Below are positions 1 through 64,000 of a stretch of DNA of 64,000 nucleotides, piece after piece. The position numbers and the translations under genes were made by a program. The notes beneath the pieces were generated by a model. It was not told where the DNA came from and searched no databases. It saw nothing but the letters and a program-made list of their open reading frames with translations. Origin of the DNA: an uncultured virus (IMG/VR IMGVR_UViG_3300031555_006527) (Duplodnaviria; Heunggongvirae; Uroviricota; Caudoviricetes). How positions within the stretch are numbered: the stretch's first letter is position 1; the number at the start of each line of letters is the position of its first letter. The stretch lies in the IMG/VR virus record IMGVR_UViG_3300031555_006527. One strand, given 5' to 3'.

Positions 1-338
1 TAATGACTGCTGATGAAGTAAAGACTTTACCGAACACTCAAGAGATTATTATTGTTTCCGGAGAAAATCCGTTAATTGACAATAAGCATCCATATACCAC
101 TCATCCATTATATAAATATACATCAGATGAGACCAAGATACCATTCAACAGAGACAAATATACCATTCCTCCAGCAAAATTAGTAAAAGAAGTACTAATG
201 GATTCCGGATGGCCAGAAATCATTCCATTATCTGCAGAAAAGATTGTCGAATTATTTAGTCCAGAAGATTCCGAATATGGATTCCAAGGTTTTGAAGAAG
301 ACGACGATTATGACTACGATAGTTATCCATATAACTAA
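1..338 (+). CDS. C-terminal end of a VirD4/TraG-like type IV coupling protein (partial)
   Basis: MTADEVKTL..QEIIIVSGENP..NK.P...HPLYKY.SD resembles the C-terminal LMTPDEV..RG..PF..KY..HP.YK motif of Firmicute VirD4 proteins; acidic tail. Confidence 0.7.
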   Translation, partial: MTADEVKTLPNTQEIIIVSGENPLIDNKHPYTTHPLYKYTSDETKIPFNRDKYTIPPAKLVKEVLMDSGWPEIIPLSAEKIVELFSPEDSEYGFQGFEEDDDYDYDSYPYN

Positions 339-345
339 AAAGAAG

Positions 346-378
346 AATCCACTCTCAATTTTAGAGGGTGGATTTTTC
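346..378 (+). terminator. Intrinsic terminator
   Basis: aatccactct..agagggtggatt hairpin followed by T-run after stop codon. Confidence 0.7.
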
Positions 379-429
379 TGGATTTTATTTATATTAGTCC
401 ATATATAAAAGAAGGTAATTACGCTAAAT

Positions 430-459
430 CCGACAGATTAAACCAAAAAGTGACTAATA
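430..459 (+). promoter_or_regulatory. Element-specific promoter-like motif, copy 1
   Basis: ccgacagattaaaccaaaaagtgactaata; matches CCG-N5-TTAAACC-N5-TAGCTAATA consensus. Confidence 0.7.
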
Positions 460-517
460 TTTAGATTTAAAAAAATAAAAATCGATAAAAATATTGAAAG
501 GGGTTAATAAGCGATTT

Positions 518-1246
518 ATGAAGAAGAAATCCAAATTGCCAGTACTTTTAGTCATCCTTTTACTTGTCGGTTCTAACATTGCAAACTATTGGTATTTTAA
601 CATATACTGCGAAGGTTTGTATAAAGAACAGGCAGAACATTTATCTGCTGAACTAAACAGTTATCAGACAGAGGTCTATACTGCGAATAATTTAATTACA
701 GCAGGAACTGTAGTTACAGAAGATATGGTTACAAAGACAACGGGATATGTATCCAGTCACATTGATTTATTTAAAGGAAATTGTATTGGAAAAACTGCAA
801 TTGCAGATATTTCTGCCGGAGCTATTTTAAGTTCCAGTATGGTATATGACCAATCTAAAGAACTAGGAAACACCGGACAGTATAATCAAATTGATTTCCC
901 AAGCAATGCTTCTATAGGAAGTTATGTTGACATTCGTATTCGTTTTAGAAACGGAAATGATTACGTAGTAATCTCCAAAACAAAGTTAGCAGGTATTGAA
1001 GGAAACAACTCTTTACTCACCTTAACAGAAGAAGAAAGATTATGTTTATCTTCAGCGATTGTAGACAAGAACTTATACGATGCAACCATTTATGCAACCG
1101 TATATTCCAGCCCAGAAACACAGGACCCTGCAATCATTACTTATATTCCAAGAGAAGACAACTTACCATTGATTTACGACAATTGGAGAGAGTATAGCGT
1201 TCTCAGAAAGCAGTTAGAAGCACAGATTGAAGCAGAGGTTCAGTAA
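518..1246 (+). CDS. Flp/Tad pilus assembly protein CpaB/RcpC-like (SAF domain)
   Basis: N-terminal TM; SAF-like segment (VYTANNLITAGTVVTEDMV..IGKTAIADISAGAILSSSMV); G.YVDIRIRF.NG.DYVVISK; first gene of Tad-like operon. Confidence 0.7.
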   Translation: MKKKSKLPVLLVILLLVGSNIANYWYFNIYCEGLYKEQAEHLSAELNSYQTEVYTANNLITAGTVVTEDMVTKTTGYVSSHIDLFKGNCIGKTAIADISAGAILSSSMVYDQSKELGNTGQYNQIDFPSNASIGSYVDIRIRFRNGNDYVVISKTKLAGIEGNNSLLTLTEEERLCLSSAIVDKNLYDATIYATVYSSPETQDPAIITYIPREDNLPLIYDNWREYSVLRKQLEAQIEAEVQ

Positions 1247-1260
1247 AGGAGTTTAACCAT

Positions 1261-1881
1261 ATGAAAATTGGAATTACGTCAAAGTATCCACACACCTTTG
1301 TCTTAAGTTTAGCAACTTTATTTAAGCAAGCAGGTAGTGTAAATATCCATACAAATGGAATTTATAGCAAACTTCTTTTTGACGATACCGATAACAATCA
1401 GGAACGAAATGGAATTTATTTCAATTCCGACGAAAAAGAGTTTGATTATGAATTTTACGTAAATGACGACACGCTTTGTGATTATCGAATCATTGCGCTT
1501 CGACCATATTACAGAGACATTATTGAATTAAGAGAATTGCCACTTCCGACAGAAACAGACATTGTAATCCTTACAGAATTAGTTCCTACAGGATTGAAAT
1601 ATGGTCATCGTCTCATTTTATCAGAATTAAATTTACCACAGGCAACACATTATGAAATTGTTTCTGACGAAAGAGATTATTTAATTGATTGTCATTTCGG
1701 AATGAATACAAAGTTTTCGATTGACCAGTTTTCCAAACCATATAGAGACTGTTTATTATCTTTATTCAACTGGTGTAATGGAACCTCCCATACGAAATTA
1801 CGTCATATCAAGACAAAACCTGTTTTTACAAAGAAGTCTGTTGAAACAGAAGAACCCGAGACTACAGTAGAGGAGGAATAA
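1261..1881 (+). CDS. Hypothetical protein of Tad-like operon (possibly degenerate CpaE-like)
   Basis: ORF with strong RBS between CpaB-like and ParA-like genes. Confidence 0.55.
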   Translation: MKIGITSKYPHTFVLSLATLFKQAGSVNIHTNGIYSKLLFDDTDNNQERNGIYFNSDEKEFDYEFYVNDDTLCDYRIIALRPYYRDIIELRELPLPTETDIVILTELVPTGLKYGHRLILSELNLPQATHYEIVSDERDYLIDCHFGMNTKFSIDQFSKPYRDCLLSLFNWCNGTSHTKLRHIKTKPVFTKKSVETEEPETTVEEE

Positions 1882-1884
1882 CCC

Positions 1885-2643
1885 ATGGGAAAAATTTATT
1901 CATTTCAGTCCCCAGTTCACGGACAATGTGGAACAACTGCCTCTATGGTAGCTATGGCCTATGCAATCAAGCAAGAAAAGAAAAGTATTGTATTAGTCCA
2001 TTCTCAGTCTAGTCTTGCTGCCTTAGAGAATTTCTTCATTTCAGGAGAAGAAAAGCGTCCAGTCTATGATGGAATTGGCTTAGACTATTTATGCTATACC
2101 ATCAAGGCAAGAGACTTAGAAAAGAATGACCTTGATAAAGCGATGATACATTTAGATAAAGACTTCTTCTTATTACCATCTGCAGCAAAGCGAATGGATG
2201 ATGAACGAGAAGAAATTCTAAAATATATCATTACAGAGAAGCTTCCATTATATTACGACTATGTATTTGTAGATATTGGCTTTGGAAATTCTGACGTTTC
2301 TCAAGCAGTAAAAGAAGCTGCAGATACCAACGTCATGGTAATTTCTCAGAACAGTATGATATTAACAGAGGGTTTAGTAGAAGAAAACATGTTGTTATTA
2401 TGTGGAAACTACAACCCAAAACGTAAATTAAATTTACGAGCAATCAATCAGAGATATCCAAAGAACAAGCTATATGCAATTCCGTATTGTACAGAATTTG
2501 CAGATGCCATTACAGACAGTAGAACCAATCGTTTTTTCAAGGCAAATGAAAAACTTGTTATTTCAAAGTTACTTGGAAAAACAGATGAAACCATTTATTT
2601 TTTCCAAGAGATTGGAAAACTTCGGGAGGTAACCAATGCATGA
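1885..2643 (+). CDS. ParA/MinD-like protein (CpaE/TadZ-like)
   Basis: Deviant P-loop SPVHGQCGTT; YDYVFVDIG motif. Confidence 0.7.
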   Translation: MGKIYSFQSPVHGQCGTTASMVAMAYAIKQEKKSIVLVHSQSSLAALENFFISGEEKRPVYDGIGLDYLCYTIKARDLEKNDLDKAMIHLDKDFFLLPSAAKRMDDEREEILKYIITEKLPLYYDYVFVDIGFGNSDVSQAVKEAADTNVMVISQNSMILTEGLVEENMLLLCGNYNPKRKLNLRAINQRYPKNKLYAIPYCTEFADAITDSRTNRFFKANEKLVISKLLGKTDETIYFFQEIGKLREVTNA

Positions 2644-4420
2644 TGTAATCACAAATTTTCGTGAATTAACGAGATACGTGTTAGACGAAGTAAATCGTTA
2701 TACATCTATGAATCTAAACGGATTAGGATTTTCCGAAGAAGAGTTACTGGATAAAAAAGAGCAGATTCAGACAATTGCCCTAAACATTCGAAAGAGTTGT
2801 TCTGGAGACCTTGGTGCAAGAGAATTAACAAAAGAAGTTATTCGAGACAAAATCGAACAAGTTATTACGGAAAAAAACTTAGAAAACTATATTTTGTTTG
2901 ATGAATTTGCAACCCCTTGGACAATGTTTGAAGCAATAGTATATCGAGTAAATCATCCAATTACTTTAGAAAACCAATTCAAATTCAAAGAAGCGAGAAC
3001 AAACCCATTACAGCAGGGTAAAAAAGTTGTCTTACGGGAAGATTTAGGAAGTATCAAAGCTTTTTTCAATGCTTTTCCAAATGCATTATCCATTTCTGAA
3101 AAAGAATTAAGACAATATTATGACTCACACGATTTACAGTTAGATTATTCAGACAAGATTCGAATTTTAACACAAATGGTATTTGCTTCTATCTATGGAT
3201 TAGGAGTTATAGATACCTTAAATTACCAGCAAGATACCATTGAAGAAATCCATATTGGTATGGCAGGTGTATTAAATCAGTCGTATGACTATCGTTCTCT
3301 AATGCGTGGAAAAACCGAGCAATTAGGAAACCATGCAAAAGACAAAGTACATGTTGTTGTAAATGGACGAACCATTGCTTTAAAGTTTTTATCCTTTACT
3401 GATAATCATGAATTAAAGAGAGTTATTAGAAACTTAATTAAAGATGCCAGTGCAGGAGATTTAACAGAAGCAAATCCAAAGATTATTACAGATACCATTG
3501 ATGGACGTCGTATTACAGTGGCAAGACCACCATTTCAAGATTCTTGGGGTGGTTTAATCAGAAAATTTGGCACAGTATCTGTCGTTAACCTTGAAGGTTT
3601 TGACCCAGATTGTGAAATCAATCCTATTGTTCGTTTATTTGCCCGTTCCGGAGCAAACATTGGTGTTACAGGAGGAATGGAAGTAGGTAAAACTACATTA
3701 CTTAGAACTTTACTCCGAGAAACCGAACCAGATAAGAACATCCGAGTAATTGAACGAGATTCTTTTGAATTAAACGTTAGAAGTTATTTACCGGGAAGAA
3801 ACGCTTCGAGTTATAAGATTGATGACCATTCCACAGAAGAAGAAGTTTCTGCATTTGTAAGAAAAACTACCGGACATATCTTTTCTGTAGGAGAAGTAAA
3901 CTCTCTTGAGACAGCAAACATTTTATGTAACATCGCAAAAGTAGTACCTCAAGTTTTTTGGACTTCTCACCACAATAAGACCGAAGAAATGGTTGCCGAC
4001 TTTAAAAATGCAAAACTAGCTCATGGATTCAGTTCCGAGCGATTAGCAGAATTAGAAGCGGCGCAAATCATCAACTTAAACATTCGACTTGCAAGAATTG
4101 ATGGTGTTCCAAGAATTGTTGGAATTGATGAAGTTATTCCAGAGATTGGTGAAATGTTAGCACCAACTAATATTGAAGAAGGATTAGACCATATTCAGAA
4201 GCAATTAAATAAAACTTCTGTATATAAAATCAATCCAATTTTCCGTAGATTATCGAACGGAAAATACAAGAAACTCAATTCCTTAAGTCCTGCTCTTATG
4301 AACAAGGCAAAAGGATTTATGAGTATAGCAGACTACATCGCCTTAAAGGAATGGAATGATGATATTCCGGGAAGGCAGCAGCTATCTACCAGTTGTCCTG
4401 AAGGGGGTGCTCTTGAATGA
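2636..4420 (+). CDS. Flp pilus assembly ATPase CpaF/TadA
   Basis: Walker A GGMEVGKTT, IE..FEL box, VGEV Walker B-like motif, TSHH His-box, DGRRITVARPPF. Confidence 0.85.
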   Translation: MHDVITNFRELTRYVLDEVNRYTSMNLNGLGFSEEELLDKKEQIQTIALNIRKSCSGDLGARELTKEVIRDKIEQVITEKNLENYILFDEFATPWTMFEAIVYRVNHPITLENQFKFKEARTNPLQQGKKVVLREDLGSIKAFFNAFPNALSISEKELRQYYDSHDLQLDYSDKIRILTQMVFASIYGLGVIDTLNYQQDTIEEIHIGMAGVLNQSYDYRSLMRGKTEQLGNHAKDKVHVVVNGRTIALKFLSFTDNHELKRVIRNLIKDASAGDLTEANPKIITDTIDGRRITVARPPFQDSWGGLIRKFGTVSVVNLEGFDPDCEINPIVRLFARSGANIGVTGGMEVGKTTLLRTLLRETEPDKNIRVIERDSFELNVRSYLPGRNASSYKIDDHSTEEEVSAFVRKTTGHIFSVGEVNSLETANILCNIAKVVPQVFWTSHHNKTEEMVADFKNAKLAHGFSSERLAELEAAQIINLNIRLARIDGVPRIVGIDEVIPEIGEMLAPTNIEEGLDHIQKQLNKTSVYKINPIFRRLSNGKYKKLNSLSPALMNKAKGFMSIADYIALKEWNDDIPGRQQLSTSCPEGGALE

Positions 4421-6099
4421 GTAAGAATGCAGGTAATCCCAGATTAGTTACCAGCCAGCAATATATTCGTTTATTTTTACCATTAACAAGAGTTCCATTC
4501 TTCAAGGGAAAATTAAGAGTATTAAAGCAATTATATCAAGGCATCTGTCCATATGAAGACAGAGAAGCAGAGCAGATGGCATTAAACTCTTTAATTGCCG
4601 CCATTTTAGGCTGTATAGGTTCTTTTTTCATATTCTTTTTAATGAACCTAGTATTTTTTGGCGTAACTCCCTATGTAGTTGTAGCAAGTGTAGCAGCAGC
4701 CTACTACATATTTAATGAAGTTTTGTTGTATCGACAGAATAAGCTTACGAATCAGCTTAACACAGAATTATCTTCGTTTTTCCTGAATGTATCCCATTAC
4801 TATCAAAGTGAGCGTTCTATTTTAACGGCATTAGAAATGGGTGCTACCTCTTTAAGTAGAGAAATTCAGACGACAGCAAGATTTTTAGAAGAGATTCTTA
4901 CGGCTGATAATGCTGAAGAACAGATTTACAATTATGTTACAGATGCAGACAAAAACTTATATTTAAAACTGTTTTTACAGCAATGCTACGAATGTTTTGA
5001 GCATGGAGATGCCTATATTAACGGAGTATCCTCATTTTGTGAAACGTTAGAGACATTTCGAGTAGACATGCTTCGGTCTAAAATTGACCGCCAGAAACAC
5101 AATGCCAGATTACAAGGATTGTCTTTTGTACTCTGGGTTCCGGCATTAGCCATGGGTGTTATCAAAAAGTTTGGTCTATCACTCATGGAAGATATGGTTC
5201 TTTTTTATACGGAATATGGTTTGTTTGTAGAGTTATTAACACTTGCCAGTGCCTTTATCTTATATCAGGCATTAAACAGAGCTAAATACCGTCATTTAAA
5301 GACCATCACCATAAAAGAATGGTATTACAAGGCACAAGACGCATTACAATGGTTTGAAGATACAAATCAGGGGTGGTTTGTAAAACAATTAAAAGCAGTT
5401 GCCTGTAATGCTCCTCCTAGTGTTTGTTATACCAAAATGACATTAGATGCAATTCTTGGAATGTTTGCCGGATTATTTTTAGTAGTGATTGGAGCAATTC
5501 AAAATCACACTACGGTTCATTCCAATCAATTACTTCTAATTCCTTTATGTGGGCTAGTAGCGTTAGCATTCCCAATTCAGGTACTCTTTTTAAAATATCA
5601 ATTTAAAAAGGACCGAGAAAATGAAGTTGACTCTTTCCAATTGTTAATGATTTCGGAACGTCACAGTAAAACGATTACATTAGCAGACTTATTATCTAAG
5701 ATGGAAAGACTTGCAAATTATTATCGTTTACCGATTGGTGAATGTTTAAACATGCTATCTTACGACCAAACAAAAGCACTCTCTGGCTTAAAAGCTGTTG
5801 CCGAACGAGAAGGGGATTTAACATTTAGTAATATTGTAGATATGTTAATTTCCATTGACCGTTTAGGTATTGAACAATCTTTCCAAGAACTCAAAATGAG
5901 TCGTCAATTAGGAATTGAAGAACGGCACATTATGTCAGATATTAAGGCAGACAATCAAGGAAACTTATTAGAATTTTCCTCTTCCCTGCCTGCAATTTTA
6001 GCCTTTGGATTATACGTTATTATTCCGTTTGTATATTATACATTTGTCGATATGGAAGACGTATTAGGCGTATTAAGCTCTATGGACACAATGTTTTAA
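4417..6099 (+). CDS. TadB/TadC-like fused inner-membrane platform protein
   Basis: Multiple TM segments in two repeated blocks; overlaps the TadA-like stop codon. Confidence 0.65.
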   Translation: MSKNAGNPRLVTSQQYIRLFLPLTRVPFFKGKLRVLKQLYQGICPYEDREAEQMALNSLIAAILGCIGSFFIFFLMNLVFFGVTPYVVVASVAAAYYIFNEVLLYRQNKLTNQLNTELSSFFLNVSHYYQSERSILTALEMGATSLSREIQTTARFLEEILTADNAEEQIYNYVTDADKNLYLKLFLQQCYECFEHGDAYINGVSSFCETLETFRVDMLRSKIDRQKHNARLQGLSFVLWVPALAMGVIKKFGLSLMEDMVLFYTEYGLFVELLTLASAFILYQALNRAKYRHLKTITIKEWYYKAQDALQWFEDTNQGWFVKQLKAVACNAPPSVCYTKMTLDAILGMFAGLFLVVIGAIQNHTTVHSNQLLLIPLCGLVALAFPIQVLFLKYQFKKDRENEVDSFQLLMISERHSKTITLADLLSKMERLANYYRLPIGECLNMLSYDQTKALSGLKAVAEREGDLTFSNIVDMLISIDRLGIEQSFQELKMSRQLGIEERHIMSDIKADNQGNLLEFSSSLPAILAFGLYVIIPFVYYTFVDMEDVLGVLSSMDTMF

Positions 6100-6114
6100 A
6101 GAAAGGAGAACGCA

Positions 6115-6531
6115 ATGAGTGACAATTTAAAACGCATGTTATTGATGGGTGCGGGAGCTATGCTCACAATGGCAATTATCATTCTATATATAACTTCCTT
6201 TCGACGAGTCAGTGATGTCACCACAGAGCTACAAGAACAGGAATTAAGAGAGCAACAAACGATAGAGTTATATCCTATCACAAGATATGACCAATGTACG
6301 ATATACGGAAGTCAAGTTATCAATTATTTAAAAACGAACTTTTCCTTTTTCGATAAAGTATCGATTGATTCTGGAGATGGAAATGGTCCAAAACCAATTA
6401 CAGACACAGATAATTTCCGAACTGCAGGACACGATGCTTATATCTATGGAAATGGCTTGTACTTCGTATCTCTTGTTTATAATAAAAACAACGTTCCAAC
6501 TGAGGTCATCATCACAAAACAAGGACCATAA
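6115..6531 (+). CDS. Pilin-like protein
   Basis: N-terminal hydrophobic helix; YD..I.GS.VI motif shared with the next two ORFs. Confidence 0.6.
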   Translation: MSDNLKRMLLMGAGAMLTMAIIILYITSFRRVSDVTTELQEQELREQQTIELYPITRYDQCTIYGSQVINYLKTNFSFFDKVSIDSGDGNGPKPITDTDNFRTAGHDAYIYGNGLYFVSLVYNKNNVPTEVIITKQGP

Positions 6532-6616
6532 AAAGTGTCCTCAAACAAACATAACTTATTCATGTAAAAAAGGCAAAGCCTTAAAAAAATAATTTTTCTA
6601 AAGGAGCTTAACCAAT

Positions 6617-7177
6617 ATGAAAAATGTAATGAGCATTTTAAAGTCCGGCGTAGGATTCTTATTGCTGGCAGTAATTATTACTCTTACCGTATTCTATTTT
6701 AATCGTGGTAAGGACGTAACAGTAAAACACATTGACGGCGTATTAAACGCAGTAGAAGGTGTAAATATCAATGCTATTGACCTGACTTCCTATGATGGAG
6801 AAGACATTCAGGGTAGCGCAGTAATTTCCATGGTAGAAAGTTTAACAAACTCCACTGCTAATGTAAATGTATTAGTATATACCAACAAAGAAACTGATAC
6901 CTCCGGAAATATTACCTATAATACAGTATCGGAATATACTCAGTCTGGTCCAAACGCATCTTTTACTCTTGCAGACTTAGATGATATCAATAATGTATAT
7001 GTATTATCTTCCGAAAGAGAGAACTTCCCTGATATGTCTTCAGTAGCAAAAGCAGGAAAAGGTGACTACCGTGTAAAGACCTCTGAAGCATATATCAATC
7101 CTACTTCTTACTACAATGTAAATTGTCATTATACAGCAAATGGAGCTTTAGCCTTTGTTGTTATTACACAGAAGTAA
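6617..7177 (+). CDS. Pilin-like protein, paralog A
   Basis: N-terminal hydrophobic helix; first 90 aa identical to paralog B. Confidence 0.65.
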   Translation: MKNVMSILKSGVGFLLLAVIITLTVFYFNRGKDVTVKHIDGVLNAVEGVNINAIDLTSYDGEDIQGSAVISMVESLTNSTANVNVLVYTNKETDTSGNITYNTVSEYTQSGPNASFTLADLDDINNVYVLSSERENFPDMSSVAKAGKGDYRVKTSEAYINPTSYYNVNCHYTANGALAFVVITQK

Positions 7178-7269
7178 TTCTCTCAACAAAAGTCCTTCTA
7201 AATCACCTCTCCGGAGCTTTAAAGCTCCGTGAGAGAGGCAAAAACTATTTTTAAAGGAGAATGTCTAAT

Positions 7270-7818
7270 ATGAAAAATGTAATGAGCATTTTAAAATCAG
7301 GTGTAGGCTTTCTGTTACTCGCAGTAATTATCACATTAACGGTTTTCTATTTTAATCGTGGTAAAGATGTAACAGTAAAACACATTGATGGCGTGTTAAA
7401 CGCAGTAGAAGGTGTAAATATCAACGCTATTGATTTAACTTCCTACGATGGAGAAGATATTCAAGGTAGTGCAGTAATTTCCATGGTAGAAAGTTTAACT
7501 AATTCTACTGCCAATGTAAATGTATTAGTATATACCAATGGTGGTAGTGTTGTTGCAGAATATACCCAGACGGGACCAACAACATGGAAAGAGGACGAAA
7601 CAGACCCAGATAAAATGTTCAGTTTGTCTGGAAACCCATACGACTTAGCTGCTACAGAATATCAGCTTACAGGCGCTGCGGCATCTGCAACTCCAACTTC
7701 TGCAAACTACAGAATTAAGACTGATAAAACTTATATCAATCCAATTTCTACATATGCTGTTAAGTGTCACTACACCTCTAACAATGCATTAGCATTTGTA
7801 ACTATTACACAAAAGTAG
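7270..7818 (+). CDS. Pilin-like protein, paralog B
   Basis: First 90 aa identical to paralog A; divergent C-terminal half. Confidence 0.65.
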   Translation: MKNVMSILKSGVGFLLLAVIITLTVFYFNRGKDVTVKHIDGVLNAVEGVNINAIDLTSYDGEDIQGSAVISMVESLTNSTANVNVLVYTNGGSVVAEYTQTGPTTWKEDETDPDKMFSLSGNPYDLAATEYQLTGAAASATPTSANYRIKTDKTYINPISTYAVKCHYTSNNALAFVTITQK

Positions 7819-7906
7819 TTTAGAAAAGTTTTTCTAAAAAGGTATAGGAGGGGGTACCCCTCCTATCTCCTTAAAGAAAAGAACTACACAAGGAGGGAAT
7901 ATTTAC

Positions 7907-8050
7907 ATGGTCGATTATATTGAAGATTTATTTCATTTTCTATTTGACTTTGCTTTATTTGGGCTAGGACTAATCTTTTTATTAAAAAGTATCAGTGTTA
8001 TGCATCTTATGATGGCAACCTTCCAGCAATTAACTTCAGGAGGTTTCTAA
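7907..8050 (+). CDS. Small hydrophobic protein (47 aa), Flp-pilin-sized
   Basis: AGGAGG RBS; MVDYIEDLFHFLFDFALFGLGLIFLLKS...; below the ORF-track cutoff. Confidence 0.55.
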   Translation: MVDYIEDLFHFLFDFALFGLGLIFLLKSISVMHLMMATFQQLTSGGF

Positions 8051-8053
8051 TTT

Positions 8054-8392
8054 ATGTCGACCAAAATCGAATCCTTTTTTCTAATTGTTGTAATTTTACT
8101 ATTATGTATTATTACTCCATTACAAATGAAACAAAGCCGAACAGAATTTATAATGCAGAATGCATTAGAATACGAAGCTGACCATTTCGCATGGGAGCTT
8201 CAAACGTACAAACAAATCGACGTACCATTATTACCAGACAAAACCATGGAATTCTATTGTTATAACGACAGAATGGAATTAGTAGACATTATTTCTGCAA
8301 GTACTACCATAGGGCCATTAGATTTTAATCCATATTTTTGCGTTATCTTTGAGTACAAAGGAATAAAGAAAGGAGTATGTCTTGAACAGTGA
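8054..8392 (+). CDS. Minor pilin-like single-TM protein
   Basis: N-terminal TM, operon context. Confidence 0.5.
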   Translation: MSTKIESFFLIVVILLLCIITPLQMKQSRTEFIMQNALEYEADHFAWELQTYKQIDVPLLPDKTMEFYCYNDRMELVDIISASTTIGPLDFNPYFCVIFEYKGIKKGVCLEQ

Positions 8393-8753
8393 TAAAATAA
8401 CCGCCATTTTAAGTTATTTTGTAATGGTATTATTATATTTAGCTCCCTTCTTTTTATTACATGCTTTTTCTGCAAGATATAGAATTGTAATTGCAGAAGA
8501 GATAGCCTATCAATTTGTGCAAGAATCTTATGAATCTGGAATTACAGAATCTTCTTATACAAAACTTATAGAAATGAGTGCAAAACTTGAAGGAACTGTA
8601 AAAGTCACTTTAGAAGGAAAAGACCGAACATTCACAGATACAGAAATTTTAACGGAAATTCTTTCCGGGCCATTAGAGGTATATCATAATGAATTTCTTA
8701 CCTGTATCATATACATAGATAATTTATCCATACGAATAGGAGGCAGACCATAA
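8382..8753 (+). CDS. Minor pilin-like single-TM protein
   Basis: N-terminal TM, overlapping operon context. Confidence 0.5.
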   Translation: MNSDKITAILSYFVMVLLYLAPFFLLHAFSARYRIVIAEEIAYQFVQESYESGITESSYTKLIEMSAKLEGTVKVTLEGKDRTFTDTEILTEILSGPLEVYHNEFLTCIIYIDNLSIRIGGRP

Positions 8754-9397
8754 TGAATCGACATCATTTAGGTATTTTATTTTCTGCAATAGCGATATTA
8801 TTATTGTCTTCCATTTATTTAAGATGGCTTTACATTACAGAACAACAGCAGGCAGATAGAACGACAGAAAGTTCCTTAAATTTTGCAATATCCTCCTCTA
8901 TTGGAAAATTAAATATCAGTTATGGTAGTGCAAACGACTATTATACATTATCTGACACTTTTTTCAATAGTATTATGTTAATGCAAGGAAAACGAGACAT
9001 ATTAGAAGGACGTACTGCAATCGAAGACTACTATCCATATGTTCCTGTCTTTTTATGTTTAGAAGAACGATACTATCATATAGGTAGTTATAATGGAACT
9101 TCTTATGAATGGAGTGAAGCTCAATATTATCCGAATCACGCATTACTTTCAGATTTAGATACCGACCTTGCTCTTACAACAATTGAAAACAAAATCAATG
9201 AAATGCTAGTAAATTATCATAATGATAGAGGTCTTCCAGACACTACCTATATTCTTCCGGATTATTTTATGAGAAATATTTCAGCACCAACAATATTAGT
9301 AGTCTTAGAAAATTTCCCTACAACCTTATATGGTCATTATTATTCCGGAGTATTCCATGGTGGTGGAAGTTTAACTCCAATTGAAAGGACACCATAA
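8753..9397 (+). CDS. Minor pilin-like single-TM protein
   Basis: N-terminal TM, translationally coupled (TAATG). Confidence 0.5.
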   Translation: MNRHHLGILFSAIAILLLSSIYLRWLYITEQQQADRTTESSLNFAISSSIGKLNISYGSANDYYTLSDTFFNSIMLMQGKRDILEGRTAIEDYYPYVPVFLCLEERYYHIGSYNGTSYEWSEAQYYPNHALLSDLDTDLALTTIENKINEMLVNYHNDRGLPDTTYILPDYFMRNISAPTILVVLENFPTTLYGHYYSGVFHGGGSLTPIERTP

Positions 9398-9398
9398 C

Positions 9399-9908
9399 AT
9401 GAATCAAGAAAAGATTTTATGTTTAGATTTATCCACAAGGAATACCGGATATGCAACATATCTTAATGGTATTTACCAAGATTCCGGAAGTTTAGAGCAA
9501 AAAGAGACGGATGGAACCTTAAGAGCCTATCATATTTTACATCGAATTGAAGAAGAGATAGAAAGATTTCATCCAACTCTTTTAGTCGTTGAAAAACTTC
9601 CGCCAATGTTTCATTCCGGACAAGAAGTATTGATTTATCTTCACGGTGGATTAAAATTTTTAGCCATACAGAAAGGAATTGAATTACAAGCTACTTTACT
9701 TCCGATGCAATGGCGTAAAATATTAGGCTTTAATCAATCGAAAACAGAAAATCGTACAAAATTCATAAAACAACAATCCATTGCCTGTGCAAGTAAGATT
9801 GTTGGAAAAATAATTACTGATGATAATGAAGCAGATGCTATTTGTTTAGGAACTGCATTTTTATTAGAACAAGAGCAAAAAGAAATAGAAAAGCTTTCTT
9901 ACAAATAA
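9399..9908 (+). CDS. RuvC-like Holliday junction resolvase
   Basis: ILCLDLSTRNTGYA, VVE and DDNEADAICLG catalytic motifs. Confidence 0.8.
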   Translation: MNQEKILCLDLSTRNTGYATYLNGIYQDSGSLEQKETDGTLRAYHILHRIEEEIERFHPTLLVVEKLPPMFHSGQEVLIYLHGGLKFLAIQKGIELQATLLPMQWRKILGFNQSKTENRTKFIKQQSIACASKIVGKIITDDNEADAICLGTAFLLEQEQKEIEKLSYK

Positions 9909-9956
9909 AAAACAAAAAAAAATAGAAGTTACGAAAAAGAAACCCGGAGGCACTTT

Positions 9957-10358
9957 ATGTTAAACCAAGTAAAAGAGACAGAAAAGTTAAAATATGAACC
10001 ACCAGAAATAACGATTACTCCTCTGTCTACTTTTTCAGAAAATATAAAAAGAGAATTACAACGTTCTGGAAAATCAACTTATTGGCTTGCCAGAAAAAGT
10101 GGTGTAAGTCAAAGTTTAATCAGTAATTATTTAAACGGGAAAACAGAGCCAAGTTTATCAAAAGCTTTAGCGATTGCGAACGCTTTACGAATTCCATTAT
10201 CTCAACTAACAGATGATGAAATTTTTAAAAAGAAGCTATTACCAGAAACTTCAAGAGATATAGAATTTGAGCAAGAAGTATTACAAAGTTGTTCTTCTAC
10301 CACATTATTACAAGAAGTAGATAGACGACTAAACCATTCTAAGAAAAAGACAGTTTAA
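9957..10358 (+). CDS. XRE-family HTH transcriptional regulator
   Basis: LARKSGVSQSLISNYLNGKTEPSL..ALAIANAL HTH. Confidence 0.85.
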   Translation: MLNQVKETEKLKYEPPEITITPLSTFSENIKRELQRSGKSTYWLARKSGVSQSLISNYLNGKTEPSLSKALAIANALRIPLSQLTDDEIFKKKLLPETSRDIEFEQEVLQSCSSTTLLQEVDRRLNHSKKKTV

Positions 10359-10365
10359 CATTGTT

Positions 10366-10490
10366 CGCTTTTTCGTTCAACGGCAGGACTATCTTAATTC
10401 AAAACAGCTAACATCACTCCTTTCTTTTTATTATAAAAAATCAGCAATAAACGAATTAAGATAACAGAGGTTCGACTCCTCTAAGAGCGA
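10366..10490 (+). ncRNA. tRNA-like RNA with extended anticodon stem and about 52-nt loop containing an anti-SD tract
   Basis: Acceptor cgctttt/aagagcg; D-arm gttc/ggac; 10-bp stem atcttaattc/gaattaagat; T-arm agagg-ttcgact-cctct; loop has catcactcctttc. Confidence 0.75.
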
Positions 10491-10778
10491 TTCCACACAT
10501 CTCTTGCAGGCATTGAAAAATGCTTGGTGTGGGACATTGAGTAGGGTGATGTGTCACTCAGCTCCCATGAAAACATGGGCAATTTCTGGCAAATATTAAA
10601 GAAACGTAGCTTATCCTGAAGGATATTTGTCACGCTTGCGTAGGATAAAAAAATGACTCACAGCAGCAATTTTGAGTTTCGTCTACGGCGTAAGCGCTCC
10701 TTTGTATTTTTTCTTAAGTGGAGGCATTCAGTTGCTTCCACTTCTTTTTACTATAAAACACAGAAAGGAATAAAGAAT

Positions 10779-10901
10779 ATGACCACTTATGACATTATGA
10801 CAGCAACAAATCAAGAAACACAAGAATATACAAACATTCATCTATTAAAATATTGGGCTATTTTCTTAAGTATAGGAATGTTTTTAGCAATTTTACTATA
10901 A
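10779..10901 (+). CDS. Small membrane protein (40 aa)
   Basis: GAAAGGA RBS; C-terminal hydrophobic segment. Confidence 0.45.
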   Translation: MTTYDIMTATNQETQEYTNIHLLKYWAIFLSIGMFLAILL

Positions 10902-10903
10902 TT

Positions 10904-10933
10904 CCGCCAACTTAAACCAAATTATAGCTAATA
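10904..10933 (+). promoter_or_regulatory. Promoter-like motif, copy 2
   Basis: ccgccaacttaaaccaaattatagctaata. Confidence 0.75.
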
Positions 10934-10975
10934 CTTGTAACTATTATCATTCTTATTTTACAAAGGAGCATACTC

Positions 10976-11680
10976 ATGGGATTTATCATTGCTTGTGGAG
11001 ATAAATATCTTAAAAAAGAAGAAAATAACTCTTTTACTCCGGTGAATAACCAAACACTTGCATATTGTTTTGAAACAAAGCAGGCGGCAAAAAATGCCAT
11101 GTCTGTTTTACCAAAACTTTATAAAAACAAAGGTTGCAAAGTAATTGAATATCTTACGGAAGTGCAAGAAGTTTCTACTCATTACGAACAATTAAAAAAC
11201 AATATGTCCTTATTTAAAAGAAACGAAGCCATTGAAGGTCCCCTTACAGAGATTTCTCTAGAAGATATTTACGAGCAAATGAAGCAGCTTTCCAACACGC
11301 TTGCGTTTTTAACACAGAATAAAGGATATATGGAATGTCTACTTAAATATACAGATTTAGCCACAATAGACTTATTACACCAAATTGAGTTACAAAGTTT
11401 TGGTTCTGTCCAAGGTTATCGGTTAATGAAACAGTTCAAAGAATTACGTCAAACCAGACGAAAATATAAGGACTTATTACAGTTAACCCTTATGATTGAC
11501 CAATTCAATTTAGAAGCATTTTCAAATGGTCAAATCACAGAACGAATCACCAATATTGAAAATCGTACCTATCAAGAAAAGGTATTAGAAGGTATCTTTG
11601 ACAAATCCGAAGATTTAGAGCAATTAGTCAAAGAAAAAGAAGAACTTTCAACGACAACAGGAGCCCAAAATGAAGAATAA
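10976..11680 (+). CDS. Hypothetical protein (coiled-coil)
   Basis: ORF with AAGGAG RBS downstream of the motif. Confidence 0.7.
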   Translation: MGFIIACGDKYLKKEENNSFTPVNNQTLAYCFETKQAAKNAMSVLPKLYKNKGCKVIEYLTEVQEVSTHYEQLKNNMSLFKRNEAIEGPLTEISLEDIYEQMKQLSNTLAFLTQNKGYMECLLKYTDLATIDLLHQIELQSFGSVQGYRLMKQFKELRQTRRKYKDLLQLTLMIDQFNLEAFSNGQITERITNIENRTYQEKVLEGIFDKSEDLEQLVKEKEELSTTTGAQNEE

Positions 11681-11930
11681 TGACCATATCCTTTTAACAT
11701 TCAAAGTATTTTTATTTGGAGTCCTTACTGGGATTTACAGTTATTTCTTATATAAAGCGAAAGCATTCTTCCCGGAACCTCTTTCTGCTTTAGAAGAAAA
11801 GATGTTAATTTCCTATCCAAGTTTTATTATTTTTTCTGTAATTATTTTAATTGTGATAGGACTTACCTTATTCAGAAAAGAGATAAAGGCCTTATGGAGT
11901 ACACAAAAAGAATCTCGCAAAAAGAGATAG
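11670..11930 (+). CDS. Hypothetical membrane protein
   Basis: Two TM segments; overlapping operon. Confidence 0.6.
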   Translation: MKNNDHILLTFKVFLFGVLTGIYSYFLYKAKAFFPEPLSALEEKMLISYPSFIIFSVIILIVIGLTLFRKEIKALWSTQKESRKKR

Positions 11931-12202
11931 ATACCATTCGAAAACAAACACAGCATTCGGTATCTTATTTTTTACATGGTGGCTGTTTAGAATTTGCTCT
12001 TTTGTTACAAAAAGAATTTGGTGGAAAAATCAGATATTTACCAGCAGAAGAGCACATTATTTTAGAGAAAGACGGATATCTTTATGATGCTCGTGGAAAT
12101 ATCACAACTCTTCATAAAAACAGTTGTTATTTTACAGAAGAAGAATTTTATAACCGTCCTAAAATAGTTCATCAGTTTCAAAGGAGTAAAAGTCTATGTT
12201 AA
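11894..12202 (+). CDS. Hypothetical protein
   Basis: GGC..FA..L / H / YDARG pattern, possibly a papain-like triad. Confidence 0.6.
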   Translation: MEYTKRISQKEIDTIRKQTQHSVSYFLHGGCLEFALLLQKEFGGKIRYLPAEEHIILEKDGYLYDARGNITTLHKNSCYFTEEEFYNRPKIVHQFQRSKSLC

Positions 12203-12558
12203 AGAATTATTCATTCGGATTAGAGCTAATTAAGATTACCATTGGTACTTTAGAGACATCTCTTTTTGCAAATCTTCTTATTGAAAAGGGACAACCTCTT
12301 CTTGTAATTATCTTTGCTACAACAATTTTTACTTTTTGTTCTTTAGCAATGATAACATTTCTTTTTGATAAAGCTGCAAAAAAAGATATTCGGTATGGAG
12401 TATTAGACACCTTAAGATTAACCGTCATTACTGCCTTTATTATTTTATTTGATGACCTTGCAACATTACCGTCTATTCTAGAATTTCTTCTCAGCATAGG
12501 TATTGGTATTTTGCTCAATCTTACATTTTTGGAATATATGAAAAAGAAAGGATATTAA
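12196..12558 (+). CDS. Hypothetical membrane protein
   Basis: About four hydrophobic segments; AAGGAG RBS. Confidence 0.6.
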   Translation: MLKNYSFGLELIKITIGTLETSLFANLLIEKGQPLLVIIFATTIFTFCSLAMITFLFDKAAKKDIRYGVLDTLRLTVITAFIILFDDLATLPSILEFLLSIGIGILLNLTFLEYMKKKGY

Positions 12559-12792
12559 CCTTCCTTTTCTCCGAACTAAGCACTTACAAAACATTGGAGT
12601 TATAATTGCTAACCACGATTGATATTTTTTATAAAAATCCTCAAAAGCCCTTTTTTCGCATCACAGATGCCAACTATTGTGAAGTAGAAGGAGAGGAATT
12701 AGTTATTCGAACCATTTGGGGAGAAGAAATTGGATTTCACTTATCTTTAGTAGACTCTTGGAAATTTGTTTAATGCTTTCGGCAAATATTTA

Positions 12793-12822
12793 CCGACATC
12801 TTAAACCAAATTGTAGCTAATA
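12793..12822 (+). promoter_or_regulatory. Promoter-like motif, copy 3
   Basis: ccgacatcttaaaccaaattgtagctaata. Confidence 0.75.
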
Positions 12823-12911
12823 CACGACAATCAGAATTTTATTAAAAATTCTGTTGTAGGTGTAGATAATAATAAAACAGTATATAAAATTATAAAATAC
12901 TGTTAAACTTA

Positions 12912-12941
12912 CCGAGAACTTAAACCAAAAGTTAGCTAATA
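12912..12941 (+). promoter_or_regulatory. Promoter-like motif, copy 4
   Basis: ccgagaacttaaaccaaaagttagctaata. Confidence 0.75.
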
Positions 12942-13044
12942 GATAGAACAATAAAAATAAATTGCCTATCAGAAAATTGTTATACATATATGTCTTCCTT
13001 TTCATAGGTGGGGTGAAATTCCCCACCTCCCCAAAAGGGGTTTT

Positions 13045-13110
13045 ACAAAAGTTTTGGAAATACGAGAGTAAATTTACTAACGTATTGTAAGTTCGATTCT
13101 TACCTTTTGT
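13045..13110 (+). ncRNA. Degenerate tRNA-like element lacking a D-arm
   Basis: acaaaag/cttttgt acceptor-like stem; T-arm gtaag-ttcgatt-cttac. Confidence 0.5.
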
Positions 13111-13253
13111 TTATTCTCTTTAGGATATCACCTCGTCCTAAGGAGAAGGTCAATAGAACTTTCTTGCCAAAGAAAACAATCCTCCTAGACAGGGAAAGAA
13201 CCACTTCCCAATATAGGAAGAATCGGTTCTTGAATAAAACAAGAGCCGAATCT

Positions 13254-13336
13254 GCAAGTATCGCCTAGTGGTAGGGCACATGACTTTTAATCATGCGAAG
13301 TATTCTTCATCCCGGGTTCGAATCCCGGTACTTGCA
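13254..13336 (+). tRNA. tRNA-Lys(TTT) with long variable arm
   Basis: gcaagta/tacttgc acceptor; catga-ctTTTaa-tcatg; variable arm gaag-tatt-cttc; T-arm ccggg-ttcgaat-cccgg. Confidence 0.85.
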
Positions 13337-13453
13337 TTGAGTCCTTGTGACTCACTATTGGACAATACCACCCATATAAGTACCTCATACTGTAATACTT
13401 CTTTATAATGTAGTTGCGTTGTTAAATTTTGTGGCAATATTGTCCAGTTTCTT

Positions 13454-13526
13454 TGGGGTGTGGTGAAGCGGTTAACACACGGGCCTTTGACTCCCGCATA
13501 CGAGGGTTCAATTCCCTCCACCCTAG
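13454..13526 (+). tRNA. tRNA-Gln(TTG)
   Basis: tggggtg/cacccta acceptor; ctTTGac loop; T-arm gaggg-ttcaatt-ccctc. Confidence 0.85.
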
Positions 13527-13551
13527 CTAGAATTTACAAATAAGACAGGAG

Positions 13552-14049
13552 TTGTTTTTGTTTAAGACTTTAATCTATGATGGTATAGAATATCCCCAAT
13601 TTTTAATTAGTGAGTCTGGAGAAATTCTCAATACAACTACAGACGCTTATTTAAAGCCATATCTACATCCAACAGGATATTATTACATATCTTTACCTAT
13701 GGGGAAAAGAGGTTTAGTAAAAACACTTAGGCTTCATAAAGCTCTTGCCGAAACTTTTATTCCAAATCCACACAATTATCCATTAGTTCATCACAAAGAT
13801 GAAGACAAAAGTAATTATAATTTATCTAACTTAGAATGGACTACTGTAAAAGATAATGTTAATAAGCATTTGGAATATGTTTCAAGAACAAATCCGCTGT
13901 GTAATAACAGAAAATTAACATCAGATGATGTGCGATATATTCGCAATCATAAAGGGGTTATTAGTCAACGAAATTTGGCGACTATGTTTCAGTGTTCAAA
14001 AACAACCATAAGAAATGTCCAACAAGGCGTTTGTTATCAACATGTTTGA
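13552..14049 (+). CDS. HNH homing endonuclease (NUMOD4/HNH_3-like, C-terminal HTH)
   Basis: RLHKALAETFIPNP.NYP.VHHKDEDKSNY..SNLEWTT..DN motif. Confidence 0.85.
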   Translation: MFLFKTLIYDGIEYPQFLISESGEILNTTTDAYLKPYLHPTGYYYISLPMGKRGLVKTLRLHKALAETFIPNPHNYPLVHHKDEDKSNYNLSNLEWTTVKDNVNKHLEYVSRTNPLCNNRKLTSDDVRYIRNHKGVISQRNLATMFQCSKTTIRNVQQGVCYQHV

Positions 14050-14085
14050 CTGCTGCAGACGCAGGTTCGAATCCTGCTACCCCAG
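14045..14085 (+). pseudogene. 3' half of a tRNA-Gln (anticodon to acceptor)
   Basis: tTTGactgctg..gcagg-ttcgaat-cctgc-tacccca-g; tacccca can pair with tggggtg; no 5' half upstream. Confidence 0.7.
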
Positions 14086-14268
14086 CTTCGGAATGGAGCA
14101 GAACTTCATTCTGGTTAAAATTCCTTCCCACGGAATGAAATACGTCTATACATGGAGCTTTTTACCTATCTTTCTCTCCATGAAAAAACTTAGTAGTCTT
14201 CATCAAACTACTTAGATGTCTGAAGTTTTGTTAAATAACTTAAGGCGTTTTATAGGACATTTTTTTTG

Positions 14269-14299
14269 CCGAATACTTAAACCAAAAGATAGCTAAATA
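14269..14299 (+). promoter_or_regulatory. Promoter-like motif, copy 5
   Basis: ccgaatacttaaaccaaaagatagctaaata. Confidence 0.7.
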
Positions 14300-14374
14300 G
14301 TGATGAATAATTCTGTTGTTCATCTTTATGCTTCCCTTTCTAATGAGCTGGGAGTTGCGAGCTCCCGGCAATCT

Positions 14375-14448
14375 GTGCCTTTAGCTCAGTTGGTTAGAGC
14401 ACCGAGCTCATAACTCGGCGGTCCGGGGTTCGAGCCCCTGAAGGCACA
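14375..14448 (+). tRNA. tRNA with CAT anticodon (elongator Met or Ile2)
   Basis: gtgcctt/aaggcac; ccgag-ctCATaa-ctcgg; canonical D and T arms. Confidence 0.9.
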
Positions 14449-14492
14449 TTTTTCCTGCAAAGTAATCAAAAATCTATTTCGGTAAAAACTTA

Positions 14493-14522
14493 CCGAGAAC
14501 TTAAACCAAATTATAGCTAATA
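14493..14522 (+). promoter_or_regulatory. Promoter-like motif, copy 6
   Basis: ccgagaacttaaaccaaattatagctaata. Confidence 0.75.
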
Positions 14523-14545
14523 AGTGATAATAAAAACAAACATAA

Positions 14546-14625
14546 GCTTCATTGGTGGAATTGGCAGACACGCAGGATTTAGGTTCCTGTTCGAAAGAGT
14601 GAGAGTTCGAGTCTCTCATGGAGCA
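14546..14625 (+). tRNA. tRNA-Leu(TAG)
   Basis: gcttcat/atggagc; cagga-ttTAGgt-tcctg; variable arm present. Confidence 0.9.
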
Positions 14626-14652
14626 CTTTCTCGAAAGAGAATAAAAAAATAT

Positions 14653-14726
14653 AGCGGGATAGAGCAGTCTGGAAGCTCGCTAGGCCCATAACCTAGAGGT
14701 CGTTGGTTCAAATCCATCTCCCGCAA
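14653..14726 (+). tRNA. tRNA-Met(CAT), initiator-like
   Basis: 1:72 mismatch (a/a); gagc-agtctggaa-gctc D-arm; ctagg-ccCATaa-cctag; ttcaaat T-loop. Confidence 0.85.
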
Positions 14727-15279
14727 TTCCCCAGTTGCCAAAGGTAGCTTGGGACTAAGCTTTCGTTAAAAGAAACAAAGCGACTTCGCCAAAGCCGCAG
14801 AGAACTGTTTCACGAACGCTAAGATTTATATGGAACGATGTCAGAGATTAGTATTATGGGACATCCCAAGACGGTCCGGAATGTGGTTGTAGCCGTCCAA
14901 GTTTGGAGGAAGCCAAACAAAAAACATTTTTCTATCCTAGATAGACTGGGCTGGTTTCGGGTCCAGACAAGAAAATAAACTTCCAGCTCTATGCTGGGAG
15001 CGACTTTAAAAGTCGCTTAGTAATAAGGATAAAGTCAATATCTATTGGCGACTCATAACAAATTAGTAGACGCACAAAAATCCCAAAAGGTGAGTGTCAT
15101 ATTCCTTAGAGAATAACAGTTCGAATGATTTTTGAGTTTAACGGAAAACCAATACCATCTTACCTGACCTAAAGCCAGAGGGCTACTGCTAATGGCAAAA
15201 AGGCTTTAACGTATCCTGACGGATAGACCTAAGCTGGTTCGGTACGTATCTTGAAATAGGTACTATAGTTAACTCCAGA

Positions 15280-15865
15280 AATGGATGAATGTATGGATTG
15301 ATTTTAGACACAACTACCGCAAATAGGAGTGTTTAACTTACCTCCAAAGAATATCTGAAAACGAAAGACAGGTATTCCGAACAGGAGTTGGTTTCGCAAA
15401 AGCCGACAGGGTTGCGATGAATGGGCGGTACTCAAAAGGTACTGATGTTCAAACGTACACCTCGTAATCCAAAAAGAAAATAATATATTACACACTCATA
15501 CTGTGAAGAGAATTCAAAATAGGTGAATTTATTGTTCATAAAACTATGAATATACTTTTTTTCAAGCAAAAGTGTGTACGACTTCAAAGGGAAAAACAAC
15601 TTATCTATCTGTAATATGGTGGCTTCTTGAATCCGCAAGAGACAAGAAGAAGTAGTACAAGTAGATGCAACTCTAACAGACTGCAATCTGTGAATCTCGC
15701 AAGGAAGAATGTGTCAAACGGAAACTTATGAAGCTTTGGAGTAAGAGTTTGCTACTTTTTGCAAAAGTAGTGTTGTTCTTAACTACAGCTTAATCGGCTG
15801 TGTGACTAATCCTCTCCAATGGGGATAGAAGTTAAGATGTGGCGTCAAGGTCTCAGCGCAAACAG
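15280..15865 (+). ncRNA. Large ornate ncRNA, ROOL-like (GOLLD not excluded); boundaries approximate
   Basis: About 600 nt of hairpin-dense sequence with no + strand ORF, inside a tRNA cluster. Motifs ggtactcaaaaggtact, aagcaaaagtgt, tctcgcaagga and 3' tctcagc are recalled from this RNA class (not searched). Confidence 0.55.
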
Positions 15866-16020
15866 ACAAATTATTTTTTAACTGCTTGGTGGTAAAAGAA
15901 CGATATATAAAATAGCCATGACCTTTTAGTTACACCCAAAAAGTCTTGAATGATTTGGTCAAGAGAGAGGTTGTTCCATTTGGAGAATCGGGAGGATGGA
16001 AGCAGTTAATAAATGTTTTT

Positions 16021-16092
16021 GCATGTATGGTCCAATGGTTAAGATGTCTGCCTTCCAAGCAGAAGATGCGAGTTCGATTCTCGTTACGTGCT
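16021..16092 (+). tRNA. tRNA-Gly(TCC)
   Basis: gcatgta/tacgtgc; tctgc-ctTCCaa-gcaga; U73. Confidence 0.9.
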
Positions 16093-16133
16093 CTTTGGCT
16101 GTCAAAGCCAATATAATTTAACATAGTTACTTG

Positions 16134-16496
16134 TGATGCTTACAGCAAAACTAAAATGCAAAATTTGAATTAACTATTCTAAAACATATTATTCAATTAG
16201 AGGCGTCCTGCTTCTTGCAATCAAACAAAAAAGCATCATGTAAAAAGTAAACTAACAATCTTTAGGGAAACATACAGCAAATCTACTACATATTCAAATG
16301 GGTTGAAGAAAAAAAGTTTCCTGTATAAAGATAACAACCGAACAAAAACCGATAGAGTTTTTTATTGGCAGCGTACATGTACAAAGCCAAATTTGAGCTA
16401 TTGTCAAAAAATTCTTAATGTAAAACATACAGCAATTCTGCTACTTGAAAAAGAAAAATTTTATGAAAAATCTTCAAAAAAAAAGCGTTTCATGTA
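16134..16496 (+). repeat. Three tandem stem-TACAGCAA...stem'-TGTA RNA motifs
   Basis: 16134-16242, 16266-16325 and 16421-16496; the stems differ in sequence but stay complementary. Confidence 0.75.
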
Positions 16497-16533
16497 AGTT
16501 AAGGATTTTATTTTTATGTAAAAAAACAAAATA

Positions 16534-16800
16534 TGGCTAACTGGCCACGTAAAGAACATCATTTAAGTATGCATTGTGGGGAAATTCCACCTGCTTAGAT
16601 TTCTGAAAAAAGAGCTCGTTCAGCGACAGATGTTTGACAGTCTTGTACTGATAGTAATTCCTAAAAATTGCTTATGAAGTGATGGTTGCCAGCGGGGATA
16701 TATTTACCACCGGAATCAGTTCGAGTCTGACCACACGACGGTAGTGTAAAAGTGGAGAGCTAAATATATCAATGATGGGGTTCGATTCCCCTATAGCCAC
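16534..16800 (+). ncRNA. Giant tRNA-like RNA with expanded D- and anticodon-arm equivalents
   Basis: tggcta/tagcca ends; ctggc/gccag; gatatattta/taaatatatc; T-arm gggg-ttcgatt-cccc; a second internal T-loop-like hairpin. Confidence 0.55.
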
Positions 16801-17161
16801 CTATCCGAAAGGAGAATATTTCTTCTGTGATATGTCAAAACACAGAGGCTTATTGGTTCTTGCATAAACCATTCGAGGTCCGTCGAAGAAAAGACGGTAA
16901 TTATCCCAAAAGGGTAATTAAAAGAGCGTTAGTGACTGGTATTTGTGTTGTAAGTTCGGTATCGCTAAAAAACTTACGGAAAATAAGGAATCCACAATGA
17001 GGTTTGAAATGTGTGTATCTGAGAGGAAACCGATGGGCATCAAAGATATGAACGAAAGACCGAGAGTAAGAAACATTTTAGGGTGGCAACCTAGATGACA
17101 ATAAATAGCCCTACTTTAATCTAAATTCACGTTTTACAAAACATAAAAAAAGGAAATTACA

Positions 17162-17629
17162 ATGGCAGAGAGTAAATCTAAGTTATACAAAAGAAAAACA
17201 GTAGAAAAAAAATTGAATGAACTATTGGAAAGAATCTCGCAGCTTAATGAAGAAATATCACATCCGGAGTTTACGTGTTTTGTAGACGAAATGGTTGCTT
17301 TTGGTTCATATATAAACACAGATAATGAAAAAATACATGACCTTGATATAGCAATTAGGTTAAAGCTTAAACCAAGATATAATAATAATATAGGCCTCGC
17401 ATCAAGAGAAGCTCAACAACGAGCACCCGAAAATATTGATTTTTTACGTAAACTTTGCTGGTCCCAAGAAGAAGTTTATCAATATTTAAAAAACAGGTGT
17501 GGCATATATTCTTTTCATTTGTTAGACGAAGAGCGTAAAATTGTAGAAAGTGACATACATAAAGTACTCGTAAAGAATGGAAAACTTACGGGTCAATATT
17601 TAAAAAAATCGCGCGTAAAACGCAAATAA
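17162..17629 (+). CDS. Minimal nucleotidyltransferase (Pol-beta superfamily)
   Basis: AFGSY......IHDLDIAI (GS..DxD) motif. Confidence 0.75.
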   Translation: MAESKSKLYKRKTVEKKLNELLERISQLNEEISHPEFTCFVDEMVAFGSYINTDNEKIHDLDIAIRLKLKPRYNNNIGLASREAQQRAPENIDFLRKLCWSQEEVYQYLKNRCGIYSFHLLDEERKIVESDIHKVLVKNGKLTGQYLKKSRVKRK

Positions 17630-17639
17630 AAAAACATTT

Positions 17640-18024
17640 GGGCCTGTCCCGGTTTCGATGGGGCATACAAAGGAAAATAAGCACGTAGAGGATGGTGGAC
17701 ACCTCTTAAATCCGACACCAAAGAATAAATGCTAACGCATACAGACCAGTAGCTCAGGCTGCCTAATAGGTAAGTAGACTACACCCTTATCTGAAATGGT
17801 AAGGGATAAGCTCTCCGGATAACACCGCTATACTCCGGAGGGTTCAAAAATAGCGGTTGAGATACGGTAAAAGTTCACCCAGAAAGCCATATCAAAATAA
17901 AATCTGGCTGTGCGATGTCGATGGGTTTGCTTATTTAAACATCGGCTGGTACCAAAAATAAGATAAACGTGTAGAAAGTTTTATGGCGGTGTTCCAGACA
18001 GGAGTTCGACTCTCCTCAGGTCCA
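17640..18024 (+). ncRNA. ssrA: tmRNA; tag (A)ANAYRPVAQAA encoded at 17731-17766
   Basis: gggcctg/caggtcc acceptor with G3-U70 and A73; ggtttcga 5' motif; T-arm aggag-ttcgact-ctcct; ATAAAT-GCT resume context; tag ends in AA-stop. Confidence 0.92.
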
Positions 18025-18064
18025 CTCATTATCTCATCCTATATTATTTTGAATTAAGGTATTT

Positions 18065-18292
18065 ATGAATACAATAACATTAACTTGTTTTAATCCAGAA
18101 TGTAACAAAAAGTTTGAGAAATCAATATCCGAATATAATAGAAAAAAAAGAAAAGGTAAGAATACTTTCTTTTGTTGCCAGCAATGTTCAGGATATCTAA
18201 ACAAACTACGTAATTTAGGAACTAGAAAAGAAATTGCGCCAAACAGTATTATATCTTCAGAAATACTTTTTGATATTTTTGAAGTTTTATAA
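18065..18292 (+). CDS. Small Zn-finger protein, possibly a truncated homing endonuclease
   Basis: C....C and FCC..C motifs typical of endonuclease-associated Zn fingers. Confidence 0.5.
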   Translation: MNTITLTCFNPECNKKFEKSISEYNRKKRKGKNTFFCCQQCSGYLNKLRNLGTRKEIAPNSIISSEILFDIFEVL

Positions 18293-18723
18293 TAATTTTT
18301 ATGGTTCTCTGTAAACAAATTATTTAGGAACAGAGTGGTGGGCTATTGGTTAGAAACCAGTACATATTGCAACAATAGTCTTTGACTGCACATCAAGCAT
18401 GTTGCACTGGCAGAGGAGTCTGCGAAAAGGTATCCTATCCCGGAGAGGTGCAGCTAGGGAGTAAGGAAGGAAGAGGCTCCTCTGAACAGAACAAACAAAT
18501 ATTTTGCTGAATTTCTATAAAATAAAATCTTTAGCTAAGTGTGCATAAGCTTTAGAAAGTAATTTGACATAGACGGCAGGTCATGACGATGACTAGAATA
18601 CTACAAATTTAAAGTTAGTTTCAATGCCGATAGCTCATCACTATAATTCAGCATTTGTTCTATAACAGAACAAGCAATAAGTTAATAAAAAACCCCTACT
18701 TATGTAGGGACTAATCCATCTTG

Positions 18724-18795
18724 TGATTCTTACAGCAAATCTTAAAACAGAACTGTAAATCGCAAATTTTACAAAATTATTTTACGAATCATGTA
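18724..18795 (+). promoter_or_regulatory. stem-TACAGCAA...stem'-TGTA motif abutting the RBS of the DUF2828 gene
   Basis: tgattc-ttacagcaa...gaatca-tgta-aggagg-N8-ATG. Confidence 0.7.
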
Positions 18796-18809
18796 AGGAG
18801 GATTTTATT

Positions 18810-20285
18810 ATGAGTTTACGTGAAGCTATTCACAACGAAGCAAAGTGGACAGAAACATGGAATGGTTGTGATACCTTAAAGACCACAGATTCCACCTGTC
18901 TAGACTTATTTGGTAGAGCCGGAGCAATGAGACAGGCTACTACAGAAGAAAAGAACCTGTTATTTAGCAGAGCTTTTCAGGAAAACAAGGATATTGCCGT
19001 AAAGTTATTATTCTATACCCGAGACATTCGTGGCGGATATGGAGAAAGAGATACCTTTATGGATATGTTCCGTCATTTAGCTGAAATCAATCCAGCATCT
19101 GTAGAGAAGAACCTTTGGGCAGTATTAGAATTTGGTCGTGCCAAGGACTTATATTGTTTGATTGGAACTCCTGCAGAATCTGCAATGTGGCAGTTTATGA
19201 AGGCTCAGTTTGAGTTAGACTTAGAGAACTTAGCAAAGGGAAATAGTATTTCTTTATTGGCTAAGTGGATTGCTACACCGGACTCTGGTTCTGAAGAAAC
19301 AAAGAAGCTTGGTAAGTTAACTGCCAAGAAGTTAGGTTATTCCTTCAAGACCATGTCTGACTATAAAAAGAAGCTCCGTTCTCTTCGTAAGTATTTAGAT
19401 TTACCGGAAGCAAAGATGTGTGCTGGTAAGTGGGACGAGATTGAGTACAGCAAGTGTGCATCTAAGTTTTTACTTAAGAACCGTAAGGCTTTTGTAAAGC
19501 ATGATGAAGCTCGTTGGACAGAATTCAATCAGAAGGTAGAAACTGGTGAAGAGAAGATGAACATGGGTACTGTTACTCCATGTGACATTATTCATCAGGT
19601 AAATACCAACTATACCAGAGACCTTGAAACCATGTGGAAGTCTCTTCCGGATGTATGTAAGGGAAATGCTTTAGTCATGTGTGACACTTCCGGTTCTATG
19701 AGCTGGGATAAGTCTGGAGGTATGTATCCAATTGAAGTCGCTACAGCTCTAGCAATTTATTTTGCTCAGAGAAACAAGGGTGACTTAAAGGATGTATTCA
19801 TGACTTTCAGCACTCATCCGGAATATGTAGAGCTTAACGGTGCTACATTAAAGGATAATCTTAATATCGTAAAGGAAGCTGATTGGGATGGTTCTACCGA
19901 CCTTGAAGCGGCTTTTGAGTTATTACTTAAGACCTGTATTAAGGGTAAGGTAACTCCAGAAGAAATGCCAGATGCTATTGTCATTGTATCTGATATGCAG
20001 ATTAACTGTGTAGAGGGTGTTGACCGTGAGCAGAACATGACATTTTACGATGTTATGAAAAAGCGTTATAACGAAGCAGGATATCATCTTCCACAGGTAG
20101 TATTCTGGAATGTCAACGCAAAGAATCCAACCTTCCATGCTGCTAAGAGTGCAAGAGGCGTATCTATGGTAAGTGGATATAGTCCAAACATCTTTAAGCA
20201 GGTAATGGAGAACATTGGAACCACACCTTACGAGCTCATGATGGCAGTAGTCAACAGTGAGCGTTACGAAAAGGTAGTAGCATAA
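18810..20285 (+). CDS. DUF2828-family / TROVE(Ro60)-like protein with C-terminal vWA domain
   Basis: LLFYTRDIRGGYGER; SLLAKW; MIDAS DTSGSM; W.GSTDLEAAF; IVSDMQ; VFWNV; VSGYSP. Confidence 0.85.
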   Translation: MSLREAIHNEAKWTETWNGCDTLKTTDSTCLDLFGRAGAMRQATTEEKNLLFSRAFQENKDIAVKLLFYTRDIRGGYGERDTFMDMFRHLAEINPASVEKNLWAVLEFGRAKDLYCLIGTPAESAMWQFMKAQFELDLENLAKGNSISLLAKWIATPDSGSEETKKLGKLTAKKLGYSFKTMSDYKKKLRSLRKYLDLPEAKMCAGKWDEIEYSKCASKFLLKNRKAFVKHDEARWTEFNQKVETGEEKMNMGTVTPCDIIHQVNTNYTRDLETMWKSLPDVCKGNALVMCDTSGSMSWDKSGGMYPIEVATALAIYFAQRNKGDLKDVFMTFSTHPEYVELNGATLKDNLNIVKEADWDGSTDLEAAFELLLKTCIKGKVTPEEMPDAIVIVSDMQINCVEGVDREQNMTFYDVMKKRYNEAGYHLPQVVFWNVNAKNPTFHAAKSARGVSMVSGYSPNIFKQVMENIGTTPYELMMAVVNSERYEKVVA

Positions 20286-20294
20286 TAGGAACAA

Positions 20295-20323
20295 AAGGCC
20301 TATCTAACCAATAGGTAGGCCTT
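20295..20323 (+). terminator. Hairpin after the DUF2828 gene
   Basis: aaggcctatcta..taggtaggcctt. Confidence 0.55.
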
Positions 20324-20350
20324 CTTCCTCACTATGTTCTAATAAAAAAT

Positions 20351-20477
20351 AGAGAAGTAGCTCAGATGGGAGAGCATCAGCCCTTATAAAAATGTTTCAT
20401 ATGTACGTGTGAAACTAACAGCAAGGAAAAAATTAAGTCCAAGCTGGTTGTCGTCGGTTCGAGCCCGACCTTCTCTA
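20351..20477 (+). ncRNA. tRNA-like RNA with about 60-nt insert in the anticodon loop carrying a permuted ACAGCAA motif
   Basis: agagaag/cttctct; gctc/gagc D-arm; tcagc/gctgg; gtcgg-ttcgagc-ccgac; insert gtttca..tgaaac-taacagcaa. Confidence 0.8.
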
Positions 20478-20795
20478 CTAGGGATATGGCAATTAGTCAT
20501 AAATCAATATGCAATAAGTCCATAACAGAGCCCCCTAATGTTTCCTGTACAAAGCGGCCTCCATCTCACACACCAATCCGCAATAGGGAAACAAACAGCA
20601 ATTTGTCTATTAGATTGGATGAGATGATTCTCTTATTAAAATATCGTCAACGTAAGAGTTTCATCGCTTGTGGGCTTCGGCAATGCAAGCACTCTTCGAA
20701 ACTGGTCCGATATGCCAATCGAAGTAAGTAAAAGGTAAGGAGTGAGGAGTCTCTTCATCCATTTTTAAACTTCTCATTCCTCATCTTTACTATTT

Positions 20796-20978
20796 GAGAG
20801 GAATTTCGTTTTTATAACGAAAACGGTAATTAGTCCTATCTATTTTTCTCCAGTGTGTTGTGTATTTGACTTATCATGTATACTCTTTGGGCAGGGTAGA
20901 CATAAATTTTTCTCCTTAGGTAAACAGTTTGTTACATCTGATAGGAACTAATTGGCGGTTCAAATCCGCCACCTCTCT
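20796..20978 (+). ncRNA. tRNA-like RNA with a long anticodon-arm loop carrying an anti-RBS sequence
   Basis: gagagg/cctctc; tttcgtt/aacgaaa; aattagtcctatc/gataggaactaatt; ggcgg-ttcaaat-ccgcc; loop cataaatttttctcctt. Confidence 0.7.
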
Positions 20979-21067
20979 TTTGTAGGGTTATTCTCAAATT
21001 TGCTTTTCTCTACAAAATGTTATCTTCCTTTCTAAAGATAGGGCTACGAAAATGGTCCTATCTATCT

Positions 21068-21112
21068 GCTTCCTAATTGGCATAAAAAAGGGTTCGATTC
21101 CCTTAGGAAGCA
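21068..21112 (+). ncRNA. Minihelix-like element (acceptor stem plus T-arm only)
   Basis: gcttcct/aggaagc-a with aaggg-ttcgatt-ccctt and a 13-nt connector. Confidence 0.6.
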
Positions 21113-21190
21113 TTTGGGTTCTCAACGTTTCCTTCCAAAAGCGTTGGTAGTTATTTTGATTTTCTTGTTCTTTCGACCAAAAAGTTAGTT

Positions 21191-21304
21191 ATGGGAGTTC
21201 ACGGTTGGTAAGTGCATGGACTCATTCTCCATGGGAATCTGTGATTAGAAATAATCATATGGTCAGGATTCATTATATGAGAGGTTCGAATCCTCTCTCC
21301 CGTA
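21191..21304 (+). ncRNA. tRNA-like RNA, CAT in anticodon position, oversized variable region
   Basis: atgggag/ctcccgt; cac/gtg D-arm; catgga-ctCATtc-tccatg; about 45-nt structured variable region; agagg-ttcgaat-cctct. Confidence 0.65.
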
Positions 21305-21547
21305 ATCTTTAAAGCAAAAAAAACTTCTTTTAAAAGAAGTGAGAGAATTAAGAGCTGAAATAAAAGAATTAGAAGCTCTATTATAAAACTAAACATTTTT
21401 TAGGTTTTCTAACCTCCATGTCTCAGAGATGAAAATATATTTATTCCTATGTCTCTGAGTTTTTTTAACTTAAAAAAAAGAATGTTTATTAAAGCAACTA
21501 AAAAAGTTTTGATTATCTGGCAAAATAAGCCTAAATGTCATTTATTA

Positions 21548-21577
21548 CCGAAAGATTAAACCAATTAGTAGCTAATA
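21548..21577 (+). promoter_or_regulatory. Promoter-like motif, copy 7
   Basis: ccgaaagattaaaccaattagtagctaata. Confidence 0.75.
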
Positions 21578-21676
21578 AGTGTGAATAAAAACTTTATCAT
21601 TCTTCCTCATCCTGTAGTTTTTTCTAAAGGGTTAAATTTCTTAGCCTTTTAGAAAGGCTATAGGAAAAGTATATGT

Positions 21677-21766
21677 GGCAATGTGGCAGAGTCTGGTTTA
21701 TTGCGGCGGTCTTGAAAACCGTTGACTCTCGAAAGAGGTCCGTAGGTTCGAATCCTACCATTGTCG
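21677..21766 (+). tRNA. tRNA-Ser(TGA)
   Basis: ggcaatg/cattgtc, G73; gcggt-ctTGAaa-accgt; long variable arm. Confidence 0.92.
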
Positions 21767-21875
21767 TTGTTTTATCATTTTTATTATGTCACATCCTAAA
21801 AAACTCCGAATAAGAATGAGAAAAACAAAAAATGCACCTTGAAAAATGAACAACGAGAAAAAGGAGGATAATCCA

Positions 21876-24752
21876 ATGAGTCGGATTACGAGATTATTTG
21901 CCGCACTTGTTGCTGCAGTTACGGTATGTACTTCTATGCCAATGACATCCGTTTATGCAGACAACAGAACCGTATTCACCTATGAAATTGATGGAAAAGA
22001 AGTAACTAATTTATCCATGACCGTAGGTGAAACCAAAGACATGGACACAAAGGGTACGCCAAAGAACAGTAGTCTTATTTTATGGACTAGTAGTAATGAA
22101 AAAGTTGCTACAGTAGATTCTGATGGTGTAATCACAGCAAAGAAAACTGGAACGACTACCATTAAAGTATATGTCGGAAATGGCAGCGCTTATACTTCTA
22201 CTGGTGTTACCTTAACTGTAACAGATGAGGCACCAGTCATTGTAGAGACAAAAGAAGAACCTACACTTGAAGAAGAAGATACCACTGCAGTATACCTTGG
22301 TACATCCAGAGATAACTTGTATGAAGAAATGACAGTAGAAGTTGGAGACATGGTTGACCTTAATTTCTACGGCGTTAAGAATTACAAAGCAAAGAACTTT
22401 AAGTGTACATGGTTCACAGACAATGAAGATATTCTTTATGTAGCAAATAATGGTTTATTCTTTGCAAAAGAAGAAGGTATTGCTACCATTTATCTTTCCA
22501 TTGTAAACAAATTAACTGGTAAGGAATTAAATGTATTCCCAACTACAGTTACTGTTGGCAGCTATGTAAGTGTTCTCCCAGAAACTCCAGAAGATGTAGA
22601 AAATCCTAACCTTCCAGAGGAACCTGTAGAAGACCCAGAACCAACAGAAATCCCTAAGCCAGAAATGAATTTAGTATTTGTGGCCGACAATAAGGTACAG
22701 CTTATGTTTCCGGAAGCTGTAAATTATGATAAGAATGCATATAAAGTATCCAAAGATGGTGTTTTTTACACTGTAGAGTCTATGGAACAGAAAAATGCGC
22801 AGACTGTTATCCTAACTACTACTGAAACTTTTGTAACTGGTGGAACTTATGAAGTAACTGTAGATGAATATCTTGAAGAAATCACAGCAGATTTTGCGAC
22901 ACCAGACCGCTTAGAAGTAGTATATTCTTCTTTAGGAGAACAGGGTAAAGCTTATGCAATGAACTATAGTTATTACACAGAAGATTCTGAAACTGAGTTA
23001 GACTATCGTTTATATGCAGATGGTGTTGATGTAACAAATACCTATTGTATGTATGGCTACATTTCCTATGAACTAGTTGGCGATAGTTCTCCTGATGTAG
23101 TATTTAATGAAAATTCCTTATTATTCTACGAAGCCAATAAGGTAGCGACTGTAAAAGCAACCTTTACCTATTGGAATACTGCCGGAGAAACAAAGGAATT
23201 AGTAAGTCCAGTCACTGTAATTCGTTCTATTGAACATGCACCATACCGAGTAACAGGCATTAAGGAATGGACATTAGTTAAGACTGATTCTACCGCAACG
23301 ATTAACTGGGATAAACCAGTTCATGAAGTTGTTGCTGGTACAGAAAAAGCATATCAGTTAGTTGTATTGATTACAGATAACTATGGTTATACATACACAA
23401 GTGATGACCGTGGTATCAATACTGCAAGAGAAATTTATAGTTTAAATGATTATAAGGCTCCATATGCATATTATGGTGGTCAGATTAACTATGTTGCTTC
23501 TACAAATTCCAATTATTATGTTGGTGCTTATGGAGAAGTTTATGCTTTTGATAGAGCAGGCTCTATCCCAACCAGAGTACAGTACTTAGATATTGAAGGT
23601 GCTGAAAAGAATATTGGCACCATTTCCATTAAAGTATTAACTCCATCTCAGGTAAATCAGCTTACTACTTCTTCCAACAATCTTTATGTTTCCAGTACAG
23701 CTATCAACAATATGGAAAGCATTGTATGTGTTGATACGGTTAAAGTTTTCCCATTAGACCAGTATGGTAAGCTTTGGACCGGAGATTGTGAATACGAAAT
23801 CAGTTGTACTACACAGGAAGTTCAAGAAGGTTTACGTGGAGGTTCTGGTTCTCCAGCATACATGATTGGAAACACTCTTGTTGTAAATGGTGCTGCCATC
23901 CGTTCTTACACAAACAGAAGCAGTGTTCAGTTCTTAATTACCGAATTGATTTCCGGTAAGACAGCAAGAGTAAATGTAACTGTAAAGAATCCAATAGTAA
24001 GAGACAATTTAATTGTTGTTGATGGTTGGTCTTTAGGAGAATCCAAGGTTCATGATTTAACCTTAAGTTACACAAGTGGTCCACAGAGTTTCTTTGTAGA
24101 CGTATTTAGAACAAGTGGAAATGTTAAGGTTGGTGTACAGGATTCTAATGTATATCTTTCCAACAATTCCAACCAGAAGTACACTGTAAATAACTGTTCC
24201 GAAGGTGATGTATATGTAACTATCACCGGACCAAACGGAAAAGTTCTTTCCAGTGCTACCGCAAGTGGTTCCAGTTTAACCATTTTCAATGGTAGAATTC
24301 AGGTACTTGCTTCTACAATGGATGAATCTGGAGCTATGAACGTATTAAGTAACGGTACATATACTGTAAAGGCTACCTACATCACCAAGAACGATGGAAT
24401 TACAGTAAATACCGCAAAGAAGACAACCACATTTACTATCCAGAATGCATCTACTGATGTAATGTTCCAAGGAGTAAAGAGCTCTTTAACAGAAATTATT
24501 GTAAGTAGTGTATCTGATGCTAAGGCAGTTGTAGCCGAAACCTTCCGTTTCAGCTATCAAGGCAGTGAATGGTTAGATTTCTCAGCGAATATGATTGAAG
24601 ATGTAACCTATTCTGTAAAGAATAATTATGTTACCATTAAGGATTTAGTATTACGAGTTCCATATGATGGACATTCTACAGATGGTCCAAGCTATCTGAT
24701 TACTTTATCCAATGTGAATAAAGCAATTCGCATGAAGACTAATTATAATTAA
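21876..24752 (+). CDS. Secreted/surface protein with bacterial Ig-like (Big_2) domains
   Basis: Signal peptide (..VYA); WTSSNEKVATVDSDGVITAKKTGTTTI Big_2 motif; Pro/Glu linker; beta-rich. Confidence 0.8.
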   Translation: MSRITRLFAALVAAVTVCTSMPMTSVYADNRTVFTYEIDGKEVTNLSMTVGETKDMDTKGTPKNSSLILWTSSNEKVATVDSDGVITAKKTGTTTIKVYVGNGSAYTSTGVTLTVTDEAPVIVETKEEPTLEEEDTTAVYLGTSRDNLYEEMTVEVGDMVDLNFYGVKNYKAKNFKCTWFTDNEDILYVANNGLFFAKEEGIATIYLSIVNKLTGKELNVFPTTVTVGSYVSVLPETPEDVENPNLPEEPVEDPEPTEIPKPEMNLVFVADNKVQLMFPEAVNYDKNAYKVSKDGVFYTVESMEQKNAQTVILTTTETFVTGGTYEVTVDEYLEEITADFATPDRLEVVYSSLGEQGKAYAMNYSYYTEDSETELDYRLYADGVDVTNTYCMYGYISYELVGDSSPDVVFNENSLLFYEANKVATVKATFTYWNTAGETKELVSPVTVIRSIEHAPYRVTGIKEWTLVKTDSTATINWDKPVHEVVAGTEKAYQLVVLITDNYGYTYTSDDRGINTAREIYSLNDYKAPYAYYGGQINYVASTNSNYYVGAYGEVYAFDRAGSIPTRVQYLDIEGAEKNIGTISIKVLTPSQVNQLTTSSNNLYVSSTAINNMESIVCVDTVKVFPLDQYGKLWTGDCEYEISCTTQEVQEGLRGGSGSPAYMIGNTLVVNGAAIRSYTNRSSVQFLITELISGKTARVNVTVKNPIVRDNLIVVDGWSLGESKVHDLTLSYTSGPQSFFVDVFRTSGNVKVGVQDSNVYLSNNSNQKYTVNNCSEGDVYVTITGPNGKVLSSATASGSSLTIFNGRIQVLASTMDESGAMNVLSNGTYTVKATYITKNDGITVNTAKKTTTFTIQNASTDVMFQGVKSSLTEIIVSSVSDAKAVVAETFRFSYQGSEWLDFSANMIEDVTYSVKNNYVTIKDLVLRVPYDGHSTDGPSYLITLSNVNKAIRMKTNYN

Positions 24753-24768
24753 ACAAGTTAAAAGGATT

Positions 24769-24808
24769 AAGCTATGTGAGAGAATATCTTACATAGCTTT
24801 TTCTTTTT
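24769..24808 (+). terminator. Intrinsic terminator
   Basis: aagctatgtgaga..tcttacatagctt followed by T-run. Confidence 0.75.
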
Positions 24809-24823
24809 GTTTGAAAACACTTA

Positions 24824-24853
24824 CCGACAAATTAAACCAAAAAGTAGTTAATA
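24824..24853 (+). promoter_or_regulatory. Promoter-like motif, copy 8
   Basis: ccgacaaattaaaccaaaaagtagttaata. Confidence 0.7.
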
Positions 24854-24899
24854 ATTGTACCTACTAATTTTATATTCCATGAACAGGAGGAAATGAATC

Positions 24900-25817
24900 A
24901 TGGCATACGCATTAGGAAAGCTGTTAGTAATGAATTTAGCAGCTACAGTAAAGAAATGTAATCAGACCACATTAAAAAGTGTTTGTTCTCAGGTAAACAT
25001 TTCTGAAGCACAGTATAACGACTGGTTAAAAGGTGTTACTATTCCAACGAAAGAAGAAATTGAATTGATTTGCAAAAACTTAGATTATCCAATTTCTGAA
25101 TTTTATGAAGAAATTAAAAAAAACGGTGGAAATCTTGCAGAAATTCCTTCTGCCGGAAAGACTACAAAAACAGTTACCCCTACAGAAAAGGAATCTTCCG
25201 CTCCTGAAAAGAAGGCGGAAAAGGCGGAGACCCCTGATAAGAAGGCGGAGACTCCTGATAAGAAAGAGCCTGTAAAAAAGTCTGTAGCGGAAAAGACAGA
25301 AAAAGAAGATTTTCCAATGCCAAAACCTGTAGAAGTTACCCCAACAAAGACTGAAAAACAGGAAACCAAAACTGTAGAACCTAAGAAGCCCAATGTTTCT
25401 TCCCCAAAGAAGAAGCCAGTAGAAAAAACCGAAGAGAAGAAGAAGGAGATTAAGACCATGGACCAGTCCGTTACCGCCGAAACCAAGCCAAAGGCTACCA
25501 GAGCAAAGAAGCAGGCCGAATTAAAGGCATTAACCCCAGAAATGGAAGCAAAGCTTCGTAAAGTAATGGGCTTAAAGAAGACTGACCCGGTAGATGGTTT
25601 GACCGTAGAAAAGAGTCTTGATACCATTAAGGCTTCCATTTTAGAATCTTTTGCATTCTGTGAAGAATTAACAAAGACTTTAACAAATTCTTTTGAAACT
25701 GCTGCAGAAGCCGCAAAAATTGACCCAAGATATGTAGACTTATTAGAGGCAGCTCAGAATGCTTCTGACGAAGGAATTTCCGTTGCTTTAACCATTTTAA
25801 AGCAGTTCAAGAAGTAA
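24900..25817 (+). CDS. XRE-like HTH protein with Lys/Glu/Pro-rich linker
   Basis: VCSQVNISEAQYNDWLKGVTIPT..EIELIC HTH; 21-bp tandem repeat at 25221-25262. Confidence 0.65.
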   Translation: MAYALGKLLVMNLAATVKKCNQTTLKSVCSQVNISEAQYNDWLKGVTIPTKEEIELICKNLDYPISEFYEEIKKNGGNLAEIPSAGKTTKTVTPTEKESSAPEKKAEKAETPDKKAETPDKKEPVKKSVAEKTEKEDFPMPKPVEVTPTKTEKQETKTVEPKKPNVSSPKKKPVEKTEEKKKEIKTMDQSVTAETKPKATRAKKQAELKALTPEMEAKLRKVMGLKKTDPVDGLTVEKSLDTIKASILESFAFCEELTKTLTNSFETAAEAAKIDPRYVDLLEAAQNASDEGISVALTILKQFKK

Positions 25818-25904
25818 TAAGTACATAAAAAAATGGATTAGGTAGGTCTATTAGACCTGCCTACTTCCCATAAAAAAATAATCTTTAAGGAGGATAAAAA
25901 TCCA

Positions 25905-26345
25905 ATGAATAATAAGAAATTATGTATTGGAATTGGTGCAGGTGTTGCCAGCCTTGTAGCAGGAGTTATTGCTATTCCAAAGATTTGTACAGCAATTCGC
26001 AATCGTCGTTATGAGAAAGAAATGGAAAACGATTATTATGAAGCTGTAAAAGAGTATGATGACCTTTGTCAGAAGTTAGAGCAGTTAGAAAAGGTTCATG
26101 CAGAAGCTCTAAAACAGTTTAAGGAATTAGACCTTTCTTCTGAAATTCCAGAAGATGTTGTCAATCGAGAAGTCCTCAGAAATCAGATTAACTTTGCGGC
26201 AAAATCTCACAAGGATTTAAGAGCAGAATTAGCAGAATTCAGCGAGCTCTGGGGCTTTGACGAGTATGAAGGTCCATCCTTAGGCTTTATAGTAGCTGTT
26301 GAAGTCGACGATGAAGAAGACGATGATAGCGAAGATTTTGAATAA
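25905..26345 (+). CDS. Hypothetical protein with N-terminal TM and acidic tail
   Basis: AGGAGG RBS; hydrophobic N-terminus. Confidence 0.65.
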   Translation: MNNKKLCIGIGAGVASLVAGVIAIPKICTAIRNRRYEKEMENDYYEAVKEYDDLCQKLEQLEKVHAEALKQFKELDLSSEIPEDVVNREVLRNQINFAAKSHKDLRAELAEFSELWGFDEYEGPSLGFIVAVEVDDEEDDDSEDFE

Positions 26346-26380
26346 TTAAAAATAAGAGGGGATTCTACCCCTCTAAATAT

Positions 26381-26567
26381 CGCAGAGAATAAAGGAAGCT
26401 ATATTAGGAAAAAGGTGTTTGGGCAGTTTTTTTTGCATATTTGTTAAAACCTCCGAATTACATATATTTAGCAATTAACCATTTTGATAAACTCCTTAAG
26501 TAAATTTTGTCATTTTTACTATCCATTCTCCTTTTTCATAGCATGGGTTCAAATCCCATCTCTGCGT
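26381..26567 (+). ncRNA. tRNA-like scaffold carrying three tandem anti-RBS segments
   Basis: cgcagag/ctctgcg acceptor; atggg-ttcaaat-cccat T-arm; gctat/atagc and gaaaaagg/cctttttc stems; CAT..CCTCC, CAT..CTCCTT and CAT..CTCCTTT inside. Confidence 0.75.
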
Positions 26568-26839
26568 CTGGTTGTTGTAGCTAATCTTTTGGTTAGCTAT
26601 TTGCAATCTGATGTATTTCATGATTTCCTTTGTGAGGCGCTAGATATCTAGCAATAATCTCAATTGAGATTATTTTGGAAAGTCATAATCTCCTGTATAT
26701 TCACAAAGGTCCCCGGTTAGGAGAGCCCGCAGACAATGCACTTTATGACGATTGGGGAGTTCCTCTTAAAAATAAATATTCCCAATAAATTATGAAAACC
26801 TAAAGACCTCATACAGTCTTCGGTTTTTTTTATTTTATT

Positions 26840-26869
26840 CCAAAATCTTAAACCAAAAAGTAGCTAATA
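26840..26869 (+). promoter_or_regulatory. Promoter-like motif, copy 9
   Basis: ccaaaatcttaaaccaaaaagtagctaata. Confidence 0.7.
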
Positions 26870-26905
26870 AGTAGCATTTTTTGTTTAAAGAAAGGAATAT
26901 GATTT

Positions 26906-28039
26906 ATGATTAAAGAAGTAATAGCAACAATGTTAGTTGGTCTTACAATTATTTCTGAAGTTCCATTCACCGAAGAAACAATTGCTCGTCCAATTACTCA
27001 AAAGCTTATTAAAGTAACAGAATCCAATATTAAGATGGTTGGAGATAATTTAATTCATGGCTCTCTTAATAATCAGTGTAAGCAAGCTGACGGTTCTTAC
27101 AAAGAAACCATTATGTACGAGCATGTCAAAGAAGAAATTCAATCTGCTGATATTGCCATTATTAACCAAGAGACCATGTTTGTAGAAGATGAATCCGACT
27201 ATTCTGGTTATCCACGATTTGGAACCACTATGGCAATTGGAGACTCTTTAGTTGAGGCCGGATTTGATGTTATTGCCCATGCTACGAATCATACATTAGA
27301 CCAAGGTTTATCTGGTATTGAACAGACATTAAATTTTTGGAGCAAATATCCAGAAATCAATGTTTTAGGAATTCATGATTCAGAAGAAGATTCCGACATT
27401 TGTTATATTATAAATAATAATATTGTTTTTTCTTTTGTAAATTATACCTATGGTTTAAACGGATTAGATTCTTTAAAGAAGGGCAAAGACTATGTTGTTG
27501 ATATGTTATCTGATGAAAACATTGACAACACCATGAAAGAAGCGAGTGAAAATAGTGATTTTCAGATTGCTATTTTGCATGTTGGAGATGAATATGTATA
27601 TACTCCCACCAGTTATGCCAGAAAACATGTTGATAAATTTATTGACCTTGGAGCAGATTTAGTTTTATGTGCGCATCCACATGTCTTAGAAACCTATGGC
27701 AAACGTACTACAGATGCAGGAAATACTGCCGTTGTTTACTATAGTCTTGGCAATTTTATTTCCACGCAGAATAAAGACCCAAGAATGATAGGTGGTATGG
27801 CTGATATTACAATTCGTAAAGTATCGATTGGAGACCATTCTACAACCTTTATCTCTAATTATGAGTTAATCCCTACAATTACTCATTTAGAAAAAGGAAA
27901 TTATTGTGTTTATTATTTAAAAGACTATACGAATGACTTATGTAAAAAGCATAACCTTTTTAAAGAAAAAACTGTAGATGATTTATGGAAAATGTATCTT
28001 TCTTATATTTCTGAAGCCGATTATTTAATAACACGATAA
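26906..28039 (+). CDS. CapA-family (PGA_cap) metallophosphatase-fold protein
   Basis: VGDNLIH, INQET, ATNHTLDQG, HVGDEY, AHPHV and YYSLGNFIS motifs. Confidence 0.88.
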   Translation: MIKEVIATMLVGLTIISEVPFTEETIARPITQKLIKVTESNIKMVGDNLIHGSLNNQCKQADGSYKETIMYEHVKEEIQSADIAIINQETMFVEDESDYSGYPRFGTTMAIGDSLVEAGFDVIAHATNHTLDQGLSGIEQTLNFWSKYPEINVLGIHDSEEDSDICYIINNNIVFSFVNYTYGLNGLDSLKKGKDYVVDMLSDENIDNTMKEASENSDFQIAILHVGDEYVYTPTSYARKHVDKFIDLGADLVLCAHPHVLETYGKRTTDAGNTAVVYYSLGNFISTQNKDPRMIGGMADITIRKVSIGDHSTTFISNYELIPTITHLEKGNYCVYYLKDYTNDLCKKHNLFKEKTVDDLWKMYLSYISEADYLITR

Positions 28040-28060
28040 TGAAGTGGGTGAAAAGCATTT

Positions 28061-28315
28061 ATGAAGCAAAAAGTAAATACTTGCAGACATTGTAAAGCTA
28101 TTTTTCAATCGATAATTCCTTTAGCCTACTGTCAAAATTGTAGACATATTGATAATGAGCAATTTACGGTTATTGAGAATTATTTAATCAAACACCCATT
28201 AAGTTGTGCTTTAGATATTTTCCGAGATACAAACGTTCCCATCTCAGAAATCTTACGATATATTGATGAAGGAAAACTAGTTATAGTTGACAATAAAATC
28301 TCTGCGAAGGTTTAG
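28061..28315 (+). CDS. YvyF-like Zn-ribbon/HTH protein
   Basis: CRHC..F......CQNC....EQF..I..YL..HP......I...T.V....I..YI.EGKL pattern. Confidence 0.7.
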   Translation: MKQKVNTCRHCKAIFQSIIPLAYCQNCRHIDNEQFTVIENYLIKHPLSCALDIFRDTNVPISEILRYIDEGKLVIVDNKISAKV

Positions 28316-28369
28316 GCTTTTGCAGAGTTTTTTTATTCAAAATCTTTTTTAAAAATATCGCAATATTTA

Positions 28370-28399
28370 CCGCCATCTTAAACCATTTTGTAGCTAATA
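28370..28399 (+). promoter_or_regulatory. Promoter-like motif, copy 10
   Basis: ccgccatcttaaaccattttgtagctaata; follows a terminator at about 28300-28333. Confidence 0.75.
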
Positions 28400-28512
28400 T
28401 ATAGGAGGCAACAAATAAACTATGGAAAATAGTTGAAACAAAAATCAATTTTTGATACAATAAACCCAATGCTGATTTTCAGCAGTCAAATTAAAGAAAT
28501 GAGGAAAAAATT

Positions 28513-29304
28513 ATGAAAAGACGTATGTTAAGTATGATGTTAGTAATCAGTTTAGTAATGCTTGGTGGCTGTAAGACCACAGACGAAACTCCAGTAACTA
28601 CTCCAACAATTGAGAATCCATCTGAAACTCCACAGGAAAACTTCCCGGAAACAAATAATCAGGAAGAAGTAACAACCAACCCTGAAGGAAATTCTTCAGA
28701 AAACAAAGAGCCGACAAATGCAAATCTATTTGAATATCAGTATTATGATACCGAAGGAAATCTTCAGAGCTATTTTGGAAAACTTATTATTCCTGAAGCT
28801 GTAGAAGCTGGAGAAGTTACAGAAGAAGTTAAATATGTATTTGAGAACGCAGTTCGTTTAATAGTTCCTGAAGGAAAAACTCAAGTGAATCTTATTCCAA
28901 GTGTTAACAGATTGTTAAAATTAGAAGAAGTTGTATATTCTTCTACATTAGTTGAAGCTCATAAAAGTACAGGTGACCGAGACAATGTTTGTATGATTTC
29001 CAGTGCATCTCTAAAGAAGTTTACTGTTCTTGCTGCTGAAACAGAAAAATATACATTTCACGGTTGTTCGGCATTAGAATCTTTAATATTTGAATCTGCA
29101 AAAATGAATAATGGATATTTAGCTGGTTTTACCATTGATAGATGTCCAAATTTAAAAGAAGTTATCTTTTTAGAAGATTTCACAACTATTGATGAATACG
29201 CCATTCGTGGTGTTGCAGATGACTGTATCTTCTATATCCCAGCAGGTGGTAACTTAGAGCAGTATATGAAAGACCAAGGCTTCACCTATCAGATTAACAA
29301 ATAA
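28513..29304 (+). CDS. Lipoprotein with BspA-like leucine-rich repeats
   Basis: Lipobox LGGC; FHGCSALESL, CPNLKEV and TTIDEYAI repeats. Confidence 0.7.
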   Translation: MKRRMLSMMLVISLVMLGGCKTTDETPVTTPTIENPSETPQENFPETNNQEEVTTNPEGNSSENKEPTNANLFEYQYYDTEGNLQSYFGKLIIPEAVEAGEVTEEVKYVFENAVRLIVPEGKTQVNLIPSVNRLLKLEEVVYSSTLVEAHKSTGDRDNVCMISSASLKKFTVLAAETEKYTFHGCSALESLIFESAKMNNGYLAGFTIDRCPNLKEVIFLEDFTTIDEYAIRGVADDCIFYIPAGGNLEQYMKDQGFTYQINK

Positions 29305-29516
29305 ATTTCTTTTTTCATATAGTGTCCTTCCTACAAAGAGAAACGCTCAGCAATGGGTGTTTTTCTTTTTTTTCTTTTGTGAAAGATTAAAAATATGTCA
29401 AACTTTCACATATACTAATATATACAATATATTTTTAAATGCACATAAAAATTCTAAACAAGTTTCTAAAAGTTTTTCTAAATGATTTCCTCTTTAAATT
29501 CCGAGAGCTTTTTATC

Positions 29517-29546
29517 CCGAAAGCTTAAACCAAAAATTAGCTAATA
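29517..29546 (+). promoter_or_regulatory. Promoter-like motif, copy 11
   Basis: ccgaaagcttaaaccaaaaattagctaata. Confidence 0.75.
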
Positions 29547-29573
29547 AGTAAATAGCGAAAGGAATAAGTAATA

Positions 29574-29816
29574 ATGGTTTTACGAATAGATTTTTCTAAA
29601 CTTACTTGTGATTCAGACAATAATCCGATTGTTGGAACAGAAGAAGAAATGAGTGTTTTATATAATCCACAAATAATCACAGAAGATGAAGTAAAACAAC
29701 TCATTCATAATAATATGATTGAGTTTGAACTACGATGTATTGTTACTACAAGAATTCAAGCTGATTATCTCAAAGGACTATCTCCAAAAAGAGCAGAACA
29801 ATTTTTAACTATATAA
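29574..29816 (+). CDS. Hypothetical protein (ends LTI)
   Basis: RBS plus ORF. Confidence 0.65.
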   Translation: MVLRIDFSKLTCDSDNNPIVGTEEEMSVLYNPQIITEDEVKQLIHNNMIEFELRCIVTTRIQADYLKGLSPKRAEQFLTI

Positions 29817-29861
29817 TTTTAAAAAACTCAGTATTTTCAAAAGAAAAAGAGGAATAATTTT

Positions 29862-30350
29862 ATGCAAGCCAAAACTGCAATAAATTTTAAAGAACTATAT
29901 CCACAAATTACTTTTTTAGCAAAAGACGGCAATGTTCTCAATAAGGAATCTACAGTACCGAAAGAGGTTATTTCTTGGTATCAAGAAGCCCTTAAATCCT
30001 CACAAAAAACTTATCTTGTACAGTATAAAGATACTTATGGACTTCTTGCCGTATATTCTTATGACCAAGAATATTGTGATTCAGACAATGCAAGACATTC
30101 TCATGTAATTCGATTAGCAGAAGCTGCCACTCATAAATATTCTTCCGGTAAAACCATTTATGCTTATGGCCACAACTCAGAAGGATTTGGCACTGACAAT
30201 TTTTTTGCATTTATTCCTTATGGATTATCTGCAAAAGGAATCTTAACAAATATAAATACCTTAGTCACAAATATAGACAATTATTTTGCTTCAGCAAGAG
30301 AATCTGCAAACGAATTACAACATGCCTTCCAAATTGCGAACTTAAGATAG
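29862..30350 (+). CDS. Hypothetical protein
   Basis: RBS plus ORF. Confidence 0.65.
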   Translation: MQAKTAINFKELYPQITFLAKDGNVLNKESTVPKEVISWYQEALKSSQKTYLVQYKDTYGLLAVYSYDQEYCDSDNARHSHVIRLAEAATHKYSSGKTIYAYGHNSEGFGTDNFFAFIPYGLSAKGILTNINTLVTNIDNYFASARESANELQHAFQIANLR

Positions 30351-30362
30351 AAAGGAATTTAT

Positions 30363-30797
30363 ATGCCAGATTTACCAAACAATTTTATAGAACAAGTCCT
30401 TTCAAGACTTCAAAAAAGTTTCCCAGAAACGAGATTATTAGCCAATGGAGAAGTTCTTGTTCATACAAAAGGAAACCAATATTTTAATTTATATGAATGT
30501 ACTTCATGGACAGAGGTCAATTGTAAAGTATTAGAATATTTAACCCGTGGTGCATTTAAGACATTAGTCTATAAAACAGATGCGAATAACGATAAATTTC
30601 ACAAATTCATGTTAGATGGCATCAATCGTTTTTTAGAAACAGATTTTTCCGAAGAAGAGGTGGAATTTATTTATACCTATCTTGGAAATGGTTGTCATCG
30701 AAAATTATCAGAAGAGTTTGTAGAAAATGGTTTTGATATGAACATCTTATACGCTTATGCAGAATCAAAAAAGAATAAAAATGTACTTACAATATAA
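30363..30797 (+). CDS. Hypothetical protein (ends LTI)
   Basis: RBS plus ORF; IYTYLGNG motif. Confidence 0.65.
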   Translation: MPDLPNNFIEQVLSRLQKSFPETRLLANGEVLVHTKGNQYFNLYECTSWTEVNCKVLEYLTRGAFKTLVYKTDANNDKFHKFMLDGINRFLETDFSEEEVEFIYTYLGNGCHRKLSEEFVENGFDMNILYAYAESKKNKNVLTI

Positions 30798-30808
30798 GGT
30801 ATAAAACG

Positions 30809-32269
30809 ATGCCTAAAGGAACAAAACCTTGGACAAAATCAGAAGACGAGATTTTATTAAATTCTGACGCTCCAAGAAAAGAAATTGCAAAAGTATTAGG
30901 ACGTTCTGTTGATGCTTGTAATACTCGACATTCTATTTTAGTTAGAGAATTAAATTATTTATCTCTAGAAGAACAGAAACATATTAAAGAACGTTGTATT
31001 AGAGAAAAAAAAGAATCTTTAGCAAGAAAAGATATTATTGCAGAATTAACAAAAGACAATCAATATAGTAATGAGCAAAAAACCTATCTAGAAAAACTTT
31101 ACAAACAAGGTTTAGATATTTCTTACTTATTAAATCCAAAGTATACACTTCTCCAAATGAAGCAAATAGCTATGGGTCTTAATGCTGGAATAAAAATAGA
31201 ATATTATTCTAACCCAGAATATAATGACCGTCAAATGGCTGAAATTCGAGTGGGTCTTACAAAAGGCTTAGATACTTCGTGGTATAGAAATCCTATGTTT
31301 TCTTGTGAAGCCATGAGACAAATCCGTTTAGGGATTGAAGCTGGTCTTCCTGTTCAATATTATGCAAATCCTTTATATGATGGAGTCCAAATGGAACAAT
31401 TCCGACTTGCTTTACAAGACCATCTTCCTGTTTGGGAAATTATGAATCCAGCCTATAACCGTGAACAACTAAAGGTTTTAAGATTAGCCTTATCTGCTGG
31501 TGTAGATATCACTACTTTTAAAAATCCAAATTTAACAGCAGAAGAAATGAAGAAACGTTATCAAGCGCTTTATGAAAAGTTTCGTAATATTTATGAAACT
31601 AAAAACGAAAAAATAGAAAAACTAGATGATTCTTTACTTGATTTACACGAAAAACAAGAACCTTTTGTTATTCATGCAAGACACGAATCAGAAGCTTATG
31701 AACTATTAAATACATTATCTTCCTTGCAATATACACAAGACCTTAGACGAAAAAGTAGTTCTGGTAAACTTTCTGGTGTCTATTTCACTTGCAATCCAGT
31801 AGAAAAGACAGTCATTTCTGACCAAAACAAACCCAAAAACGGCAACTATATTACATATAGTGCATTACGTCAGGAAGAAGAGCCAAAACAAACTGGTCCC
31901 AAAACAGAAGACTGGATTAGTTGCTCTGAACAATATCCAAAAACTTTTGGGTATTACCAAGTAGTTATCAGAGAACCTGATACCGGAAGATTGGCAGAAC
32001 GATTAGTAGAATTCCGTAATAAAAAAGATAGCCCTCCGGCATTTGACGTAGATGGTACTGTTTTAGCATGGAAACCTCATTTTAAAAGACATGACCGACA
32101 AAAAGTAAATAATGCTCAAACTCAAGAACTTTCAAAATATGATAAGCTTGTTCAAAAAAGACAGACCCTTCGTCAATTAGCACAAAAATCAGAAGCGAAA
32201 CAGGACTTAGACGAAGCCACTATCAAAGAGAATTTATTACATGCGTCAACACCATGGAAATTATGCTAG
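30809..32269 (+). CDS. Mosaic protein: Myb-like N-terminus, about 26-aa NPxY..QM..IR.GL repeats, DUF551-like module
   Basis: WTKSEDEILL..IAKVLGRS..AC..R; repeated YxNPxYxxxQMxQIRxGL; WISCSEQYP..VLAWKP. Confidence 0.7.
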   Translation: MPKGTKPWTKSEDEILLNSDAPRKEIAKVLGRSVDACNTRHSILVRELNYLSLEEQKHIKERCIREKKESLARKDIIAELTKDNQYSNEQKTYLEKLYKQGLDISYLLNPKYTLLQMKQIAMGLNAGIKIEYYSNPEYNDRQMAEIRVGLTKGLDTSWYRNPMFSCEAMRQIRLGIEAGLPVQYYANPLYDGVQMEQFRLALQDHLPVWEIMNPAYNREQLKVLRLALSAGVDITTFKNPNLTAEEMKKRYQALYEKFRNIYETKNEKIEKLDDSLLDLHEKQEPFVIHARHESEAYELLNTLSSLQYTQDLRRKSSSGKLSGVYFTCNPVEKTVISDQNKPKNGNYITYSALRQEEEPKQTGPKTEDWISCSEQYPKTFGYYQVVIREPDTGRLAERLVEFRNKKDSPPAFDVDGTVLAWKPHFKRHDRQKVNNAQTQELSKYDKLVQKRQTLRQLAQKSEAKQDLDEATIKENLLHASTPWKLC

Positions 32270-32284
32270 GAGGTAAAAAAATAT

Positions 32285-32653
32285 ATGACATATTCTATAG
32301 AAATTGAAGCCAGACTTACGACAATAAAAAATTGCATCAACCTATATGAAGAACAAATTCAAGAGGAACAGGAAGATTTAAAGCGAACGGTTCCGGAATT
32401 ATGTGAACCGAACGATGGCCCATATTCCAGTAATCTATTGCCGAATGCTTCTCCGGAACGACAAGCTCTTGCAGAACAGAAGCTATCTGCTATAAAAGAA
32501 ACTTTTGCATCTATGACAGAAACAGTAAATGAATTAGTCACTGCACTACTTCGTGAGTTTCCGGAATTAGAAGACGAAGAAATTGAATATCATGGATATA
32601 ATTTAACAAATCCGTCTGCAAATTATTCGGATTCTCCACATCTTGCCAGATAA
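32285..32653 (+). CDS. Hypothetical protein (ends LAR)
   Basis: GGAGG RBS plus ORF; followed by a terminator hairpin. Confidence 0.65.
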   Translation: MTYSIEIEARLTTIKNCINLYEEQIQEEQEDLKRTVPELCEPNDGPYSSNLLPNASPERQALAEQKLSAIKETFASMTETVNELVTALLREFPELEDEEIEYHGYNLTNPSANYSDSPHLAR

Positions 32654-32720
32654 AAGATAGCACACAGACAGTTTTAAGTTTCTTAAGGCTGTCTGTTTCT
32701 TATTTCCGTCAGTAATTTTG

Positions 32721-32750
32721 CCGACGTCTTAAACCAAAAGTTAGCTAATA
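32721..32750 (+). promoter_or_regulatory. Promoter-like motif, copy 12
   Basis: ccgacgtcttaaaccaaaagttagctaata. Confidence 0.75.
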
Positions 32751-32818
32751 GATGGAAGAATATAAAACAATATAAATAACTATAAACCCTTATTTACTTG
32801 AGATTGGAGGAAAGAAAT

Positions 32819-33007
32819 ATGAGTTATACAGAAATGAAAAATGAAATTTTAGTTAGATTTAATCAAACTATCGAATATTGGCATTGCCTTGTTGGTGAAA
32901 TGTTTGAGGGAACTAATGGATTTACTACAACTTATCAGACAGAATGCATGTTACTAGGAAAAACATATAAAGTAACTTGGGACGATTATAGTTGGAGCAT
33001 TGAGTAA
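32819..33007 (+). CDS. Hypothetical protein
   Basis: GGAGG RBS plus ORF. Confidence 0.6.
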   Translation: MSYTEMKNEILVRFNQTIEYWHCLVGEMFEGTNGFTTTYQTECMLLGKTYKVTWDDYSWSIE

Positions 33008-33042
33008 CCAAACCAACATTTTATTATATAAGGAGGAGATAT

Positions 33043-33213
33043 ATGTTATATAAGATTGACAATTGGGAACAAGCTGTTGCTTTCGAAGAATGGGCAAAGA
33101 CAAATAATGTTCAATTCGAAGAGTTGGATGAAGGTAATTACTTAGATACTTGCCCTGAGTGTGGAGACAGTGAGTTTTGGCATGGAGGTCACTGTGGACA
33201 CTGTGGCTATTAG
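33043..33213 (+). CDS. Small Zn-ribbon protein (56 aa)
   Basis: AGGAGG RBS; CPECG..HCGHCGY. Confidence 0.6.
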   Translation: MLYKIDNWEQAVAFEEWAKTNNVQFEELDEGNYLDTCPECGDSEFWHGGHCGHCGY

Positions 33214-33222
33214 GAGGTTGAA

Positions 33223-33393
33223 ATGAGACAGAAGGTCGAATTTATTCAGGGTGAAAATATAATCGTATTGCAGAATAGAATAAACGACTTTGCAAAAACA
33301 CACCATATTGAAAATATTTCGTATGCTGTGAGTGGAAACGAGGTATACAATGTATGGCATTATTGTTGTGTGTTATATACGGACGACGAATAA
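33223..33393 (+). CDS. Small hypothetical protein (56 aa)
   Basis: GGAGG RBS; MRQKVEFIQGEN..LQNRINDF. Confidence 0.55.
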   Translation: MRQKVEFIQGENIIVLQNRINDFAKTHHIENISYAVSGNEVYNVWHYCCVLYTDDE

Positions 33394-33427
33394 AATTTGT
33401 ATTTGGTTTTGAAAAGGAAAACGAATT

Positions 33428-33889
33428 ATGAAACAAGAAGCTTATGAAAAACTTGATAAATACATAAGAGATGTTATGGATTATTTTCGTGAATTAAAAA
33501 AAGAAAGAGAATTAACTAAAGAAGAGGAACGATTACTTATGCGTTCCTTATCCGTAAGAACTGATATACATCATGCTCATTCAAAACACTTAGACAAACA
33601 GGAGGCAGTGAGACAAAATAATAGAGAAAAGCAAAGAGTTGCCTTGTTTGCTCGTTCTGAAATTGTATATGAGGGGTTTGTTGATGATATATATGAACCG
33701 GTGTATGCTGCGGATTACAAGGAACTTCGTAAAAAAATGTCTAAATATGCAAATTTGTATCCAAAAGAAAACGATATGGCAACTGTAAACACTTATAAAA
33801 ATGGAGACCTAATCAAAAAAGAAACATGGGTTAGAGAAAATACATTATGTAATAAAAACTGGTCTTTCGGAAAATGGGAAATCTCTTAA
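33428..33889 (+). CDS. Hypothetical protein
   Basis: RBS plus ORF. Confidence 0.65.
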   Translation: MKQEAYEKLDKYIRDVMDYFRELKKERELTKEEERLLMRSLSVRTDIHHAHSKHLDKQEAVRQNNREKQRVALFARSEIVYEGFVDDIYEPVYAADYKELRKKMSKYANLYPKENDMATVNTYKNGDLIKKETWVRENTLCNKNWSFGKWEIS

Positions 33890-33905
33890 TATAGGAGACA
33901 GTTAT

Positions 33906-34031
33906 ATGAGAATTATTAAAAATAATGAATTTCAAAATAATCCACTTGCTTTACCTTGTCCGTTTTGTGGAGAAAAAGAAGAAATTTATTTTGCAGAATA
34001 TAAAACTAAAGTTGGTAAGAGGTGGCAATGA
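33906..34031 (+). pseudogene. Truncated Lar-like (restriction alleviation) Zn-ribbon ORF
   Basis: LPCPFCG motif but stops after 41 aa, before a second CxxC. Confidence 0.45.
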
Positions 34032-34231
34032 TGAAGTATGTAGAAGGAAAAGGATATTTTGTAGGTACCTATACCGAACATGATTTGGCAAAAGGAAAAG
34101 ATAAAGCAGCCGTTGCAAAAATGATGAAGAAAACAGGCTGTCAGTATACAAATTCCGAATTTGTAAAGAAAAACGGAAAGATTGTTGGTATTACTCTTTA
34201 TGTTTGTCATATTAAAAAGGTGAAATTATAA
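34028..34231 (+). CDS. Small basic hypothetical protein
   Basis: GAGG RBS plus ORF. Confidence 0.55.
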   Translation: MMKYVEGKGYFVGTYTEHDLAKGKDKAAVAKMMKKTGCQYTNSEFVKKNGKIVGITLYVCHIKKVKL

Positions 34232-34245
34232 AAAGGAGGCCATCT

Positions 34246-34698
34246 ATGAATGCGTATTTAATTGACGAAGGAGTTTTATTATCTCCAGAAGACGAAGAAT
34301 TTGAAGCTTATTCTCAAGTTTATAATAATTTATACGGCTTTTATGATGAAGGACAATATTACGAAACAAATAAGCTTGTTGCAATTGCAAATGCCAGAAA
34401 ATATGTAGAAGCTGGTGTTGAACGAACCTATGCTATTGTTTCTATTACTTGGCTTCCGGACAATTTCGATTTTGAAGACGGTTATGTAGAAGATGAAACC
34501 TATCAAACAGAAGATGTGGTTTATTCTGTGGCTAAAATTGATGGAGAAATAGTAGAAGACTTTTTAAGTCGACCAAATCTATTTTCTACTCAAAATAAAA
34601 AAATGTTAACAACTCAAACATTCCAGCATCAAGAATCACCAAATGAAAACTATTTTGAAGAATTAAACGACTATCTTGACGAAACCATGGCTAGATAA
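34246..34698 (+). CDS. Acidic hypothetical protein (ends MAR)
   Basis: AGGAGG RBS plus ORF. Confidence 0.65.
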   Translation: MNAYLIDEGVLLSPEDEEFEAYSQVYNNLYGFYDEGQYYETNKLVAIANARKYVEAGVERTYAIVSITWLPDNFDFEDGYVEDETYQTEDVVYSVAKIDGEIVEDFLSRPNLFSTQNKKMLTTQTFQHQESPNENYFEELNDYLDETMAR

Positions 34699-34712
34699 AT
34701 TATGACGATTTG

Positions 34713-34742
34713 CCGAAAACTTAAACCAAATTATAGCTAATA
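34713..34742 (+). promoter_or_regulatory. Promoter-like motif, copy 13
   Basis: ccgaaaacttaaaccaaattatagctaata. Confidence 0.75.
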
Positions 34743-34792
34743 GGTGTAAGTATTATAACAAACTATAAATGCTTATAAGGAAGGAGAAACAA

Positions 34793-35110
34793 ATGAATAA
34801 GACATGGACAATTGTCAAAGTCCTATTGTTAATTGTGCTAATTTTCTTAGGAAATGGGTTATTAGCTTATGTCGAACCTATCTATATGAATAATTTAGCC
34901 ATGCAACAGATGGGTAATGATGATTTAAGTAGCAGTTGGATTTCCATATATACCTATTTTAGAAATGGTATTTGGCTTGCCTATGTGTTTGCAGCATTAG
35001 CCTTTTTCCATAAAGAAATTGCGTATATTACAAAAAAGCTCACAAAAAAGGACCAGAGGTCTTTTGAAGAAAAGGAGAATAAAAATCATGAAGAACATGC
35101 GAGTAAGTAA
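34793..35110 (+). CDS. Membrane protein preceding the SPFH gene
   Basis: Two TM segments. Confidence 0.65.
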   Translation: MNKTWTIVKVLLLIVLIFLGNGLLAYVEPIYMNNLAMQQMGNDDLSSSWISIYTYFRNGIWLAYVFAALAFFHKEIAYITKKLTKKDQRSFEEKENKNHEEHASK

Positions 35111-36116
35111 GAGAATTTTATTATTAGCGATTGTAGTAATGAGTTTAATGGGATTGGGTGGCTGTATTAAGCCTTACGACACCCCGGAATTTGTAACAAT
35201 TGAAGCTAGTCAGACAGCGTTTTTAGTACCATTGGTAGGAGATACCGAAGGACAGGCAAGCTTTGCTTCTGAAGAACTGTTAGAACAGGCAAAAGTAGCG
35301 ACAAAAGAAATTCAGATTCCTCACCGTTGGGTACAGACTGGTCGAATGGCAAGTACTGGTGACTGGAGACCATCAGCTAAGTTAATTGTAGTAGAACGTA
35401 AGCCAGTTACCAGAGAATGGGTATCGACAACTGATGCAACTTCTACAGCCAATAATGCCATTTTTGGAGAATCTTTAGATGGTATTGGAATTTTCGTCGG
35501 TATGAATTGTAGTGCTCAGATTGAAGAAGCAAATGCTACAAAGTTCTTATATCGATATAACAATACCTCCTTAGAGACTGTTATCGATAAAGATATTAGA
35601 GCCATGGTAGAAGATGAATTCAATAAAGCCGTTGGCAAGTATAATATTGCTGACTTACAGGCGAATAAGAGTTCTATCATGAATGAAGTTGTCACTAATG
35701 TAAAAGCTCATTTTGAAGAATATGGCGTTACCATTACTGTCCTTGGTATGAAGGAAGGTATTTCTTATGAAAATGATGCTATTCAGAAGGCAATTGATGA
35801 AAAGTTTAGTTCCGAGCAGTTATTAACAACACAGCAGAACTTAAATGAAGTAGAGATTGCAAAGGCGGAAGCTGCTGCTAAATCTATCAAGATTGCTGCA
35901 GAAGCAGAAGCGGAAGTATTAAAGATTCAGGCAGAAGCCGAAGCAGAGGCTAATCGAAAGATTGCAGAATCTCTTACTCCGGAACTGATTCAGATGTTGA
36001 TGTACGAAAAGTGGAGTGGAGATTTACCAATTGTCATGGGCGAAGCTGGCAATACTTTTATGGATATTACAAAATTAGTAACAGAAACACCTGAATACAC
36101 AAGGGGAGAGGAATAA
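35088..36116 (+). CDS. SPFH/Band 7 (prohibitin-like) lipoprotein
   Basis: Lipobox LGGC; AEAEA coiled coil; ..SLTPELIQ..YEKWSGDLP C-terminus. Confidence 0.8.
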   Translation: MKNMRVSKRILLLAIVVMSLMGLGGCIKPYDTPEFVTIEASQTAFLVPLVGDTEGQASFASEELLEQAKVATKEIQIPHRWVQTGRMASTGDWRPSAKLIVVERKPVTREWVSTTDATSTANNAIFGESLDGIGIFVGMNCSAQIEEANATKFLYRYNNTSLETVIDKDIRAMVEDEFNKAVGKYNIADLQANKSSIMNEVVTNVKAHFEEYGVTITVLGMKEGISYENDAIQKAIDEKFSSEQLLTTQQNLNEVEIAKAEAAAKSIKIAAEAEAEVLKIQAEAEAEANRKIAESLTPELIQMLMYEKWSGDLPIVMGEAGNTFMDITKLVTETPEYTRGEE

Positions 36117-36149
36117 TCTCCCCTCCCAGAAAGAATGAGGAATTAAATC

Positions 36150-36677
36150 ATGTTTATCACCTATGCTATTATAGCTATTCTTATTTTTACAATCTTTACA
36201 TTATGGTTGAGAAAAGAATTTAAAACCTATGATAAAAAAGAAAAAATCGAAGGCATTGCACTTTTAGCTGGTGGAAGTGTTGTAATCACAATATTGTTGT
36301 TCGTTTGTATCTATTTTATTTTTGGATTGTTAGTGATTCCTACAGAAAGCCGATTATCTGAAACTTATCCATTACATAGTTTAACGGATAATTACTACCT
36401 ATCCTGCAAAACAAATTCTTCTTCCAGTTGTACTTATACTTACTGGGTTGAATCAGAAAAAGGCTTATATAAAGAGACAAAGAAATTCTATTCTGACGAT
36501 GCTTATTTTCAGTTTACAGAAGAATCTCCACGAGTAGAGCAATATTGTAATTATCAGCGTCATGGTTGGTGGAACATTTTTGCTCCTTCTCTCGAAGAAG
36601 CTATTAGTACTGATTACTATATTTTCTATATTCCGGAAGGAAGTATCTCTATGGAATATGCTCTTGACTCTCAGTAA
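36150..36677 (+). CDS. Membrane protein
   Basis: Two TM segments; C-terminal YYIFYIPEGSI motif similar to 36967..37764. Confidence 0.65.
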   Translation: MFITYAIIAILIFTIFTLWLRKEFKTYDKKEKIEGIALLAGGSVVITILLFVCIYFIFGLLVIPTESRLSETYPLHSLTDNYYLSCKTNSSSSCTYTYWVESEKGLYKETKKFYSDDAYFQFTEESPRVEQYCNYQRHGWWNIFAPSLEEAISTDYYIFYIPEGSISMEYALDSQ

Positions 36678-36715
36678 TAAAATAATTTCAAGGCCTTGTA
36701 TAAGGAGAAAACACT

Positions 36716-36964
36716 ATGCTTATTCTTACAAACAACGAAAACGGAATTCCTACCATTTACGAAATTGACCGAATCAGTCAAGATAATTCAGACTTAGTTT
36801 TTTATGCTCCTGCAAAGACTTGGACACACGGAGAACGTCGATATGTATCTTTGCGTATCTCTTTAAAAACACAGTCAGAAGCTATAACTGCTTTTAAAGA
36901 GCTTTTCACGACAGGCAAAGTATATTTACCTGAGTATCGAGCCTATAAAGAAGAAGGAGAATAA
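36716..36964 (+). CDS. Hypothetical protein
   Basis: AAGGAG RBS plus ORF. Confidence 0.6.
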   Translation: MLILTNNENGIPTIYEIDRISQDNSDLVFYAPAKTWTHGERRYVSLRISLKTQSEAITAFKELFTTGKVYLPEYRAYKEEGE

Positions 36965-36966
36965 AA

Positions 36967-37764
36967 ATGAGTAGACTTTTATTTTTCATCCTTATGCCTC
37001 TTATCTTCGAAGGCATTATGTTAGGATTAAACGAAGCTGGTGGTGGTTGGGGAAGTGGAAACCTCAAAAAAGAAATTGGATTGTTTTCCATCTTATTGCT
37101 TTTAGACTATGCAATTGAAACCATTTATCTGGTAATCATAAAAAACATACTGGGAGTCTGGATTTTTGAAAAAGACTTTGAAACAATTGAGAGCTATGGA
37201 ACTTATGAAGCTTTTAAAATCTGTGCAATCATATATATTGTCCCCTGTGTTTTAGTGACATTTGTCTCTATCAACGATTTATGCATTGACCATTTTCCAG
37301 CAATACATAGTCTCGTTTTAACAGCGCTTTTTGTTGTATTTTGTTGTATTACAGTTCCTCTGTTACATGAAGAAATTGATAAGACTCAATTCAAAGCCAT
37401 GGAATATACCGTAGAGGAAAATACAATTTATTTAAAAGCATTAGGCGATGGTCATACCACCACAGGTTCTGTAAATGGAAAAATGACATTCGGTTCCGGA
37501 TATATTCAAGGAAACATTTCTGATAATTACAATCTGTATTATGCCTATGAAGGTAGTAATGGAGAAACCGTAATTGATAGTTTAATCTATAATAAAGATT
37601 TGGTAAACATTTTTGAAAAAGGTCCGGATTGTATCCCAAGGCTTGTAATCATACGACATTTTAAAGAATATAAAACTGATTATAATACCTATTCAGATGA
37701 ATATTACAGTTATGATATTTATATCCCATCCATATCAAATGAAATCAATATAGATATGGAATAA
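36967..37764 (+). CDS. Multi-TM membrane protein
   Basis: About four TM segments plus an extracytoplasmic domain ending YDIYIPSI. Confidence 0.65.
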   Translation: MSRLLFFILMPLIFEGIMLGLNEAGGGWGSGNLKKEIGLFSILLLLDYAIETIYLVIIKNILGVWIFEKDFETIESYGTYEAFKICAIIYIVPCVLVTFVSINDLCIDHFPAIHSLVLTALFVVFCCITVPLLHEEIDKTQFKAMEYTVEENTIYLKALGDGHTTTGSVNGKMTFGSGYIQGNISDNYNLYYAYEGSNGETVIDSLIYNKDLVNIFEKGPDCIPRLVIIRHFKEYKTDYNTYSDEYYSYDIYIPSISNEINIDME

Positions 37765-37790
37765 CCGAAAGAAAAGGAGGTTTTTCTCTT

Positions 37791-38225
37791 ATGGAGAAGA
37801 AGTTACGTGCGCTCATTAAGGAAGCAATGATTGAGCGAAAAGAAACTGGTAATAGTACTCGTTACCAGACTTATAAGAACATTTTAGAAAAGGCACAGAA
37901 GACAGCAAAAGATAAGCGAATTGACGTATTATCAGATGAACTTATTTATGATGCCGTAAAGAAAGAGCTAAAGCAGTTAGAAGATGTTTTGGAATATCTG
38001 AATAAGGAAACTGGTGGATATCGCTATGAAGATACCATGTCTGCGATTGCCTATGCAAAGGCATTACTTCCGGCAATGGCATCAAAAGAAGATATGTTAG
38101 AGTATCTTACGGCTCTTTCTGTAGAAAAGAATATGGGCATTTGCATGAAGACCTTAAAGGGTCATTTTGGAGCTCTATGTGATGGAAAACTTGCACAGGA
38201 AACTGTGAAAGAATATATCAATTAG
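37791..38225 (+). CDS. GatB/YqeY-domain protein
   Basis: IKEAM..K; KKELKQ; LLP..S..D; NMG..MK.LK..F...DGK pattern. Confidence 0.75.
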   Translation: MEKKLRALIKEAMIERKETGNSTRYQTYKNILEKAQKTAKDKRIDVLSDELIYDAVKKELKQLEDVLEYLNKETGGYRYEDTMSAIAYAKALLPAMASKEDMLEYLTALSVEKNMGICMKTLKGHFGALCDGKLAQETVKEYIN

Positions 38226-38242
38226 CAAAGGAGGATAAAATT

Positions 38243-38482
38243 ATGAATACGTTACGTATCAAGTTACCGTATGAAGAAGTAGAAGAGTTTGTAAAAATTA
38301 CATCCAAGTATGATTTTGACATTGATATTCGCAGTTTTGATGACCATTATGTCATTGATGCAAAGTCTATTATGGGTATCTTCTCTTTAAAGTTAAGTAA
38401 GCCAGTAATTATCACCACAAAAGAGTCGGGACCTGAAGTCGCAAAATTATTCAGTGAACTTTCCCGGTTTGCAATTAAGTAA
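38243..38482 (+). CDS. HPr-like protein lacking the His15 site
   Basis: IDAKSIMGIFSL (Ser46 motif) present; no GLHAR motif. Confidence 0.8.
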   Translation: MNTLRIKLPYEEVEEFVKITSKYDFDIDIRSFDDHYVIDAKSIMGIFSLKLSKPVIITTKESGPEVAKLFSELSRFAIK

Positions 38483-38520
38483 CCCTACACTTTTAAAACA
38501 CCCATTAGGAGGAAAAAATT

Positions 38521-40107
38521 ATGCCAATGACTTTAGTTATTCTTGGAATTATTGTTGTGTTAACCGTACTTTTATTTGCATCTGGCTATGTAAAGGCATC
38601 TCCGGATACAGCGTACATCATTTCTGGTTTAAAGAAGGAACCGAAGGTTTTAATCGGTAAGGCTGGTATTAAGATTCCGTTCTTAGAAAAGAAGGATGAA
38701 TTAAATCTTCAGATTATCCCGATTGACGTTAAGACTTCCAGTTCTGTACCAACTGCCGACTACATCAATATTATGGTTGATGCAGTAGTCAATGTAAAGA
38801 TTAGTGATGACGCAGAATTATTAAAGGTTGCCGCACAGAACTTCTTAAATCAGAATACCGATTATATTTCTCATATTGCCCAGCAGTTATTGGAAGGTAA
38901 TATTCGTGAAATTGTAGGTCAGATGCGACTGGAACAGATGGTTAGTGACCGTCAGGCCTTTGCAGAAAAGGTAAAGGAAAATGCAGAACCAGACCTTAGA
39001 GCGATGGGTCTTGCCTTAGTAAGTTTTAATGTGCAGAACTTTGTAGATGAAAATGGTGTTATTGAAAACCTTGGTGTAGATAACATTGTAAAGATTCAGA
39101 AGTCTGCAGCTATTTCCCGTGCAGTCAGTGAAAAGGAAATTGCCGTAGCACAGGCAAATGCCGCAAAGGAATCCAATGATGCACAGATTCAGGCTGCTCT
39201 TGCGATTGAAAATGCAAAGGCAAACGCAGAAAAGGAAAAGGCAATTATTCGAGCAAATGCACAGCAGGCCGCTAAGGAAGCTGAAATTGAAGCAAACACT
39301 CAGATTGCCCAGAAGGAAAATGAACTTGCCATCAAGAAGGCAGAGCTCCAGAAGGATGCTGACACCAAGCAGGCTATCGCTGATGCTTCCTATCAGATTC
39401 AGCAGGAAACAGAACGTAAGACCATCGAAATTGCTACTGCAGAAGCAAACCTTGCCCGTCAGGAAAAGGCAATTCTCTTAAAGCAGAAGGAAGTTGAACT
39501 GACTGAACGTGCTCTCGAAGCTGAAATCAAGAAGAAGGCAGATGCTGAGAAGTATGCTGCACAGCAGAAGGCAGATACCGAGCTTTATGCAACTCAGAAG
39601 GCATCTGAAGCAGAACTTTTTGAAAGAATGAAGAAAGCAGAAGCAGAAAAGTTTGAAGCAGAACAGCAGGCTGCCGCACAGAAAGCACTTGCCGATGCGA
39701 TTAAGGCTCAGGGTATTGCAGAAGCAGAAGCCGCAAAAGCAAAGGGTGAGGCAGAAGCCGCAGCTATTCAGGCAAAGGCAGAGGCGGAAGCAGAAGGTCT
39801 CTTAAAGAAGGCAGAAGCCATGAAGCAGTATGAAGATGCGGCGAAGATGGACATGCAGATTGAAGCCTTAAAGCTTTACTTCGAACAGTTACCGGAAATT
39901 GCAAGAGCTGTTGGTGAAGGTTATAAGGGTGTAGATAAGATTGTAATGCTTGGTAATGATTCCAGTCAGTTAGCTGGCAACATTATGTCTACTACCACAC
40001 AGATTTCCGAAGGTTTAAACGAGTCTTTAGGCATCGACTTAAAGTCTTTACTTGCCGGATTTATCGGTGGTAAGTTAGCCGACAACTCTTCTGAAGCTAC
40101 AAAGTAG
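38521..40107 (+). CDS. Flotillin-family protein
   Basis: N-terminal TM, SPFH domain (LEGNIREIVG), long AE/AK coiled coil, VDKIVM. Confidence 0.9.
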   Translation: MPMTLVILGIIVVLTVLLFASGYVKASPDTAYIISGLKKEPKVLIGKAGIKIPFLEKKDELNLQIIPIDVKTSSSVPTADYINIMVDAVVNVKISDDAELLKVAAQNFLNQNTDYISHIAQQLLEGNIREIVGQMRLEQMVSDRQAFAEKVKENAEPDLRAMGLALVSFNVQNFVDENGVIENLGVDNIVKIQKSAAISRAVSEKEIAVAQANAAKESNDAQIQAALAIENAKANAEKEKAIIRANAQQAAKEAEIEANTQIAQKENELAIKKAELQKDADTKQAIADASYQIQQETERKTIEIATAEANLARQEKAILLKQKEVELTERALEAEIKKKADAEKYAAQQKADTELYATQKASEAELFERMKKAEAEKFEAEQQAAAQKALADAIKAQGIAEAEAAKAKGEAEAAAIQAKAEAEAEGLLKKAEAMKQYEDAAKMDMQIEALKLYFEQLPEIARAVGEGYKGVDKIVMLGNDSSQLAGNIMSTTTQISEGLNESLGIDLKSLLAGFIGGKLADNSSEATK

Positions 40108-40139
40108 TGAAATACATAAGTTAAGATGTGATTTTAAAG

Positions 40140-40172
40140 GAGCACTGTCAAAACAATGACGGTGCTCTTTTT
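40140..40172 (+). terminator. Intrinsic terminator
   Basis: gagcactgtca..tgacggtgctc-ttttt. Confidence 0.8.
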
Positions 40173-40186
40173 ATAGTTGTGTTTTG

Positions 40187-40216
40187 CCTAAAACTTAAAC
40201 CAAATAATAGCTAATA
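40187..40216 (+). promoter_or_regulatory. Promoter-like motif, copy 14
   Basis: cctaaaacttaaaccaaataatagctaata. Confidence 0.7.
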
Positions 40217-40283
40217 TATAAGAGGAAAGATAAGCCAATATAAATAGCTATTATTTTTAAAAGATACTATTAAGGAGAAAAAT

Positions 40284-40814
40284 ATGAATTATAACTATGC
40301 TTGTGGAAATGAAGTAATCAGAGTATGGGTATGGAACGATGATTTCCATCCGGAAGTAACCGTAACTGACAATAAGACAAAGAAAACTTATGACAGAACT
40401 ATTCGTGAAGATGAACATGGAAAGTTCTTTACATGGAATAAGAATAAAATTTATCTTAAGGATTGGATTAGAACTTCCATGAAGGAACTAAAAGAAAAAA
40501 TCGAAAGAAACGAATGGGTAACATCTGATGATTTATGTCAGGCAATTCTTTCTGACGGCATTGAAAATGTAAAGTTTCTTGTTCCACTCAATATTGTATC
40601 GGTAAGAGGCTTTGGAATTTCTTTATTAGACGGAAAAAAGACCAAAGATACCGTATGTAGAATTGAAGAAAGATATAATAGAGAAGTCAAAAACAATTAC
40701 AAGTTGACTCTTGTCCCGATAGAAGCAGACGATACTGTTGCAAGTAGTGACGACTATTACACGATGGATATGATTTCCTTAATTAAAGATGGATATATTA
40801 AAATCGTAGCATAA
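40284..40814 (+). CDS. Hypothetical protein
   Basis: AAGGAG RBS plus ORF. Confidence 0.65.
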   Translation: MNYNYACGNEVIRVWVWNDDFHPEVTVTDNKTKKTYDRTIREDEHGKFFTWNKNKIYLKDWIRTSMKELKEKIERNEWVTSDDLCQAILSDGIENVKFLVPLNIVSVRGFGISLLDGKKTKDTVCRIEERYNREVKNNYKLTLVPIEADDTVASSDDYYTMDMISLIKDGYIKIVA

Positions 40815-40849
40815 GGCAATTAAAGAGTGATTTCAAAGGAGGAATTGAA

Positions 40850-41005
40850 ATGAAAAAGAAGAAAGTAATTTATCTTGAAGATTTAATAAAAGCCATAAAT
40901 GATTTACCTAATTCCCCTAATGGATTTTCTGATTCTTATGATAAAGCAAGAATCCTCAGCATGGTTGAAGATATTCCAGTTCATGATGAGTTGACGAAAG
41001 AATAG
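40850..41005 (+). CDS. Small hypothetical protein (51 aa)
   Basis: AGGAGG RBS. Confidence 0.5.
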   Translation: MKKKKVIYLEDLIKAINDLPNSPNGFSDSYDKARILSMVEDIPVHDELTKE

Positions 41006-41039
41006 TGATAGATGCAGGATTTTATGGAGGTGTCGTATC

Positions 41040-41261
41040 ATGTTTGAATGGAAAGAGGTAAGAGTTGTGCCAGTCGAAGGTACTACTCGTGTAATGGAAG
41101 GTTATGATAATCCATGTGAAACTTGTGAGAGATGGGGAGACGATTGCGAATGCTGTGATGTATCTGTTCCTCTTGTATCAGAAATGAAAGTTGTGGAAGT
41201 TACTATGAGACAAGACACTTTATGTGGAATTCCTGTTGGAAACCCATATAAAGTTGAATGA
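41040..41261 (+). CDS. Small Cys-rich protein
   Basis: GGAGG RBS; CETC..CECC. Confidence 0.6.
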   Translation: MFEWKEVRVVPVEGTTRVMEGYDNPCETCERWGDDCECCDVSVPLVSEMKVVEVTMRQDTLCGIPVGNPYKVE

Positions 41262-41351
41262 TGCTAGAATTATAACTGATAAGAAACTAGGTGTTAGATA
41301 TGATTGCTTTATACATAGCTTTAAAATTATGCAAAAAGGAGATTTTTATCT

Positions 41352-41555
41352 ATGAATTACCGAAATGGAGAAGAATGCTTACATGCCACCTATGAAGATA
41401 TGAAAGATATGACATTGGAAGATGCCATTTTTATTTTATCTGAACCAATAAAGAAATATCACGAAGCAAAAACAAATGCAGAAAGAGTGAATTTACCAAG
41501 ACCACGTTTAATTAAAGCTTATGAGTTAGTCTTAGAAGCTTTGAAACATGACTAA
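41352..41555 (+). CDS. Hypothetical protein
   Basis: AAGGAG RBS plus ORF. Confidence 0.6.
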   Translation: MNYRNGEECLHATYEDMKDMTLEDAIFILSEPIKKYHEAKTNAERVNLPRPRLIKAYELVLEALKHD

Positions 41556-41582
41556 AAATATTGCTTAATAGGAGAATACAAC

Positions 41583-41759
41583 ATGCTTGGAGACATCAAT
41601 CATATCCATTGTACGAAATGTGGAACCTATTTATTTACCGAGACAGATACTGAAACAGGTTATAAGAGGACGAATGATAATAAAAACTATCGCTATGATG
41701 AGATATTGGATGAATTTATTTGTGAAAAATGTGATATATCCTGCCTCCCGACTTCTTAA
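41583..41759 (+). CDS. Small Zn-ribbon protein (58 aa)
   Basis: AGGAG RBS; CTKC..CEKC; preferred over the overlapping 41587..41775 frame. Confidence 0.55.
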   Translation: MLGDINHIHCTKCGTYLFTETDTETGYKRTNDNKNYRYDEILDEFICEKCDISCLPTS

Positions 41760-41777
41760 ACCAAAAGTTGTCTAATA
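41748..41777 (+). promoter_or_regulatory. Promoter-like motif, copy 15
   Basis: ccgacttcttaaaccaaaagttgtctaata. Confidence 0.7.
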
Positions 41778-41820
41778 AGTAAGAGAATAAAAAGAACTTT
41801 CAATATATTAAGAGGTAATT

Positions 41821-42387
41821 ATGATTATTTTGCTTGGGAAAACAGCAAGAGGAAAAGATACGGTCCAAAATATTTTACTTACTATGGGATATGAAAAAAT
41901 CCCTACTTACACTACCAGACCAATGCGTCCGGGAGAAATTGCCGGAAAAACATATCATTATACCTCAGAAGATGATTTTTGTAAAAAAGTAAACGAAGGA
42001 TTTTTTGCAGAACATAAAGCTTACGATACCGTTCATGGCGTTTGGAGATATGGATGTTCTATGGAATCTATTTTAGAAGCGAAAGAAAATGACATTATTA
42101 TTTTAACTCCTGCTGGGTTTAGAGATATTCAAAAACTGCTTCCGGAACATGCAATTACTGTATTATTAGATTCGGATGAATTAACTGCCAGAGAACGTTT
42201 AGCAAAACGAGGAGACAATCCAAAAGAAATTGATAGACGTATCCAACAGGATGAAATTGATTTTGATGGAATTTCTGAAAATGTTGACTTAATTCTATAT
42301 AATCATAGAGATTCTAGCTTATATGATTTAGCCAACAAGATTGCAGAATTTGACGAAGCTTCACGCAACCAAAAAATGACTTTATAG
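41821..42387 (+). CDS. gmk: Guanylate kinase-like protein
   Basis: GKTARGKDT P-loop; YTTRPMRPGE..G..YHY; RL..RGD...EI.RR. Confidence 0.85.
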   Translation: MIILLGKTARGKDTVQNILLTMGYEKIPTYTTRPMRPGEIAGKTYHYTSEDDFCKKVNEGFFAEHKAYDTVHGVWRYGCSMESILEAKENDIIILTPAGFRDIQKLLPEHAITVLLDSDELTARERLAKRGDNPKEIDRRIQQDEIDFDGISENVDLILYNHRDSSLYDLANKIAEFDEASRNQKMTL

Positions 42388-42393
42388 AACGAA

Positions 42394-42425
42394 TAGCTTT
42401 AGTCGTAAGACTAAGGCTATTTTTA
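42394..42425 (+). terminator. Intrinsic terminator
   Basis: atagctttagtc-gtaa-gactaaggctat-tttt. Confidence 0.8.
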
Positions 42426-42427
42426 TG

Positions 42428-42457
42428 CCGACAACTTAAACCAATTTATAGCTAATA
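42428..42457 (+). promoter_or_regulatory. Promoter-like motif, copy 16 (last seen; heads the >21 kb ORF array)
   Basis: ccgacaacttaaaccaatttatagctaata. Confidence 0.75.
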
Positions 42458-42513
42458 CTTGTAGAGTATATTTTTTATGATTACGATGTATAGATTGATA
42501 TGGAGGTATCCCT

Positions 42514-42918
42514 ATGGTGGATGATAATGAAAACAAAACATATGAAGATGGTTTAATTGAAGGAAGAGCTGAAGCATGGACTTTAGCAAAAAGATTGGTA
42601 TTATCTCCTTTGGATGGTGGATATCTTCATGAAGAAATAAATGCAATGTTTGGAGATAAAACAAGTTTTGAAGTATTAAAATCTTGTTCTCCGGAAGAAG
42701 TTTTAGAAAAAACACAGGCATATGATGCCAGAATTAGTTTAGAAGTCAATGACGAAATTCTTGTACGGGGTAAAAAAGGAATTATCACATTTCTTTATGA
42801 AGACAATACTGCAGAAATCCTGTTACATTCTGGAATGTCTCTTAGAGAGTCTGTCGACAAGCTTTCTAAGACAGGCAGACATTTTGATATTCAGTCCTTA
42901 TTGACGAATTTAAATTGA
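42514..42918 (+). CDS. Hypothetical phage-like protein
   Basis: GGAGG RBS; YEDGL.EG..EAW; KTGRHFDI. Confidence 0.65.
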   Translation: MVDDNENKTYEDGLIEGRAEAWTLAKRLVLSPLDGGYLHEEINAMFGDKTSFEVLKSCSPEEVLEKTQAYDARISLEVNDEILVRGKKGIITFLYEDNTAEILLHSGMSLRESVDKLSKTGRHFDIQSLLTNLN

Positions 42919-42934
42919 TAGAAATGAGATAATT

Positions 42935-43138
42935 ATGAATTGTATTTATTGTAATCATCCACAAACTAAAGTGATAGAATGTGCCTCTTCTAAAACCTCT
43001 GGAATTCGCAAACGACAATGTGTTTCTTGTCACCAAACTTATCTAACTGAAGAATTATATTGGGATAATCAAAGTGAATTAAGAAGTATGTTGACTCATT
43101 TGCGAGAAGAATCAAGAAGAAAGAATAGAACTTTATAA
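42935..43138 (+). CDS. NrdR-like N-terminal Zn-ribbon protein
   Basis: MNCIYCNH..TKVIE....IRKRQCVSC..TY.T.E; no ATP cone. Confidence 0.65.
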   Translation: MNCIYCNHPQTKVIECASSKTSGIRKRQCVSCHQTYLTEELYWDNQSELRSMLTHLREESRRKNRTL

Positions 43139-43150
43139 CCAGAAAGGACA

Positions 43151-43720
43151 TTGCTAATGATTATTGATACGGCAGGCGCAACAAACGGAGTTATTGGAAA
43201 GAAACTCCCAAAGGACTCTGTATTAAAAAATATGAGTAAAGAAAAGTTAATTCAGTTGTTACATATCTCAGAAGATTATTATACTGTGTTACTTCATATG
43301 TATGAGAATGCTACCAGAGGTAGTTCTACTGTAATCGAAACTGTGCATTCGGATAGTCTGGATTGTGAAGTTCCAAGTGATTATTTCAACTCTATCAAAA
43401 AAGTCCGAGTGATTGATGAATGGACGAAAGAGTCTAAAGTATTTCAAGCAGAAAATTCACGACCATGGATACCTTGTAGCTCTGGAACTTATCCAAAAGA
43501 CTTTAAAGATGTTGAAATTACATTTCTTAACTATAGTACAGAAGCTCCGGAAACTGGTCATCTTGCCTATCATGACCATGACCGTTGGTACTGGTCTTTA
43601 GACGGAGAGGCACTACGAGTAGAAGTAACTGCATGGCGTCAACACATCAATGATGCTTATCAAATAGAAAAAGAAGAGGAAGAAAAAACTAATTATGAGA
43701 ATCGACCTGCCATGTTGTAA
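43151..43720 (+). CDS. DUF551-like domain protein
   Basis: WIPCS..YP..VEIT..W......VTAWR. Confidence 0.6.
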   Translation: MLMIIDTAGATNGVIGKKLPKDSVLKNMSKEKLIQLLHISEDYYTVLLHMYENATRGSSTVIETVHSDSLDCEVPSDYFNSIKKVRVIDEWTKESKVFQAENSRPWIPCSSGTYPKDFKDVEITFLNYSTEAPETGHLAYHDHDRWYWSLDGEALRVEVTAWRQHINDAYQIEKEEEEKTNYENRPAML

Positions 43721-43949
43721 CATTAAGACTTGTATTTATTGTCAGGACCATAACTGTACTAATAAACAGATTTATTCCACTTGTAATTATGCAAAAAGCA
43801 ACAGGATTATAGAAGAAATTTCTTCTTTTCTTTATCAACATGACATTACCTGCCCAGAAGATATTTATCAAAGAGAGTCTGTTTTAGAAGAAGCTTCCGA
43901 ACTAACTGCTAGATTAGTAGAAATTATGATAGAGGAGAAACTATGTTAA
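43695..43949 (+). CDS. Cys-rich hypothetical protein
   Basis: RBS plus ORF. Confidence 0.55.
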   Translation: MRIDLPCCNIKTCIYCQDHNCTNKQIYSTCNYAKSNRIIEEISSFLYQHDITCPEDIYQRESVLEEASELTARLVEIMIEEKLC

Positions 43950-44197
43950 ATAACTGCCCAGAATGTATTCACAGAGCTGTTTGTGAAACCCAAGAGGTCG
44001 TTGAAAATCGACAGTTGGTTTGTAAAATGTATGAAAAAGAACCACCAATTACACTTAACGATAAAATCAATCAAATGACACCAGAAGAAAAAGCAGAGTG
44101 GCTTTGGAATCATGATGAAACAACAGAAAAATTAGGAAGGTTGACAAAAGACTCATTACTCAGCTTTTTAACAAAACCAATAGAAGATTTTATCTAA
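43943..44197 (+). CDS. Hypothetical phage-like protein
   Basis: CPECIH..VC; T..DKI..MT.EE.AE.L. Confidence 0.6.
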   Translation: MLNNCPECIHRAVCETQEVVENRQLVCKMYEKEPPITLNDKINQMTPEEKAEWLWNHDETTEKLGRLTKDSLLSFLTKPIEDFI

Positions 44198-44235
44198 TAT
44201 AATACTAGTATTTACAACCGATAAAGGAAAAGTAT

Positions 44236-44646
44236 ATGTTATTTCATCCATCTTCAGAAAAAATTCAGATTTGTCAATTAGGACAAGCTTTTGTGTCTCA
44301 AAGCAAAAACATTGATTTTGATTTCTCAAATCAGATTTTTGCTCCTCCCATTCAAGAAGACATATTGGATATTAACGAATCTTTATCTTTATACGGTTGT
44401 TTTTATTATTCCGAATTAAAAAAGTCTTTTATGTTAGGCTTATTAGTTTCTGATACACAAAATAAAGAAACAATTGCTGAATATCTGTTAGTTATTAAAC
44501 CAACATGGAATGATAAATTCCGCTGGCAAGGAAAAATAATTAAAGAAAATAAAGAAAAAACAAATGATGTTTCAGAAGCTATCAATCTTTGGTCTTTGGA
44601 ACATGTATCCCCACAGAAAGGAACATTTTTTTATGGAAATCTGTAG
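44236..44646 (+). CDS. Hypothetical protein
   Basis: RBS plus ORF. Confidence 0.6.
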   Translation: MLFHPSSEKIQICQLGQAFVSQSKNIDFDFSNQIFAPPIQEDILDINESLSLYGCFYYSELKKSFMLGLLVSDTQNKETIAEYLLVIKPTWNDKFRWQGKIIKENKEKTNDVSEAINLWSLEHVSPQKGTFFYGNL

Positions 44647-44863
44647 AGTTAGATATATTGTTGTAAGAAATAATCGTACTGAAATTTTTTGTGGCTTAGC
44701 AAGACATTATCAGTTTAAGCCAATAGATGATATTGGAGATACTGCTATTAAAACCTATCTTTCTGAAAAGAAAGCAAAATCTTCTTTTATTAGCAGTTGG
44801 TTTAATGCAGAAAACGAGAATTATGAAATTCTTCCGGTAGAAGAAATTATTAGAACGATTTAA
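44633..44863 (+). CDS. Hypothetical protein
   Basis: AAAGGA RBS before MEICRV. Confidence 0.6.
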   Translation: MEICRVRYIVVRNNRTEIFCGLARHYQFKPIDDIGDTAIKTYLSEKKAKSSFISSWFNAENENYEILPVEEIIRTI

Positions 44864-44876
44864 TAAGGAGAATTAC

Positions 44877-45917
44877 ATGATGCTACATAGAACTAGGTTA
44901 TATAAGATAGGAACTTTTGCAATTCTTTTTATTTTATCCTGCAGCGGTTGTAACATAATTCCCTCTAATTCTTTGACACAGTCTATTCCGTTGATTAATG
45001 AAGAAAACGAAGTAATATCACAACAAATTTCTCCTTATATTACAGAATCTGTCGTGGTCATTCCTACAATAACTAGCACTCCAGTACCTACCAATACTCC
45101 AGTGCCTACTCCAGTAATAATTGTAACCGCTACTCCAACCCCTACTTGTACTCCTACACCCACCCCTATTTTGGATGTCTTAGCACCAATTATTGAAGGC
45201 GCAGAGGATAAAGTGGTTTTTGTTGGAGAAACCGTTTCTTATAAAAAAGGCATTGTAATTTCTGACGATATAGATGAATCCCCTACGTTTACTGTTGATT
45301 CTTCCGAAGTAGATTTAAATACTCCGGGGGTATATCCGGTTACTTATATAGCGACAGATAGCTCTGGTAACACAACGAGTCTTCAAATTACAGTAACGGT
45401 TACTGCCATTGATGATAAAGCATCTAAGGTAAAACGAATGGCTACTGAAGTTATTTCGACGACTATTACAGAAAATATGTCAAAGTGGGATGCTTGTTAC
45501 TCTTTATGGAATTGGTGTCGACGAAATATTAAATATACAAATACTACAGGTGACAGAACTTCTATTTATACAGGTGCTTACGAAGGTTTCTTTGACCACA
45601 AAGGAGATTGTTATACTTTTTATGCAACCTTTGCTGTATTGTTAACAGAGTGTGGTATTGATAATCTGGAAGTAAGACGGATTGGGGGTACTTCCAATCA
45701 CTGGTGGAATTTAGTCAATGTAGGTGATGGTTGGTATCATTGCGATTCCAGTCCTAGAAAAGCCGGACATACGTACTTATGTTTCATGCAAACAGATGCG
45801 CAAATACAAGAATATACAGAGTATTATACAGCAAAACCAAATTATTATGTTTTTGACGATACAAACTTGCCAGAACGAGGAACTGTAATTGTATTTGACG
45901 GAAATCTTAATCAATAA
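44877..45917 (+). CDS. Lipoprotein with PT-rich linker, Ig-like domain and transglutaminase-like domain
   Basis: PTPT repeats; VDLNTPGVYPVTY.ATDSSGN; GDC..HWWNLV..WYHCD catalytic triad. Confidence 0.8.
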   Translation: MMLHRTRLYKIGTFAILFILSCSGCNIIPSNSLTQSIPLINEENEVISQQISPYITESVVVIPTITSTPVPTNTPVPTPVIIVTATPTPTCTPTPTPILDVLAPIIEGAEDKVVFVGETVSYKKGIVISDDIDESPTFTVDSSEVDLNTPGVYPVTYIATDSSGNTTSLQITVTVTAIDDKASKVKRMATEVISTTITENMSKWDACYSLWNWCRRNIKYTNTTGDRTSIYTGAYEGFFDHKGDCYTFYATFAVLLTECGIDNLEVRRIGGTSNHWWNLVNVGDGWYHCDSSPRKAGHTYLCFMQTDAQIQEYTEYYTAKPNYYVFDDTNLPERGTVIVFDGNLNQ

Positions 45918-45930
45918 GGAGATAATTATT

Positions 45931-46329
45931 ATGTTATATAGAGCAAAAAGAAAAGATAATAACGAATGGATAGAAGGCTATTATGTATGTCTCAATGAAA
46001 AACATCACCGTATTTATACTGGCCATGCAGAAAAAGATTGTGGTGACTACTATCCAGACTGGTATGAAATAGACCCAGAGACACTTTGCAAGTATGTTTA
46101 CGATTCTGATGACGAAGGTAATGCTTTGTGGGAACACGACATTGTTGAAGTTACAGACACTAATGGTCAAGAAGAAGATACCAATATTGTAGAAATTCTT
46201 TTCGCCGCACATGGCATTACTCCTTGGTCATGGGAATATGACTGTGATGGCTGTGATTTAAGATATGAAATAGTAAGCATCAAATTACTTGGAAATAAAT
46301 TTGACAACCCAAATCTCATAGAAAGTTGA
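45931..46329 (+). CDS. YopX-family protein
   Basis: YRAKRKDNNEWIEG; IDPETLC; LWEHDIV; LGNKFDNPNL. Confidence 0.8.
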   Translation: MLYRAKRKDNNEWIEGYYVCLNEKHHRIYTGHAEKDCGDYYPDWYEIDPETLCKYVYDSDDEGNALWEHDIVEVTDTNGQEEDTNIVEILFAAHGITPWSWEYDCDGCDLRYEIVSIKLLGNKFDNPNLIES

Positions 46330-46339
46330 GGTCTATCTC

Positions 46340-46513
46340 ATGGGAGACAACATTATCATTATCGTTTTTATTTTATTTGCTTTAATCCTTGGCCTAGCTG
46401 TAATAGCCATGGATGCTATGGTTTTAAAGGGGTTGTTAGAAATCATTAAATCCATTTATAAAAATGAATCAAGTATACATAATCCAGATATTAACTCAGA
46501 GGAAGGACGATAA
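46340..46513 (+). CDS. Small membrane protein (57 aa)
   Basis: GAGG RBS; hydrophobic N-terminus. Confidence 0.5.
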   Translation: MGDNIIIIVFILFALILGLAVIAMDAMVLKGLLEIIKSIYKNESSIHNPDINSEEGR

Positions 46514-46515
46514 CT

Positions 46516-46824
46516 ATGGCACAAAATCAAAAATCTGCAAAAGATATTGCCTTTGAAAAAGAGCGAGCTAAGTTCCGACAGGCAATAAGAGAAAAAGAGT
46601 CTGAAACTCTTGCAGCGAAGAGAGAAAGTTATCTTTTAAAAGAAGAAAATCGTGAACTAAAACGTCAAATAGAAGAACAACAAGAATGGATAAATCGTCT
46701 TTTAGAATACATGGACATGCCGGAAGATGAAATGAGAACCTTATTAGAAACTGAAAAACATTCTGCAGAGGTAAGAGAAAAGTTTAATACGTTGTTTGGC
46801 GGAATGGTACGAGGATTTTATTAA
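46516..46824 (+). CDS. Coiled-coil hypothetical protein
   Basis: RBS plus ORF. Confidence 0.65.
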   Translation: MAQNQKSAKDIAFEKERAKFRQAIREKESETLAAKRESYLLKEENRELKRQIEEQQEWINRLLEYMDMPEDEMRTLLETEKHSAEVREKFNTLFGGMVRGFY

Positions 46825-46904
46825 AAAGTAGATAATTATGACAAAGTAAGAAGCTCTTGATTATATCAACCAGTAATGTATTTTCAAAATAACTGAGGCA
46901 AAAT

Positions 46905-48209
46905 ATGACTTATTCTCAACTTTCCAACACCTCAAATATAATCGAAGTTTTTAATGATTTTTTAGTAAGAAATAATTTACCTGCTTTAGATGAGTTAAAT
47001 AAAGAGATTCTGGCAGAAGAAATTGAATTTCAATTAAAAACTAGAAAAGAACAATTAGAAACTATTTATAACGCAGAACAATTAAAGCAGTTAGATTTAG
47101 CAAAAGAACATGGAGTAGATGTTTCTCTGATAGAAAATCCACAATTTTCTTCTTCTAAAATGGAATTATTCCGTGAAGCACTAGAAGAAGGCTTAGACAT
47201 TACCCCTCTTTTAGATTCTCGCCTTAATAATAAGCAACTTCTGGAATTGGTTAGAGGTATTCGTTTAGGTATTGACGTAACTCCGTTTGCTAATTTTGAA
47301 TTTACTCCGGCACAAATGAATGCGTTAATTACAAGCAAATTGTCAGGATTTGATGTTTCTGCTTATACAAACCCAATTTATCCGGTAGAAAGTATGAGAC
47401 TATTCCACTCTGCTTTAGCTCAGGGATTAGACATTTCGTGGTTATTAAATCCTGATTTTAATACAAAACAGATTCATACATTATTGTCTGCTTTAGAAAA
47501 AGGTCTTGATATTTCTATTGTTGCGAATCCGGTATTTAATAATCAAGAGATGCGTCAAATAATTTTTGGTTTAGAAAGAGGCGTAGATGTTCTACTCTAT
47601 GCGAAACCTTGTTATGATGTAGAACAAATGACTTGGATTCGAATCGGATTAGAAAAAGGTTATAATGTCCTGCTATATAACCATCCTGATTTTTCTGCAG
47701 AGCAAATGGAAATTATTTTTGACGGAATTGCTCGTGGATTCGATGTTACTCTCTATAATGGATTAGAATTTTCAGAAGAGCAAATGAAACAAATTTATCT
47801 TGGATTAGAACATAATCAAAAAGTAAGAGAAATTGCAGATATGGCAACAGAAATGGAAATTCCATTTGACGGAGTTTTAATTGATGTTGCTACATATGCT
47901 TGTTCTTCCATACCCGCTGACAAAATGAAACAGATTCGTCAAGGAATGAAACATGGTATCCGTGTTTCCTCTTATTTAGCAGCTCATATTTCTGCTCAAG
48001 AATCGAAACAGATTCGTAAAGAGCTGGAAGAAAAACATATCAAAGACTATGGAAAATTAGCAGATGAAGCGAATATGTCCGATTGGCTACATCGTTATGA
48101 AGAATGGCAGAAAAACAAAGAAAGAGCTGAATATTTCCCATGGAAGGAAGACAACGAAGAAAATGATGAAGATGATGATAAAGAAAATCCTTGGTATCTT
48201 CAATTATAA
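46905..48209 (+). CDS. Repeat protein (about 26-aa NPxF..QM..I..GL..G.DV repeats)
   Basis: About 10 tandem repeats; related to 30809 and 53515. Confidence 0.75.
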   Translation: MTYSQLSNTSNIIEVFNDFLVRNNLPALDELNKEILAEEIEFQLKTRKEQLETIYNAEQLKQLDLAKEHGVDVSLIENPQFSSSKMELFREALEEGLDITPLLDSRLNNKQLLELVRGIRLGIDVTPFANFEFTPAQMNALITSKLSGFDVSAYTNPIYPVESMRLFHSALAQGLDISWLLNPDFNTKQIHTLLSALEKGLDISIVANPVFNNQEMRQIIFGLERGVDVLLYAKPCYDVEQMTWIRIGLEKGYNVLLYNHPDFSAEQMEIIFDGIARGFDVTLYNGLEFSEEQMKQIYLGLEHNQKVREIADMATEMEIPFDGVLIDVATYACSSIPADKMKQIRQGMKHGIRVSSYLAAHISAQESKQIRKELEEKHIKDYGKLADEANMSDWLHRYEEWQKNKERAEYFPWKEDNEENDEDDDKENPWYLQL

Positions 48210-48232
48210 ATAGAAAAGGATAAGGAGGTTCT

Positions 48233-48532
48233 ATGACTAAGAAAAGAGTTTTAAGAAGCTTAGGAATAGTTTTTTTAATACTAGTCATTGCTGTTATTTT
48301 CTTTGACAAACAAAAAACACTTCCCAAAATAGATGAGACAAAAAATGTCTTGACTATAGAGAATGGTGATTTGCTTTATTCTGCCACATCGACTCCAGAA
48401 CCTTCACCTACCAGTAGACCAACGCCTACGATAGAAATAATCCCTACAATATCTCCCGTAATTGAGATTTCTCCAATTATGCCGGAAGAGGAGTATGCCC
48501 CTGTGACAATTACTCCCACTCCTAAAATATAA
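48233..48532 (+). CDS. Single-TM protein with Pro/Thr-rich tail
   Basis: AGGAGG RBS; TM plus PTPT. Confidence 0.55.
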   Translation: MTKKRVLRSLGIVFLILVIAVIFFDKQKTLPKIDETKNVLTIENGDLLYSATSTPEPSPTSRPTPTIEIIPTISPVIEISPIMPEEEYAPVTITPTPKI

Positions 48533-48565
48533 ATAGTAATCACAAGAAAAAACAGGAGAATAAAT

Positions 48566-48967
48566 ATGAAAAATATATTCAATTCTATAGTAACGGATTT
48601 ACAAGAAGCTGCTAACCATTGTCCAAGCGGTACTGGTGGACATGATAAAATTTGGTTAAAAGATGCAAAAAAAATTGTTCAAAGATATTTGCCCTTAACG
48701 AAATATTATTTTCAACCTCCATGTAAAATTGGAGATACACTTTATGATATTTCTGACTTTTTAGACGATAGAGAGTCTCCGGAAATTATAGAGCTTCATT
48801 GCAAAGAAATCACTCTATTAAGTTTTGAAGATGACGTTCCTCTTTGGTGTATTGATAGTACAAATATTTATCCTTCTGACATTGGAACACGTATCTTTTA
48901 TTCGGAAGATGCAGCCAAAAGACGAATCGAGCAGTTACTTCAGCCTTCACCAGCAATTACAAGATAG
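48566..48967 (+). CDS. Hypothetical protein, PCKIGD module (ends ITR)
   Basis: PPCKIGDTLY..IG..IF.SE..A. Confidence 0.65.
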   Translation: MKNIFNSIVTDLQEAANHCPSGTGGHDKIWLKDAKKIVQRYLPLTKYYFQPPCKIGDTLYDISDFLDDRESPEIIELHCKEITLLSFEDDVPLWCIDSTNIYPSDIGTRIFYSEDAAKRRIEQLLQPSPAITR

Positions 48968-48997
48968 TTTAAAAATAAGAAACTTCAATAAAAAAAG

Positions 48998-49621
48998 GTG
49001 CCTAAATTTATGAATGAAAAAGCAAGACAAATGTGGCAGAAAATTACTCCAGATAAATTTCGAAAAGATATGACTCCCCTCGAAGAGATTCATTTTATAA
49101 ACGACATGTATGATTGTTACGAAGCTGAGGATGATTTCTGTCCCATTTATTATAGTGTTCATGGAAGAGCAGATAAATATCATGGTCAACCATATCAACT
49201 ACTTGAAAGAGTTAAAATTCCGTCAACACTATATTCATCATTACAATATAGAAATGAAAGTTTTGATTCTGAGATAGTAAACTATCCTATGTGGATGATT
49301 AAGTTTGCTGACGGAGAAACATTTGCAGCATTCGAAACTGAAATTATTGCCAGATGCATTCGGGAAAATAATTATATAATTTTTCCTGAGCACAAATCAC
49401 TTTCTTTTGAAGAGATTAAGCGTCCTCTTGATGAACGCAATCAATCTCTTTTGGAAGAAAAAGAATACATTGTAAAACGTTATTACCAGTCTACAGTAAC
49501 AGTCAAGGCCTCTTCTCCGGAAGAAGCGTTAGATAAAGCTGGAGATTATGAAGGCAGTCTTCAGTTATTAGATGAAGACGAGGTAGAAGAGGTTGTAACC
49601 ACTCCTCAAATGCGAATGTGA
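48998..49621 (+). CDS. Hypothetical protein (ends MRM)
   Basis: ORF; V.A.S.EEA..KA module. Confidence 0.65.
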   Translation: MPKFMNEKARQMWQKITPDKFRKDMTPLEEIHFINDMYDCYEAEDDFCPIYYSVHGRADKYHGQPYQLLERVKIPSTLYSSLQYRNESFDSEIVNYPMWMIKFADGETFAAFETEIIARCIRENNYIIFPEHKSLSFEEIKRPLDERNQSLLEEKEYIVKRYYQSTVTVKASSPEEALDKAGDYEGSLQLLDEDEVEEVVTTPQMRM

Positions 49622-49705
49622 TTTCAATAAAAAAAAAGAAGCCTTTTAAAAATCAAAAAGAATATTATCTATATCTAATCTTATTTGATTTGGAGAACAA
49701 ATAAT

Positions 49706-49930
49706 ATGAAAATAAAGTATGTACATTTTTCAGAACCAAATAAAACTCAAATATATGATACAAAAGTTGCGTTAAAGAAAAATTCTTTTATCAAAATGTC
49801 TCAAGAAGAGTTTGACGAGTTTGAACTTTCAAATATGGAGAGCGACAGACAACAGGGGCATATTTTGTCATATGAAATCGTTGATGAAGATGAAGTAGAA
49901 GAGACAATCAAACCAGTATTTACAAGATAA
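49706..49930 (+). CDS. Hypothetical protein (ends FTR)
   Basis: GGAG RBS plus ORF. Confidence 0.6.
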   Translation: MKIKYVHFSEPNKTQIYDTKVALKKNSFIKMSQEEFDEFELSNMESDRQQGHILSYEIVDEDEVEETIKPVFTR

Positions 49931-49944
49931 AAAGGAAATTTCTT

Positions 49945-50274
49945 ATGTTAATTGACACTAATGACGAAAGATTTTGGGATATTCTGTTTAATGAGGCCTG
50001 TGTCGAAGGACGTAAAGCTGTAAACATTGAACGGGAATTAAAAGAAATTGCTATTTCAGAAGAATCAATAAAACAAAAAGCTCAATCAGAAATTCTCAAA
50101 GAAGTATGCCAGATAATTTCCCAAAAATTAAGTGGAGACACAAAACATTTAACCGGAAGCGCCTATCATAAAGAGCTCGCTTATATCGAAGACCTCAGAA
50201 TGATAGAGCAATTAAAAGAAGATTTAGAAAGAGAAACTGTTCAAAATCTCCGACAAACGGTAATGAGTATGTAA
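49945..50274 (+). CDS. Hypothetical protein (ends MSM)
   Basis: RBS plus ORF. Confidence 0.65.
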   Translation: MLIDTNDERFWDILFNEACVEGRKAVNIERELKEIAISEESIKQKAQSEILKEVCQIISQKLSGDTKHLTGSAYHKELAYIEDLRMIEQLKEDLERETVQNLRQTVMSM

Positions 50275-50298
50275 TTTCAACAAAAGAGGTTAATTCAC

Positions 50299-50814
50299 AT
50301 GATTTGTAAAGAATTTATGAATATTTCTGATAAAGAAATTATAGAAGCACTAAAAGAGGTGTTCACAGATATTACAAGAGTGGAAAATATTATGCGGTAT
50401 AAACAATATAACGAAATTACTTGCCGCATTTATACAAAAAATGGTCCTCTCATTGGATACATTGTGAATTTAAATCAAACAAATCTCTACTCTTACGATT
50501 TTGATGCGACCAAATTTGAGTGCTTTAAATGGAAAAATTTTCTTTGGAATCATAGTTATAGTAATGAAAAACCAAACATTCTTACAATGATTTCTCCGGA
50601 GATGAAACAATATCTTCAGGCAGAGATTCTTAAAGAGTATGTAGAAGAATTAAAGGACTTTTGTAGTCATAATACCATTAGTACCAGTGTAGTCACCAAT
50701 TGTCCTGTTTATGTGAACCCAAATGGTATTTGGGCGGATTTGCTGGAAGATTTTACAAAACAATATCAAGAAAATCAAGAAGAACAGGAACAAACTCAAG
50801 CAATCACTATGTAA
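50299..50814 (+). CDS. Hypothetical protein (ends ITM)
   Basis: RBS plus ORF. Confidence 0.65.
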   Translation: MICKEFMNISDKEIIEALKEVFTDITRVENIMRYKQYNEITCRIYTKNGPLIGYIVNLNQTNLYSYDFDATKFECFKWKNFLWNHSYSNEKPNILTMISPEMKQYLQAEILKEYVEELKDFCSHNTISTSVVTNCPVYVNPNGIWADLLEDFTKQYQENQEEQEQTQAITM

Positions 50815-50835
50815 TTTCAAAAAAGGTATTTTGTT

Positions 50836-51630
50836 ATGAACCTTGAACATCAAAAACAAAATTTTAAAAATCATATCGCAACATTAACAGACCTTGGCAA
50901 TATTAAAATCCTAGATTTTGCAGACCCAAATTCTTCTCATTATCGTATTCGGTTTTTATTTGAAGAAGACTATTGTCGATTACATATCTCCGGTGATTTG
51001 GGAGAATTAGTCGCAACAAATTACAATAATATGCGATTTGAAAAATTTACGGACTTTACCAGAAACACTGGATATTTCAGAGAAAAAATTAACTGTCATA
51101 GCCGTCCACTAGATGTCTATGACTATAACCTTGCTGAACAGGAATTAAGAGAACGTATTATAGAAGAGCGTTGGTTAGATAATCCGGAGTTTTATGACTT
51201 AGGTTATACAAGATACGAAGATGATGAAGAATCTATAATTGAAGAAGGCATCCGTTGTATTCTTAGGGATTATGAAAATAATGGCATTGGTACTAGCGGT
51301 TTCCAACATCTTTCTAAAATTGATGAAGATGCGTGGGAATGGGCATATGACCTTGGAAAGAAAGATACTGGTATCTTAGACCTTTATATGCTGGCCTTTA
51401 CACTGGCAACAGAACAGCTCAAGTCGAAAGAAAAGACAAATTCTACTCAGAATAAAGAATCTGATAGATGTCAAATAGAAGATTTTGCTTGTTTTATTGC
51501 AGAATACATTGACGAACAAGATACTTCTAAGTTGTTGGAAAGACCATTTACCACTATGTCTGAACTTGCAGAAGAATTTCTTGACAGTCAAGAACAGAAT
51601 TTAAATTCTAATCACAATATGAAACTGTGA
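50836..51630 (+). CDS. Hypothetical phage-like protein (ends MKL)
   Basis: F.NH.A....LHISGDLGE..F..N.GYF.EKI. Confidence 0.7.
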   Translation: MNLEHQKQNFKNHIATLTDLGNIKILDFADPNSSHYRIRFLFEEDYCRLHISGDLGELVATNYNNMRFEKFTDFTRNTGYFREKINCHSRPLDVYDYNLAEQELRERIIEERWLDNPEFYDLGYTRYEDDEESIIEEGIRCILRDYENNGIGTSGFQHLSKIDEDAWEWAYDLGKKDTGILDLYMLAFTLATEQLKSKEKTNSTQNKESDRCQIEDFACFIAEYIDEQDTSKLLERPFTTMSELAEEFLDSQEQNLNSNHNMKL

Positions 51631-51651
51631 TATTAACAAAAAGGAGTTATT

Positions 51652-52011
51652 ATGCAACCACTTATTGATGATTTAGCTAAAATTAAAGAACTGGAACATC
51701 TAGATAAAGAATCACTTCGATTTCTTTATGAGAGTATTATAAAGTACAAACAATATGTTCGTGAACAGACCATTGATGAATTCACAGAACGATTAAAGAA
51801 ATCTTCTATAAGAGGAAGTTTTGAATACACACCTGACCATACGAAACCTTGGCTCAAAGAAAAATCTCATTGCAAAGTGATAGGTACCAGAAAAATTGAC
51901 GAAGTGGCAACCACCTACAAAGAAGAACTGTCTGCTGCTTATGAAAAACTTCTTAATCTCCAGAAAGAGGATTCTTTAAAAGAAGATACTCATTATCCTC
52001 TCACCATGTAA
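51652..52011 (+). CDS. Hypothetical protein (ends LTM)
   Basis: RBS plus ORF; IDEF.ERLK module. Confidence 0.65.
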   Translation: MQPLIDDLAKIKELEHLDKESLRFLYESIIKYKQYVREQTIDEFTERLKKSSIRGSFEYTPDHTKPWLKEKSHCKVIGTRKIDEVATTYKEELSAAYEKLLNLQKEDSLKEDTHYPLTM

Positions 52012-52145
52012 TTTTTCTTTAGAATGGTTGGAAAATAGATTTAGACATTCCAACATTTAAAGGAGAAGGCAGAGAATATATTGAACAACTAATACTTTTT
52101 GATGAACTTGTTCAATCACAAGTAATTACAAAATAGAGGTACTTT

Positions 52146-52340
52146 ATGATAATCAATGAAGAAGAAACCATTGAGTTAGATGGTTTTATTATGAATAATG
52201 GAGAAGTTCTAATCTCTGATTCTTTTGCTATGGGAGATTGGAAAAAAGTAAAAATCCATATTGAACCAAGTATGCTCAAATTCCTTATAGAGGAACATGA
52301 ACAAAAAATTGAGCAAATTTGTGATATCTCAATATTTTAA
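52146..52340 (+). CDS. Hypothetical protein
   Basis: GAGG RBS plus ORF. Confidence 0.55.
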   Translation: MIINEEETIELDGFIMNNGEVLISDSFAMGDWKKVKIHIEPSMLKFLIEEHEQKIEQICDISIF

Positions 52341-52369
52341 ATGTATTTACAACCAGATAGGAGTATTTT

Positions 52370-52882
52370 ATGAAAATTATAGCAGCATTTGATGTCGATG
52401 AAGCTAAGCTTAAAGAAATAGAAAACGGAGACCCTCAAAGTGCTTTTGGGTGGTTAGAAGATTCCGGCTTATATTTAAGACATTATACCGAATTTACAGA
52501 CGAAGAACGTTTGCCTTCGATTGAGAATCATCACAGAACGTTTGGCAGTGATAATTATAAAATAATCCAGACGCCATTAAAGGATGAACGCTATGCGTTA
52601 GAAGCTGAAGTTTGTGATTCTGGAGATATAGAAGAACTATCCGTAGTTGTCAAAGACACTCAAGAAAATGTTGTTGTTCAAGACGTCTGTATGGTTCGTG
52701 CTCCATATAAGTGGTTAAATGGACTTGCTGTTAGACAAGACGGTATTGAAACTTTAGTATGGGCTGATGAAGAAAATGAAGATTACACTCATAAATTTTT
52801 CACAGGCATCAATGAAGAATACGAACAAAATCTGGAAAAAGATTCTAAAGAAAAACAATCTCAAACTCCAATGACCATGTAA
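52370..52882 (+). CDS. Acidic hypothetical protein (ends MTM)
   Basis: RBS plus ORF. Confidence 0.65.
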   Translation: MKIIAAFDVDEAKLKEIENGDPQSAFGWLEDSGLYLRHYTEFTDEERLPSIENHHRTFGSDNYKIIQTPLKDERYALEAEVCDSGDIEELSVVVKDTQENVVVQDVCMVRAPYKWLNGLAVRQDGIETLVWADEENEDYTHKFFTGINEEYEQNLEKDSKEKQSQTPMTM

Positions 52883-52905
52883 TTACAAATAAAGAGGTAT
52901 TCTCT

Positions 52906-53103
52906 ATGGACAAAGAAAGTTATTTAAAAGAGTGGTTCCCTACAGAAAAAGAAGCAAACGATTTTGCAAAGAAAGTAAAAGGGAACGTATATGATGCTGA
53001 TTTTCTAGGTGGATACGAAGTAATGTATCCAAAAGAAATGGATAAGATTGCTCAGCAAATTTTGTCAGAATACCAAACTAAAACTCCAGCTATGACAATG
53101 TAA
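52906..53103 (+). CDS. Hypothetical protein (ends MTM)
   Basis: RBS plus ORF. Confidence 0.6.
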   Translation: MDKESYLKEWFPTEKEANDFAKKVKGNVYDADFLGGYEVMYPKEMDKIAQQILSEYQTKTPAMTM

Positions 53104-53129
53104 TTTTTCGAAGAAAGGTAAAATATATT

Positions 53130-53492
53130 ATGTTTATTTCTAAAGAAGCTATTAAAGCAGGTCTAAAAGATATGGATTATCTGGGCAATCCTGTGCATAG
53201 ACCATTACGAGAAGCATTAGAACAAATGTTAAAGGCCATGGAACACGATAATCGAGATGGTCTCAATTTAATTGACCGTGATTCCTATATTGCAACTGTT
53301 CTATGGCAAGAAGAGGATATTAAATCTGTTCTTGAAGATAGAGGTTTCCCAACGGATGAAGAGACAGTGACTGAAGTATTAAACCATCTTTCCATTTCTC
53401 AACTGGAAGATTGTTCAGACGGATTTGATGTTATTCATGCTGCAGTTGATGAATATGCAAGAGCAAATAGTTTACCACGATTTATGAGCTAA
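53130..53492 (+). CDS. Hypothetical protein
   Basis: RBS plus ORF. Confidence 0.65.
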   Translation: MFISKEAIKAGLKDMDYLGNPVHRPLREALEQMLKAMEHDNRDGLNLIDRDSYIATVLWQEEDIKSVLEDRGFPTDEETVTEVLNHLSISQLEDCSDGFDVIHAAVDEYARANSLPRFMS

Positions 53493-53514
53493 GCATAAAG
53501 AAAGGACCAATAAA

Positions 53515-54459
53515 ATGAATACTTATACAGAACAGCAATTAGCTGTTTTAAATCAAGCAAAAGAAAATGGATATGGCATTTCTCATTTAGTAAACTCAAG
53601 ATTCAATTCTATGCAATTAAAAGTACTTGCAGATGCTTATAAAGATGGTTGTGACATTATTCCATATTTACAACCATATTTTTCAGCAAAACATATGCAG
53701 TTAATTTCAGATGTTCAACGTTTTGGCATTACCGATATTTCTCTTCTCTGTAATCCAAAATATACCGTTGCTCAATTAGAGCGTTTATCTCAAGCTCTTA
53801 AAAATGGATACAATATTGAACCAGTAGCAAGACCTTATTATTCAGAAGGAATTATGAAAGAATATTTCAGAGGTTGTTATCAAGGAGTAGACTTATCTCC
53901 ATATTTAAATGACTCTGAAAATGAACAAGTATTAGCTGCTATTCGTAGATGTCTGGTATGTGGATATGATGTTTCTCCATGTATTAACCATGGATGGGAT
54001 TTTTTTACTGACGAACAGAAGTTGTTCCTTTTGAAACAAGTTTCTCAAGGGGAAGATGTTACCAGTTATGCCAATTCTGATTTCTCTATAGAAGAAATGA
54101 AGGCTATCAAAGACGCTCAATCACAAACCTCTGCATCTACATCAAAACCACAAAAAACTCCGGTACCGGATGAATCTTATGTGGATGCCTTGTATGATTT
54201 ACTTTCTAACAATACTGTCACAACTCAGTTTGAAGATTGCACCGACAATCAAGGCTACGAGGAACAACATACATTATTCTTTCCAAATGGCACAGAATGG
54301 CCATCTGAATATTCTCATACAGAGAATAGTTATATGGAGAATAGTTCTTTTGATGAACAGATTGCCAGAAATGCAATAAGTATTGCTTGTGTTCTTGGTA
54401 AACAACAGGAATTATATGCAGCTATTGATGACGCTTATAACCTGAAACTTACTAAATAG
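53515..54459 (+). CDS. Repeat protein (NPxY..QL..L..A..G.DI repeats)
   Basis: Degenerate repeats related to 30809 and 46905. Confidence 0.7.
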   Translation: MNTYTEQQLAVLNQAKENGYGISHLVNSRFNSMQLKVLADAYKDGCDIIPYLQPYFSAKHMQLISDVQRFGITDISLLCNPKYTVAQLERLSQALKNGYNIEPVARPYYSEGIMKEYFRGCYQGVDLSPYLNDSENEQVLAAIRRCLVCGYDVSPCINHGWDFFTDEQKLFLLKQVSQGEDVTSYANSDFSIEEMKAIKDAQSQTSASTSKPQKTPVPDESYVDALYDLLSNNTVTTQFEDCTDNQGYEEQHTLFFPNGTEWPSEYSHTENSYMENSSFDEQIARNAISIACVLGKQQELYAAIDDAYNLKLTK

Positions 54460-54478
54460 AAAAAGGAGGAAAACACAA

Positions 54479-54850
54479 ATGATTATTCCAAACTTTCTTG
54501 TTGGATATGATAAAGAGCAAGTTCCGCTATATAGTGGAGATGTAGTCCAATTTGAACTCTGTCCTGATGATTGGAACGAAGACACTAAAACATTAGAAGG
54601 TATGATAGTTTATGATGAAGATGTTTTTGGGTTTGCCTTTTATACGTTAGAAGACGAATATCCGGCAATCTCAATGAATTGTGAGAATATCAATAGAAGC
54701 TCTTTACAAAAAATTATCAATGGTGTTTCCTTAGACTCTTTTTTGGGGAAACAATTACATCCTGATTGGGCAAATATGTATGACATACATATAAAACACA
54801 ACCTTTTTAGCTCAGTTGGATTACAAAAAAATCAAGCACTTTCAAGATAA
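54479..54850 (+). CDS. YopX-like protein (ends LSR)
   Basis: GYDK....LYSGDVV......G.IVYDE...F motif. Confidence 0.6.
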   Translation: MIIPNFLVGYDKEQVPLYSGDVVQFELCPDDWNEDTKTLEGMIVYDEDVFGFAFYTLEDEYPAISMNCENINRSSLQKIINGVSLDSFLGKQLHPDWANMYDIHIKHNLFSSVGLQKNQALSR

Positions 54851-54867
54851 AACAGGAGATTATTTTT

Positions 54868-55383
54868 ATGGAGAAATACTTCGAAATTCAAAAAGACAGT
54901 CCTTTTTACCAGACTTATTTTTCATGGATAGAAGACAGAAAAAGAATAAACAGAGCTTTTGGCATTATAAGAGAAGATTTTGGCATAGAAACCAAGGAAT
55001 ACTACCCAAGAAAAGACACATTACAGATAGTTCCTACGCAACAAGATAAACTAAATTTTAAGGACCAGTTAATGAAAAGTGATTATGGTGCTTTCAAAAA
55101 GAACTCTGAAGTAAGTAAAGCTTGGCGAGACAGAATGACTGACGTAAACCTTATCCATAAACCTATGGTTGGTTATCATGTCAGTGTATATGGTCGTTGG
55201 TCCGAGCAATTATTCCACATTGACGATACTTTGTACGGAAAAATAGAAACAAATTCTGAAATCTCATTGCCGGATTTTTGTATTCCGATGAAAGCCAGCG
55301 AATATTACCGGATTATGGAAGAGGCGGAAGAAAGAGAAAAATCTGAAGAGGAGCAGGAACAAGCTCCAGCATTAACGATGTAA
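54868..55383 (+). CDS. Hypothetical protein (ends LTM)
   Basis: RBS plus ORF; MKASEYY motif. Confidence 0.65.
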   Translation: MEKYFEIQKDSPFYQTYFSWIEDRKRINRAFGIIREDFGIETKEYYPRKDTLQIVPTQQDKLNFKDQLMKSDYGAFKKNSEVSKAWRDRMTDVNLIHKPMVGYHVSVYGRWSEQLFHIDDTLYGKIETNSEISLPDFCIPMKASEYYRIMEEAEEREKSEEEQEQAPALTM

Positions 55384-55481
55384 TAATTATTAAACACTTC
55401 TATTCCAGAGCACTCTGATTGGCGTCAGGGTGTCTTCTGGAACTATGAAGTTATAGTGTTTTCAATTTGAAAGTTAATTCT

Positions 55482-55898
55482 ATGAAAAAATTAGTTAATA
55501 CAATATTTACGTTCGCAAACAAGTTAGATAAAACCGAACAAGCTTATGTAACGAAAGTCCAAGAACGTTTAAAAAAGTATGAATCATTAGAAGAACAAAA
55601 TAGATTAGCCACTTTACCATGTGCTTGTGGTGATAAGTTATATGAAATTGTTTCCGTAAGAGCTAAAAAAGGAAATAACGTTCATTATGACATAAAAGAA
55701 ATTATTGTTCAAAGCATTGAATTAAGTCGTTATCAAAATTACGTAATAGATACAGAGGATAATCGTATCAATTTTAAAGAATTTGGTAACACTGTTTTCC
55801 TTACTTTAGAAGCAGCTACAGCTCGTAAAAACACACTAAATGCGATGAATGGTTTAGAAGAAGAGAATCAACAAAATGAAACAGTATTTTCAAGATAA
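55482..55898 (+). CDS. PC.GD-module protein, paralog 1 (ends FSR)
   Basis: IFTFANKLD..LPCACGD..FG.TVFLT.EAA. Confidence 0.65.
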   Translation: MKKLVNTIFTFANKLDKTEQAYVTKVQERLKKYESLEEQNRLATLPCACGDKLYEIVSVRAKKGNNVHYDIKEIIVQSIELSRYQNYVIDTEDNRINFKEFGNTVFLTLEAATARKNTLNAMNGLEEENQQNETVFSR

Positions 55899-55908
55899 GG
55901 AATCCTTT

Positions 55909-56334
55909 ATGAGTAAACGTTCTATTTTTACATTTGCAAATAAATTAGACATATCCGAACAACGTTATATTGAAAAAATACAAGAAGAATTAAATCGATA
56001 TAAAGAGTTAGAAGAATCCGGCCATTTAAAAATTTTCCCTTGTAAAGCAGGAGATACTGTTTGGAATCTAATAGTAACACAAACCATTGATTATCCCGAC
56101 GGTAAATTCCAAACATGGGATGTTGTAGAATCTAGAGTAGAATCCCTTATTTCTCGTAACAAAAAAGATGAAGTTTGGATGAGAACAAAAGAAGCAACAC
56201 CAAGAAGCTGTGTGGTAGGAACTGACAGATTCCACGAACTTGTATTTTTCTCCTCTGAAGAAGCTTTTGCCAAAAGAGACGAATTAAATCAAGAGTCTTT
56301 AAATCAATACAAAACACAATCACTTTCCAGATAA
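55909..56334 (+). CDS. PC.GD-module protein, paralog 2 (ends LSR)
   Basis: IFTFANKLD..FPCKAGDTVW..VF.S.EEA. Confidence 0.65.
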   Translation: MSKRSIFTFANKLDISEQRYIEKIQEELNRYKELEESGHLKIFPCKAGDTVWNLIVTQTIDYPDGKFQTWDVVESRVESLISRNKKDEVWMRTKEATPRSCVVGTDRFHELVFFSSEEAFAKRDELNQESLNQYKTQSLSR

Positions 56335-56347
56335 TAAAGGAGGCTAT

Positions 56348-56623
56348 ATGAAAGATTATTTACTTACTATTAAAAATACCGACTATTCCTTTATTGTATC
56401 TGCTAAAGATGCTAAAGATGCCATTCAGACTCTTTGGGAAAAAATAACCGCTGAAGATTTTCCAATGTCAATAATTAAAACAGACCTTCAAGCAAGAAGT
56501 TTAGGCAGTCTTCACACAGAATATGGAAAAATCATTGATTTACATCCGGAATTAAAAGAAGCGAAAAAAGAAGAAGAGGAAGAAGATGATTTTTCTAACT
56601 CTGTCTATAATTTTTCCATCTAA
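56348..56623 (+). CDS. Hypothetical protein (ends FSI)
   Basis: AGGAGG RBS plus ORF. Confidence 0.6.
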   Translation: MKDYLLTIKNTDYSFIVSAKDAKDAIQTLWEKITAEDFPMSIIKTDLQARSLGSLHTEYGKIIDLHPELKEAKKEEEEEDDFSNSVYNFSI

Positions 56624-56680
56624 TCAAAAATCAAGGTTAATTATTTATATCCAGTATTTTCAAAACAAAAGGAATTAAAT

Positions 56681-56968
56681 ATGCCCAAAGATAGCTTACA
56701 ACTTTATGGAATTCCACTTATTTATTATAACGAAGATAATGTTCCGGAACGTGGAAACACTGTTTTTGCATTAAGTGATGAAGATTTAACACAAGTATCT
56801 TCTTGGAAAATTAAAGAACATTATCTAGTCCAAGAAGCTCTAGACACTTATGATTGTGAAGATATTGGTCAAATCTATCAACTCACAACCCTTGATAGAA
56901 AACTTTTAGAAGCAGAAGGCGAAGATATTTTAGACTTAACCTCTAATAGTTTATCCCTAACAAGATAA
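56681..56968 (+). CDS. Hypothetical protein (ends LTR)
   Basis: RBS plus ORF. Confidence 0.6.
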   Translation: MPKDSLQLYGIPLIYYNEDNVPERGNTVFALSDEDLTQVSSWKIKEHYLVQEALDTYDCEDIGQIYQLTTLDRKLLEAEGEDILDLTSNSLSLTR

Positions 56969-56981
56969 GGAGGAATACCTT

Positions 56982-57365
56982 ATGAATTCTAATCATCCAA
57001 TTTTAAATATTATAGCTAAATACGAACAAAAATTAAATAATTTATCCGTGCATTTGGCATGGGTAGATGAAAAACCTGCAATAAGTAAAAAAGCAGTGCA
57101 AAATTTATTCAAGCAATTGAAGCAGGAAATAGTTTCTTATATCCCTTCTTTATCAAATGATGACCAATTGCTATTAGAAGAATATCAAAAATTAGGAACT
57201 GTAGAAGAACTTCAAAATGCTTTAGAATTGGCAAAAAATTTACAGCAAGCTTTACAACATTCTCATTCTCAGGATAGAGATGAGGCAGCTATAGATGCTT
57301 ATTTAGAATATCTTAGAAAACAGGAAGAACTAACTAATTCTTCCCCAAAAGAAATTTCAAGATAA
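56982..57365 (+). CDS. Hypothetical protein, Y..LGTVEE module (ends ISR)
   Basis: AGGAGG RBS plus ORF. Confidence 0.65.
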   Translation: MNSNHPILNIIAKYEQKLNNLSVHLAWVDEKPAISKKAVQNLFKQLKQEIVSYIPSLSNDDQLLLEEYQKLGTVEELQNALELAKNLQQALQHSHSQDRDEAAIDAYLEYLRKQEELTNSSPKEISR

Positions 57366-57375
57366 GGTTTTCACT

Positions 57376-58485
57376 ATGAAAATATCAAAAATCGTATTAA
57401 CAGGTGGCCCATGTGCCGGGAAATCAACCTCAATGAGTTTAGTTCAAACCGAATTTGAAAATAAAGGATATCGAGTTTTATTTGTTCCTGAAACAGCAAC
57501 TGAGCTAATTCTAGGAGGTATTTCCGGAACTACTTGTCAAGATATTGTAGACTTTCAGACCTATATTATGCGTCTTCAGTTAGAAAAAGAGCATATCTTT
57601 GAAGAAGCTGCTAAAAAAATGGATTGTGATAAAGTCCTTATTATTTGTGATAGAGGTGCTTTAGATGGAAAGGCTTTTGTTACAGAAGAACAATTTAAGC
57701 AAGTCTTAAAAAATCTTAATAAAAATGAAGTAGAACTTCGTGATGAATATGATGCGGTATTTCATTTAGTGACTGCTGCCAAAGGTGCGGAAGAGTTTTA
57801 TACCTTAGAAAATAATGCCGCAAGAAGAGAAACCACGGAAGAAGCTATTGAGGCTGATGCAAAATTAGTTTCTGCATGGACTGGACATCCTCATTTAAGA
57901 GTTATTGATAACTCAACAGATTTTTCTGAGAAAATGAGAAGAACAATTGCTGAAATTTCCTCCTTTTTAGGAGAACCAGAACCATTGGAAATTGAACGTA
58001 AGTTTTTGATTGAATACCCTGATTTAGACTGGTTAGAACAAAATCCAAATTGTCAACGAGTAGAAATAATACAAACATATTTAAATGCTCCAGAAGGAGA
58101 AGAATCTCGCATTCGACAGAGAGGTATTAACGGGCATTATACCTATTCTCAAACTACAAAGAAAAAAATTTCTGATATAAAACGGATTGAAACAGAACGT
58201 AGAATTTCTAAAGAAGAATATTTAGAACTACTAATGGACGCAGACCCAGAAAAAAGACCAATTAGAAAAACGAGATATTGTTTAACTCATGAAAATCAAT
58301 ATTTTGAAATTGATACCTATCCTTTCTGGAAAAAGAAAGCAATTATGGAAATTGAATTAAGTGATGAAAATCAAAGTATTTCATTTCCAGAACAAATCAA
58401 AATTATTAAAGAGGTAACAGAAGATAATTCTTATAAAAATGCTTCTTTAGCTTCTGTTTCTAATTTTTCAACAATGCCTTTATAA
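57376..58485 (+). CDS. P-loop kinase (AAA_28-like) fused to a CYTH domain
   Basis: LTGGPCAGKST; CDRG.LD; EIERKFL (ExExK); R.R.R; FEIDTYP; MEIEL. Confidence 0.85.
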   Translation: MKISKIVLTGGPCAGKSTSMSLVQTEFENKGYRVLFVPETATELILGGISGTTCQDIVDFQTYIMRLQLEKEHIFEEAAKKMDCDKVLIICDRGALDGKAFVTEEQFKQVLKNLNKNEVELRDEYDAVFHLVTAAKGAEEFYTLENNAARRETTEEAIEADAKLVSAWTGHPHLRVIDNSTDFSEKMRRTIAEISSFLGEPEPLEIERKFLIEYPDLDWLEQNPNCQRVEIIQTYLNAPEGEESRIRQRGINGHYTYSQTTKKKISDIKRIETERRISKEEYLELLMDADPEKRPIRKTRYCLTHENQYFEIDTYPFWKKKAIMEIELSDENQSISFPEQIKIIKEVTEDNSYKNASLASVSNFSTMPL

Positions 58486-58519
58486 AACGTATTTTCAAGT
58501 GCTTTAGAAAGAGGTTTTT

Positions 58520-59269
58520 ATGGAATATTTTCGCAAAGATTCTAAAACAAACGCCATTTTATTTACGAGAGATAATTTTGATGAAATTCGGAAGATGACA
58601 AAAGGAAATGCTTTTGATTTTACCATTGAAAGAAGACCGGATGGAGCTTGTTATTTTTCTCTTGCCGTTCCGGGTCATGGAATTCAGAGAATATACGAAA
58701 ACAATTATCTTATTTTTTCCGAAACTGGTTCTTTTCTTAAAGCTGTTCCTAAAAAACAGTTTGAAGAAGATTATGTCTCCATGTCTCAGGCAACCACGCC
58801 TGTTGATTTACAAGTTTTTCAGGATTTATTAGAGAACTTAAAGAGCGAAAGAACTATATATGCAAACCCTATTGGAACCGATAGCGATGCAGAATATTAT
58901 CGTTATGAAGGCAAAGTAGAAGGCTTAGATTATGCCATCTGCAAAGTAGAACAAATAACAACTTCAATGAAAGAGTCTTCCTCGTTTCTTCCAAAATGTA
59001 ATATTGGAGACCATGTTCATTTTATGGACGAATTTTATAATCAAGTCTTTCTATTAGATGTTACCGGAATAATAATTTCAAAAGGTGTGAAAGGTCCAAT
59101 ATATCAATATAATTGTTGCCTTTATGATTCTTATGGAGACCCCGTTGAAGAGTATGAATTCGAAACTGATGACTTTGATAAAGTAGTCTTCCTAAATGAA
59201 TCAGATGCACAAAAAATGTTAGAAAAAAGAAACCAACAAAAAATGAATCCACCAATATTTTCAAGATAA
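58520..59269 (+). CDS. Mosaic hypothetical protein (ends FSR)
   Basis: RBS plus ORF; P.C.IGD module. Confidence 0.65.
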   Translation: MEYFRKDSKTNAILFTRDNFDEIRKMTKGNAFDFTIERRPDGACYFSLAVPGHGIQRIYENNYLIFSETGSFLKAVPKKQFEEDYVSMSQATTPVDLQVFQDLLENLKSERTIYANPIGTDSDAEYYRYEGKVEGLDYAICKVEQITTSMKESSSFLPKCNIGDHVHFMDEFYNQVFLLDVTGIIISKGVKGPIYQYNCCLYDSYGDPVEEYEFETDDFDKVVFLNESDAQKMLEKRNQQKMNPPIFSR

Positions 59270-59280
59270 GGAGTTTATAT

Positions 59281-59538
59281 ATGGCAGGACACATTATAGA
59301 CAAAGACAATACACTAAAAGCTTTACGCTCCATAAACAGTTTGCTTGGACAATCTTTAATGATTATCAAAAAAGTAAATGAAGATGAACAATGGGATTTT
59401 TGTACCGATGCACATCTGGCAGAAGAAATTTCTACTGCAGAAAGATTGATTGGAGATATTTCCAAAATAGTTTTTCAAGAAGAAAATTCACAAACAGAAA
59501 CGGAACACAATTCTTTTAACGATTCTTTTTACAGGTAA
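59281..59538 (+). CDS. Hypothetical protein (ends FYR)
   Basis: AAGGAG RBS plus ORF. Confidence 0.6.
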   Translation: MAGHIIDKDNTLKALRSINSLLGQSLMIIKKVNEDEQWDFCTDAHLAEEISTAERLIGDISKIVFQEENSQTETEHNSFNDSFYR

Positions 59539-59553
59539 GGAGCTTTATGATTT

Positions 59554-60270
59554 ATGGAACAAAAATTATATTATTATTGCATTTCTCCAAATGAAGGTTT
59601 AATTCAAAAAGAATATGAGGTTACCTTCCGTCATGATAATTTTAACGGAGATGTATACGAAAAAGTTGGATGGAGTCCTATGCCAGAACCGTACACATAT
59701 GGCATAAAGACTAAAGAAATTGAAAAAGTTGATAATCGATATCTGTCAGTATGTTTATTGGAAGATAATCCTTTAAAAGCTATTTCCCTCTTGCAGACGA
59801 CAATCCGAAAGAAAATGTATCCATTACAAAAAATGTTTGAATTTCTAGAACAAGAAGAACTCAAAATTCAAGATAAGGCAGACCAAATAGAACTTGAAGA
59901 AATGAAAAAGCTACAGAATCGTTTTAACGAGCTTATAGACACTTTGGAAACTATGTATACAATGCCAGAATATACTTATAAAATGCTTTATTTTCTTGAT
60001 GGGCTGAGTGATAGACAAATTTGGTCCAACTTTAAGCATCGTCAGCAAGACGGTATTCTTCCGGTAACTATATCTACATATTTAACAAGAAAGAACAACA
60101 ATGATATTTATCGTGCTGTTGCAATTTATGATGACAGTTCTGCAGAGTATCCGATTATTACTTGGCATGGTTCATTAGAGGAGTTTGAAGCTATCGTAAA
60201 ACAATACATTCCGGAAGCTTTGGAGTATACAGAAGAATTCAATAAAACATTAGAAGGAATACAAAAATGA
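59554..60270 (+). CDS. Hypothetical protein
   Basis: RBS plus ORF; C-terminal Y.PEA..Y..E shared with 60930. Confidence 0.65.
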   Translation: MEQKLYYYCISPNEGLIQKEYEVTFRHDNFNGDVYEKVGWSPMPEPYTYGIKTKEIEKVDNRYLSVCLLEDNPLKAISLLQTTIRKKMYPLQKMFEFLEQEELKIQDKADQIELEEMKKLQNRFNELIDTLETMYTMPEYTYKMLYFLDGLSDRQIWSNFKHRQQDGILPVTISTYLTRKNNNDIYRAVAIYDDSSAEYPIITWHGSLEEFEAIVKQYIPEALEYTEEFNKTLEGIQK

Positions 60271-60596
60271 CAAAAGAAAACATTATAAAAACTTTGGAAT
60301 ACACAAAAAGAAATTGCGGTCTCCCTGAACAAGGAGATGGCTGGAGTCCTAATGCAGAAACTAAAGCATTAGATATCGCCATTGACTGTGTAAATCTAGT
60401 AGACCAATATAAAGAACTTGGTTCTCCTTCTGAATTACGTGCGGCATTGGAATTCATTAAAGAAGTTAAAAATGCATTAGAACAAGATTGTGCTTATCCA
60501 GAAGATATAGAATTTAATATTCGAGATGCTTATCAGGAGTATATGGACGAACTGCAGTTATCAAAAGATTATTATGCAGAACAACAAGGACGGTAA
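60267..60596 (+). CDS. Hypothetical protein, Y..LG.P.EL module
   Basis: Overlapping ATGA coupling. Confidence 0.65.
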   Translation: MTKENIIKTLEYTKRNCGLPEQGDGWSPNAETKALDIAIDCVNLVDQYKELGSPSELRAALEFIKEVKNALEQDCAYPEDIEFNIRDAYQEYMDELQLSKDYYAEQQGR

Positions 60597-60602
60597 CGTA
60601 TT

Positions 60603-60878
60603 ATGCTTAATAAAGGTTCAAAAATTTATTACATAGACTATGAAGAATCTGAGGCTTCATATACTATAATTGCAATGCAATTTGTTAAAAATCATGAATT
60701 TTATCCGGATGGAATTTTATATACGGTTCATTCAGATAGTTTTTCTCAAAGTTCAGGCTATTATCCGATGCATGAATACAGTATTGACAAAGAAGATGGA
60801 AGGTTTTTTACAACCCCTGAAAAAGCACATGATGCTTACGAAGCTTTTTTAAAACAGAAATCTAATCTACGGAGGTGA
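60603..60878 (+). CDS. Hypothetical protein (ends LRR)
   Basis: RBS plus ORF. Confidence 0.6.
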   Translation: MLNKGSKIYYIDYEESEASYTIIAMQFVKNHEFYPDGILYTVHSDSFSQSSGYYPMHEYSIDKEDGRFFTTPEKAHDAYEAFLKQKSNLRR

Positions 60879-60929
60879 TTTTATGAATAAACCCGGCATA
60901 GATAACTTTATAAGAAAGGAAAAACCATT

Positions 60930-61226
60930 ATGATAAATATGTACCATTCAGAAGATAAAGAGTATGAACGAGAGAGCAATTTTTGGATTACTTGTTATAT
61001 GACTTTTAATGATAACAATCCGATTCATGCCGATAATTCTTTTCATAATACAATTGTTGCTAAAAATATTGACACAGCAGAAGAGCTACATATTAAAAAT
61101 CTTCAATGGATATCCTCTTTTTTAGAAGATATGACAGAAGAATATATTCTCAAATATCTTCCAGAAGCTATATCGTATATTACAGAATTGCGTTCAAAAG
61201 ATTATTACAAAGAATTTACAAGATGA
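60930..61226 (+). CDS. Hypothetical protein (ends FTR)
   Basis: RBS plus ORF. Confidence 0.6.
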   Translation: MINMYHSEDKEYERESNFWITCYMTFNDNNPIHADNSFHNTIVAKNIDTAEELHIKNLQWISSFLEDMTEEYILKYLPEAISYITELRSKDYYKEFTR

Positions 61227-61241
61227 CTATTAGAGGTATTT

Positions 61242-61634
61242 ATGCAGCTTATTCTAGATATTAAAAATACAAAAGACTCTATGACCGATAAAATAAATAG
61301 TATGCAAATCCCTGAAGCTATTGAATTACTGGATAATCTTATCGGAATGGTAGAAGACAATCATGATAGTGATTATGATATGGCTCTCAAGCTAGGCATC
61401 AAAGCTCTCAAAGAGTTACAGAGTTCGAAACAAATACTAGAACAATATGAATTCTTAGGAACTCCTATACAAATTCTTGAAAAAATAGGTGGATTAGATG
61501 TTGAACTTGGAAAATACGCCTGTCTTGGAACCGTAGAAGAATTTCGTGAAGCATTAGACAAAGCATCTGCTTATGATGAATTCGTTGCAGAACAAGGCCT
61601 TTTAGGAGAGAATCCAGATATTTTACGGAGGTAA
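61242..61634 (+). CDS. Hypothetical protein, two Y..LGT modules (ends LRR)
   Basis: RBS plus ORF. Confidence 0.65.
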   Translation: MQLILDIKNTKDSMTDKINSMQIPEAIELLDNLIGMVEDNHDSDYDMALKLGIKALKELQSSKQILEQYEFLGTPIQILEKIGGLDVELGKYACLGTVEEFREALDKASAYDEFVAEQGLLGENPDILRR

Positions 61635-61638
61635 AGTT

Positions 61639-61944
61639 ATGCATGAGCATGATATGACAAGCCAAAGTGCAATCAATAAACTGGAATGTGAACGGAAACA
61701 GAATAATACTCCAAGTGTTGATATTGCCTATGCTATGGCAGTTGATGCCTTAGAAAAGCAGGAGAAGTTGGAAAAATATTCAAAAATGCTCGAATCGACC
61801 TTTGACTGGGGCTGTAACGACCATGCTAAATATTTATATTCTCTTGCTGTTTATTCTGTGATTTCAGGAAAAGAAATCTTTAAAGAATGTGAAGAAGAAT
61901 TTATCGAATATATTGCAGAAAGTACACACGCATTTTCAAGATAA
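61639..61944 (+). CDS. Hypothetical protein (ends FSR)
   Basis: GGAGG RBS; MAVDALEKQ. Confidence 0.6.
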   Translation: MHEHDMTSQSAINKLECERKQNNTPSVDIAYAMAVDALEKQEKLEKYSKMLESTFDWGCNDHAKYLYSLAVYSVISGKEIFKECEEEFIEYIAESTHAFSR

Positions 61945-61956
61945 GGAGATTATTTT

Positions 61957-62742
61957 ATGAAATATCCAATATCCGAAAAAGGAAAAGAAATGTTACAATT
62001 CCAAGCTGATTTAGCAACCAAGCACGGCTATAAACTAATATTAAAAAAGAATCCTCAATATAATTCAAATAATCTCATTAGTCCAGAAAATCCAAAGCTA
62101 ATTCATGATGACAGTTTTATAGAAAAATACAGAGCAGAACTCCCGGAATGGTGCAAAACTGCTTCTAAACAAAAACAGTATCCATTGATTTCTTTAGATG
62201 GGACCTTACTTTGTACTGACATTGAACGTATTGTTATTGGTGATTATGGTGCATTTATTGAAATTTCTCCAGAACATATGGTAACTAATAACCTTAAGGT
62301 AAAAGAAGGTCAGGAATTTCGTATCAACGACGAAAAATATAGCCTTCATGTAAAGTATCATTGGTATACAGCAAAAGATAATTCAGATTGTAAGGTGTAT
62401 TTTCAGCAAAAAACAGTTACTTATGCCGACTATAAACCGGGAATGTATTATATTTCTCCTTATGAAGTAATTCCGGTTGCTTTAGAATTTGACCGATATA
62501 AACAAGCAGAATTAACAGGAGATTTAAGTCCTGTTTTGCCGTGTCCAATTGGAACCATGGTTCATGAACCTTATAAGTTCTGTGGAGACGGAGCTTGGGA
62601 AATCGACCATCATTATTTGAAACTGGAAGATATTCAAAAGATAAAAGATGGTAAAGTCTTTATTGAGGAACAAGATGCTATAGCATATATTTCAGAACAA
62701 GAATCTATAGAATATAGTGGAAATCCACTTATTATGAGGTAA
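61957..62742 (+). CDS. Mosaic hypothetical protein (ends IMR)
   Basis: RIVIGDYGAFIE..VKY.WY..YFQ.KTV.YADYKPGMYYISP domain plus LPC.IG module. Confidence 0.7.
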   Translation: MKYPISEKGKEMLQFQADLATKHGYKLILKKNPQYNSNNLISPENPKLIHDDSFIEKYRAELPEWCKTASKQKQYPLISLDGTLLCTDIERIVIGDYGAFIEISPEHMVTNNLKVKEGQEFRINDEKYSLHVKYHWYTAKDNSDCKVYFQQKTVTYADYKPGMYYISPYEVIPVALEFDRYKQAELTGDLSPVLPCPIGTMVHEPYKFCGDGAWEIDHHYLKLEDIQKIKDGKVFIEEQDAIAYISEQESIEYSGNPLIMR

Positions 62743-62759
62743 CAGAAAGGACTTGAATC

Positions 62760-63170
62760 ATGATAAAAGATTCTACAAAAAACGTGTCATTTTATACAAG
62801 TTATTTTGCAAAATTAAAAGACTTACCGGAAGATATTGTCCCTATTTCTATTTGTGGCAAAGCTCCGGCTTGGTATACGGGTATCCAATATAAAAAACTA
62901 GCTCCAAAATATAGCTTTTTTGCAAAATATAAAGAAGATGGCGATGCAGAGCACTATGACAAATGTTTTCAGGAACAGGTTTTAGGTGTTTTAGATTTTA
63001 ATCAAACAATAGAAGAGTTAATGAACCTTTCTGGCGGAAAAGACATTGCTCTTATTTGTTACGAAAAACCCACAGATTTTTGTCATAGACAATTAGTTGC
63101 TGATTGGATACGAGAACATGGTTTAGAGTGTTCCGAATATGAGTTTCAAAAGAAAACAATGACAATGTAA
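62760..63170 (+). CDS. DUF488-like protein (ends MTM)
   Basis: YTSYFA..ISI..P.WY..LAP..LICYEKP.DFCHR.LVA.W. Confidence 0.7.
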   Translation: MIKDSTKNVSFYTSYFAKLKDLPEDIVPISICGKAPAWYTGIQYKKLAPKYSFFAKYKEDGDAEHYDKCFQEQVLGVLDFNQTIEELMNLSGGKDIALICYEKPTDFCHRQLVADWIREHGLECSEYEFQKKTMTM

Positions 63171-63243
63171 TTCTAGATAACGGAGATTAGTTCCTGCAAA
63201 GCAGGAAAAAGGCGTCCGTTATATCAATGGAGGATTTTTTATT

Positions 63244-63720
63244 ATGATGACTTATCATTTCCCGTTTAATCCCGAAGACACATTATATCAAGTAATCACT
63301 CATAGAAACGGAGATAAAGAAATAGAACCCGTTACAATCCATAAAATCATAATCGACAAAAATGGAGTTGCCTATATTGATAACGTTCAGCAAAAACTCT
63401 TTCGTGGAGATGCTTTTGGAAAAGAATTATTTGATTCGCAATATGAAGCCTTTAAACAATTAACAAAAGAATGTAAACTCCCTTGTAAAATTGGAACTAA
63501 ATTATATGGATATAAACCTTTTGGTTCTGGAATAATTCCGACTATAATGCCAATTACAATTAGCAAAATTACGAAAGAAAATGGCCAAATTTATTTAGTA
63601 GATGACAACAAGGTCAAATATTCTATAGCTCAAATTGGAGAGTCTATATTTTTTTCTGAAGAAAAAGCAGAAGAATCTATAGAAGAAAAATTCAAACAAA
63701 GCCCTAATTTTTACCGCTAA
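63244..63720 (+). CDS. Tandem PC.IG-module protein (ends FYR)
   Basis: Two repeated modules each ending G...F.S..EA. Confidence 0.65.
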   Translation: MMTYHFPFNPEDTLYQVITHRNGDKEIEPVTIHKIIIDKNGVAYIDNVQQKLFRGDAFGKELFDSQYEAFKQLTKECKLPCKIGTKLYGYKPFGSGIIPTIMPITISKITKENGQIYLVDDNKVKYSIAQIGESIFFSEEKAEESIEEKFKQSPNFYR

Positions 63721-63745
63721 ATCATTTTAAGAAAGGAATTCATTT

Positions 63746-64000
63746 ATGGGAATGTATGATACCATCAATGGGGAGCAGGTAAAATGCTTCCCATGGGTTT
63801 CTCTATATCATGGAGAAATTACTTATCATGGAGGAGATTTAAAATATTATGAAAAAGGCTCTGAAGTTCCTTTTCGAAAACCTCATTATAACTATGGTAA
63901 AAATTTTATCATTTTAGATTATAATCGTTTCCCGGAAAGTAAATATGCCGATTATCAATACTATCTTCATATTATTGAAGATGGTAAAGTAAAGAAAACT
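63746..64000 (+). CDS. Hypothetical protein, 5' partial (MGMYDTINGEQVKCF...)
   Basis: GAAAGGA RBS; open to the window end. Confidence 0.6.
   Translation, partial: MGMYDTINGEQVKCFPWVSLYHGEITYHGGDLKYYEKGSEVPFRKPHYNYGKNFIILDYNRFPESKYADYQYYLHIIEDGKVKKT

Follow-up and report, generated by a model that had tools for sequence, protein, structure and literature searches.

A tRNA-shaped gene of 125 nt (10366-10490, + strand; supported by Rfam RF00005, fold prediction and ARAGORN -i -ps95) occurs within a 64-kb stretch of DNA, here called the window, that looks like part of a large phage genome. The gene may encode an unspliced, tRNA-shaped non-coding RNA of about 125 nt that displays a CU-rich loop, a reading that we favor tentatively and to which we assign a probability of roughly 0.35. 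By this account, 53 nt would have been inserted into the anticodon loop of a tRNA gene, and host tRNA end-processing enzymes may trim and stabilize the resulting RNA via its intact acceptor, D and T arms. The anticodon arm, as judged from sequence and fold prediction, would become an 11-bp stalk presenting an unfolded, AU-rich loop of 52 nt. The CU run, the one feature of note in this loop, is complementary to the purine-rich ribosome-binding sites of phage messages and could pair with those of both phage and host, with a possible effect on translation. The tRNA body would serve as the carrier for a working loop, and a second tRNA gene of the window (20351-20477) appears to be built alike, with a Ro60-binding module in place of the CU-rich loop.

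The real-looking ORFs of at least 100 aa in the window are all on the + strand, its GC content is approximately 33%, and its RNA genes include a cluster of tRNAs and a tmRNA, along with a GOLLD-like RNA that scores below threshold. The tRNA-shaped gene is isolated from the tRNA cluster by 2.8 kb and follows a gene for a helix-turn-helix (HTH) protein (9957-10358, +; HTH_3 match), the stop codon of which is 8 nt upstream. A promoter and terminator scan around the gene returned nothing useful (5 promoters compared with 6.5 in shuffled sequences). As the preliminary description of this DNA had stated, the acceptor, D and T arms are intact. The acceptor stem (10366-10372 with 10483-10489, +; sequence and fold) contains seven pairs, one of them G-U, and is followed by a discriminator A (10490, +) with no encoded CCA. 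The D arm (10375-10389, +) combines a 4-bp stem (GTTC/GGAC) with the loop AACGGCA, including its GG, and the T arm (10466-10482, +; AGAGG/TTCGACT/CCTCT) has a 5-bp stem; sequence, Rfam and fold agree on both arms, and the conserved bases of the T and D loops are kept. All four cloverleaf helices are intact, with six further pairs lengthening the anticodon stem into an unbroken helix of 11 bp (10390-10400 with 10453-10463, +; sequence, fold and exact inverted repeat) that closes a loop of 52 nt (10401-10452). The extended helix and its loop had been recognized previously, though the stem was given as 10 bp. In the register of Rfam and ARAGORN, the anticodon stem is placed at 10392-10396 (+) and is preceded by two linker bases rather than one. 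The hinge is non-standard, with either two bases between the D and anticodon stems or, in the other register, a 3-nt variable loop, both of which are unusual for a decoding tRNA. RNAfold returns the same cloverleaf (-23.3 kcal/mol, z -3.07; one of 200 shuffles folds as well) and predicts that the AU-rich 52-nt loop is almost wholly unpaired.

Scores for the gene as a tRNA are marginal. Rfam RF00005 matches it at 30.9 bits, compared with a gathering score of 29 and with 47-68.5 for the other eight tRNA matches of the window; the alignment spans model positions 1-71 with a 57-nt insertion in the anticodon loop, and its E-value of 3.3e-4 refers to the 1.2 kb searched (9800-11000). A whole-window Rfam run with fast filters missed the gene. 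ARAGORN, one of the tools with which an earlier proposal was to be checked, does not call it by default or with introns allowed at the default threshold, but does report a tRNA(UCA) (tca) of 74 nt with a 53-nt intron (10401-10453) when introns are allowed and the threshold is relaxed (-ps95 to -ps70). Compared with a canonical tRNA, the gene reaches the cloverleaf score but lacks, as encoded, the 7-nt anticodon loop and the single linker base. A tRNA-Glu isotype was considered and dropped, given that there was no clear nearest isotype among 56 ARAGORN tRNAs and annotated phage tRNAs.

The anticodon loop is interrupted and not, as had been proposed, replaced. The loop heptamer AUUCAAA (10397-10403, +; sequence, Rfam and ARAGORN) is kept on the 5′ side, with U33 at 10398, UCA at 10399-10401 and A37, and bases one to four of the heptamer are paired to GAAU (10453-10456). 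Within the bounds set by ARAGORN, the insert is 53 nt (10401-10453, +). It opens with a run of A and so the junction can slide from 35/36 to 37/38, leaving the product unchanged. Its removal, the outcome by which the carrier proposal was originally meant to be challenged, yields a normal 7-nt loop (AUUCAAU), though on paper only. Archaeal and eukaryotic pre-tRNA introns are found at position 37/38 and form an anticodon-intron helix, with a bulge-helix-bulge (two 3-nt bulges with a 4-bp helix between them) at the splice sites. The insert is similar in its 37/38-compatible position and its pairing with the anticodon, but differs in that the predicted fold contains no bulge-helix-bulge, the helix being unbroken over 11 bp, and that no tRNA-splicing endonuclease was detected among the 86 window ORFs screened against Pfam; it does not qualify as an intron of this type. 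The same screen found no RNA ligase or RNase III; it spans the 64-kb window of a phage genome of at least approximately 165 kb. To our knowledge, tRNA-splicing endonuclease is not known from bacteria.

Group I introns occupy the anticodon loops of bacterial and phage tRNA genes, i.e. the same gene site, but have a catalytic core of about 200 nt or more. The insert was correctly described as far too short for such an intron, and neither its size nor covariance models place it in this group: a search of 9800-11000 against Rfam (E<=10) returned the tRNA and two chance-level matches elsewhere, with no intron, ribozyme or YrlA family. A suppressor tRNA(UCA) is reportedly carried by the stop-codon-recoded phages of Borges et al. 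The present gene is comparable in that UCA would be its anticodon after removal of the insert on paper, and in that it belongs to a large gut phage with many tRNAs. However, TGA serves as a stop in the window, where no recoded genes are apparent: the 78 window ORFs of at least 100 aa end in TAA (58), TGA (10) or TAG (10), and reading TGA as Trp (code 4) gave no credible new ORFs at 40-44.5 kb. Over the 64-kb window, codon use is not that expected alongside a recoded-phage suppressor. Uninterrupted tRNA(UCA) genes with the loop ATTCAAT account for two of the 56 distinct ARAGORN tRNAs of the fetched loci. Such uninterrupted genes occur around G001-G004 (IMG/VR gut phages), alongside insert-bearing tRNAs and the Ro-like gene.

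The CU-rich run of the loop, catcactcctttcttttt (10412-10429, +), resembles the 3′ tail of 16S rRNA and is the complement of the usual ribosome-binding site of the phage, AAAGAAAGGAG. Within it, catcactcctttct is located at 10412-10425, exactly as first reported, and the fold prediction leaves the run single-stranded. The only copy of ATCACTCCTTTCT in the window is inside the 52-nt loop, with three matches at up to two mismatches (3.11 expected). On the + strand of the 64 kb, CTCCTTT is present five times and its sense counterpart AAAGGAG 21 times, while CTCCTTTC is confined to this gene. At five copies of CTCCTTT per 64 kb, the chance of encountering one in 52 nt is approximately 0.4%, before allowing for post-hoc noticing; the weight of the anti-Shine-Dalgarno likeness is lowered because it was noticed after the event. 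One C of the 16S core is also missing from the run. Complementarity to the usual ribosome-binding site is supported by duplex energies against 108 window start regions, with a mean of -10.3 compared with -8.2 ± 0.76 for shuffled loops and none of 100 shuffles as low. Thus the gene has, like antisense RNAs, an exposed sequence complementary to ribosome-binding sites, as judged from fold and duplex energies. Target prediction, suggested earlier as a check, did not single out a message, given that 25 of 100 shuffles do as well as the best duplex (-19.2, with the site preceding 8382). The complementarity is real but generic. When the insert is compared with the window, it best matches ordinary ribosome-binding sites in reverse complement (e.g. 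8365-8376 and 6098-6108).

A 16-mer of the 16S tail is present in five of 31 genomes of the bacterial family with a related Ro-like gene (reversed control: 0), counted as matches anywhere in those genomes irrespective of placement in 16S genes; two metagenome-assembled genomes with related Ro-like genes lack a 16S gene. Among viral sequences, 52 loci have ACTCCTTTC 30-55 nt before a T loop, and by eye none is built like 10366-10490. A 9-mer common to both inserts of the window, TTATAAAAA, was rejected as a sign of homology, being composed of A/T only and frequent in the window. Two metagenome contigs (L114 and L120) contain a tRNA-like gene that shares its D arm with 10366-10490 and has a 42-nt insert in the anticodon arm with CUGAUGAG.

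The phage also encodes a putative Ro60-like protein. The gene at 18810-20285 (+) specifies a DUF2828/DUF7788 protein (phrog_850, 'RNA-binding protein') with a predicted Ro60 fold: its AlphaFold model has a pLDDT of 89.3, and its best PDB match by Foldseek is Ro60 (1yvr; E 3e-9, TM 0.60/0.57), with Deinococcus Rsr and the Ro60 of Thermus phage phiLo (PMC12135203) among further top matches. An identical protein is encoded on a contig of 164,574 bp. Homologues span 693 GenBank phage records and many host groups, and depositors have named homologues 'Ro-like RNA binding protein'. A DUF2828/phrog_850 gene is directly beside an insert-bearing tRNA in eight of nine contexts (the window, L001, L002, G001-G004 and L157), the ninth being a 39%-complete fragment (G005). 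Across 13 contexts, the motif CAGC[AG]A on the strand of the Ro-like gene has a density of 2.38 per kb at distances of up to 700 nt from the gene, compared with 0.66 further off and 0.32 inside it (antisense control: 4, 23 and 11 sites, respectively).

A position-weight matrix for the Ro-associated motif, derived from 38 sites outside the window, gives scores of 16.9-17.4 to the best four sites of the window (20596, 18733, 16143 and 16275) and 10.0 to the site in 20351-20477. The two CAGC sites of 10366-10490 score -1.9 and -0.6 (ranks 843 and 568). These are CAGCUA, just 3′ of the 5′ strand of the stalk, and CAGCAA, just 5′ of its 3′ strand. The latter (10442-10447, +; score -1.9) is preceded by a weak hairpin of A and U only (10425-10440), and its likeness to the Ro motif is restricted to the hexamer; WCAGCAAW is common in the window, with 27 copies against 13.3 expected. 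Around the best four sites, units comprising a stem, UACAGCAAA, an AU-rich loop, a second stem and GUAAA were observed at 16131-16240, 16258-16335, 18722-18795 and approximately 20580-20620 (all +). From their sequence, these four are candidate Y-RNA-like genes, which the Rfam YrlA model misses in the window. Sub-threshold YrlA matches occur beside the homologous gene in Enterococcus phage EFDG1 and Mycobacterium phage MAckerman. Unannotated gaps by the Ro-like genes of Listeria phage LMTA-34 (L211, 2084-2480), EFDG1 (L210, 1940-2330) and MAckerman (L213, 3920-4140) contain tandem CAGCAA units together with sub-threshold YrlA matches (34-45 bits); in LMTA-34 the tandem units show the stem, CAGCAA and AU-rich loop layout, a ROOL-like RNA (88.5 bits) is upstream and an annotated 'tRNA splicing ligase' is encoded 1.3 kb downstream.

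The second insert-bearing tRNA (20351-20477, +; 47 bits with Rfam) contains a 56-nt insert and is read as Trp(CCA) by ARAGORN -i or as Gly(UCC) manually. The two genes were previously thought to be independent examples of one design, a claim that does not stand: 20351-20477 is devoid of an anti-Shine-Dalgarno run and is a member of another family, which is conserved and linked to a Ro60-like gene. Two human-gut phage fragments, reached via a neighboring protein, contain similar tRNAs of 121-127 nt, the inserts of which share a hairpin followed by ACAGCAA. A scan of IMG/VR for this pattern yielded at least 107 loci in at least 69 distinct contexts; among the matches listed, most inserts interrupt tRNA genes for Val, Gly, Pro or Asn, on the 5′ side of the anticodon but not at one constant position. 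For Val, the insert can be fixed at 29/30, because two anticodon-stem pairs co-change (GTA...TAC versus ATG...CAT). The hairpin covaries across the family (24 cells changed on both sides, compared with 8.7 in shuffles and none of 500 as high), indicating a structured insert, in contrast to the predicted unpaired loop of 10366-10490. Covariance model R1, based on 21 of the 30 distinct non-window cores (hairpin apex CAUGUUNGUG, then ACAGCAA), has its top window match at 20391-20427 (17.8 bits, E 0.013), and 10366-10490 is absent from its 35 window matches at E<=10. The predicted insert-free junction of the Val-tRNA family has no match in IMG/VR, and there is therefore no pair of alleles with and without the insert for this family. 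Phages of Firmicutes, Actinobacteria, Proteobacteria and Campylobacter all have instances of the hairpin-ACAGCAA module next to Ro60-like genes. The 20351-20477 gene probably encodes a full tRNA with a Ro60-binding module inserted, which would constitute a re-wired Ro60/Y-RNA pairing.

No relative of the 10366-10490 locus was recovered from the databases searched. Blastn of 9900-11000 against GenBank phages gave nothing; the 125-nt element matched 41 GenBank phage records at chance level (E<=10), none over at least 80% of the query; and PLSDB plasmids contained no relative. In IMG/VR, neither a 24-mer nor an 18-mer from the T arm had a match, a pattern of the D-arm 12-mer, a gap and the T-arm 11-mer found 11 loci in JGI metagenomes, none related, and the neighboring proteins (10976-11680 and 9381-9908) had no close relative in IMG/VR. 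Six faecal DNA runs contain 0.84-0.94 of the sampled words of the window, and three bovine-gut RNA runs contain small shares; the faecal runs come from six studies dated to the same year, which may have been a single campaign, and the window may itself derive from one of these runs. A 221-nt contig from an RNA library (X7, depth 2.2) is collinear with 10253-10475 with the insert in place, differing by seven substitutions and two gaps. This shows that a relative, approximately 96% identical over this region, keeps the insert and that an unspliced form exists, though the contig may be DNA carryover in the RNA library or a precursor. In the RNA runs, neither 10366-10490 nor 20351-20477 is bridged by a joint in any contig, and two of the three runs have near-zero depth at 10366-10490; the missing joints count neither way, because contigs cannot show absence and seldom capture tRNAs. 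A joint from 20375 to 20450 in contig X1, with 20 other letters between, was rejected as a splice and represents another tRNA.

Several explanations can account for these observations. The reading as a carrier that remains unspliced is consistent with the intact helices and the unbroken stalk with its six extra pairs, with the abnormal linker or variable loop, and with the marginal Rfam score and the relaxed threshold needed by ARAGORN. It also accommodates an essentially unpaired loop, unlike the structured insert of the 20351-20477 family, and a CU run that has no second copy in the window and outperforms all 100 shuffles in pairing with start regions. The window shows neither a need for a UGA reader nor splicing enzymes among its screened ORFs, it provides a precedent in 20351-20477, the insert of which is a conserved Ro60-linked module and not an obvious intron, and the X7 contig retains the insert. 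Against this reading are the lack of relatives in GenBank phages, PLSDB, IMG/VR and JGI metagenomes, the ambiguous origin of the low-depth contig, the absence of a specific target, the imperfect and post-hoc 16S likeness, the lack of a similarly built locus among the 52 viral ACTCCTTTC loci, the partial coverage of the genome by the enzyme screen, and the clean 7-nt loop left by removal of 53 nt, as expected of an intervening sequence. A more specific version, in which a tRNA-stabilized mimic of the 16S tail, left unspliced and one of several such carriers next to 20351-20477 with its Ro60-binding module, would compete for Shine-Dalgarno sites or soak up a factor acting on the 16S tail and thereby retune translation, is improbable. 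It is possible, if doubtful, that the gene instead encodes an interrupted, UGA-reading tRNA of the opal suppressor type, from which a 53-nt intervening sequence at or near 37/38 is removed; cutting and re-ligation by proteins would leave a 74-nt tRNA with the loop AUUCAAU, and this removal could tie UGA read-through to a particular stage of infection. The intron-tolerant ARAGORN call, the retention of U33 and A37, and the pairing between the anticodon and the last bases of the insert, a feature shared with eukaryotic pre-tRNAs, all point in this direction, as do the two uninterrupted tRNA(UCA) genes with the ATTCAAT loop and the short, unexplained tRNA introns published for Lak megaphages (PMC6784885). 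However, 53 nt cannot hold a self-splicing core and no Rfam intron family was matched, the predicted fold lacks a bulge-helix-bulge, no ligase or endonuclease is among the screened window ORFs, TGA ends 10 of 78 ORFs in a window free of recoding signs, the linker or variable loop is abnormal, and RNA contigs contain no joint across the insert, though such contigs seldom capture tRNAs.

Alternatively, the gene may be a young pseudogene, a tRNA killed by insertion, with its 16S likeness stemming from a stray AT-rich reverse complement of a ribosome-binding site. We consider this unlikely. The gene is alone, 2.8 kb from the tRNA cluster, no relatives were found in GenBank phages, IMG/VR or JGI metagenomes, its scores with Rfam and ARAGORN are marginal, the insert best matches the reverse complements of ordinary ribosome-binding sites, and pseudo-tRNAs are listed in phage records (e.g. 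the 'tRNA-OTHER' of phage wV8). Yet none of the helices has decayed, the six extra pairs among them, the T and D loops retain their conserved bases, and the approximately 96% identical relative retains the insert (seven substitutions and two gaps in 221 nt). It is very improbable that the gene encodes a second Y-RNA-like partner of the 18810-20285 protein, with the stalk and the CAGC motifs at its mouth as the binding site. The phage does encode a Ro60-like protein (pLDDT 89.3; 1yvr, E 3e-9, TM 0.60), RNAs beside such genes share a layout of stem, CAGCAA and AU-rich loop, and CAGCUA and CAGCAA flank the mouth of the stalk. Nevertheless, the gene is missing from the 35 matches of the module covariance model (E<=10), a list topped by 20351-20477; its matrix scores (-1.9/-0.6) compare poorly with those of the four sites near the Ro-like gene (16.9-17.4); it has no match to the Rfam YrlA model (RF02553) at E<=10; it is 8.3 kb from the Ro-like gene; and WCAGCAAW is common in the window. 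The remaining probability falls to other explanations.

Both insert-bearing phage tRNA genes and tRNA-shaped phage RNAs are already known, and 10366-10490 is an orphan variant among them. Stable RNAs C and D of phage T4 are encoded in a tRNA cluster and have tRNA-like ends, but do not decode; 10366-10490 would resemble them in the tRNA-like ends and body of a stable RNA, but is outside the cluster. Engineered 'tRNA scaffolds', in which a tRNA body displays RNA inserts, are likewise stable and non-decoding. Lak megaphages contain 'enigmatic' short introns in tRNA genes that are conserved between genomes (Devoto et al. 2019, PMC6784885). As described, these are similar to 10366-10490 in being short, non-group-I inserts of the anticodon region seen only by intron-tolerant finders, but are conserved between genomes, whereas the present insert has no detectable relative. 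Besides this report, no published description of the 10366-10490 element or the hairpin-ACAGCAA family was found (subscription journals were outside coverage). YrlA RNAs are Y RNA-like tRNA mimics encoded beside the Ro60 genes of bacteria and phages (Chen et al. 2014, PMC4201824). They resemble the proposed RNA of 10366-10490 as tRNA-shaped non-coding RNAs of genomes that encode a Ro60-like protein, with a non-tRNA module at the anticodon end; the present gene differs in that it fails the motif and model tests, is away from the Ro-like gene and ends at an acceptor stem, and the YrlA comparison fits 20351-20477 far better.

If the insert is removed, 10366-10490 would offer another handle on bacterial and phage tRNA splicing and on the gating of a stop-codon-reading tRNA; we know of no protein-based tRNA splicing in bacteria or phages. 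If the insert stays, the phage would use a tRNA body as the carrier for a working loop, an idea that gains weight because 20351-20477 is a full tRNA with a conserved module recurring beside Ro60-like genes. As a single case for which no conservation was seen, 10366-10490 merits moderate weight for now.

Other RNA features of the window are recorded here as minor observations. The tRNA-Lys(UUU) gene (13253-13337, +) is 85 nt long and has, unusually for a lysine tRNA, a variable arm of 14 nt. An HNH endonuclease gene (13552-14049, +) is located between tRNA-Gln and a stray tRNA 3′ fragment (14060-14077) in the region 13454-14090, and two RNA runs include contigs in which 13499 is connected to 14063 through five other letters, as if from relatives without the HNH insert. 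The GOLLD-like RNA (15409-15859, +) scores 76 bits (E 1e-18) against a gathering score of 150, and the summed contig depth of the three bovine-gut RNA runs peaks at 14.9-15.8 kb (up to 11,857), far above the rest of the window, with relatives contributing a large part. An ORF for a Pol-beta-type nucleotidyltransferase (17162-17629, +) is directly 5′ of the tmRNA (17640-18027, +; tag ANAYRPVAQAA). The region 21019-21112 (+) contains a hairpin (TATCTT / CCTTTCTA / AAGATA) that has six stem bases and CCUUUCU in common with the 10366-10490 gene, followed by a second stable hairpin and a 45-nt mini tRNA-like element (25.1 bits) reduced to acceptor and T arm; the preliminary description may have had this region in mind as the first example of its scaffold design. 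At approximately 21191-21297 (+), there is a possible tRNA-like element with a variable arm of roughly 45 nt that is called by no tool, and its T arm (21280-21296) is identical to that of 10366-10490 at 16 of 17 bases.

Follow-up and report, generated by a model that had tools for sequence, protein, structure and literature searches.

Some phage genomes carry small RNA genes that resemble tRNAs. What would such a gene do with about a hundred nucleotides in place of its anticodon loop, and why would these nucleotides read as the complement of a ribosome-binding site and a start codon? The question is raised by a 64,000-nt stretch of DNA from an uncultured Caudoviricetes virus (IMG/VR IMGVR_UViG_3300031555_006527). 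We refer to this whole stretch as the window. It looks like part of a large phage, the record of a relative being a 268-kb IMG/VR contig, and a scan of the plus strand only yields 90 non-nested open reading frames of at least 70 amino acids. An earlier reading of the letters alone (below, the sequence-only reading) had proposed a tRNA-like scaffold with an anti-ribosome-binding-site (anti-RBS) loop at positions 20796-20978. We consider this proposal partly supported. The scaffold is there, and the pattern complementary to Shine-Dalgarno (SD) sequence and start codon is non-random; on the other hand, no complementary mRNA was found in the window, in a 268-kb relative or in further loci examined, and the CUCCUU word of this loop is predicted to be partly paired. 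The explanation we prefer, with a probability of about 40%, is that of a scaffold RNA derived from a tRNA, with a loop that pairs with SD and start regions, possibly together with a neighbouring Ro60-like protein.

Architecture of the element

The element is a tRNA-shaped RNA gene of about 183 nt on the plus strand (20796-20978). Its ends form an acceptor-like stem of six pairs: the 5' strand GAGAGGA (20796-20802) faces a 3' strand that is followed by a discriminator-like T (20971-20978), such that GAGAGG (20796-20801) pairs with CCTCTC (20972-20977), whereas A20802 and A20971 leave an A/A mismatch at the seventh position. CCA is not encoded. A canonical T arm, GGCGG-TTCAAAT-CCGCC (20954-20970), stacks directly on this stem. 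The D position (within 20804-20825) is taken by a hairpin at 20807-20825 with stem 20807-12/20820-25 and the 7-nt loop TATAACG, from which the GG of a D-loop is absent; in the minimum free energy (MFE) fold the same hairpin is found in the register 20804-10/20816-22. At the place of the anticodon stem, AATTAGTCCTATC (20828-20840) and GATAGGAACTAATT (20940-20953) form a long helix of 13 pairs with one bulged A (A20946), and the anticodon loop itself is replaced by an insert of 99 nt (20841-20939). Acceptor-like stem, D-position hairpin, 13-bp stem, T arm and a loop of roughly 100 nt had all been pointed out in the sequence-only reading, and each of them can be read directly at this locus. All four helices are also recovered in an unconstrained MFE fold (-49.6 kcal/mol), which is more stable than each of 200 shuffled sequences (mean -35.7, z -3.82).

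The insert contains the anti-RBS string CATAAATTTTTCTCCTT at 20901-20917, read directly in the sequence, and the two weaker strings named along with it, catgtatactcttt (20876-20889) and ttttctcc (20844-20851). The main string opens a longer anti-translation-initiation block on the plus strand (20901-20934), which runs from CAT through an 8-nt spacer, CTCCTT and AGGTAAA on to TTTGTTA. Seen from the minus strand, the complement of 20901-20903 is an ATG that opens 9 codons until a TGA, as had been stated.

The acceptor/T-stem and the TTCRANY T-loop are those of a canonical tRNA (six pairs plus A/A in the window, seven pairs in the relative described below). We nevertheless rejected a canonical tRNA, given the 99-nt insert instead of a 7-nt anticodon loop and the lack of a 4-bp D stem with a GG loop. 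ARAGORN calls seven tRNAs and a tmRNA in the window, the element not being among them, and Rfam gives no match to the element, neither at gathering thresholds nor at E up to 10, intron families included. The observation of a tRNA-like element at 20796-20978 is confirmed.

Anti-SD words recur in a family of scaffolds

The window was scanned for T arms accompanied by a matching 7-bp acceptor. Further non-tRNA scaffolds, all on the plus strand, were obtained at 10366-10490, 13045-13111, 21191-21304 and 26381-26567, together with a bare acceptor/T-arm minihelix at 21068-21113. The scaffolds starting at 10366, 20796 and 26381 have an architecture in common, in which the acceptor is followed by a short hairpin, then by a long helix carrying a large insert, and finally by the T arm. 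The first of these (10366-10490, plus strand) has a 7-bp acceptor, an 11-bp long stem and a T arm, and its loop reads AUCACUCCUUUCU; set against the 3' end of a Clostridia 16S rRNA, GGAUCACCUCCUUUCU, 13 of the last 14 bases are matched, with one C missing. The other paralogous scaffold (26381-26567, plus strand) carries in its insert a homologous block, CAT-N9-CTCCTTAAGTAAA, and a second CTCCTT.

The inserts of these three scaffolds comprise 305 nt and contain 4 of the 14 plus-strand copies of CTCCTT in the window, against 0.07 expected (Poisson p about 8e-7, in a post hoc test). The composite pattern CAT-N6-10-CTCCTT occurs three times on the plus strand of the window, twice in scaffold inserts, whereas shuffling of the whole window gives a mean of 0.59. 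Scaffolds 20796 and 26381 have the block CAT-N8/9-CTCCTTARGTAAA in common, CAT and CTCCTT being 8-9 nt apart in both, and 20901-20934 aligns with 26480-26513. The 13-mer TTTACYTAAGGAG has exactly two copies in the window, both antisense and both inside scaffolds (20912-20924 and 26492-26504). In an alignment of the two complete RNAs solely the block and the T loop line up. Given the enriched CTCCTT and the shared 13-mer, the anti-SD/CAT pattern of the sequence-only reading is non-random across the three scaffolds. The element belongs to a small scaffold family in this phage, the inserts of which carry anti-SD words.

Two further counts describe the setting. The T-loop word GGTTCRANTCC is present 11 times in the window, always on the plus strand (0.2 expected), and the genes of the phage make use of this SD, with 25 AAGGAG-N6-10-ATG sites on the plus strand. 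The 268-kb related phage has a tRNA-like scaffold of its own (139391-139529) with GCACUCCUUUUCU, which accounts for one of the seven CTCCTT copies of that phage; scaffold 10366 could not be aligned to it. A BLAST search of 20700-21400 against the same contig returned T-loop-sized matches only (best E 0.002).

A relative from the bovine gut retains the fold and the block

Public runs were searched with 20300-21800 and four runs were compared over that stretch; contigs from DNA runs reach up to 135 kb. A bovine-gut metatranscriptome (X8) contains a 570-nt contig over 20463-21023 that is roughly 90% identical to the window (37 substitutions, 23 gap letters), with 19 substitutions and at least nine indels inside the element. 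Six substitutions hit paired positions, and in every case pairing is maintained or becomes better. The long helix shows a double compensatory change (20835 C>G with 20945 G>C), and so does the D-position hairpin (20809 T>C with 20823 A>G); 20969 C>T leads to a G:U pair in the T stem, and 20971 A>T converts the A/A mismatch of the acceptor into a seventh pair. The change 20946 A>C falls on the bulge of the long helix. Since 20809 and 20823 covary, we prefer the hairpin register 20807-12/20820-25 over the MFE register, which is broken by the changes in the relative, even though one terminal pair of the hairpin is lost there as well (20807 deleted, AAT inserted after 20824). Covariation had been proposed as a check in the sequence-only reading; with one relative sequence, it rests here on two events (20809/20823 and 20835/20945). 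The tRNA-like scaffold is real, and its structure appears to be under selection.

The insert evolves unevenly. Its 5' half (20842-20895) is hypervariable, with four substitutions and at least five insertions in 20842-20880, and 20896-20918 is unchanged among the changes listed. Homologs that keep the loop and lose the anti-SD/CAT pattern had been named as grounds to abandon the idea; the single relative found retains the pattern, as 20896-20918 is kept. Directly behind this stretch, 20919 G>A and 20925 C>T (both transitions) produce the letters of paralog 26381, CUCCUUAAGUAAAU. With U and G at these positions of the partner, both changes would preserve pairing through G:U wobble.

Target search and accessibility

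The complement of the block was not found in the 64-kb window with up to 3 mismatches, and a search at 7-8 mismatches in the 268-kb relative plus the window also gave no target. The exact core word of the block is absent from the 21 loci examined. As regards homologs of the element, the exact words GGAACTAATTGGCGGTTCAAATCCGCC and CTAATTGGCGGTTCAAATCCG have no matches in viral contigs and none in genome contigs, and GenBank phages searched with 19000-23000 show tRNA-Ser matches only. Duplexes of the insert with 103 gene starts of the window reach -34.6 at best, which is no better than shuffled loops (mean -29.2, sd 2.9, best shuffle -38.2). The 25 SD-led gene starts of the window were compared with the part of the block that would lie upstream of the SD, and none exceeds 7 of 10 matching bases. 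Since the search for the complement covered 64 kb of this phage, a target may lie elsewhere, in phage or host. A generic anti-SD sequence would also affect the phage's own genes.

The pattern ACAAAN{1,3}TTTACYTAAGGAG was matched against the genomes of 185,579 species, with 66 scattered matches in many phyla, about the roughly estimated chance level. Three of the 66 (L043, L065 and L088) come from MAGs of gut Clostridia and represent one and the same gene start, which we record as a lead only; the protein at this start resembles a glycoside hydrolase by eye. Separately, a 2716-nt RNA-library contig matches 20901-20934 with four differences and has, in the opposite sense, an open frame after the ATG, a match that at such a length may be due to chance.

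As to accessibility, base-pair probabilities place the CUCCUU of scaffold 10366 and the first CUCCUU of scaffold 26381 in open loops. The CUCCUU of the element is predicted to be mostly paired, its partner being AGGG at 20893-96, and in the relative 20895 G>A weakens this local hairpin.

The RNA island and the neighbouring Ro60-like gene

The element is part of an RNA island at 10-27 kb that holds the seven tRNAs, the tmRNA (17640-18025, called by ARAGORN and Rfam), a GOLLD-like RNA (15409-15859; 76 bits against a gathering score of 150, E 4e-19), the eleven T-loop words and other tRNA-like RNAs. It begins 511 nt downstream of the end of a plus-strand gene (18810-20285) for a protein that resembles Ro60/TROVE and has a vWA domain (Pfam DUF2828 + DUF7788 + VWA_2). 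By sequence profile the resemblance to TROVE is not significant (E 0.79), and the Pfam family is DUF2828 and not TROVE. For an AlphaFold2 model (pLDDT 77, pTM 0.72, from a 7-sequence alignment) the best 13 PDB matches in Foldseek are all Ro60/TROVE structures, Ro60 of Thermus phage phiLo included, with E 1.9e-8 to 1.1e-4, TM 0.43-0.59 and 500-580 aligned columns, over the full length. The protein is predicted to have a Ro60-like fold.

A cluster of RNAs follows directly on this gene. RNA A (20351-20477, plus strand; Rfam tRNA, 47 bits) is a canonical tRNA apart from 60 nt inserted into its anticodon loop, and has counterparts in all four close relatives. RNA B (20478-20795, plus strand) is unscaffolded and shows the same hairpin and ACAGCAA motif as RNA A. 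For comparison we used four loci (L001, L015, L016 and L018) at which the Ro60-like protein is 73-78% identical. Each has, downstream of the gene, two Rfam-scoring tRNAs with 55-70-nt anticodon-loop inserts (eight of the eight expected), and an unscaffolded RNA lies between the two tRNAs in all three loci read (L001, L015 and L018). The inserts and the middle RNA contain a cluster motif, that is a hairpin GUUUCN...N'GAAAC followed by NNACAGCAA, and the sixth pair of the hairpin covaries (A:U or C:G). Most of the strand bias of ACAGCAA (22 against 4) can be put down to the coding strand. For the hairpin and ACAGCAA motif, a CRISPR repeat or an RNA anti-CRISPR was also considered. In the window the element occupies the place of the relatives' second tRNA (RNA C), without a canonical D arm and without the hairpin and ACAGCAA motif. 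The metazoan Y-RNA word GGTCCGA at 20704 was considered and dropped, as it is not conserved in RNA B of the relatives.

This setting, in which the Ro60-like gene had escaped the sequence-only reading, suggests another explanation, namely that the element is a Y-RNA-like partner which tethers or gates the Ro60-like protein in the manner of bacterial and phage Y RNAs, its pyrimidine-rich insert binding an effector (PNPase or an S1-domain protein) and not an mRNA. The full-length match of the model with Ro60/TROVE, a phage Ro60 included, argues for it, as does the finding that all four close loci keep tRNA-like RNAs directly after the gene. Genes for Y RNAs lie beside those for Ro60, and the RNAs include domains that resemble tRNA (PMC4201824); the Ro60 of phage phiLo binds two adjacent Y-like RNAs as well as host PNPase (PMC12135203). 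Several observations point the other way. A regex search of 20286-21850 does not return the published Ro-binding motif GNCGAAN0-1G, and 20819 G>A removes the sole CGAA of the element (20818-21) in the bovine-gut relative. Compared with YrlA the topology is reversed, the acceptor ends being open here and closed there, and the hairpin and ACAGCAA motif of RNAs A, B and C is missing from the element. The other CTCCTT-bearing scaffolds lie at a distance from the gene, about 8 kb upstream (10366) and 6 kb downstream (26381). No insert-bearing scaffold is present in the examined flanks of more distant protein homologs (29-61% identity), two of which adjoin ordinary tRNA arrays. We consider a role as Y-RNA-like partner possible, though on the unlikely side.

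Expression, processing and the remaining explanations

RNA-library contigs cover 20345-20467 and 20463-21023 and then stop, thus spanning RNA A up to a hairpin just past the element, with RNA B and the element on one contig. The contigs give no ends, strand or level, and DNA carry-over is possible, such that these contigs of one RNA library are a weak hint of expression. The RNA run has no cover at 21065-21520, an observation we did not count as evidence.

No sigma-70-like promoter is present directly upstream of the element, which fits processing from a cluster transcript. Upstream open reading frames end shortly before scaffolds 10366 and 26381, with 8 and 36 nt between stop codon and scaffold. 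The acceptor/T-arm minihelix is the part of a tRNA recognised by RNase P, RNase Z and the CCA-adding enzyme. One could argue on these grounds that the element is merely a processing or punctuation signal, in which the tRNA-like ends serve as RNase P/Z cut sites or protect 3' ends while the insert is incidental, and the bare minihelix at 21068-21113 would agree with this. For such a purpose, however, the minihelix alone would suffice, whereas compensatory changes have preserved both the 13-bp helix and the D-position hairpin, and the insert has a block that is common to a paralog and statistically enriched. We regard a pure processing signal as improbable.

The element could also be the decaying debris of tRNA gene duplication or recombination, devoid of a function of its own. 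The region is indeed shuffled: 21050-21065 repeats 20828-20843 with 88% identity, and an orphan tRNA 3' half (14055-14085) lies behind an HNH gene. The element itself has lost D arm and anticodon, and relatives carry a different RNA (C) at its position. The pairing-preserving changes in the bovine-gut relative nonetheless argue clearly against a decaying pseudogene, since none of the six substitutions at paired positions disturbs the fold at about 10% divergence; the fold stability (z -3.8), the RNA-library contigs across the element and the conservation of the insert block with the paralog are likewise hard to reconcile with decay, which leaves debris a decidedly poor candidate.

Read on the opposite strand, AAGGAG-N8-ATG might be a real start from which a micro-ORF of 8-9 codons is translated on an antisense transcript. 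SD and spacing are perfect, and the sole substitution of the relative in this frame (20895) is synonymous by eye. Against this, the 90 open reading frames of at least 70 amino acids all come from a plus-only scan, the tRNA-like genes likewise lie on the plus strand, no minus-strand promoter is found near the element, the corresponding frame of the paralog has only four codons and encodes an unrelated peptide, and the CTA insertion after 20879 shortens the frame in the relative. A translated micro-ORF is therefore very improbable.

An intron-bearing tRNA or a small tmRNA, called to mind by the tRNA-like ends and the large insert at the anticodon position, is hardly credible: there is no ARAGORN call and no Rfam call at E up to 10, so that no intron family matches, the insert has no flanks of an anticodon loop and is at 99 nt too short for a group I intron, pair 3:70 is G:C and not the G3:U70 of tmRNA, a tag frame is lacking, and the genuine tmRNA sits at 17640-18025. 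A pure processing signal, debris, a micro-ORF and an intron or tmRNA are all less likely than a scaffold with an anti-SD loop.

Proposed role of the element

In the reading we prefer, the element would be the gene of a stable, non-decoding RNA derived from a tRNA, in which the acceptor/T-arm minihelix has been retained, the D arm replaced by a short hairpin, and the anticodon arm by a 13-bp helix capped with the 99-nt insert. Thanks to the 12-bp acceptor/T minihelix, the RNA can probably be excised from a longer transcript of the cluster, with its ends protected. The activity itself would reside in the 3' half of the insert, CAU-N8-CUCCUUAGGUAAA, a block that could pair antiparallel with the SD, spacer and AUG of an mRNA and in this way prevent 30S binding. 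Because the RNA cluster lies directly downstream of the Ro60-like gene, the RNA may in addition be part of an RNA particle of that protein, a suggestion based on position.

One may go further and think of the tRNA-shaped carriers as exchangeable guides, whose tRNA ends provide processing and stability and whose insert pairs with the ribosome-binding region of chosen mRNAs, while the Ro60-like protein, perhaps with host PNPase, silences or destroys these, i.e. a programmable Ro/Y-type particle. This extension is speculative and we hold it to be quite improbable.

Comparison with known systems

The element resembles Y RNAs (YrlA, Yrn1 and phiLo Yrl1/2) in its location beside a gene for a Ro60-like fold (as judged from the model), in its partial tRNA mimicry with a canonical T arm, and in the presence of several RNAs per locus. 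It differs from them in that it lacks the CGAA/GNCGAAG motif, ends in an acceptor stem and not in a Ro-binding stem, and has a D arm that is not tRNA-like; moreover, its neighbour belongs to a divergent DUF2828 family (E 0.79 to TROVE).

A second likeness is to rnaC (species 1 RNA) of phage T4. Each is a small RNA gene set among the tRNA genes of a phage, and each has a tRNA-like T arm and a terminal stem. In the 139-nt fold of rnaC the T arm CCGGG-UUCGAAU-CCCGG is closed by the terminal stem, and long internal hairpins replace the other arms; PMC3014915 gives its role as unknown. Unlike the element, rnaC has no CUCCUU block, and the T4 stretch examined contains no Ro60-like gene.

In Firmicutes, RsaE/RoxS and RNAIII are examples of trans-acting small RNAs that use C/U-rich loops to bind Shine-Dalgarno regions. 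The element has a comparable pyrimidine-rich CUCC motif complementary to the SD, from which a block of the ribosome-binding site is presumed, but here the motif is placed on a tRNA scaffold and not in a terminator-ended RNA, and the complementarity extends over the spacer and the AUG. The engineered 'tRNA scaffold' is similar in design: a foreign RNA module replaces the anticodon loop and the tRNA body provides processing and stability. The element differs in being natural and in having a degenerate D arm.

In the literature searched we found no description of tRNA-scaffolded anti-SD RNAs in phages. If our preferred reading is true, phages have invented the tRNA-scaffold trick naturally and use it to display anti-ribosome-binding-site sequences. 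It would also offer a first testable function for the small tRNA-like RNAs encoded in phage tRNA clusters, a class that has been without a known role since T4 rnaC and rnaD, and it would link a divergent DUF2828 branch of Ro60-like proteins to RNA partners, in an RNA island of a gut/rumen jumbo phage that combines tRNAs, tmRNA, a GOLLD-like RNA, a Ro60-like gene and several tRNA mimics. Summarizing, the element may be seen as a putative regulatory RNA and an unusual variant among phage tRNA-like stable RNAs, Y-like RNAs and anti-SD small RNAs.

tRNAs with an insert in the anticodon loop

The RNA cluster that follows the Ro60-like gene contains a tRNA with an insert in its anticodon loop (RNA A, 20351-20477). 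Similar tRNAs are found at 5845-5967 and 6198-6335 of L001, a relative's locus, and counterparts are present in three further relatives' loci (L015, L016 and L018). In all of these the acceptor, D and T arms are intact, while an insert of 55-70 nt replaces the anticodon loop; a hairpin, GUUUCN...N'GAAAC, is conserved in these inserts, with NNACAGCAA coming after it. We can rule out that RNA A and its counterparts are ordinary intron-bearing tRNAs, because no anticodon loop remains.

In the public sequencing run X5, one DNA contig matching the window at 20375-20450 has 20 other letters in place of the RNA A insert, and these resemble a normal anticodon arm. This contig probably represents an ordinary tRNA from another organism, with the tRNA body in common.

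Other tRNA-like RNAs and possible module shuffling

At 10401-10452 (+), the loop of a paralogous tRNA-like scaffold (10366-10490) copies the 3' tail of 16S rRNA (AUCACUCCUUUCU versus GGAUCACCUCCUUUCU), and predicted base-pair probabilities leave this loop fully unpaired. Two shorter tRNA-like RNAs, one of 67 nt in the window (13045-13111, +) and one of 79 nt in the relative phage G001 (141185-141263), consist of an acceptor, a T arm and a long anticodon-like stem, without a D arm. In a third, of 114 nt (21191-21304, +), the variable arm spans about 46 nt and the 7-nt loop, CUCAUUC, places CAU at the anticodon position; this RNA scores 22 bits (E 0.39) against the Rfam tRNA-Sec model.

Downstream of the scaffold RNA at 20796-20978, the stretch 21036-21113 (+) holds a partial repeat of that RNA's nucleotides 20828-20843 (21050-21065, 88% identity) and, behind the repeat, a bare acceptor/T-arm minihelix (25 bits for Rfam tRNA), which points to module shuffling. 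At 13454-14085 (+), an HNH endonuclease ORF (13552-14049) stands between a tRNA-Gln and an orphan tRNA 3' half. This downstream half, made up of a T arm and TACCCCA, could pair with the 5' acceptor strand of the tRNA-Gln. The arrangement looks like the footprint of a homing-endonuclease insertion.

The wider RNA island

A GOLLD-like RNA at 15409-15859 (+) covers the full Rfam model RF02032 with 76 bits (E 3.8e-19), below the gathering score of 150; no long ORF is found in the stretch around it, from about 14760 to 15900. Further downstream, the tmRNA gene is immediately preceded by a small Pol-beta-type nucleotidyltransferase gene (17162-17629, +). The word TGTGAnnCnnACAGCAA is repeated in non-coding DNA, both in the window (16125-16148 and 18715-18738) and in G001 (at about 170905, 202330 and 254473). 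It is often located directly behind tRNA genes, also precedes the Ro60-like gene by 75 nt, and could be a promoter or processing signal.

The Ro60-like protein and a candidate Y RNA

Judged by titles and the opening parts of abstracts, no paper among the five that a literature search on DUF2828 turned up is apparently about TROVE or Ro60. The protein at 18810-20285 (+), DUF2828/DUF7788/VWA according to Pfam, has a Ro60/TROVE-like fold as modelled with AlphaFold2 and compared with Foldseek. Between RNA A and the scaffold RNA lies RNA B (20478-20795, +), which is unscaffolded and shares the hairpin motif of the insert-bearing tRNAs. The 81-aa ORF inside it (20486-20731) has no Pfam match, and by eye the corresponding place in L001 offers only a short frame. 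RNA B further contains a hairpin (about 20695-20735) with two CGAA words, as well as GGTCCGA at 20704. It may be the best Y-RNA candidate within the cluster.

What the first reader, a model, noticed from the sequence alone, without database searches (positions are those of the whole stretch)
26381..26567. tRNA-shaped scaffold displaying three tandem antisense-to-RBS segments: candidate natural tRNA-scaffolded translational silencer
Seen: a perfect 7-bp acceptor stem (cgcagag/ctctgcg) and a canonical T-arm (atggg-ttcaaat-cccat) close a roughly 150-nt insert. The insert holds three segments that are reverse complements of translation starts: 26436-26454 (GGAGG-ttttaacaaat-ATG), 26480-26497 (AAGGAG-tttatcaaa-ATG) and 26511-26533 (AAGGAG-aatggatagtaaaa-ATG). 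None opens a minus-strand ORF of 60 aa or more, and all credible genes here are on +. Established: acceptor stem plus T-arm is what RNase P and RNase Z recognise, and inserting cargo into the anticodon arm is a laboratory method for stabilising RNA. Inference: the element makes processed, nuclease-resistant multi-guide sRNAs that occlude SD and AUG of specific mRNAs. I found no exact target in this window, so targets may be host genes (e.g. defence genes) or competitor elements.
Basis: partly seen in the sequence, partly recalled or inferred. Interest (0 to 1): 0.92.

Follow-up and report, generated by a model that had tools for sequence, protein, structure and literature searches.

The report
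Phage tRNA-like RNA with anti-RBS cargo
A large gut phage carries a 187-base element whose ends are shaped like a tRNA and whose middle mirrors three ribosome-binding sites; both features are real and non-random, but whether it silences translation is untested and no target was found.

Summary
26381-26567 has a perfect 7-bp acceptor stem and a canonical T-arm closing 155 nt. That interior holds 3 of the only 6 strong antisense SD+ATG motifs in 64 kb.

The window is a novel large phage from animal faeces, with all genes on the + strand. All 15 T-arm motifs lie on +. Two other long tRNA-like elements, 20796-20978 and 10366-10490, share the architecture and carry CUCCUU. So a + strand, tRNA-derived structured RNA is the best reading.

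It is not a canonical tRNA, not a tmRNA, and not a member of the insert-bearing tRNA family found beside DUF2828 genes.

The proposed silencer function is not supported beyond motif and predicted loop exposure:
- There is no better-than-shuffle target among 88 window start regions.
- Nothing convincing turned up in 401 candidate-host-family genomes.
- No relatives of the locus exist in the collections searched, so there is no covariation.
- No RNA data are available.

Rivals that remain:
- an insertion-bearing or decaying tRNA-Glu(CUC) gene;
- a minus-strand micro-ORF unit ending at a minus-oriented terminator at 26374-26355;
- a partner or decoy RNA.

Interest is moderate. In passing I found a conserved family of tRNAs with about 50-nt anticodon-loop inserts beside DUF2828 genes.

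The parts
26355..26374 (-). G+C-rich hairpin (AGAGGGG-tagaat-CCCCTCT). It has a T-tract only on the minus strand (TATTTTTAAT). It lies 9 nt after the stop of the + gene 25905-26345 and 6 nt before the element.
   Evidence: Searches list it as a terminator-like site on the minus strand. On + the tail is AAATAT.
26381..26387 (+). 5' strand of the acceptor-like stem (CGCAGAG)
   Evidence: 7/7 Watson-Crick with 26560-26566
26388..26397 (+). Unpaired linker AAUAAAGGAA holding a GG, where a tRNA D-loop would offer G18 G19. The same AA[AC]GG[ACU]A word stands at the same place in 10366-10490 and 20796-20978.
   Evidence: Read. The tertiary contact is inferred, not tested.
26398..26415 (+). 5' strand of the long closing arm (GCUAU, a 5-nt bulge, GAAAAAGG)
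   Evidence: Constrained and free folds
26436..26454 (+). Antisense start region 3 (CAU-N11-CCUCC). The minus strand reads GGAGG-N11-ATG, opening a 21-codon ORF.
   Evidence: CCUCC is predicted 99% unpaired.
26480..26497 (+). Antisense start region 2 (CAU-N9-CUCCUU). The minus strand reads AAGGAG-N9-ATG, opening a 4-codon ORF. It is followed by AAGUAAA, a word shared with 20912-20924.
   Evidence: Similarity to the module of 20796-20978 gives z 4.3, 1 of 1000 shuffles. Predicted 83-97% unpaired.
26511..26533 (+). Antisense start region 1 (CAU-N14-CUCCUU). Its CCUU is paired in the closing arm. ARAGORN reads UUCUCCU here as an anticodon loop (CUC).
26530..26542 (+). 3' strand of the long closing arm (CCUUUUUC AUAGC), abutting the T-arm with no variable region
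26543..26559 (+). T-arm: 5-bp stem with loop UUCAAAU
   Evidence: (Rfam tRNA positions 44-63, 14.2 bits). A 21-nt stretch across it (26541-26561) is identical in 5 of 401 genomes of G002's family. In the two inspected (L110, L111) it lies in tRNA-Ser(GGA).
26560..26567 (+). 3' strand of the acceptor-like stem (CUCUGCG) plus discriminator U. No encoded CCA.
26568..26845 (+). Rest of the 560-nt gene-free gap. It is strongly structured on + (z -4.2, 0 of 200 shuffles). It holds a 10-bp hairpin at 26577-26600, perfect palindromes GCTAGATATCTAGC (26639-26652) and AATAATCTCAATTGAGATTATT (26653-26674), and a weak hairpin plus T8 run at 26803-26831. It may belong to the same transcript.
20796..20978 (+). 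Second element of the same architecture, 183 nt: a 6-bp acceptor, a 5' hairpin, a 13-14-bp long arm abutting T-arm GGCGG-UUCAAAU-CCGCC, and an interior holding CAU-N8-CUCCUUAGGUAAA
   Evidence: z -3.55, 0 of 200
10366..10490 (+). Third long tRNA-like element, 125 nt: a 7-bp acceptor, a D-arm, an 11-bp arm closing a 53-nt loop with CACUCCUUUCU, and a T-arm. It also reads as tRNA(UCA) with a 53-nt insert at 37/38.
   Evidence: z -3.07; 37.7 bits, E 3e-6, to model R1

Best explanation
26381-26567 is a + strand, tRNA-derived structured RNA gene, not a canonical tRNA.

Shown:
- A perfect acceptor stem and a canonical T-arm, with a GG-bearing linker.
- A 13-bp arm that abuts the T-arm and closes an AU-rich interior of about 105 nt.
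- That interior holds a non-random cluster of sequences complementary to SD-spacer-AUG.
- The phage has at least two more elements of the same build.

Inferred:
- It is transcribed with the upstream operon. The phage promoter motif stands before 24900, none stands directly before the element, and a T8 run lies at 26824-26831.
- It is released by the host's tRNA end-processing enzymes and receives CCA. This gives a stable RNA.
- Its free CCUCC and CUCCUU loops pair with Shine-Dalgarno/start regions of mRNAs, acting as an anti-RBS regulator or SD sponge.

The first half (tRNA-like + strand RNA) I hold at about 0.6. The anti-RBS function I hold at about 0.25. The figure below is for the statement as a whole, read loosely.
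For: - The ends are real and non-random.
- All 15 T-arm motifs are on +, as are all 18 ARAGORN calls at the 90% threshold, including this one.
- The fold is stable: MFE -42.4, z -3.61, 1 of 200 shuffles. The tRNA-like ends cost only 0.8 kcal/mol.
- The + strand folds better than the minus strand: -42.4 against -39.1 here, and -49.6 against -42.0 for 20796-20978.
- Three elements share the architecture without overall sequence similarity.
- Four of the 5 CTCCTT words in non-coding DNA of the window lie in these three elements.
- Three of 6 strong antisense SD+ATG motifs lie here and one lies in 20796-20978.
- Module 2 resembles the module of 20796-20978.
- Two of the three anti-SD motifs are predicted unpaired.
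- No sigma-70-like or phage-type promoter stands on the minus strand.
- None of 5 small ORFs of the gap is on record as a called protein, although the neighbouring CapA is on 12 contigs.
- Precedent for tRNA-like modules cut by RNase P and given CCA: M. smegmatis YrlA (PMC4201824, passages read).
Against: - There is no expression or strand evidence of any kind.
- There are no relatives, so no covariation. Four metagenome runs hold identical sequence.
- No target beats shuffled controls in the window. Best energies were -19.1, -19.1 and -21.9 kcal/mol, against shuffle minima of -19.4, -19.4 and -24.4.
- The shared word TTTACYTAAGGAG has no + strand match closer than 2 mismatches (10 matches against 5.4 +/- 2.2 expected).
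- The best cargo hits in 401 genomes are one 31-nt alignment at 91% identity antisense to a gene start, and generic RBS or coding matches.
- The third motif is buried in the closing arm.
- The hairpin 26355-26374 is a terminator only for the minus strand.
- The motif is absent from 119 of 120 long tRNA-like elements elsewhere.
- CAU at start-codon distance is also what real minus-strand starts would give.
Confidence: 0.4

Rival explanations
1. An insertion-bearing tRNA gene, or its decaying remnant. This would be a tRNA-Glu(CUC)-like gene with a 113-nt insert at position 32/33. The third CUCC is simply anticodon CUC plus C37. The insert is either removed by an unknown route or has killed the gene. 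The antisense start motifs are then passenger sequence of the inserted DNA.
For: - ARAGORN calls exactly this at the 90% threshold, where no minus-strand call occurs.
- The same phage has insert-bearing tRNAs: tRNA-Trp 20351-20477 with a 56-nt insert at 32/33 (Rfam 47 bits; ARAGORN default), and 10366-10490 with 53 nt at 37/38.
- Such inserts are conserved across many phages.
- A tRNA remnant beside an HNH endonuclease gene (14061-14084) shows that tRNA genes here get broken up.
Against: - The spliced product would be poor: a 3-bp all-A/U D-stem and a pyrimidine at position 37.
- It is missed at the ARAGORN 100% and 95% thresholds.
- Rfam scores only the T-arm.
- It does not match model R1 of the conserved insert family (10.6 bits, T-arm only).
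- The 5' half shows no residue of a D-arm, yet the acceptor is 7/7. The interior is closed by a 13-bp helix with an overall z of -3.6.
- No short-intron splicing route is known to me in bacteria (recalled).
Confidence: 0.22
2. A minus-strand unit of tiny ORFs or minigenes. A transcript would read leftward through the element and end at the terminator 26374-26355. Ribosomes would load at the three Shine-Dalgarno sites to make a 21-aa peptide (MQKKLPKHLFPNIASFILCDI) and 4-5-codon minigene products, or a 41-aa or 22-aa protein. The tRNA-like ends would be a relic.
For: - The SD sequences match the phage's own (GGAG in 42 of 90 genes). Spacings of 9 and 12 nt lie within its range.
- CAT at start distance accompanies 4 of the 5 non-coding CTCC words in the three elements (and by reading).
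- The 21-codon ORF stops inside a hairpin that is a proper intrinsic terminator only on the minus strand.
- Phage minigenes with strong SD are a known thing (lambda bar, recalled).
Against: - No promoter-like site stands on the minus strand in 25800-27100, and the phage's own promoter motif is on + only.
- Every credible gene of the window is on +.
- The ORFs have 4, 5, 21, 22 and 41 codons, with no family hit. None is on record as a called protein.
- The third SD is 14 nt from its ATG. The ATG 1 nt after it is too close.
- In 10366-10490 the same CUCCUU has its CAT only 2 nt away, so no start is possible.
- In 20796-20978 the ORF is 9 codons and sits antisense inside an RNA-gene island.
- The shared word between the two elements is kept at the nucleotide level, across different reading frames.
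Confidence: 0.15
3. A protein-binding tRNA mimic. It would be either a Y-RNA-like partner of the phage's DUF2828/vWA 'RNA-binding protein' (18810-20285), or a decoy for host tRNA-directed enzymes or nucleases. The pyrimidine-rich interior would be a protein-binding surface rather than an antisense guide.
For: - The DUF2828 gene lies 6.1 kb upstream. In about 160 phage loci it is flanked by long tRNA-like genes.
- Y RNAs with tRNA-like domains are encoded near Ro60 genes in more than 250 bacteria and phages (PMC4201824, abstract and passages).
- Jumbo phages carry ROT/TROVE proteins said to work with a tRNA-like partner (PMC7824862, passage).
Against: - The element is separated from the DUF2828 gene by a 968-aa gene and two others. 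It is not part of the cassette shared with other phages.
- It fails model R1.
- It lacks the GNCGAAN0-1G word named for YrlA (by reading, against the passage).
- phmmer of the DUF2828 protein finds no Ro60 in the PDB, so even 'Ro-like' is only recalled.
Confidence: 0.1
4. A chance or relic arrangement: an attachment-site-like 3' tRNA fragment, or a piece of host DNA brought in with the host-derived capA gene, with a fortuitous 7-nt complement upstream.
For: - capA (26906-28039) is 52-60% identical to Clostridia and Lachnospiraceae genes.
- A 21-nt stretch across the T-arm is identical in 5 of 401 genomes of the family searched. In the two inspected it lies in tRNA-Ser(GGA).
Against: - The 24-nt T-arm plus acceptor string has no exact match in 185,579 species genomes or in IMG/VR.
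- No integrase was found in the window.
- None of the 80 bacterial capA loci has a tRNA-like element in the 2 kb upstream.
- capA has its own phage promoter motif at 26831-26869, so it is a separate unit.
- A 7/7 complement within 400 nt has a chance of roughly 2-3%. Four of 6 unannotated T-arms in the window have such partners.
Confidence: 0.05

Closest known systems
tmRNA (tRNA-like domain closing a large insert)
   Same: An acceptor stem and T-arm formed by the two ends. There is no true D-stem, and a long helix replaces the anticodon stem and closes a large interior. The phage also carries a real tmRNA at 17640-18027.
   Different: - There is no Rfam or ARAGORN tmRNA signal.
- Position 3:70 is C-G, not the G-U that I recall as the alanine identity pair.
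- No tag reading frame or pseudoknots were found.
- It is 187 nt against 388 nt.
Bacterial and phage Y RNAs with a tRNA-like domain (YrlA; PMC4201824)
   Same: They are non-coding RNAs that mimic tRNA. One, with a 7-bp acceptor stem, is cut by RNase P and receives CCA (passages read). A possible protein partner gene is in the window.
   Different: - In YrlA the RNA's own ends form the protein-binding stem and the tRNA-like part is internal. Here the ends form the acceptor stem.
- There is no GNCGAAN0-1G word.
- The element is not adjacent to the DUF2828 gene.
- It fails the model of the DUF2828-associated tRNAs.
Phage T4 RNAC and RNAD
   Same: Small stable RNAs made from a phage tRNA region, with biological roles unknown (PMC3014915, one passage read).
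   Different: The candidate lies 4.6 kb beyond the window's tRNA island.
Insert-bearing tRNAs beside DUF2828 genes
   Same: Same phage, same strand, and a long insert between the D-side and the T-arm. 10366-10490, which shares the candidate's architecture and CUCCUU, matches R1 at 37.7 bits.
   Different: The candidate has no canonical D-arm, no hairpin-plus-ACAGCAA insert, and scores 10.6 bits over the T-arm only.
Engineered tRNA scaffolds, and tRNA-linked small RNAs of a mouse herpesvirus (both recalled, no call)
   Same: The idea is the same: tRNA-like ends recruit tRNA processing enzymes and protect or release a cargo RNA.
   Different: - As I recall them, engineered scaffolds keep the whole tRNA body and replace only the anticodon stem-loop. 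Here the D and anticodon arms are gone.
- The viral case places hairpins after a complete tRNA-like unit, not inside it.
- I found no natural bacterial or phage case in print. The search for 'tRNA-like' + 'bacteriophage' + 'anti-Shine-Dalgarno' gave 2 unrelated papers. The search for 'phage-encoded' + 'tRNA-like' + 'small RNA' + 'RNase P' gave 1 review. Only the listings were seen.

Membership tests
Canonical tRNA (Rfam RF00005 / ARAGORN) | Full cloverleaf scoring at or above the curated threshold (29 bits) | tested here: not met
   Rfam gives 14.2 bits, E 9.2, model positions 44-63 only. There is no call at gathering score. ARAGORN default finds nothing.
Canonical tRNA (Rfam RF00005 / ARAGORN) | 7-bp acceptor stem and a T-arm with a T-loop of the usual form | tested here: met
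Intron-bearing tRNA | A well-formed tRNA once an anticodon-loop insert is removed | tested here: inconclusive
   ARAGORN -i calls tRNA-Glu(ctc) with a 113-nt insert only at thresholds of 90% or lower. At 90% there were 0 minus-strand calls among 18; at 85% there were 14 among 44. The D-stem has 3 A/U pairs and position 37 is C.
tmRNA (RF00023) | tRNA-like domain plus tag reading frame and pseudoknots; model match | tested here: not met
   There is no tmRNA hit in 26200-27000 at E up to 10. ARAGORN -m at 80% finds nothing.
DUF2828-associated insert-bearing tRNAs (model R1, built here) | Canonical D-arm, then an insert with a hairpin followed by ACAGCAA; full-length match to R1 | tested here: not met
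   10.6 bits, E 4.6, positions 97-114 only. The window's Trp gene scores 86.9 bits and 10366-10490 scores 37.7 bits.
YrlA-type Y RNA | Encoded next to the Ro60-type gene; conserved GNCGAAN0-1G word (PMC4201824 passage) | tested here: not met
   The element lies 6.1 kb from the DUF2828 gene with three genes between. The word is absent by reading. No Rfam family matched above noise.
Trans-acting anti-RBS small RNA | Complementarity to a real translation start region beyond a generic SD plus AUG | tested here: inconclusive
   It was not found among 88 start regions of the window or in 401 genomes of one candidate host family. The rest of the phage genome and the true host were not available.
Trans-acting anti-RBS small RNA | Seed exposed in a loop | tested here: met
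   By prediction only. CCUCC is 0.99 unpaired, CUCCUU 26492-97 is 0.83-0.97 unpaired, and the third motif is paired.
Trans-acting anti-RBS small RNA | A discrete transcript of the + strand | not testable with these tools
   No RNA run was listed among the 8 holders. The runs that were laid are DNA contigs.
Minigene / small-protein gene on the minus strand | Promoter, SD at working distance, ORF and terminator on the minus strand | tested here: inconclusive
   The SD sites and the terminator are present. No promoter-like site was found. The ORFs have 4-41 codons, without family or record.

The most novel reading that the evidence does not exclude
This phage makes a small class of natural 'tRNA-scaffolded' regulators. 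These are RNAs of 125-187 nt whose tRNA-like elbow and acceptor end hijack the host's tRNA processing and CCA addition for stability. Their expanded arm would display one to three anti-Shine-Dalgarno/anti-start guides. The guides would shut off chosen host or competitor mRNAs, or time the phage's own late genes.
Probability: 0.2. Interest if true: 0.85.

Novelty: new variant of a known kind. Interest (0 to 1): 0.45.

Why it matters
If the + strand RNA is real and acts on ribosome-binding sites, it would be the first natural bacterial or phage counterpart of the laboratory tRNA scaffold. It would also be a new way for a phage to regulate translation.

Even without that function, the window matters. 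This unexplored lineage of large gut phages devotes several kilobases to aberrant tRNA-like genes, next to a tmRNA, a GOLLD-like RNA and a DUF2828 RNA-binding protein. tRNA finders and Rfam miss most of them.

The side observation is directly testable and probably the more valuable lead: a conserved insert in tRNAs beside DUF2828 genes, seen in dozens of phage contigs.

Tried and rejected
Searches for relatives of the locus:
- blastn of 25900-27000 against GenBank phages found none.
- tblastn of the two upstream proteins found none.
- CapA and the 146-aa protein found no relatives in IMG/VR. CapA found none in JGI metagenomes.
- The 24-nt T-arm plus acceptor string gave 0 matches in IMG/VR and 0 in 185,579 species genomes.
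- The pattern CTCCTTARGTAAA-N25-50-GGTTCAAATCC gave 0 in IMG/VR.
- blastn of the whole gap against 2.55 Mb of fetched phage loci matched only T-arm-sized stretches.
- The 268-kb contig G001 (DUF2828 78% identical, similar tmRNA tag) and L114-L119 share only the DUF2828 gene and its tRNAs, not this locus.

Expression:
- No RNA holder was listed among 8 runs.
- Four DNA runs hold identical sequence, so they give no variation to read.

Other ideas tested:
- Quorum-sensing (RRNPP/Rgg-type) peptide idea for the 21-aa ORF. The nearby 305-aa HTH protein has only an HTH_3 domain and a low-complexity middle, with no matching family. Dropped.
- Alternative genetic code. Reading TGA or TAG as sense raises coverage only from 0.78 to 0.80-0.82. 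Dropped.
- AT skew as a strand clue. It is negative here but also in the + strand RNA island, so it is uninformative.
- Overall homology of the candidate with 20796-20978 or 10366-10490. Not significant (z 0.9 and 0.5).
- Tandem-repeat origin. TRF finds nothing.

Calls that gave no usable result:
- One search folded wrong coordinates and is not used.
Full report
**What the window is.** All 74 ORFs of 100 aa or more but a few nested ones lie on the + strand. Most proteins have no PHROG family: 16 of 79 scanned had one, in addition to 3 of the 9 neighbours. ARAGORN and Rfam find tRNA genes at 13253-21767 and a tmRNA at 17640-18027. There is no nucleotide match in GenBank phages. The sequence stands nearly unchanged in several animal faeces metagenomes. 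Its proteins are on record on contigs up to 164,574 bases. It is therefore part of a large, unexplored phage. The host-derived capA gene (52-60% identical to Clostridia and Lachnospiraceae genes) hints at a clostridial host.

**The observation.** It is not chance.
- A scan for T-arms (5-bp stem closed by G-C, loop [TA]TC[AG]ANN) gives 15 hits in the window, all on the + strand. Nine lie in annotated tRNA/tmRNA genes. The candidate's T-arm has a 7/7 Watson-Crick acceptor partner 186 nt upstream.
- On about 375 kb of bacterial DNA the same scan gave only two spurious T-arms, neither with a partner.
- The minus strand of the whole window has just six strong SD-N4-14-ATG motifs. Three are packed into 26436-26533 and a fourth is at 20917. 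No shuffle of 200 produced a cluster of three.

**What it is not.**
- Rfam's tRNA model matches only the T-arm (14.2 bits).
- ARAGORN finds nothing at its default threshold. It calls 'tRNA-Glu(ctc) with a 113-nt intron' only at 90%, a level at which all 18 calls are still on the + strand.
- There is no tmRNA signal.
- The 5' third has no D-arm.
- The 24-nt T-arm plus acceptor string occurs in none of 185,579 species genomes and nowhere in IMG/VR. No integrase is in the window. Bacterial capA loci have no tRNA-like element upstream. An attachment-site or co-acquired relic is therefore unlikely.

**Anatomy.**
- The free fold (-42.4 kcal/mol, z -3.6, 1 of 200 shuffles) and a fold forced to keep acceptor and T-arm (-41.6) agree on the layout. 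It runs: acceptor stem, an unpaired linker with a GG, then a 13-bp arm (26398-26402 plus 26408-26415 with 26530-26542) that abuts the T-arm and closes about 105 nt.
- In that ensemble CCUCC (26450-54) and CUCCUU (26492-97) are unpaired. The third CUCCUU is mostly in the closing arm.
- The remaining 280 nt of the gene-free gap are also strongly structured on + (z -4.2). They end in a T8 run.
- A phage promoter motif, found at 14 + strand sites, stands only after that, before capA.

**The element is not alone in the window.** The T-arm scan exposed six unannotated T-arms. Two belong to elements of the same build.
- 20796-20978 is 183 nt. It has a 6-bp acceptor, a 5' hairpin, a 13-14-bp arm abutting the T-arm, and an interior with CAU-N8-CUCCUUAGGUAAA (z -3.55).
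- 10366-10490 is 125 nt. It has an 11-bp arm closing a 53-nt loop with CACUCCUUUCU (z -3.07).
- The three have no overall sequence similarity. Module 2 of the candidate does resemble the module of 20796-20978 (1 of 1000 shuffles).
- Four of the five CTCCTT words in the window's non-coding DNA lie in these three elements.
- In 10366-10490 the nearest CAT is 2 nt from the CTCC, so a minus-strand start is not possible there.
- In 20796-20978 the minus ORF is nine codons, inside a + strand RNA island.
- Together with the + strand bias of all tRNA-like features and slightly better + strand folding, this favours a + strand RNA.

**Tests of the silencer idea.**
- RNAduplex of each module against the 88 start regions of the window gave best energies no better than the best of shuffled modules. 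The partial exception was 20796-20978 against gene 8054, at -23.9 against a shuffle minimum of -21.1.
- The longest exact complements are 12-13 nt at genes 59281 and 60267, with blast E of 0.4-1.7.
- The shared word TTTACYTAAGGAG has no close + strand copy.
- A search of 401 genomes of the family of G002 returned 23 genomes at E of 0.003 or less. G002's record title reads Lachnospiraceae bacterium.
  - Five are a 21-nt T-arm identity; the two inspected lie in tRNA-Ser(GGA).
  - The best cargo match is a 31-nt alignment at 91% identity, antisense to the start of a gene that I take, from its N-terminal residues alone, to be a transporter.
  - The other loci read hold an ordinary RBS region, the start of another gene's coding sequence, and one similarity I did not classify.
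  - In AT-rich sequence, over about 1 Gb, this is not convincing.
- In 2.5 Mb of other phage DNA, 120 long tRNA-like elements held the antisense-start motif once.
- So the function is neither shown nor excluded. Sixty per cent of the phage genome and the true host were out of reach.

**The main rival observations.**
- The hairpin 26355-26374 has a T-tract only on the minus strand. The 21-codon minus ORF stops inside it. That is what a leftward transcription unit would look like.
- Against it: no promoter-like site on the minus strand, no other minus-strand gene, tiny ORFs without family or record, and the arguments from the two sister elements.
- The insertion-bearing-tRNA reading is kept alive by the phage's other insert-bearing tRNAs. 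However, the candidate fails the covariance model built from that family, and its 'exons' make a poor tRNA.

**Comparison with what is known.**
- Architecturally it is closest to the tRNA-like domain of tmRNA, and to tRNA-mimicking Y RNAs. One such Y RNA, with a 7-bp acceptor stem, is cut by RNase P and receives CCA (PMC4201824, abstract and passages).
- T4 makes two small RNAs of unknown role from its tRNA region (PMC3014915, one passage).
- That RNase P and RNase Z accept acceptor/T-arm minihelices, and that tRNA scaffolds stabilise cargo RNAs in the laboratory, I recall from memory. No call tested either.
- I found no natural phage case in print with the two searches named under Closest known systems (listings only).
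- It is a member of none of the families tested (see Membership tests).

**Verdict.** The finding is a real, unusual, tRNA-derived element with a non-random antisense-RBS cluster. A + strand structured RNA is the best reading (about 0.6). The translational-silencer mechanism is the leading functional guess but weakly grounded (about 0.25). Moderate interest, pending one strand-specific RNA experiment.

Noticed in passing
window 20351-20477; L001 11845-11967 and 12198-12335; L115 7453-7577 and 7815-7941; many of L114-L272: A conserved family of tRNA genes of 100-145 nt lies directly beside DUF2828 ('RNA-binding protein', PHROG 850) genes, often 2-3 in tandem.
- They have a normal acceptor, D-arm and T-arm. 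An insert of about 45-60 nt sits in the anticodon loop, made of a covarying hairpin followed by a near-invariant ACAGCAA.
- I found 91 such genes (61 unique) in about 160 phage and metagenome loci; 63 of the 91 hold ACAGCAA.
- Alignment A4 (40 sequences) shows compensatory changes in 15 of 16 predicted pairs of the tRNA body.
- The window's member is tRNA-Trp(cca). It is missed by ARAGORN without the intron option and scores 47 bits in Rfam.
- Only this gene-plus-tRNA cassette is shared between otherwise unrelated phages.
- No Rfam family other than tRNA matched it.
- This may be a new kind of phage tRNA insert, or Y-RNA-like partners of the DUF2828 protein.
   Followed up: partly
window 10366-10490: A tRNA-like gene right after an HTH repressor gene (9957-10358).
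- ARAGORN at 95% reads it as tRNA(tca), SeC-like with an 8-bp acceptor, with a 53-nt insert at the canonical 37/38 position.
- It matches model R1 at 37.7 bits, E 3e-6.
- If spliced, this anticodon would read UGA. Yet reading TGA as sense hardly lengthens the ORFs.
- The insert's loop word CACUCCUUUCU looks like the anti-SD tail of 16S rRNA (recalled, not tested).
   Followed up: partly
window 15409-15859: A partial match to GOLLD RNA (RF02032): 76.1 bits, E 1e-18, below the gathering score of 150. It lies inside the tRNA island between tRNA-Met and tRNA-Gly. GOLLD is described as phage-borne and often near tRNA islands (bioRxiv 10.1101/2024.12.08.627333, passages).
   Followed up: no
window 13045-13111, 21068-21112, 21191-21304, 13954-14084: Further aberrant tRNA-like elements on the + strand:
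- a 67-nt form with acceptor, T-arm and one hairpin in place of the D and anticodon arms;
- a minihelix of a 9-bp acceptor plus T-arm (Rfam tRNA 25.1 bits);
- a 114-nt cloverleaf with a CAU-type loop and a long extra arm (ARAGORN reads Leu(cag) with a 41-nt insert; R1 gives 27.6 bits);
- a T-arm plus 3' acceptor fragment just after an HNH endonuclease gene (13552-14049).

   Followed up: partly
window, 14 + strand sites: 10925, 12814, 12933, 14290, 14514, 21569, 26861, 28391, 29538, 32742, 34734, 40208, 42449 (TAGCTAA start), and a blast match at 24832-24854: A conserved phage promoter-like motif, roughly TTGCCGA-N4-CTTAAACCAAA-N3-TAGCTAATA. It is always on + and stands before tRNA genes and protein genes alike. 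It is probably the recognition site of a phage-specific transcription factor or sigma factor.
   Followed up: no
window 26639-26674: Two adjacent perfect palindromes, GCTAGATATCTAGC and AATAATCTCAATTGAGATTATT, lie in the structured gap downstream of the element. They look operator-like. Two HTH proteins are nearby in the window, at 24900-25817 and 9957-10358.
   Followed up: no
window 17640-18027 and G001 143831-144240: Phage-borne tmRNA genes with related tag peptides: ANAYRPVAQAA in the window and ADNSRPVAIAA in the 268-kb IMG/VR contig. The two phages otherwise share little in the regions compared.
   Followed up: no
window 26906-28039: A CapA/PGA_cap (poly-gamma-glutamate capsule synthesis family) gene in a phage. 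It is 52-60% identical to genes of Lachnospiraceae and other Clostridia, and has its own phage promoter motif. It appears to be a host-derived accessory gene.
   Followed up: partly
window 28300-28327: The + strand terminator after gene 28061-28315 is built from CTCTGCG...TGCAGAG. That is the same heptamer as the candidate's 3' acceptor strand. It is probably coincidence.
   Followed up: no
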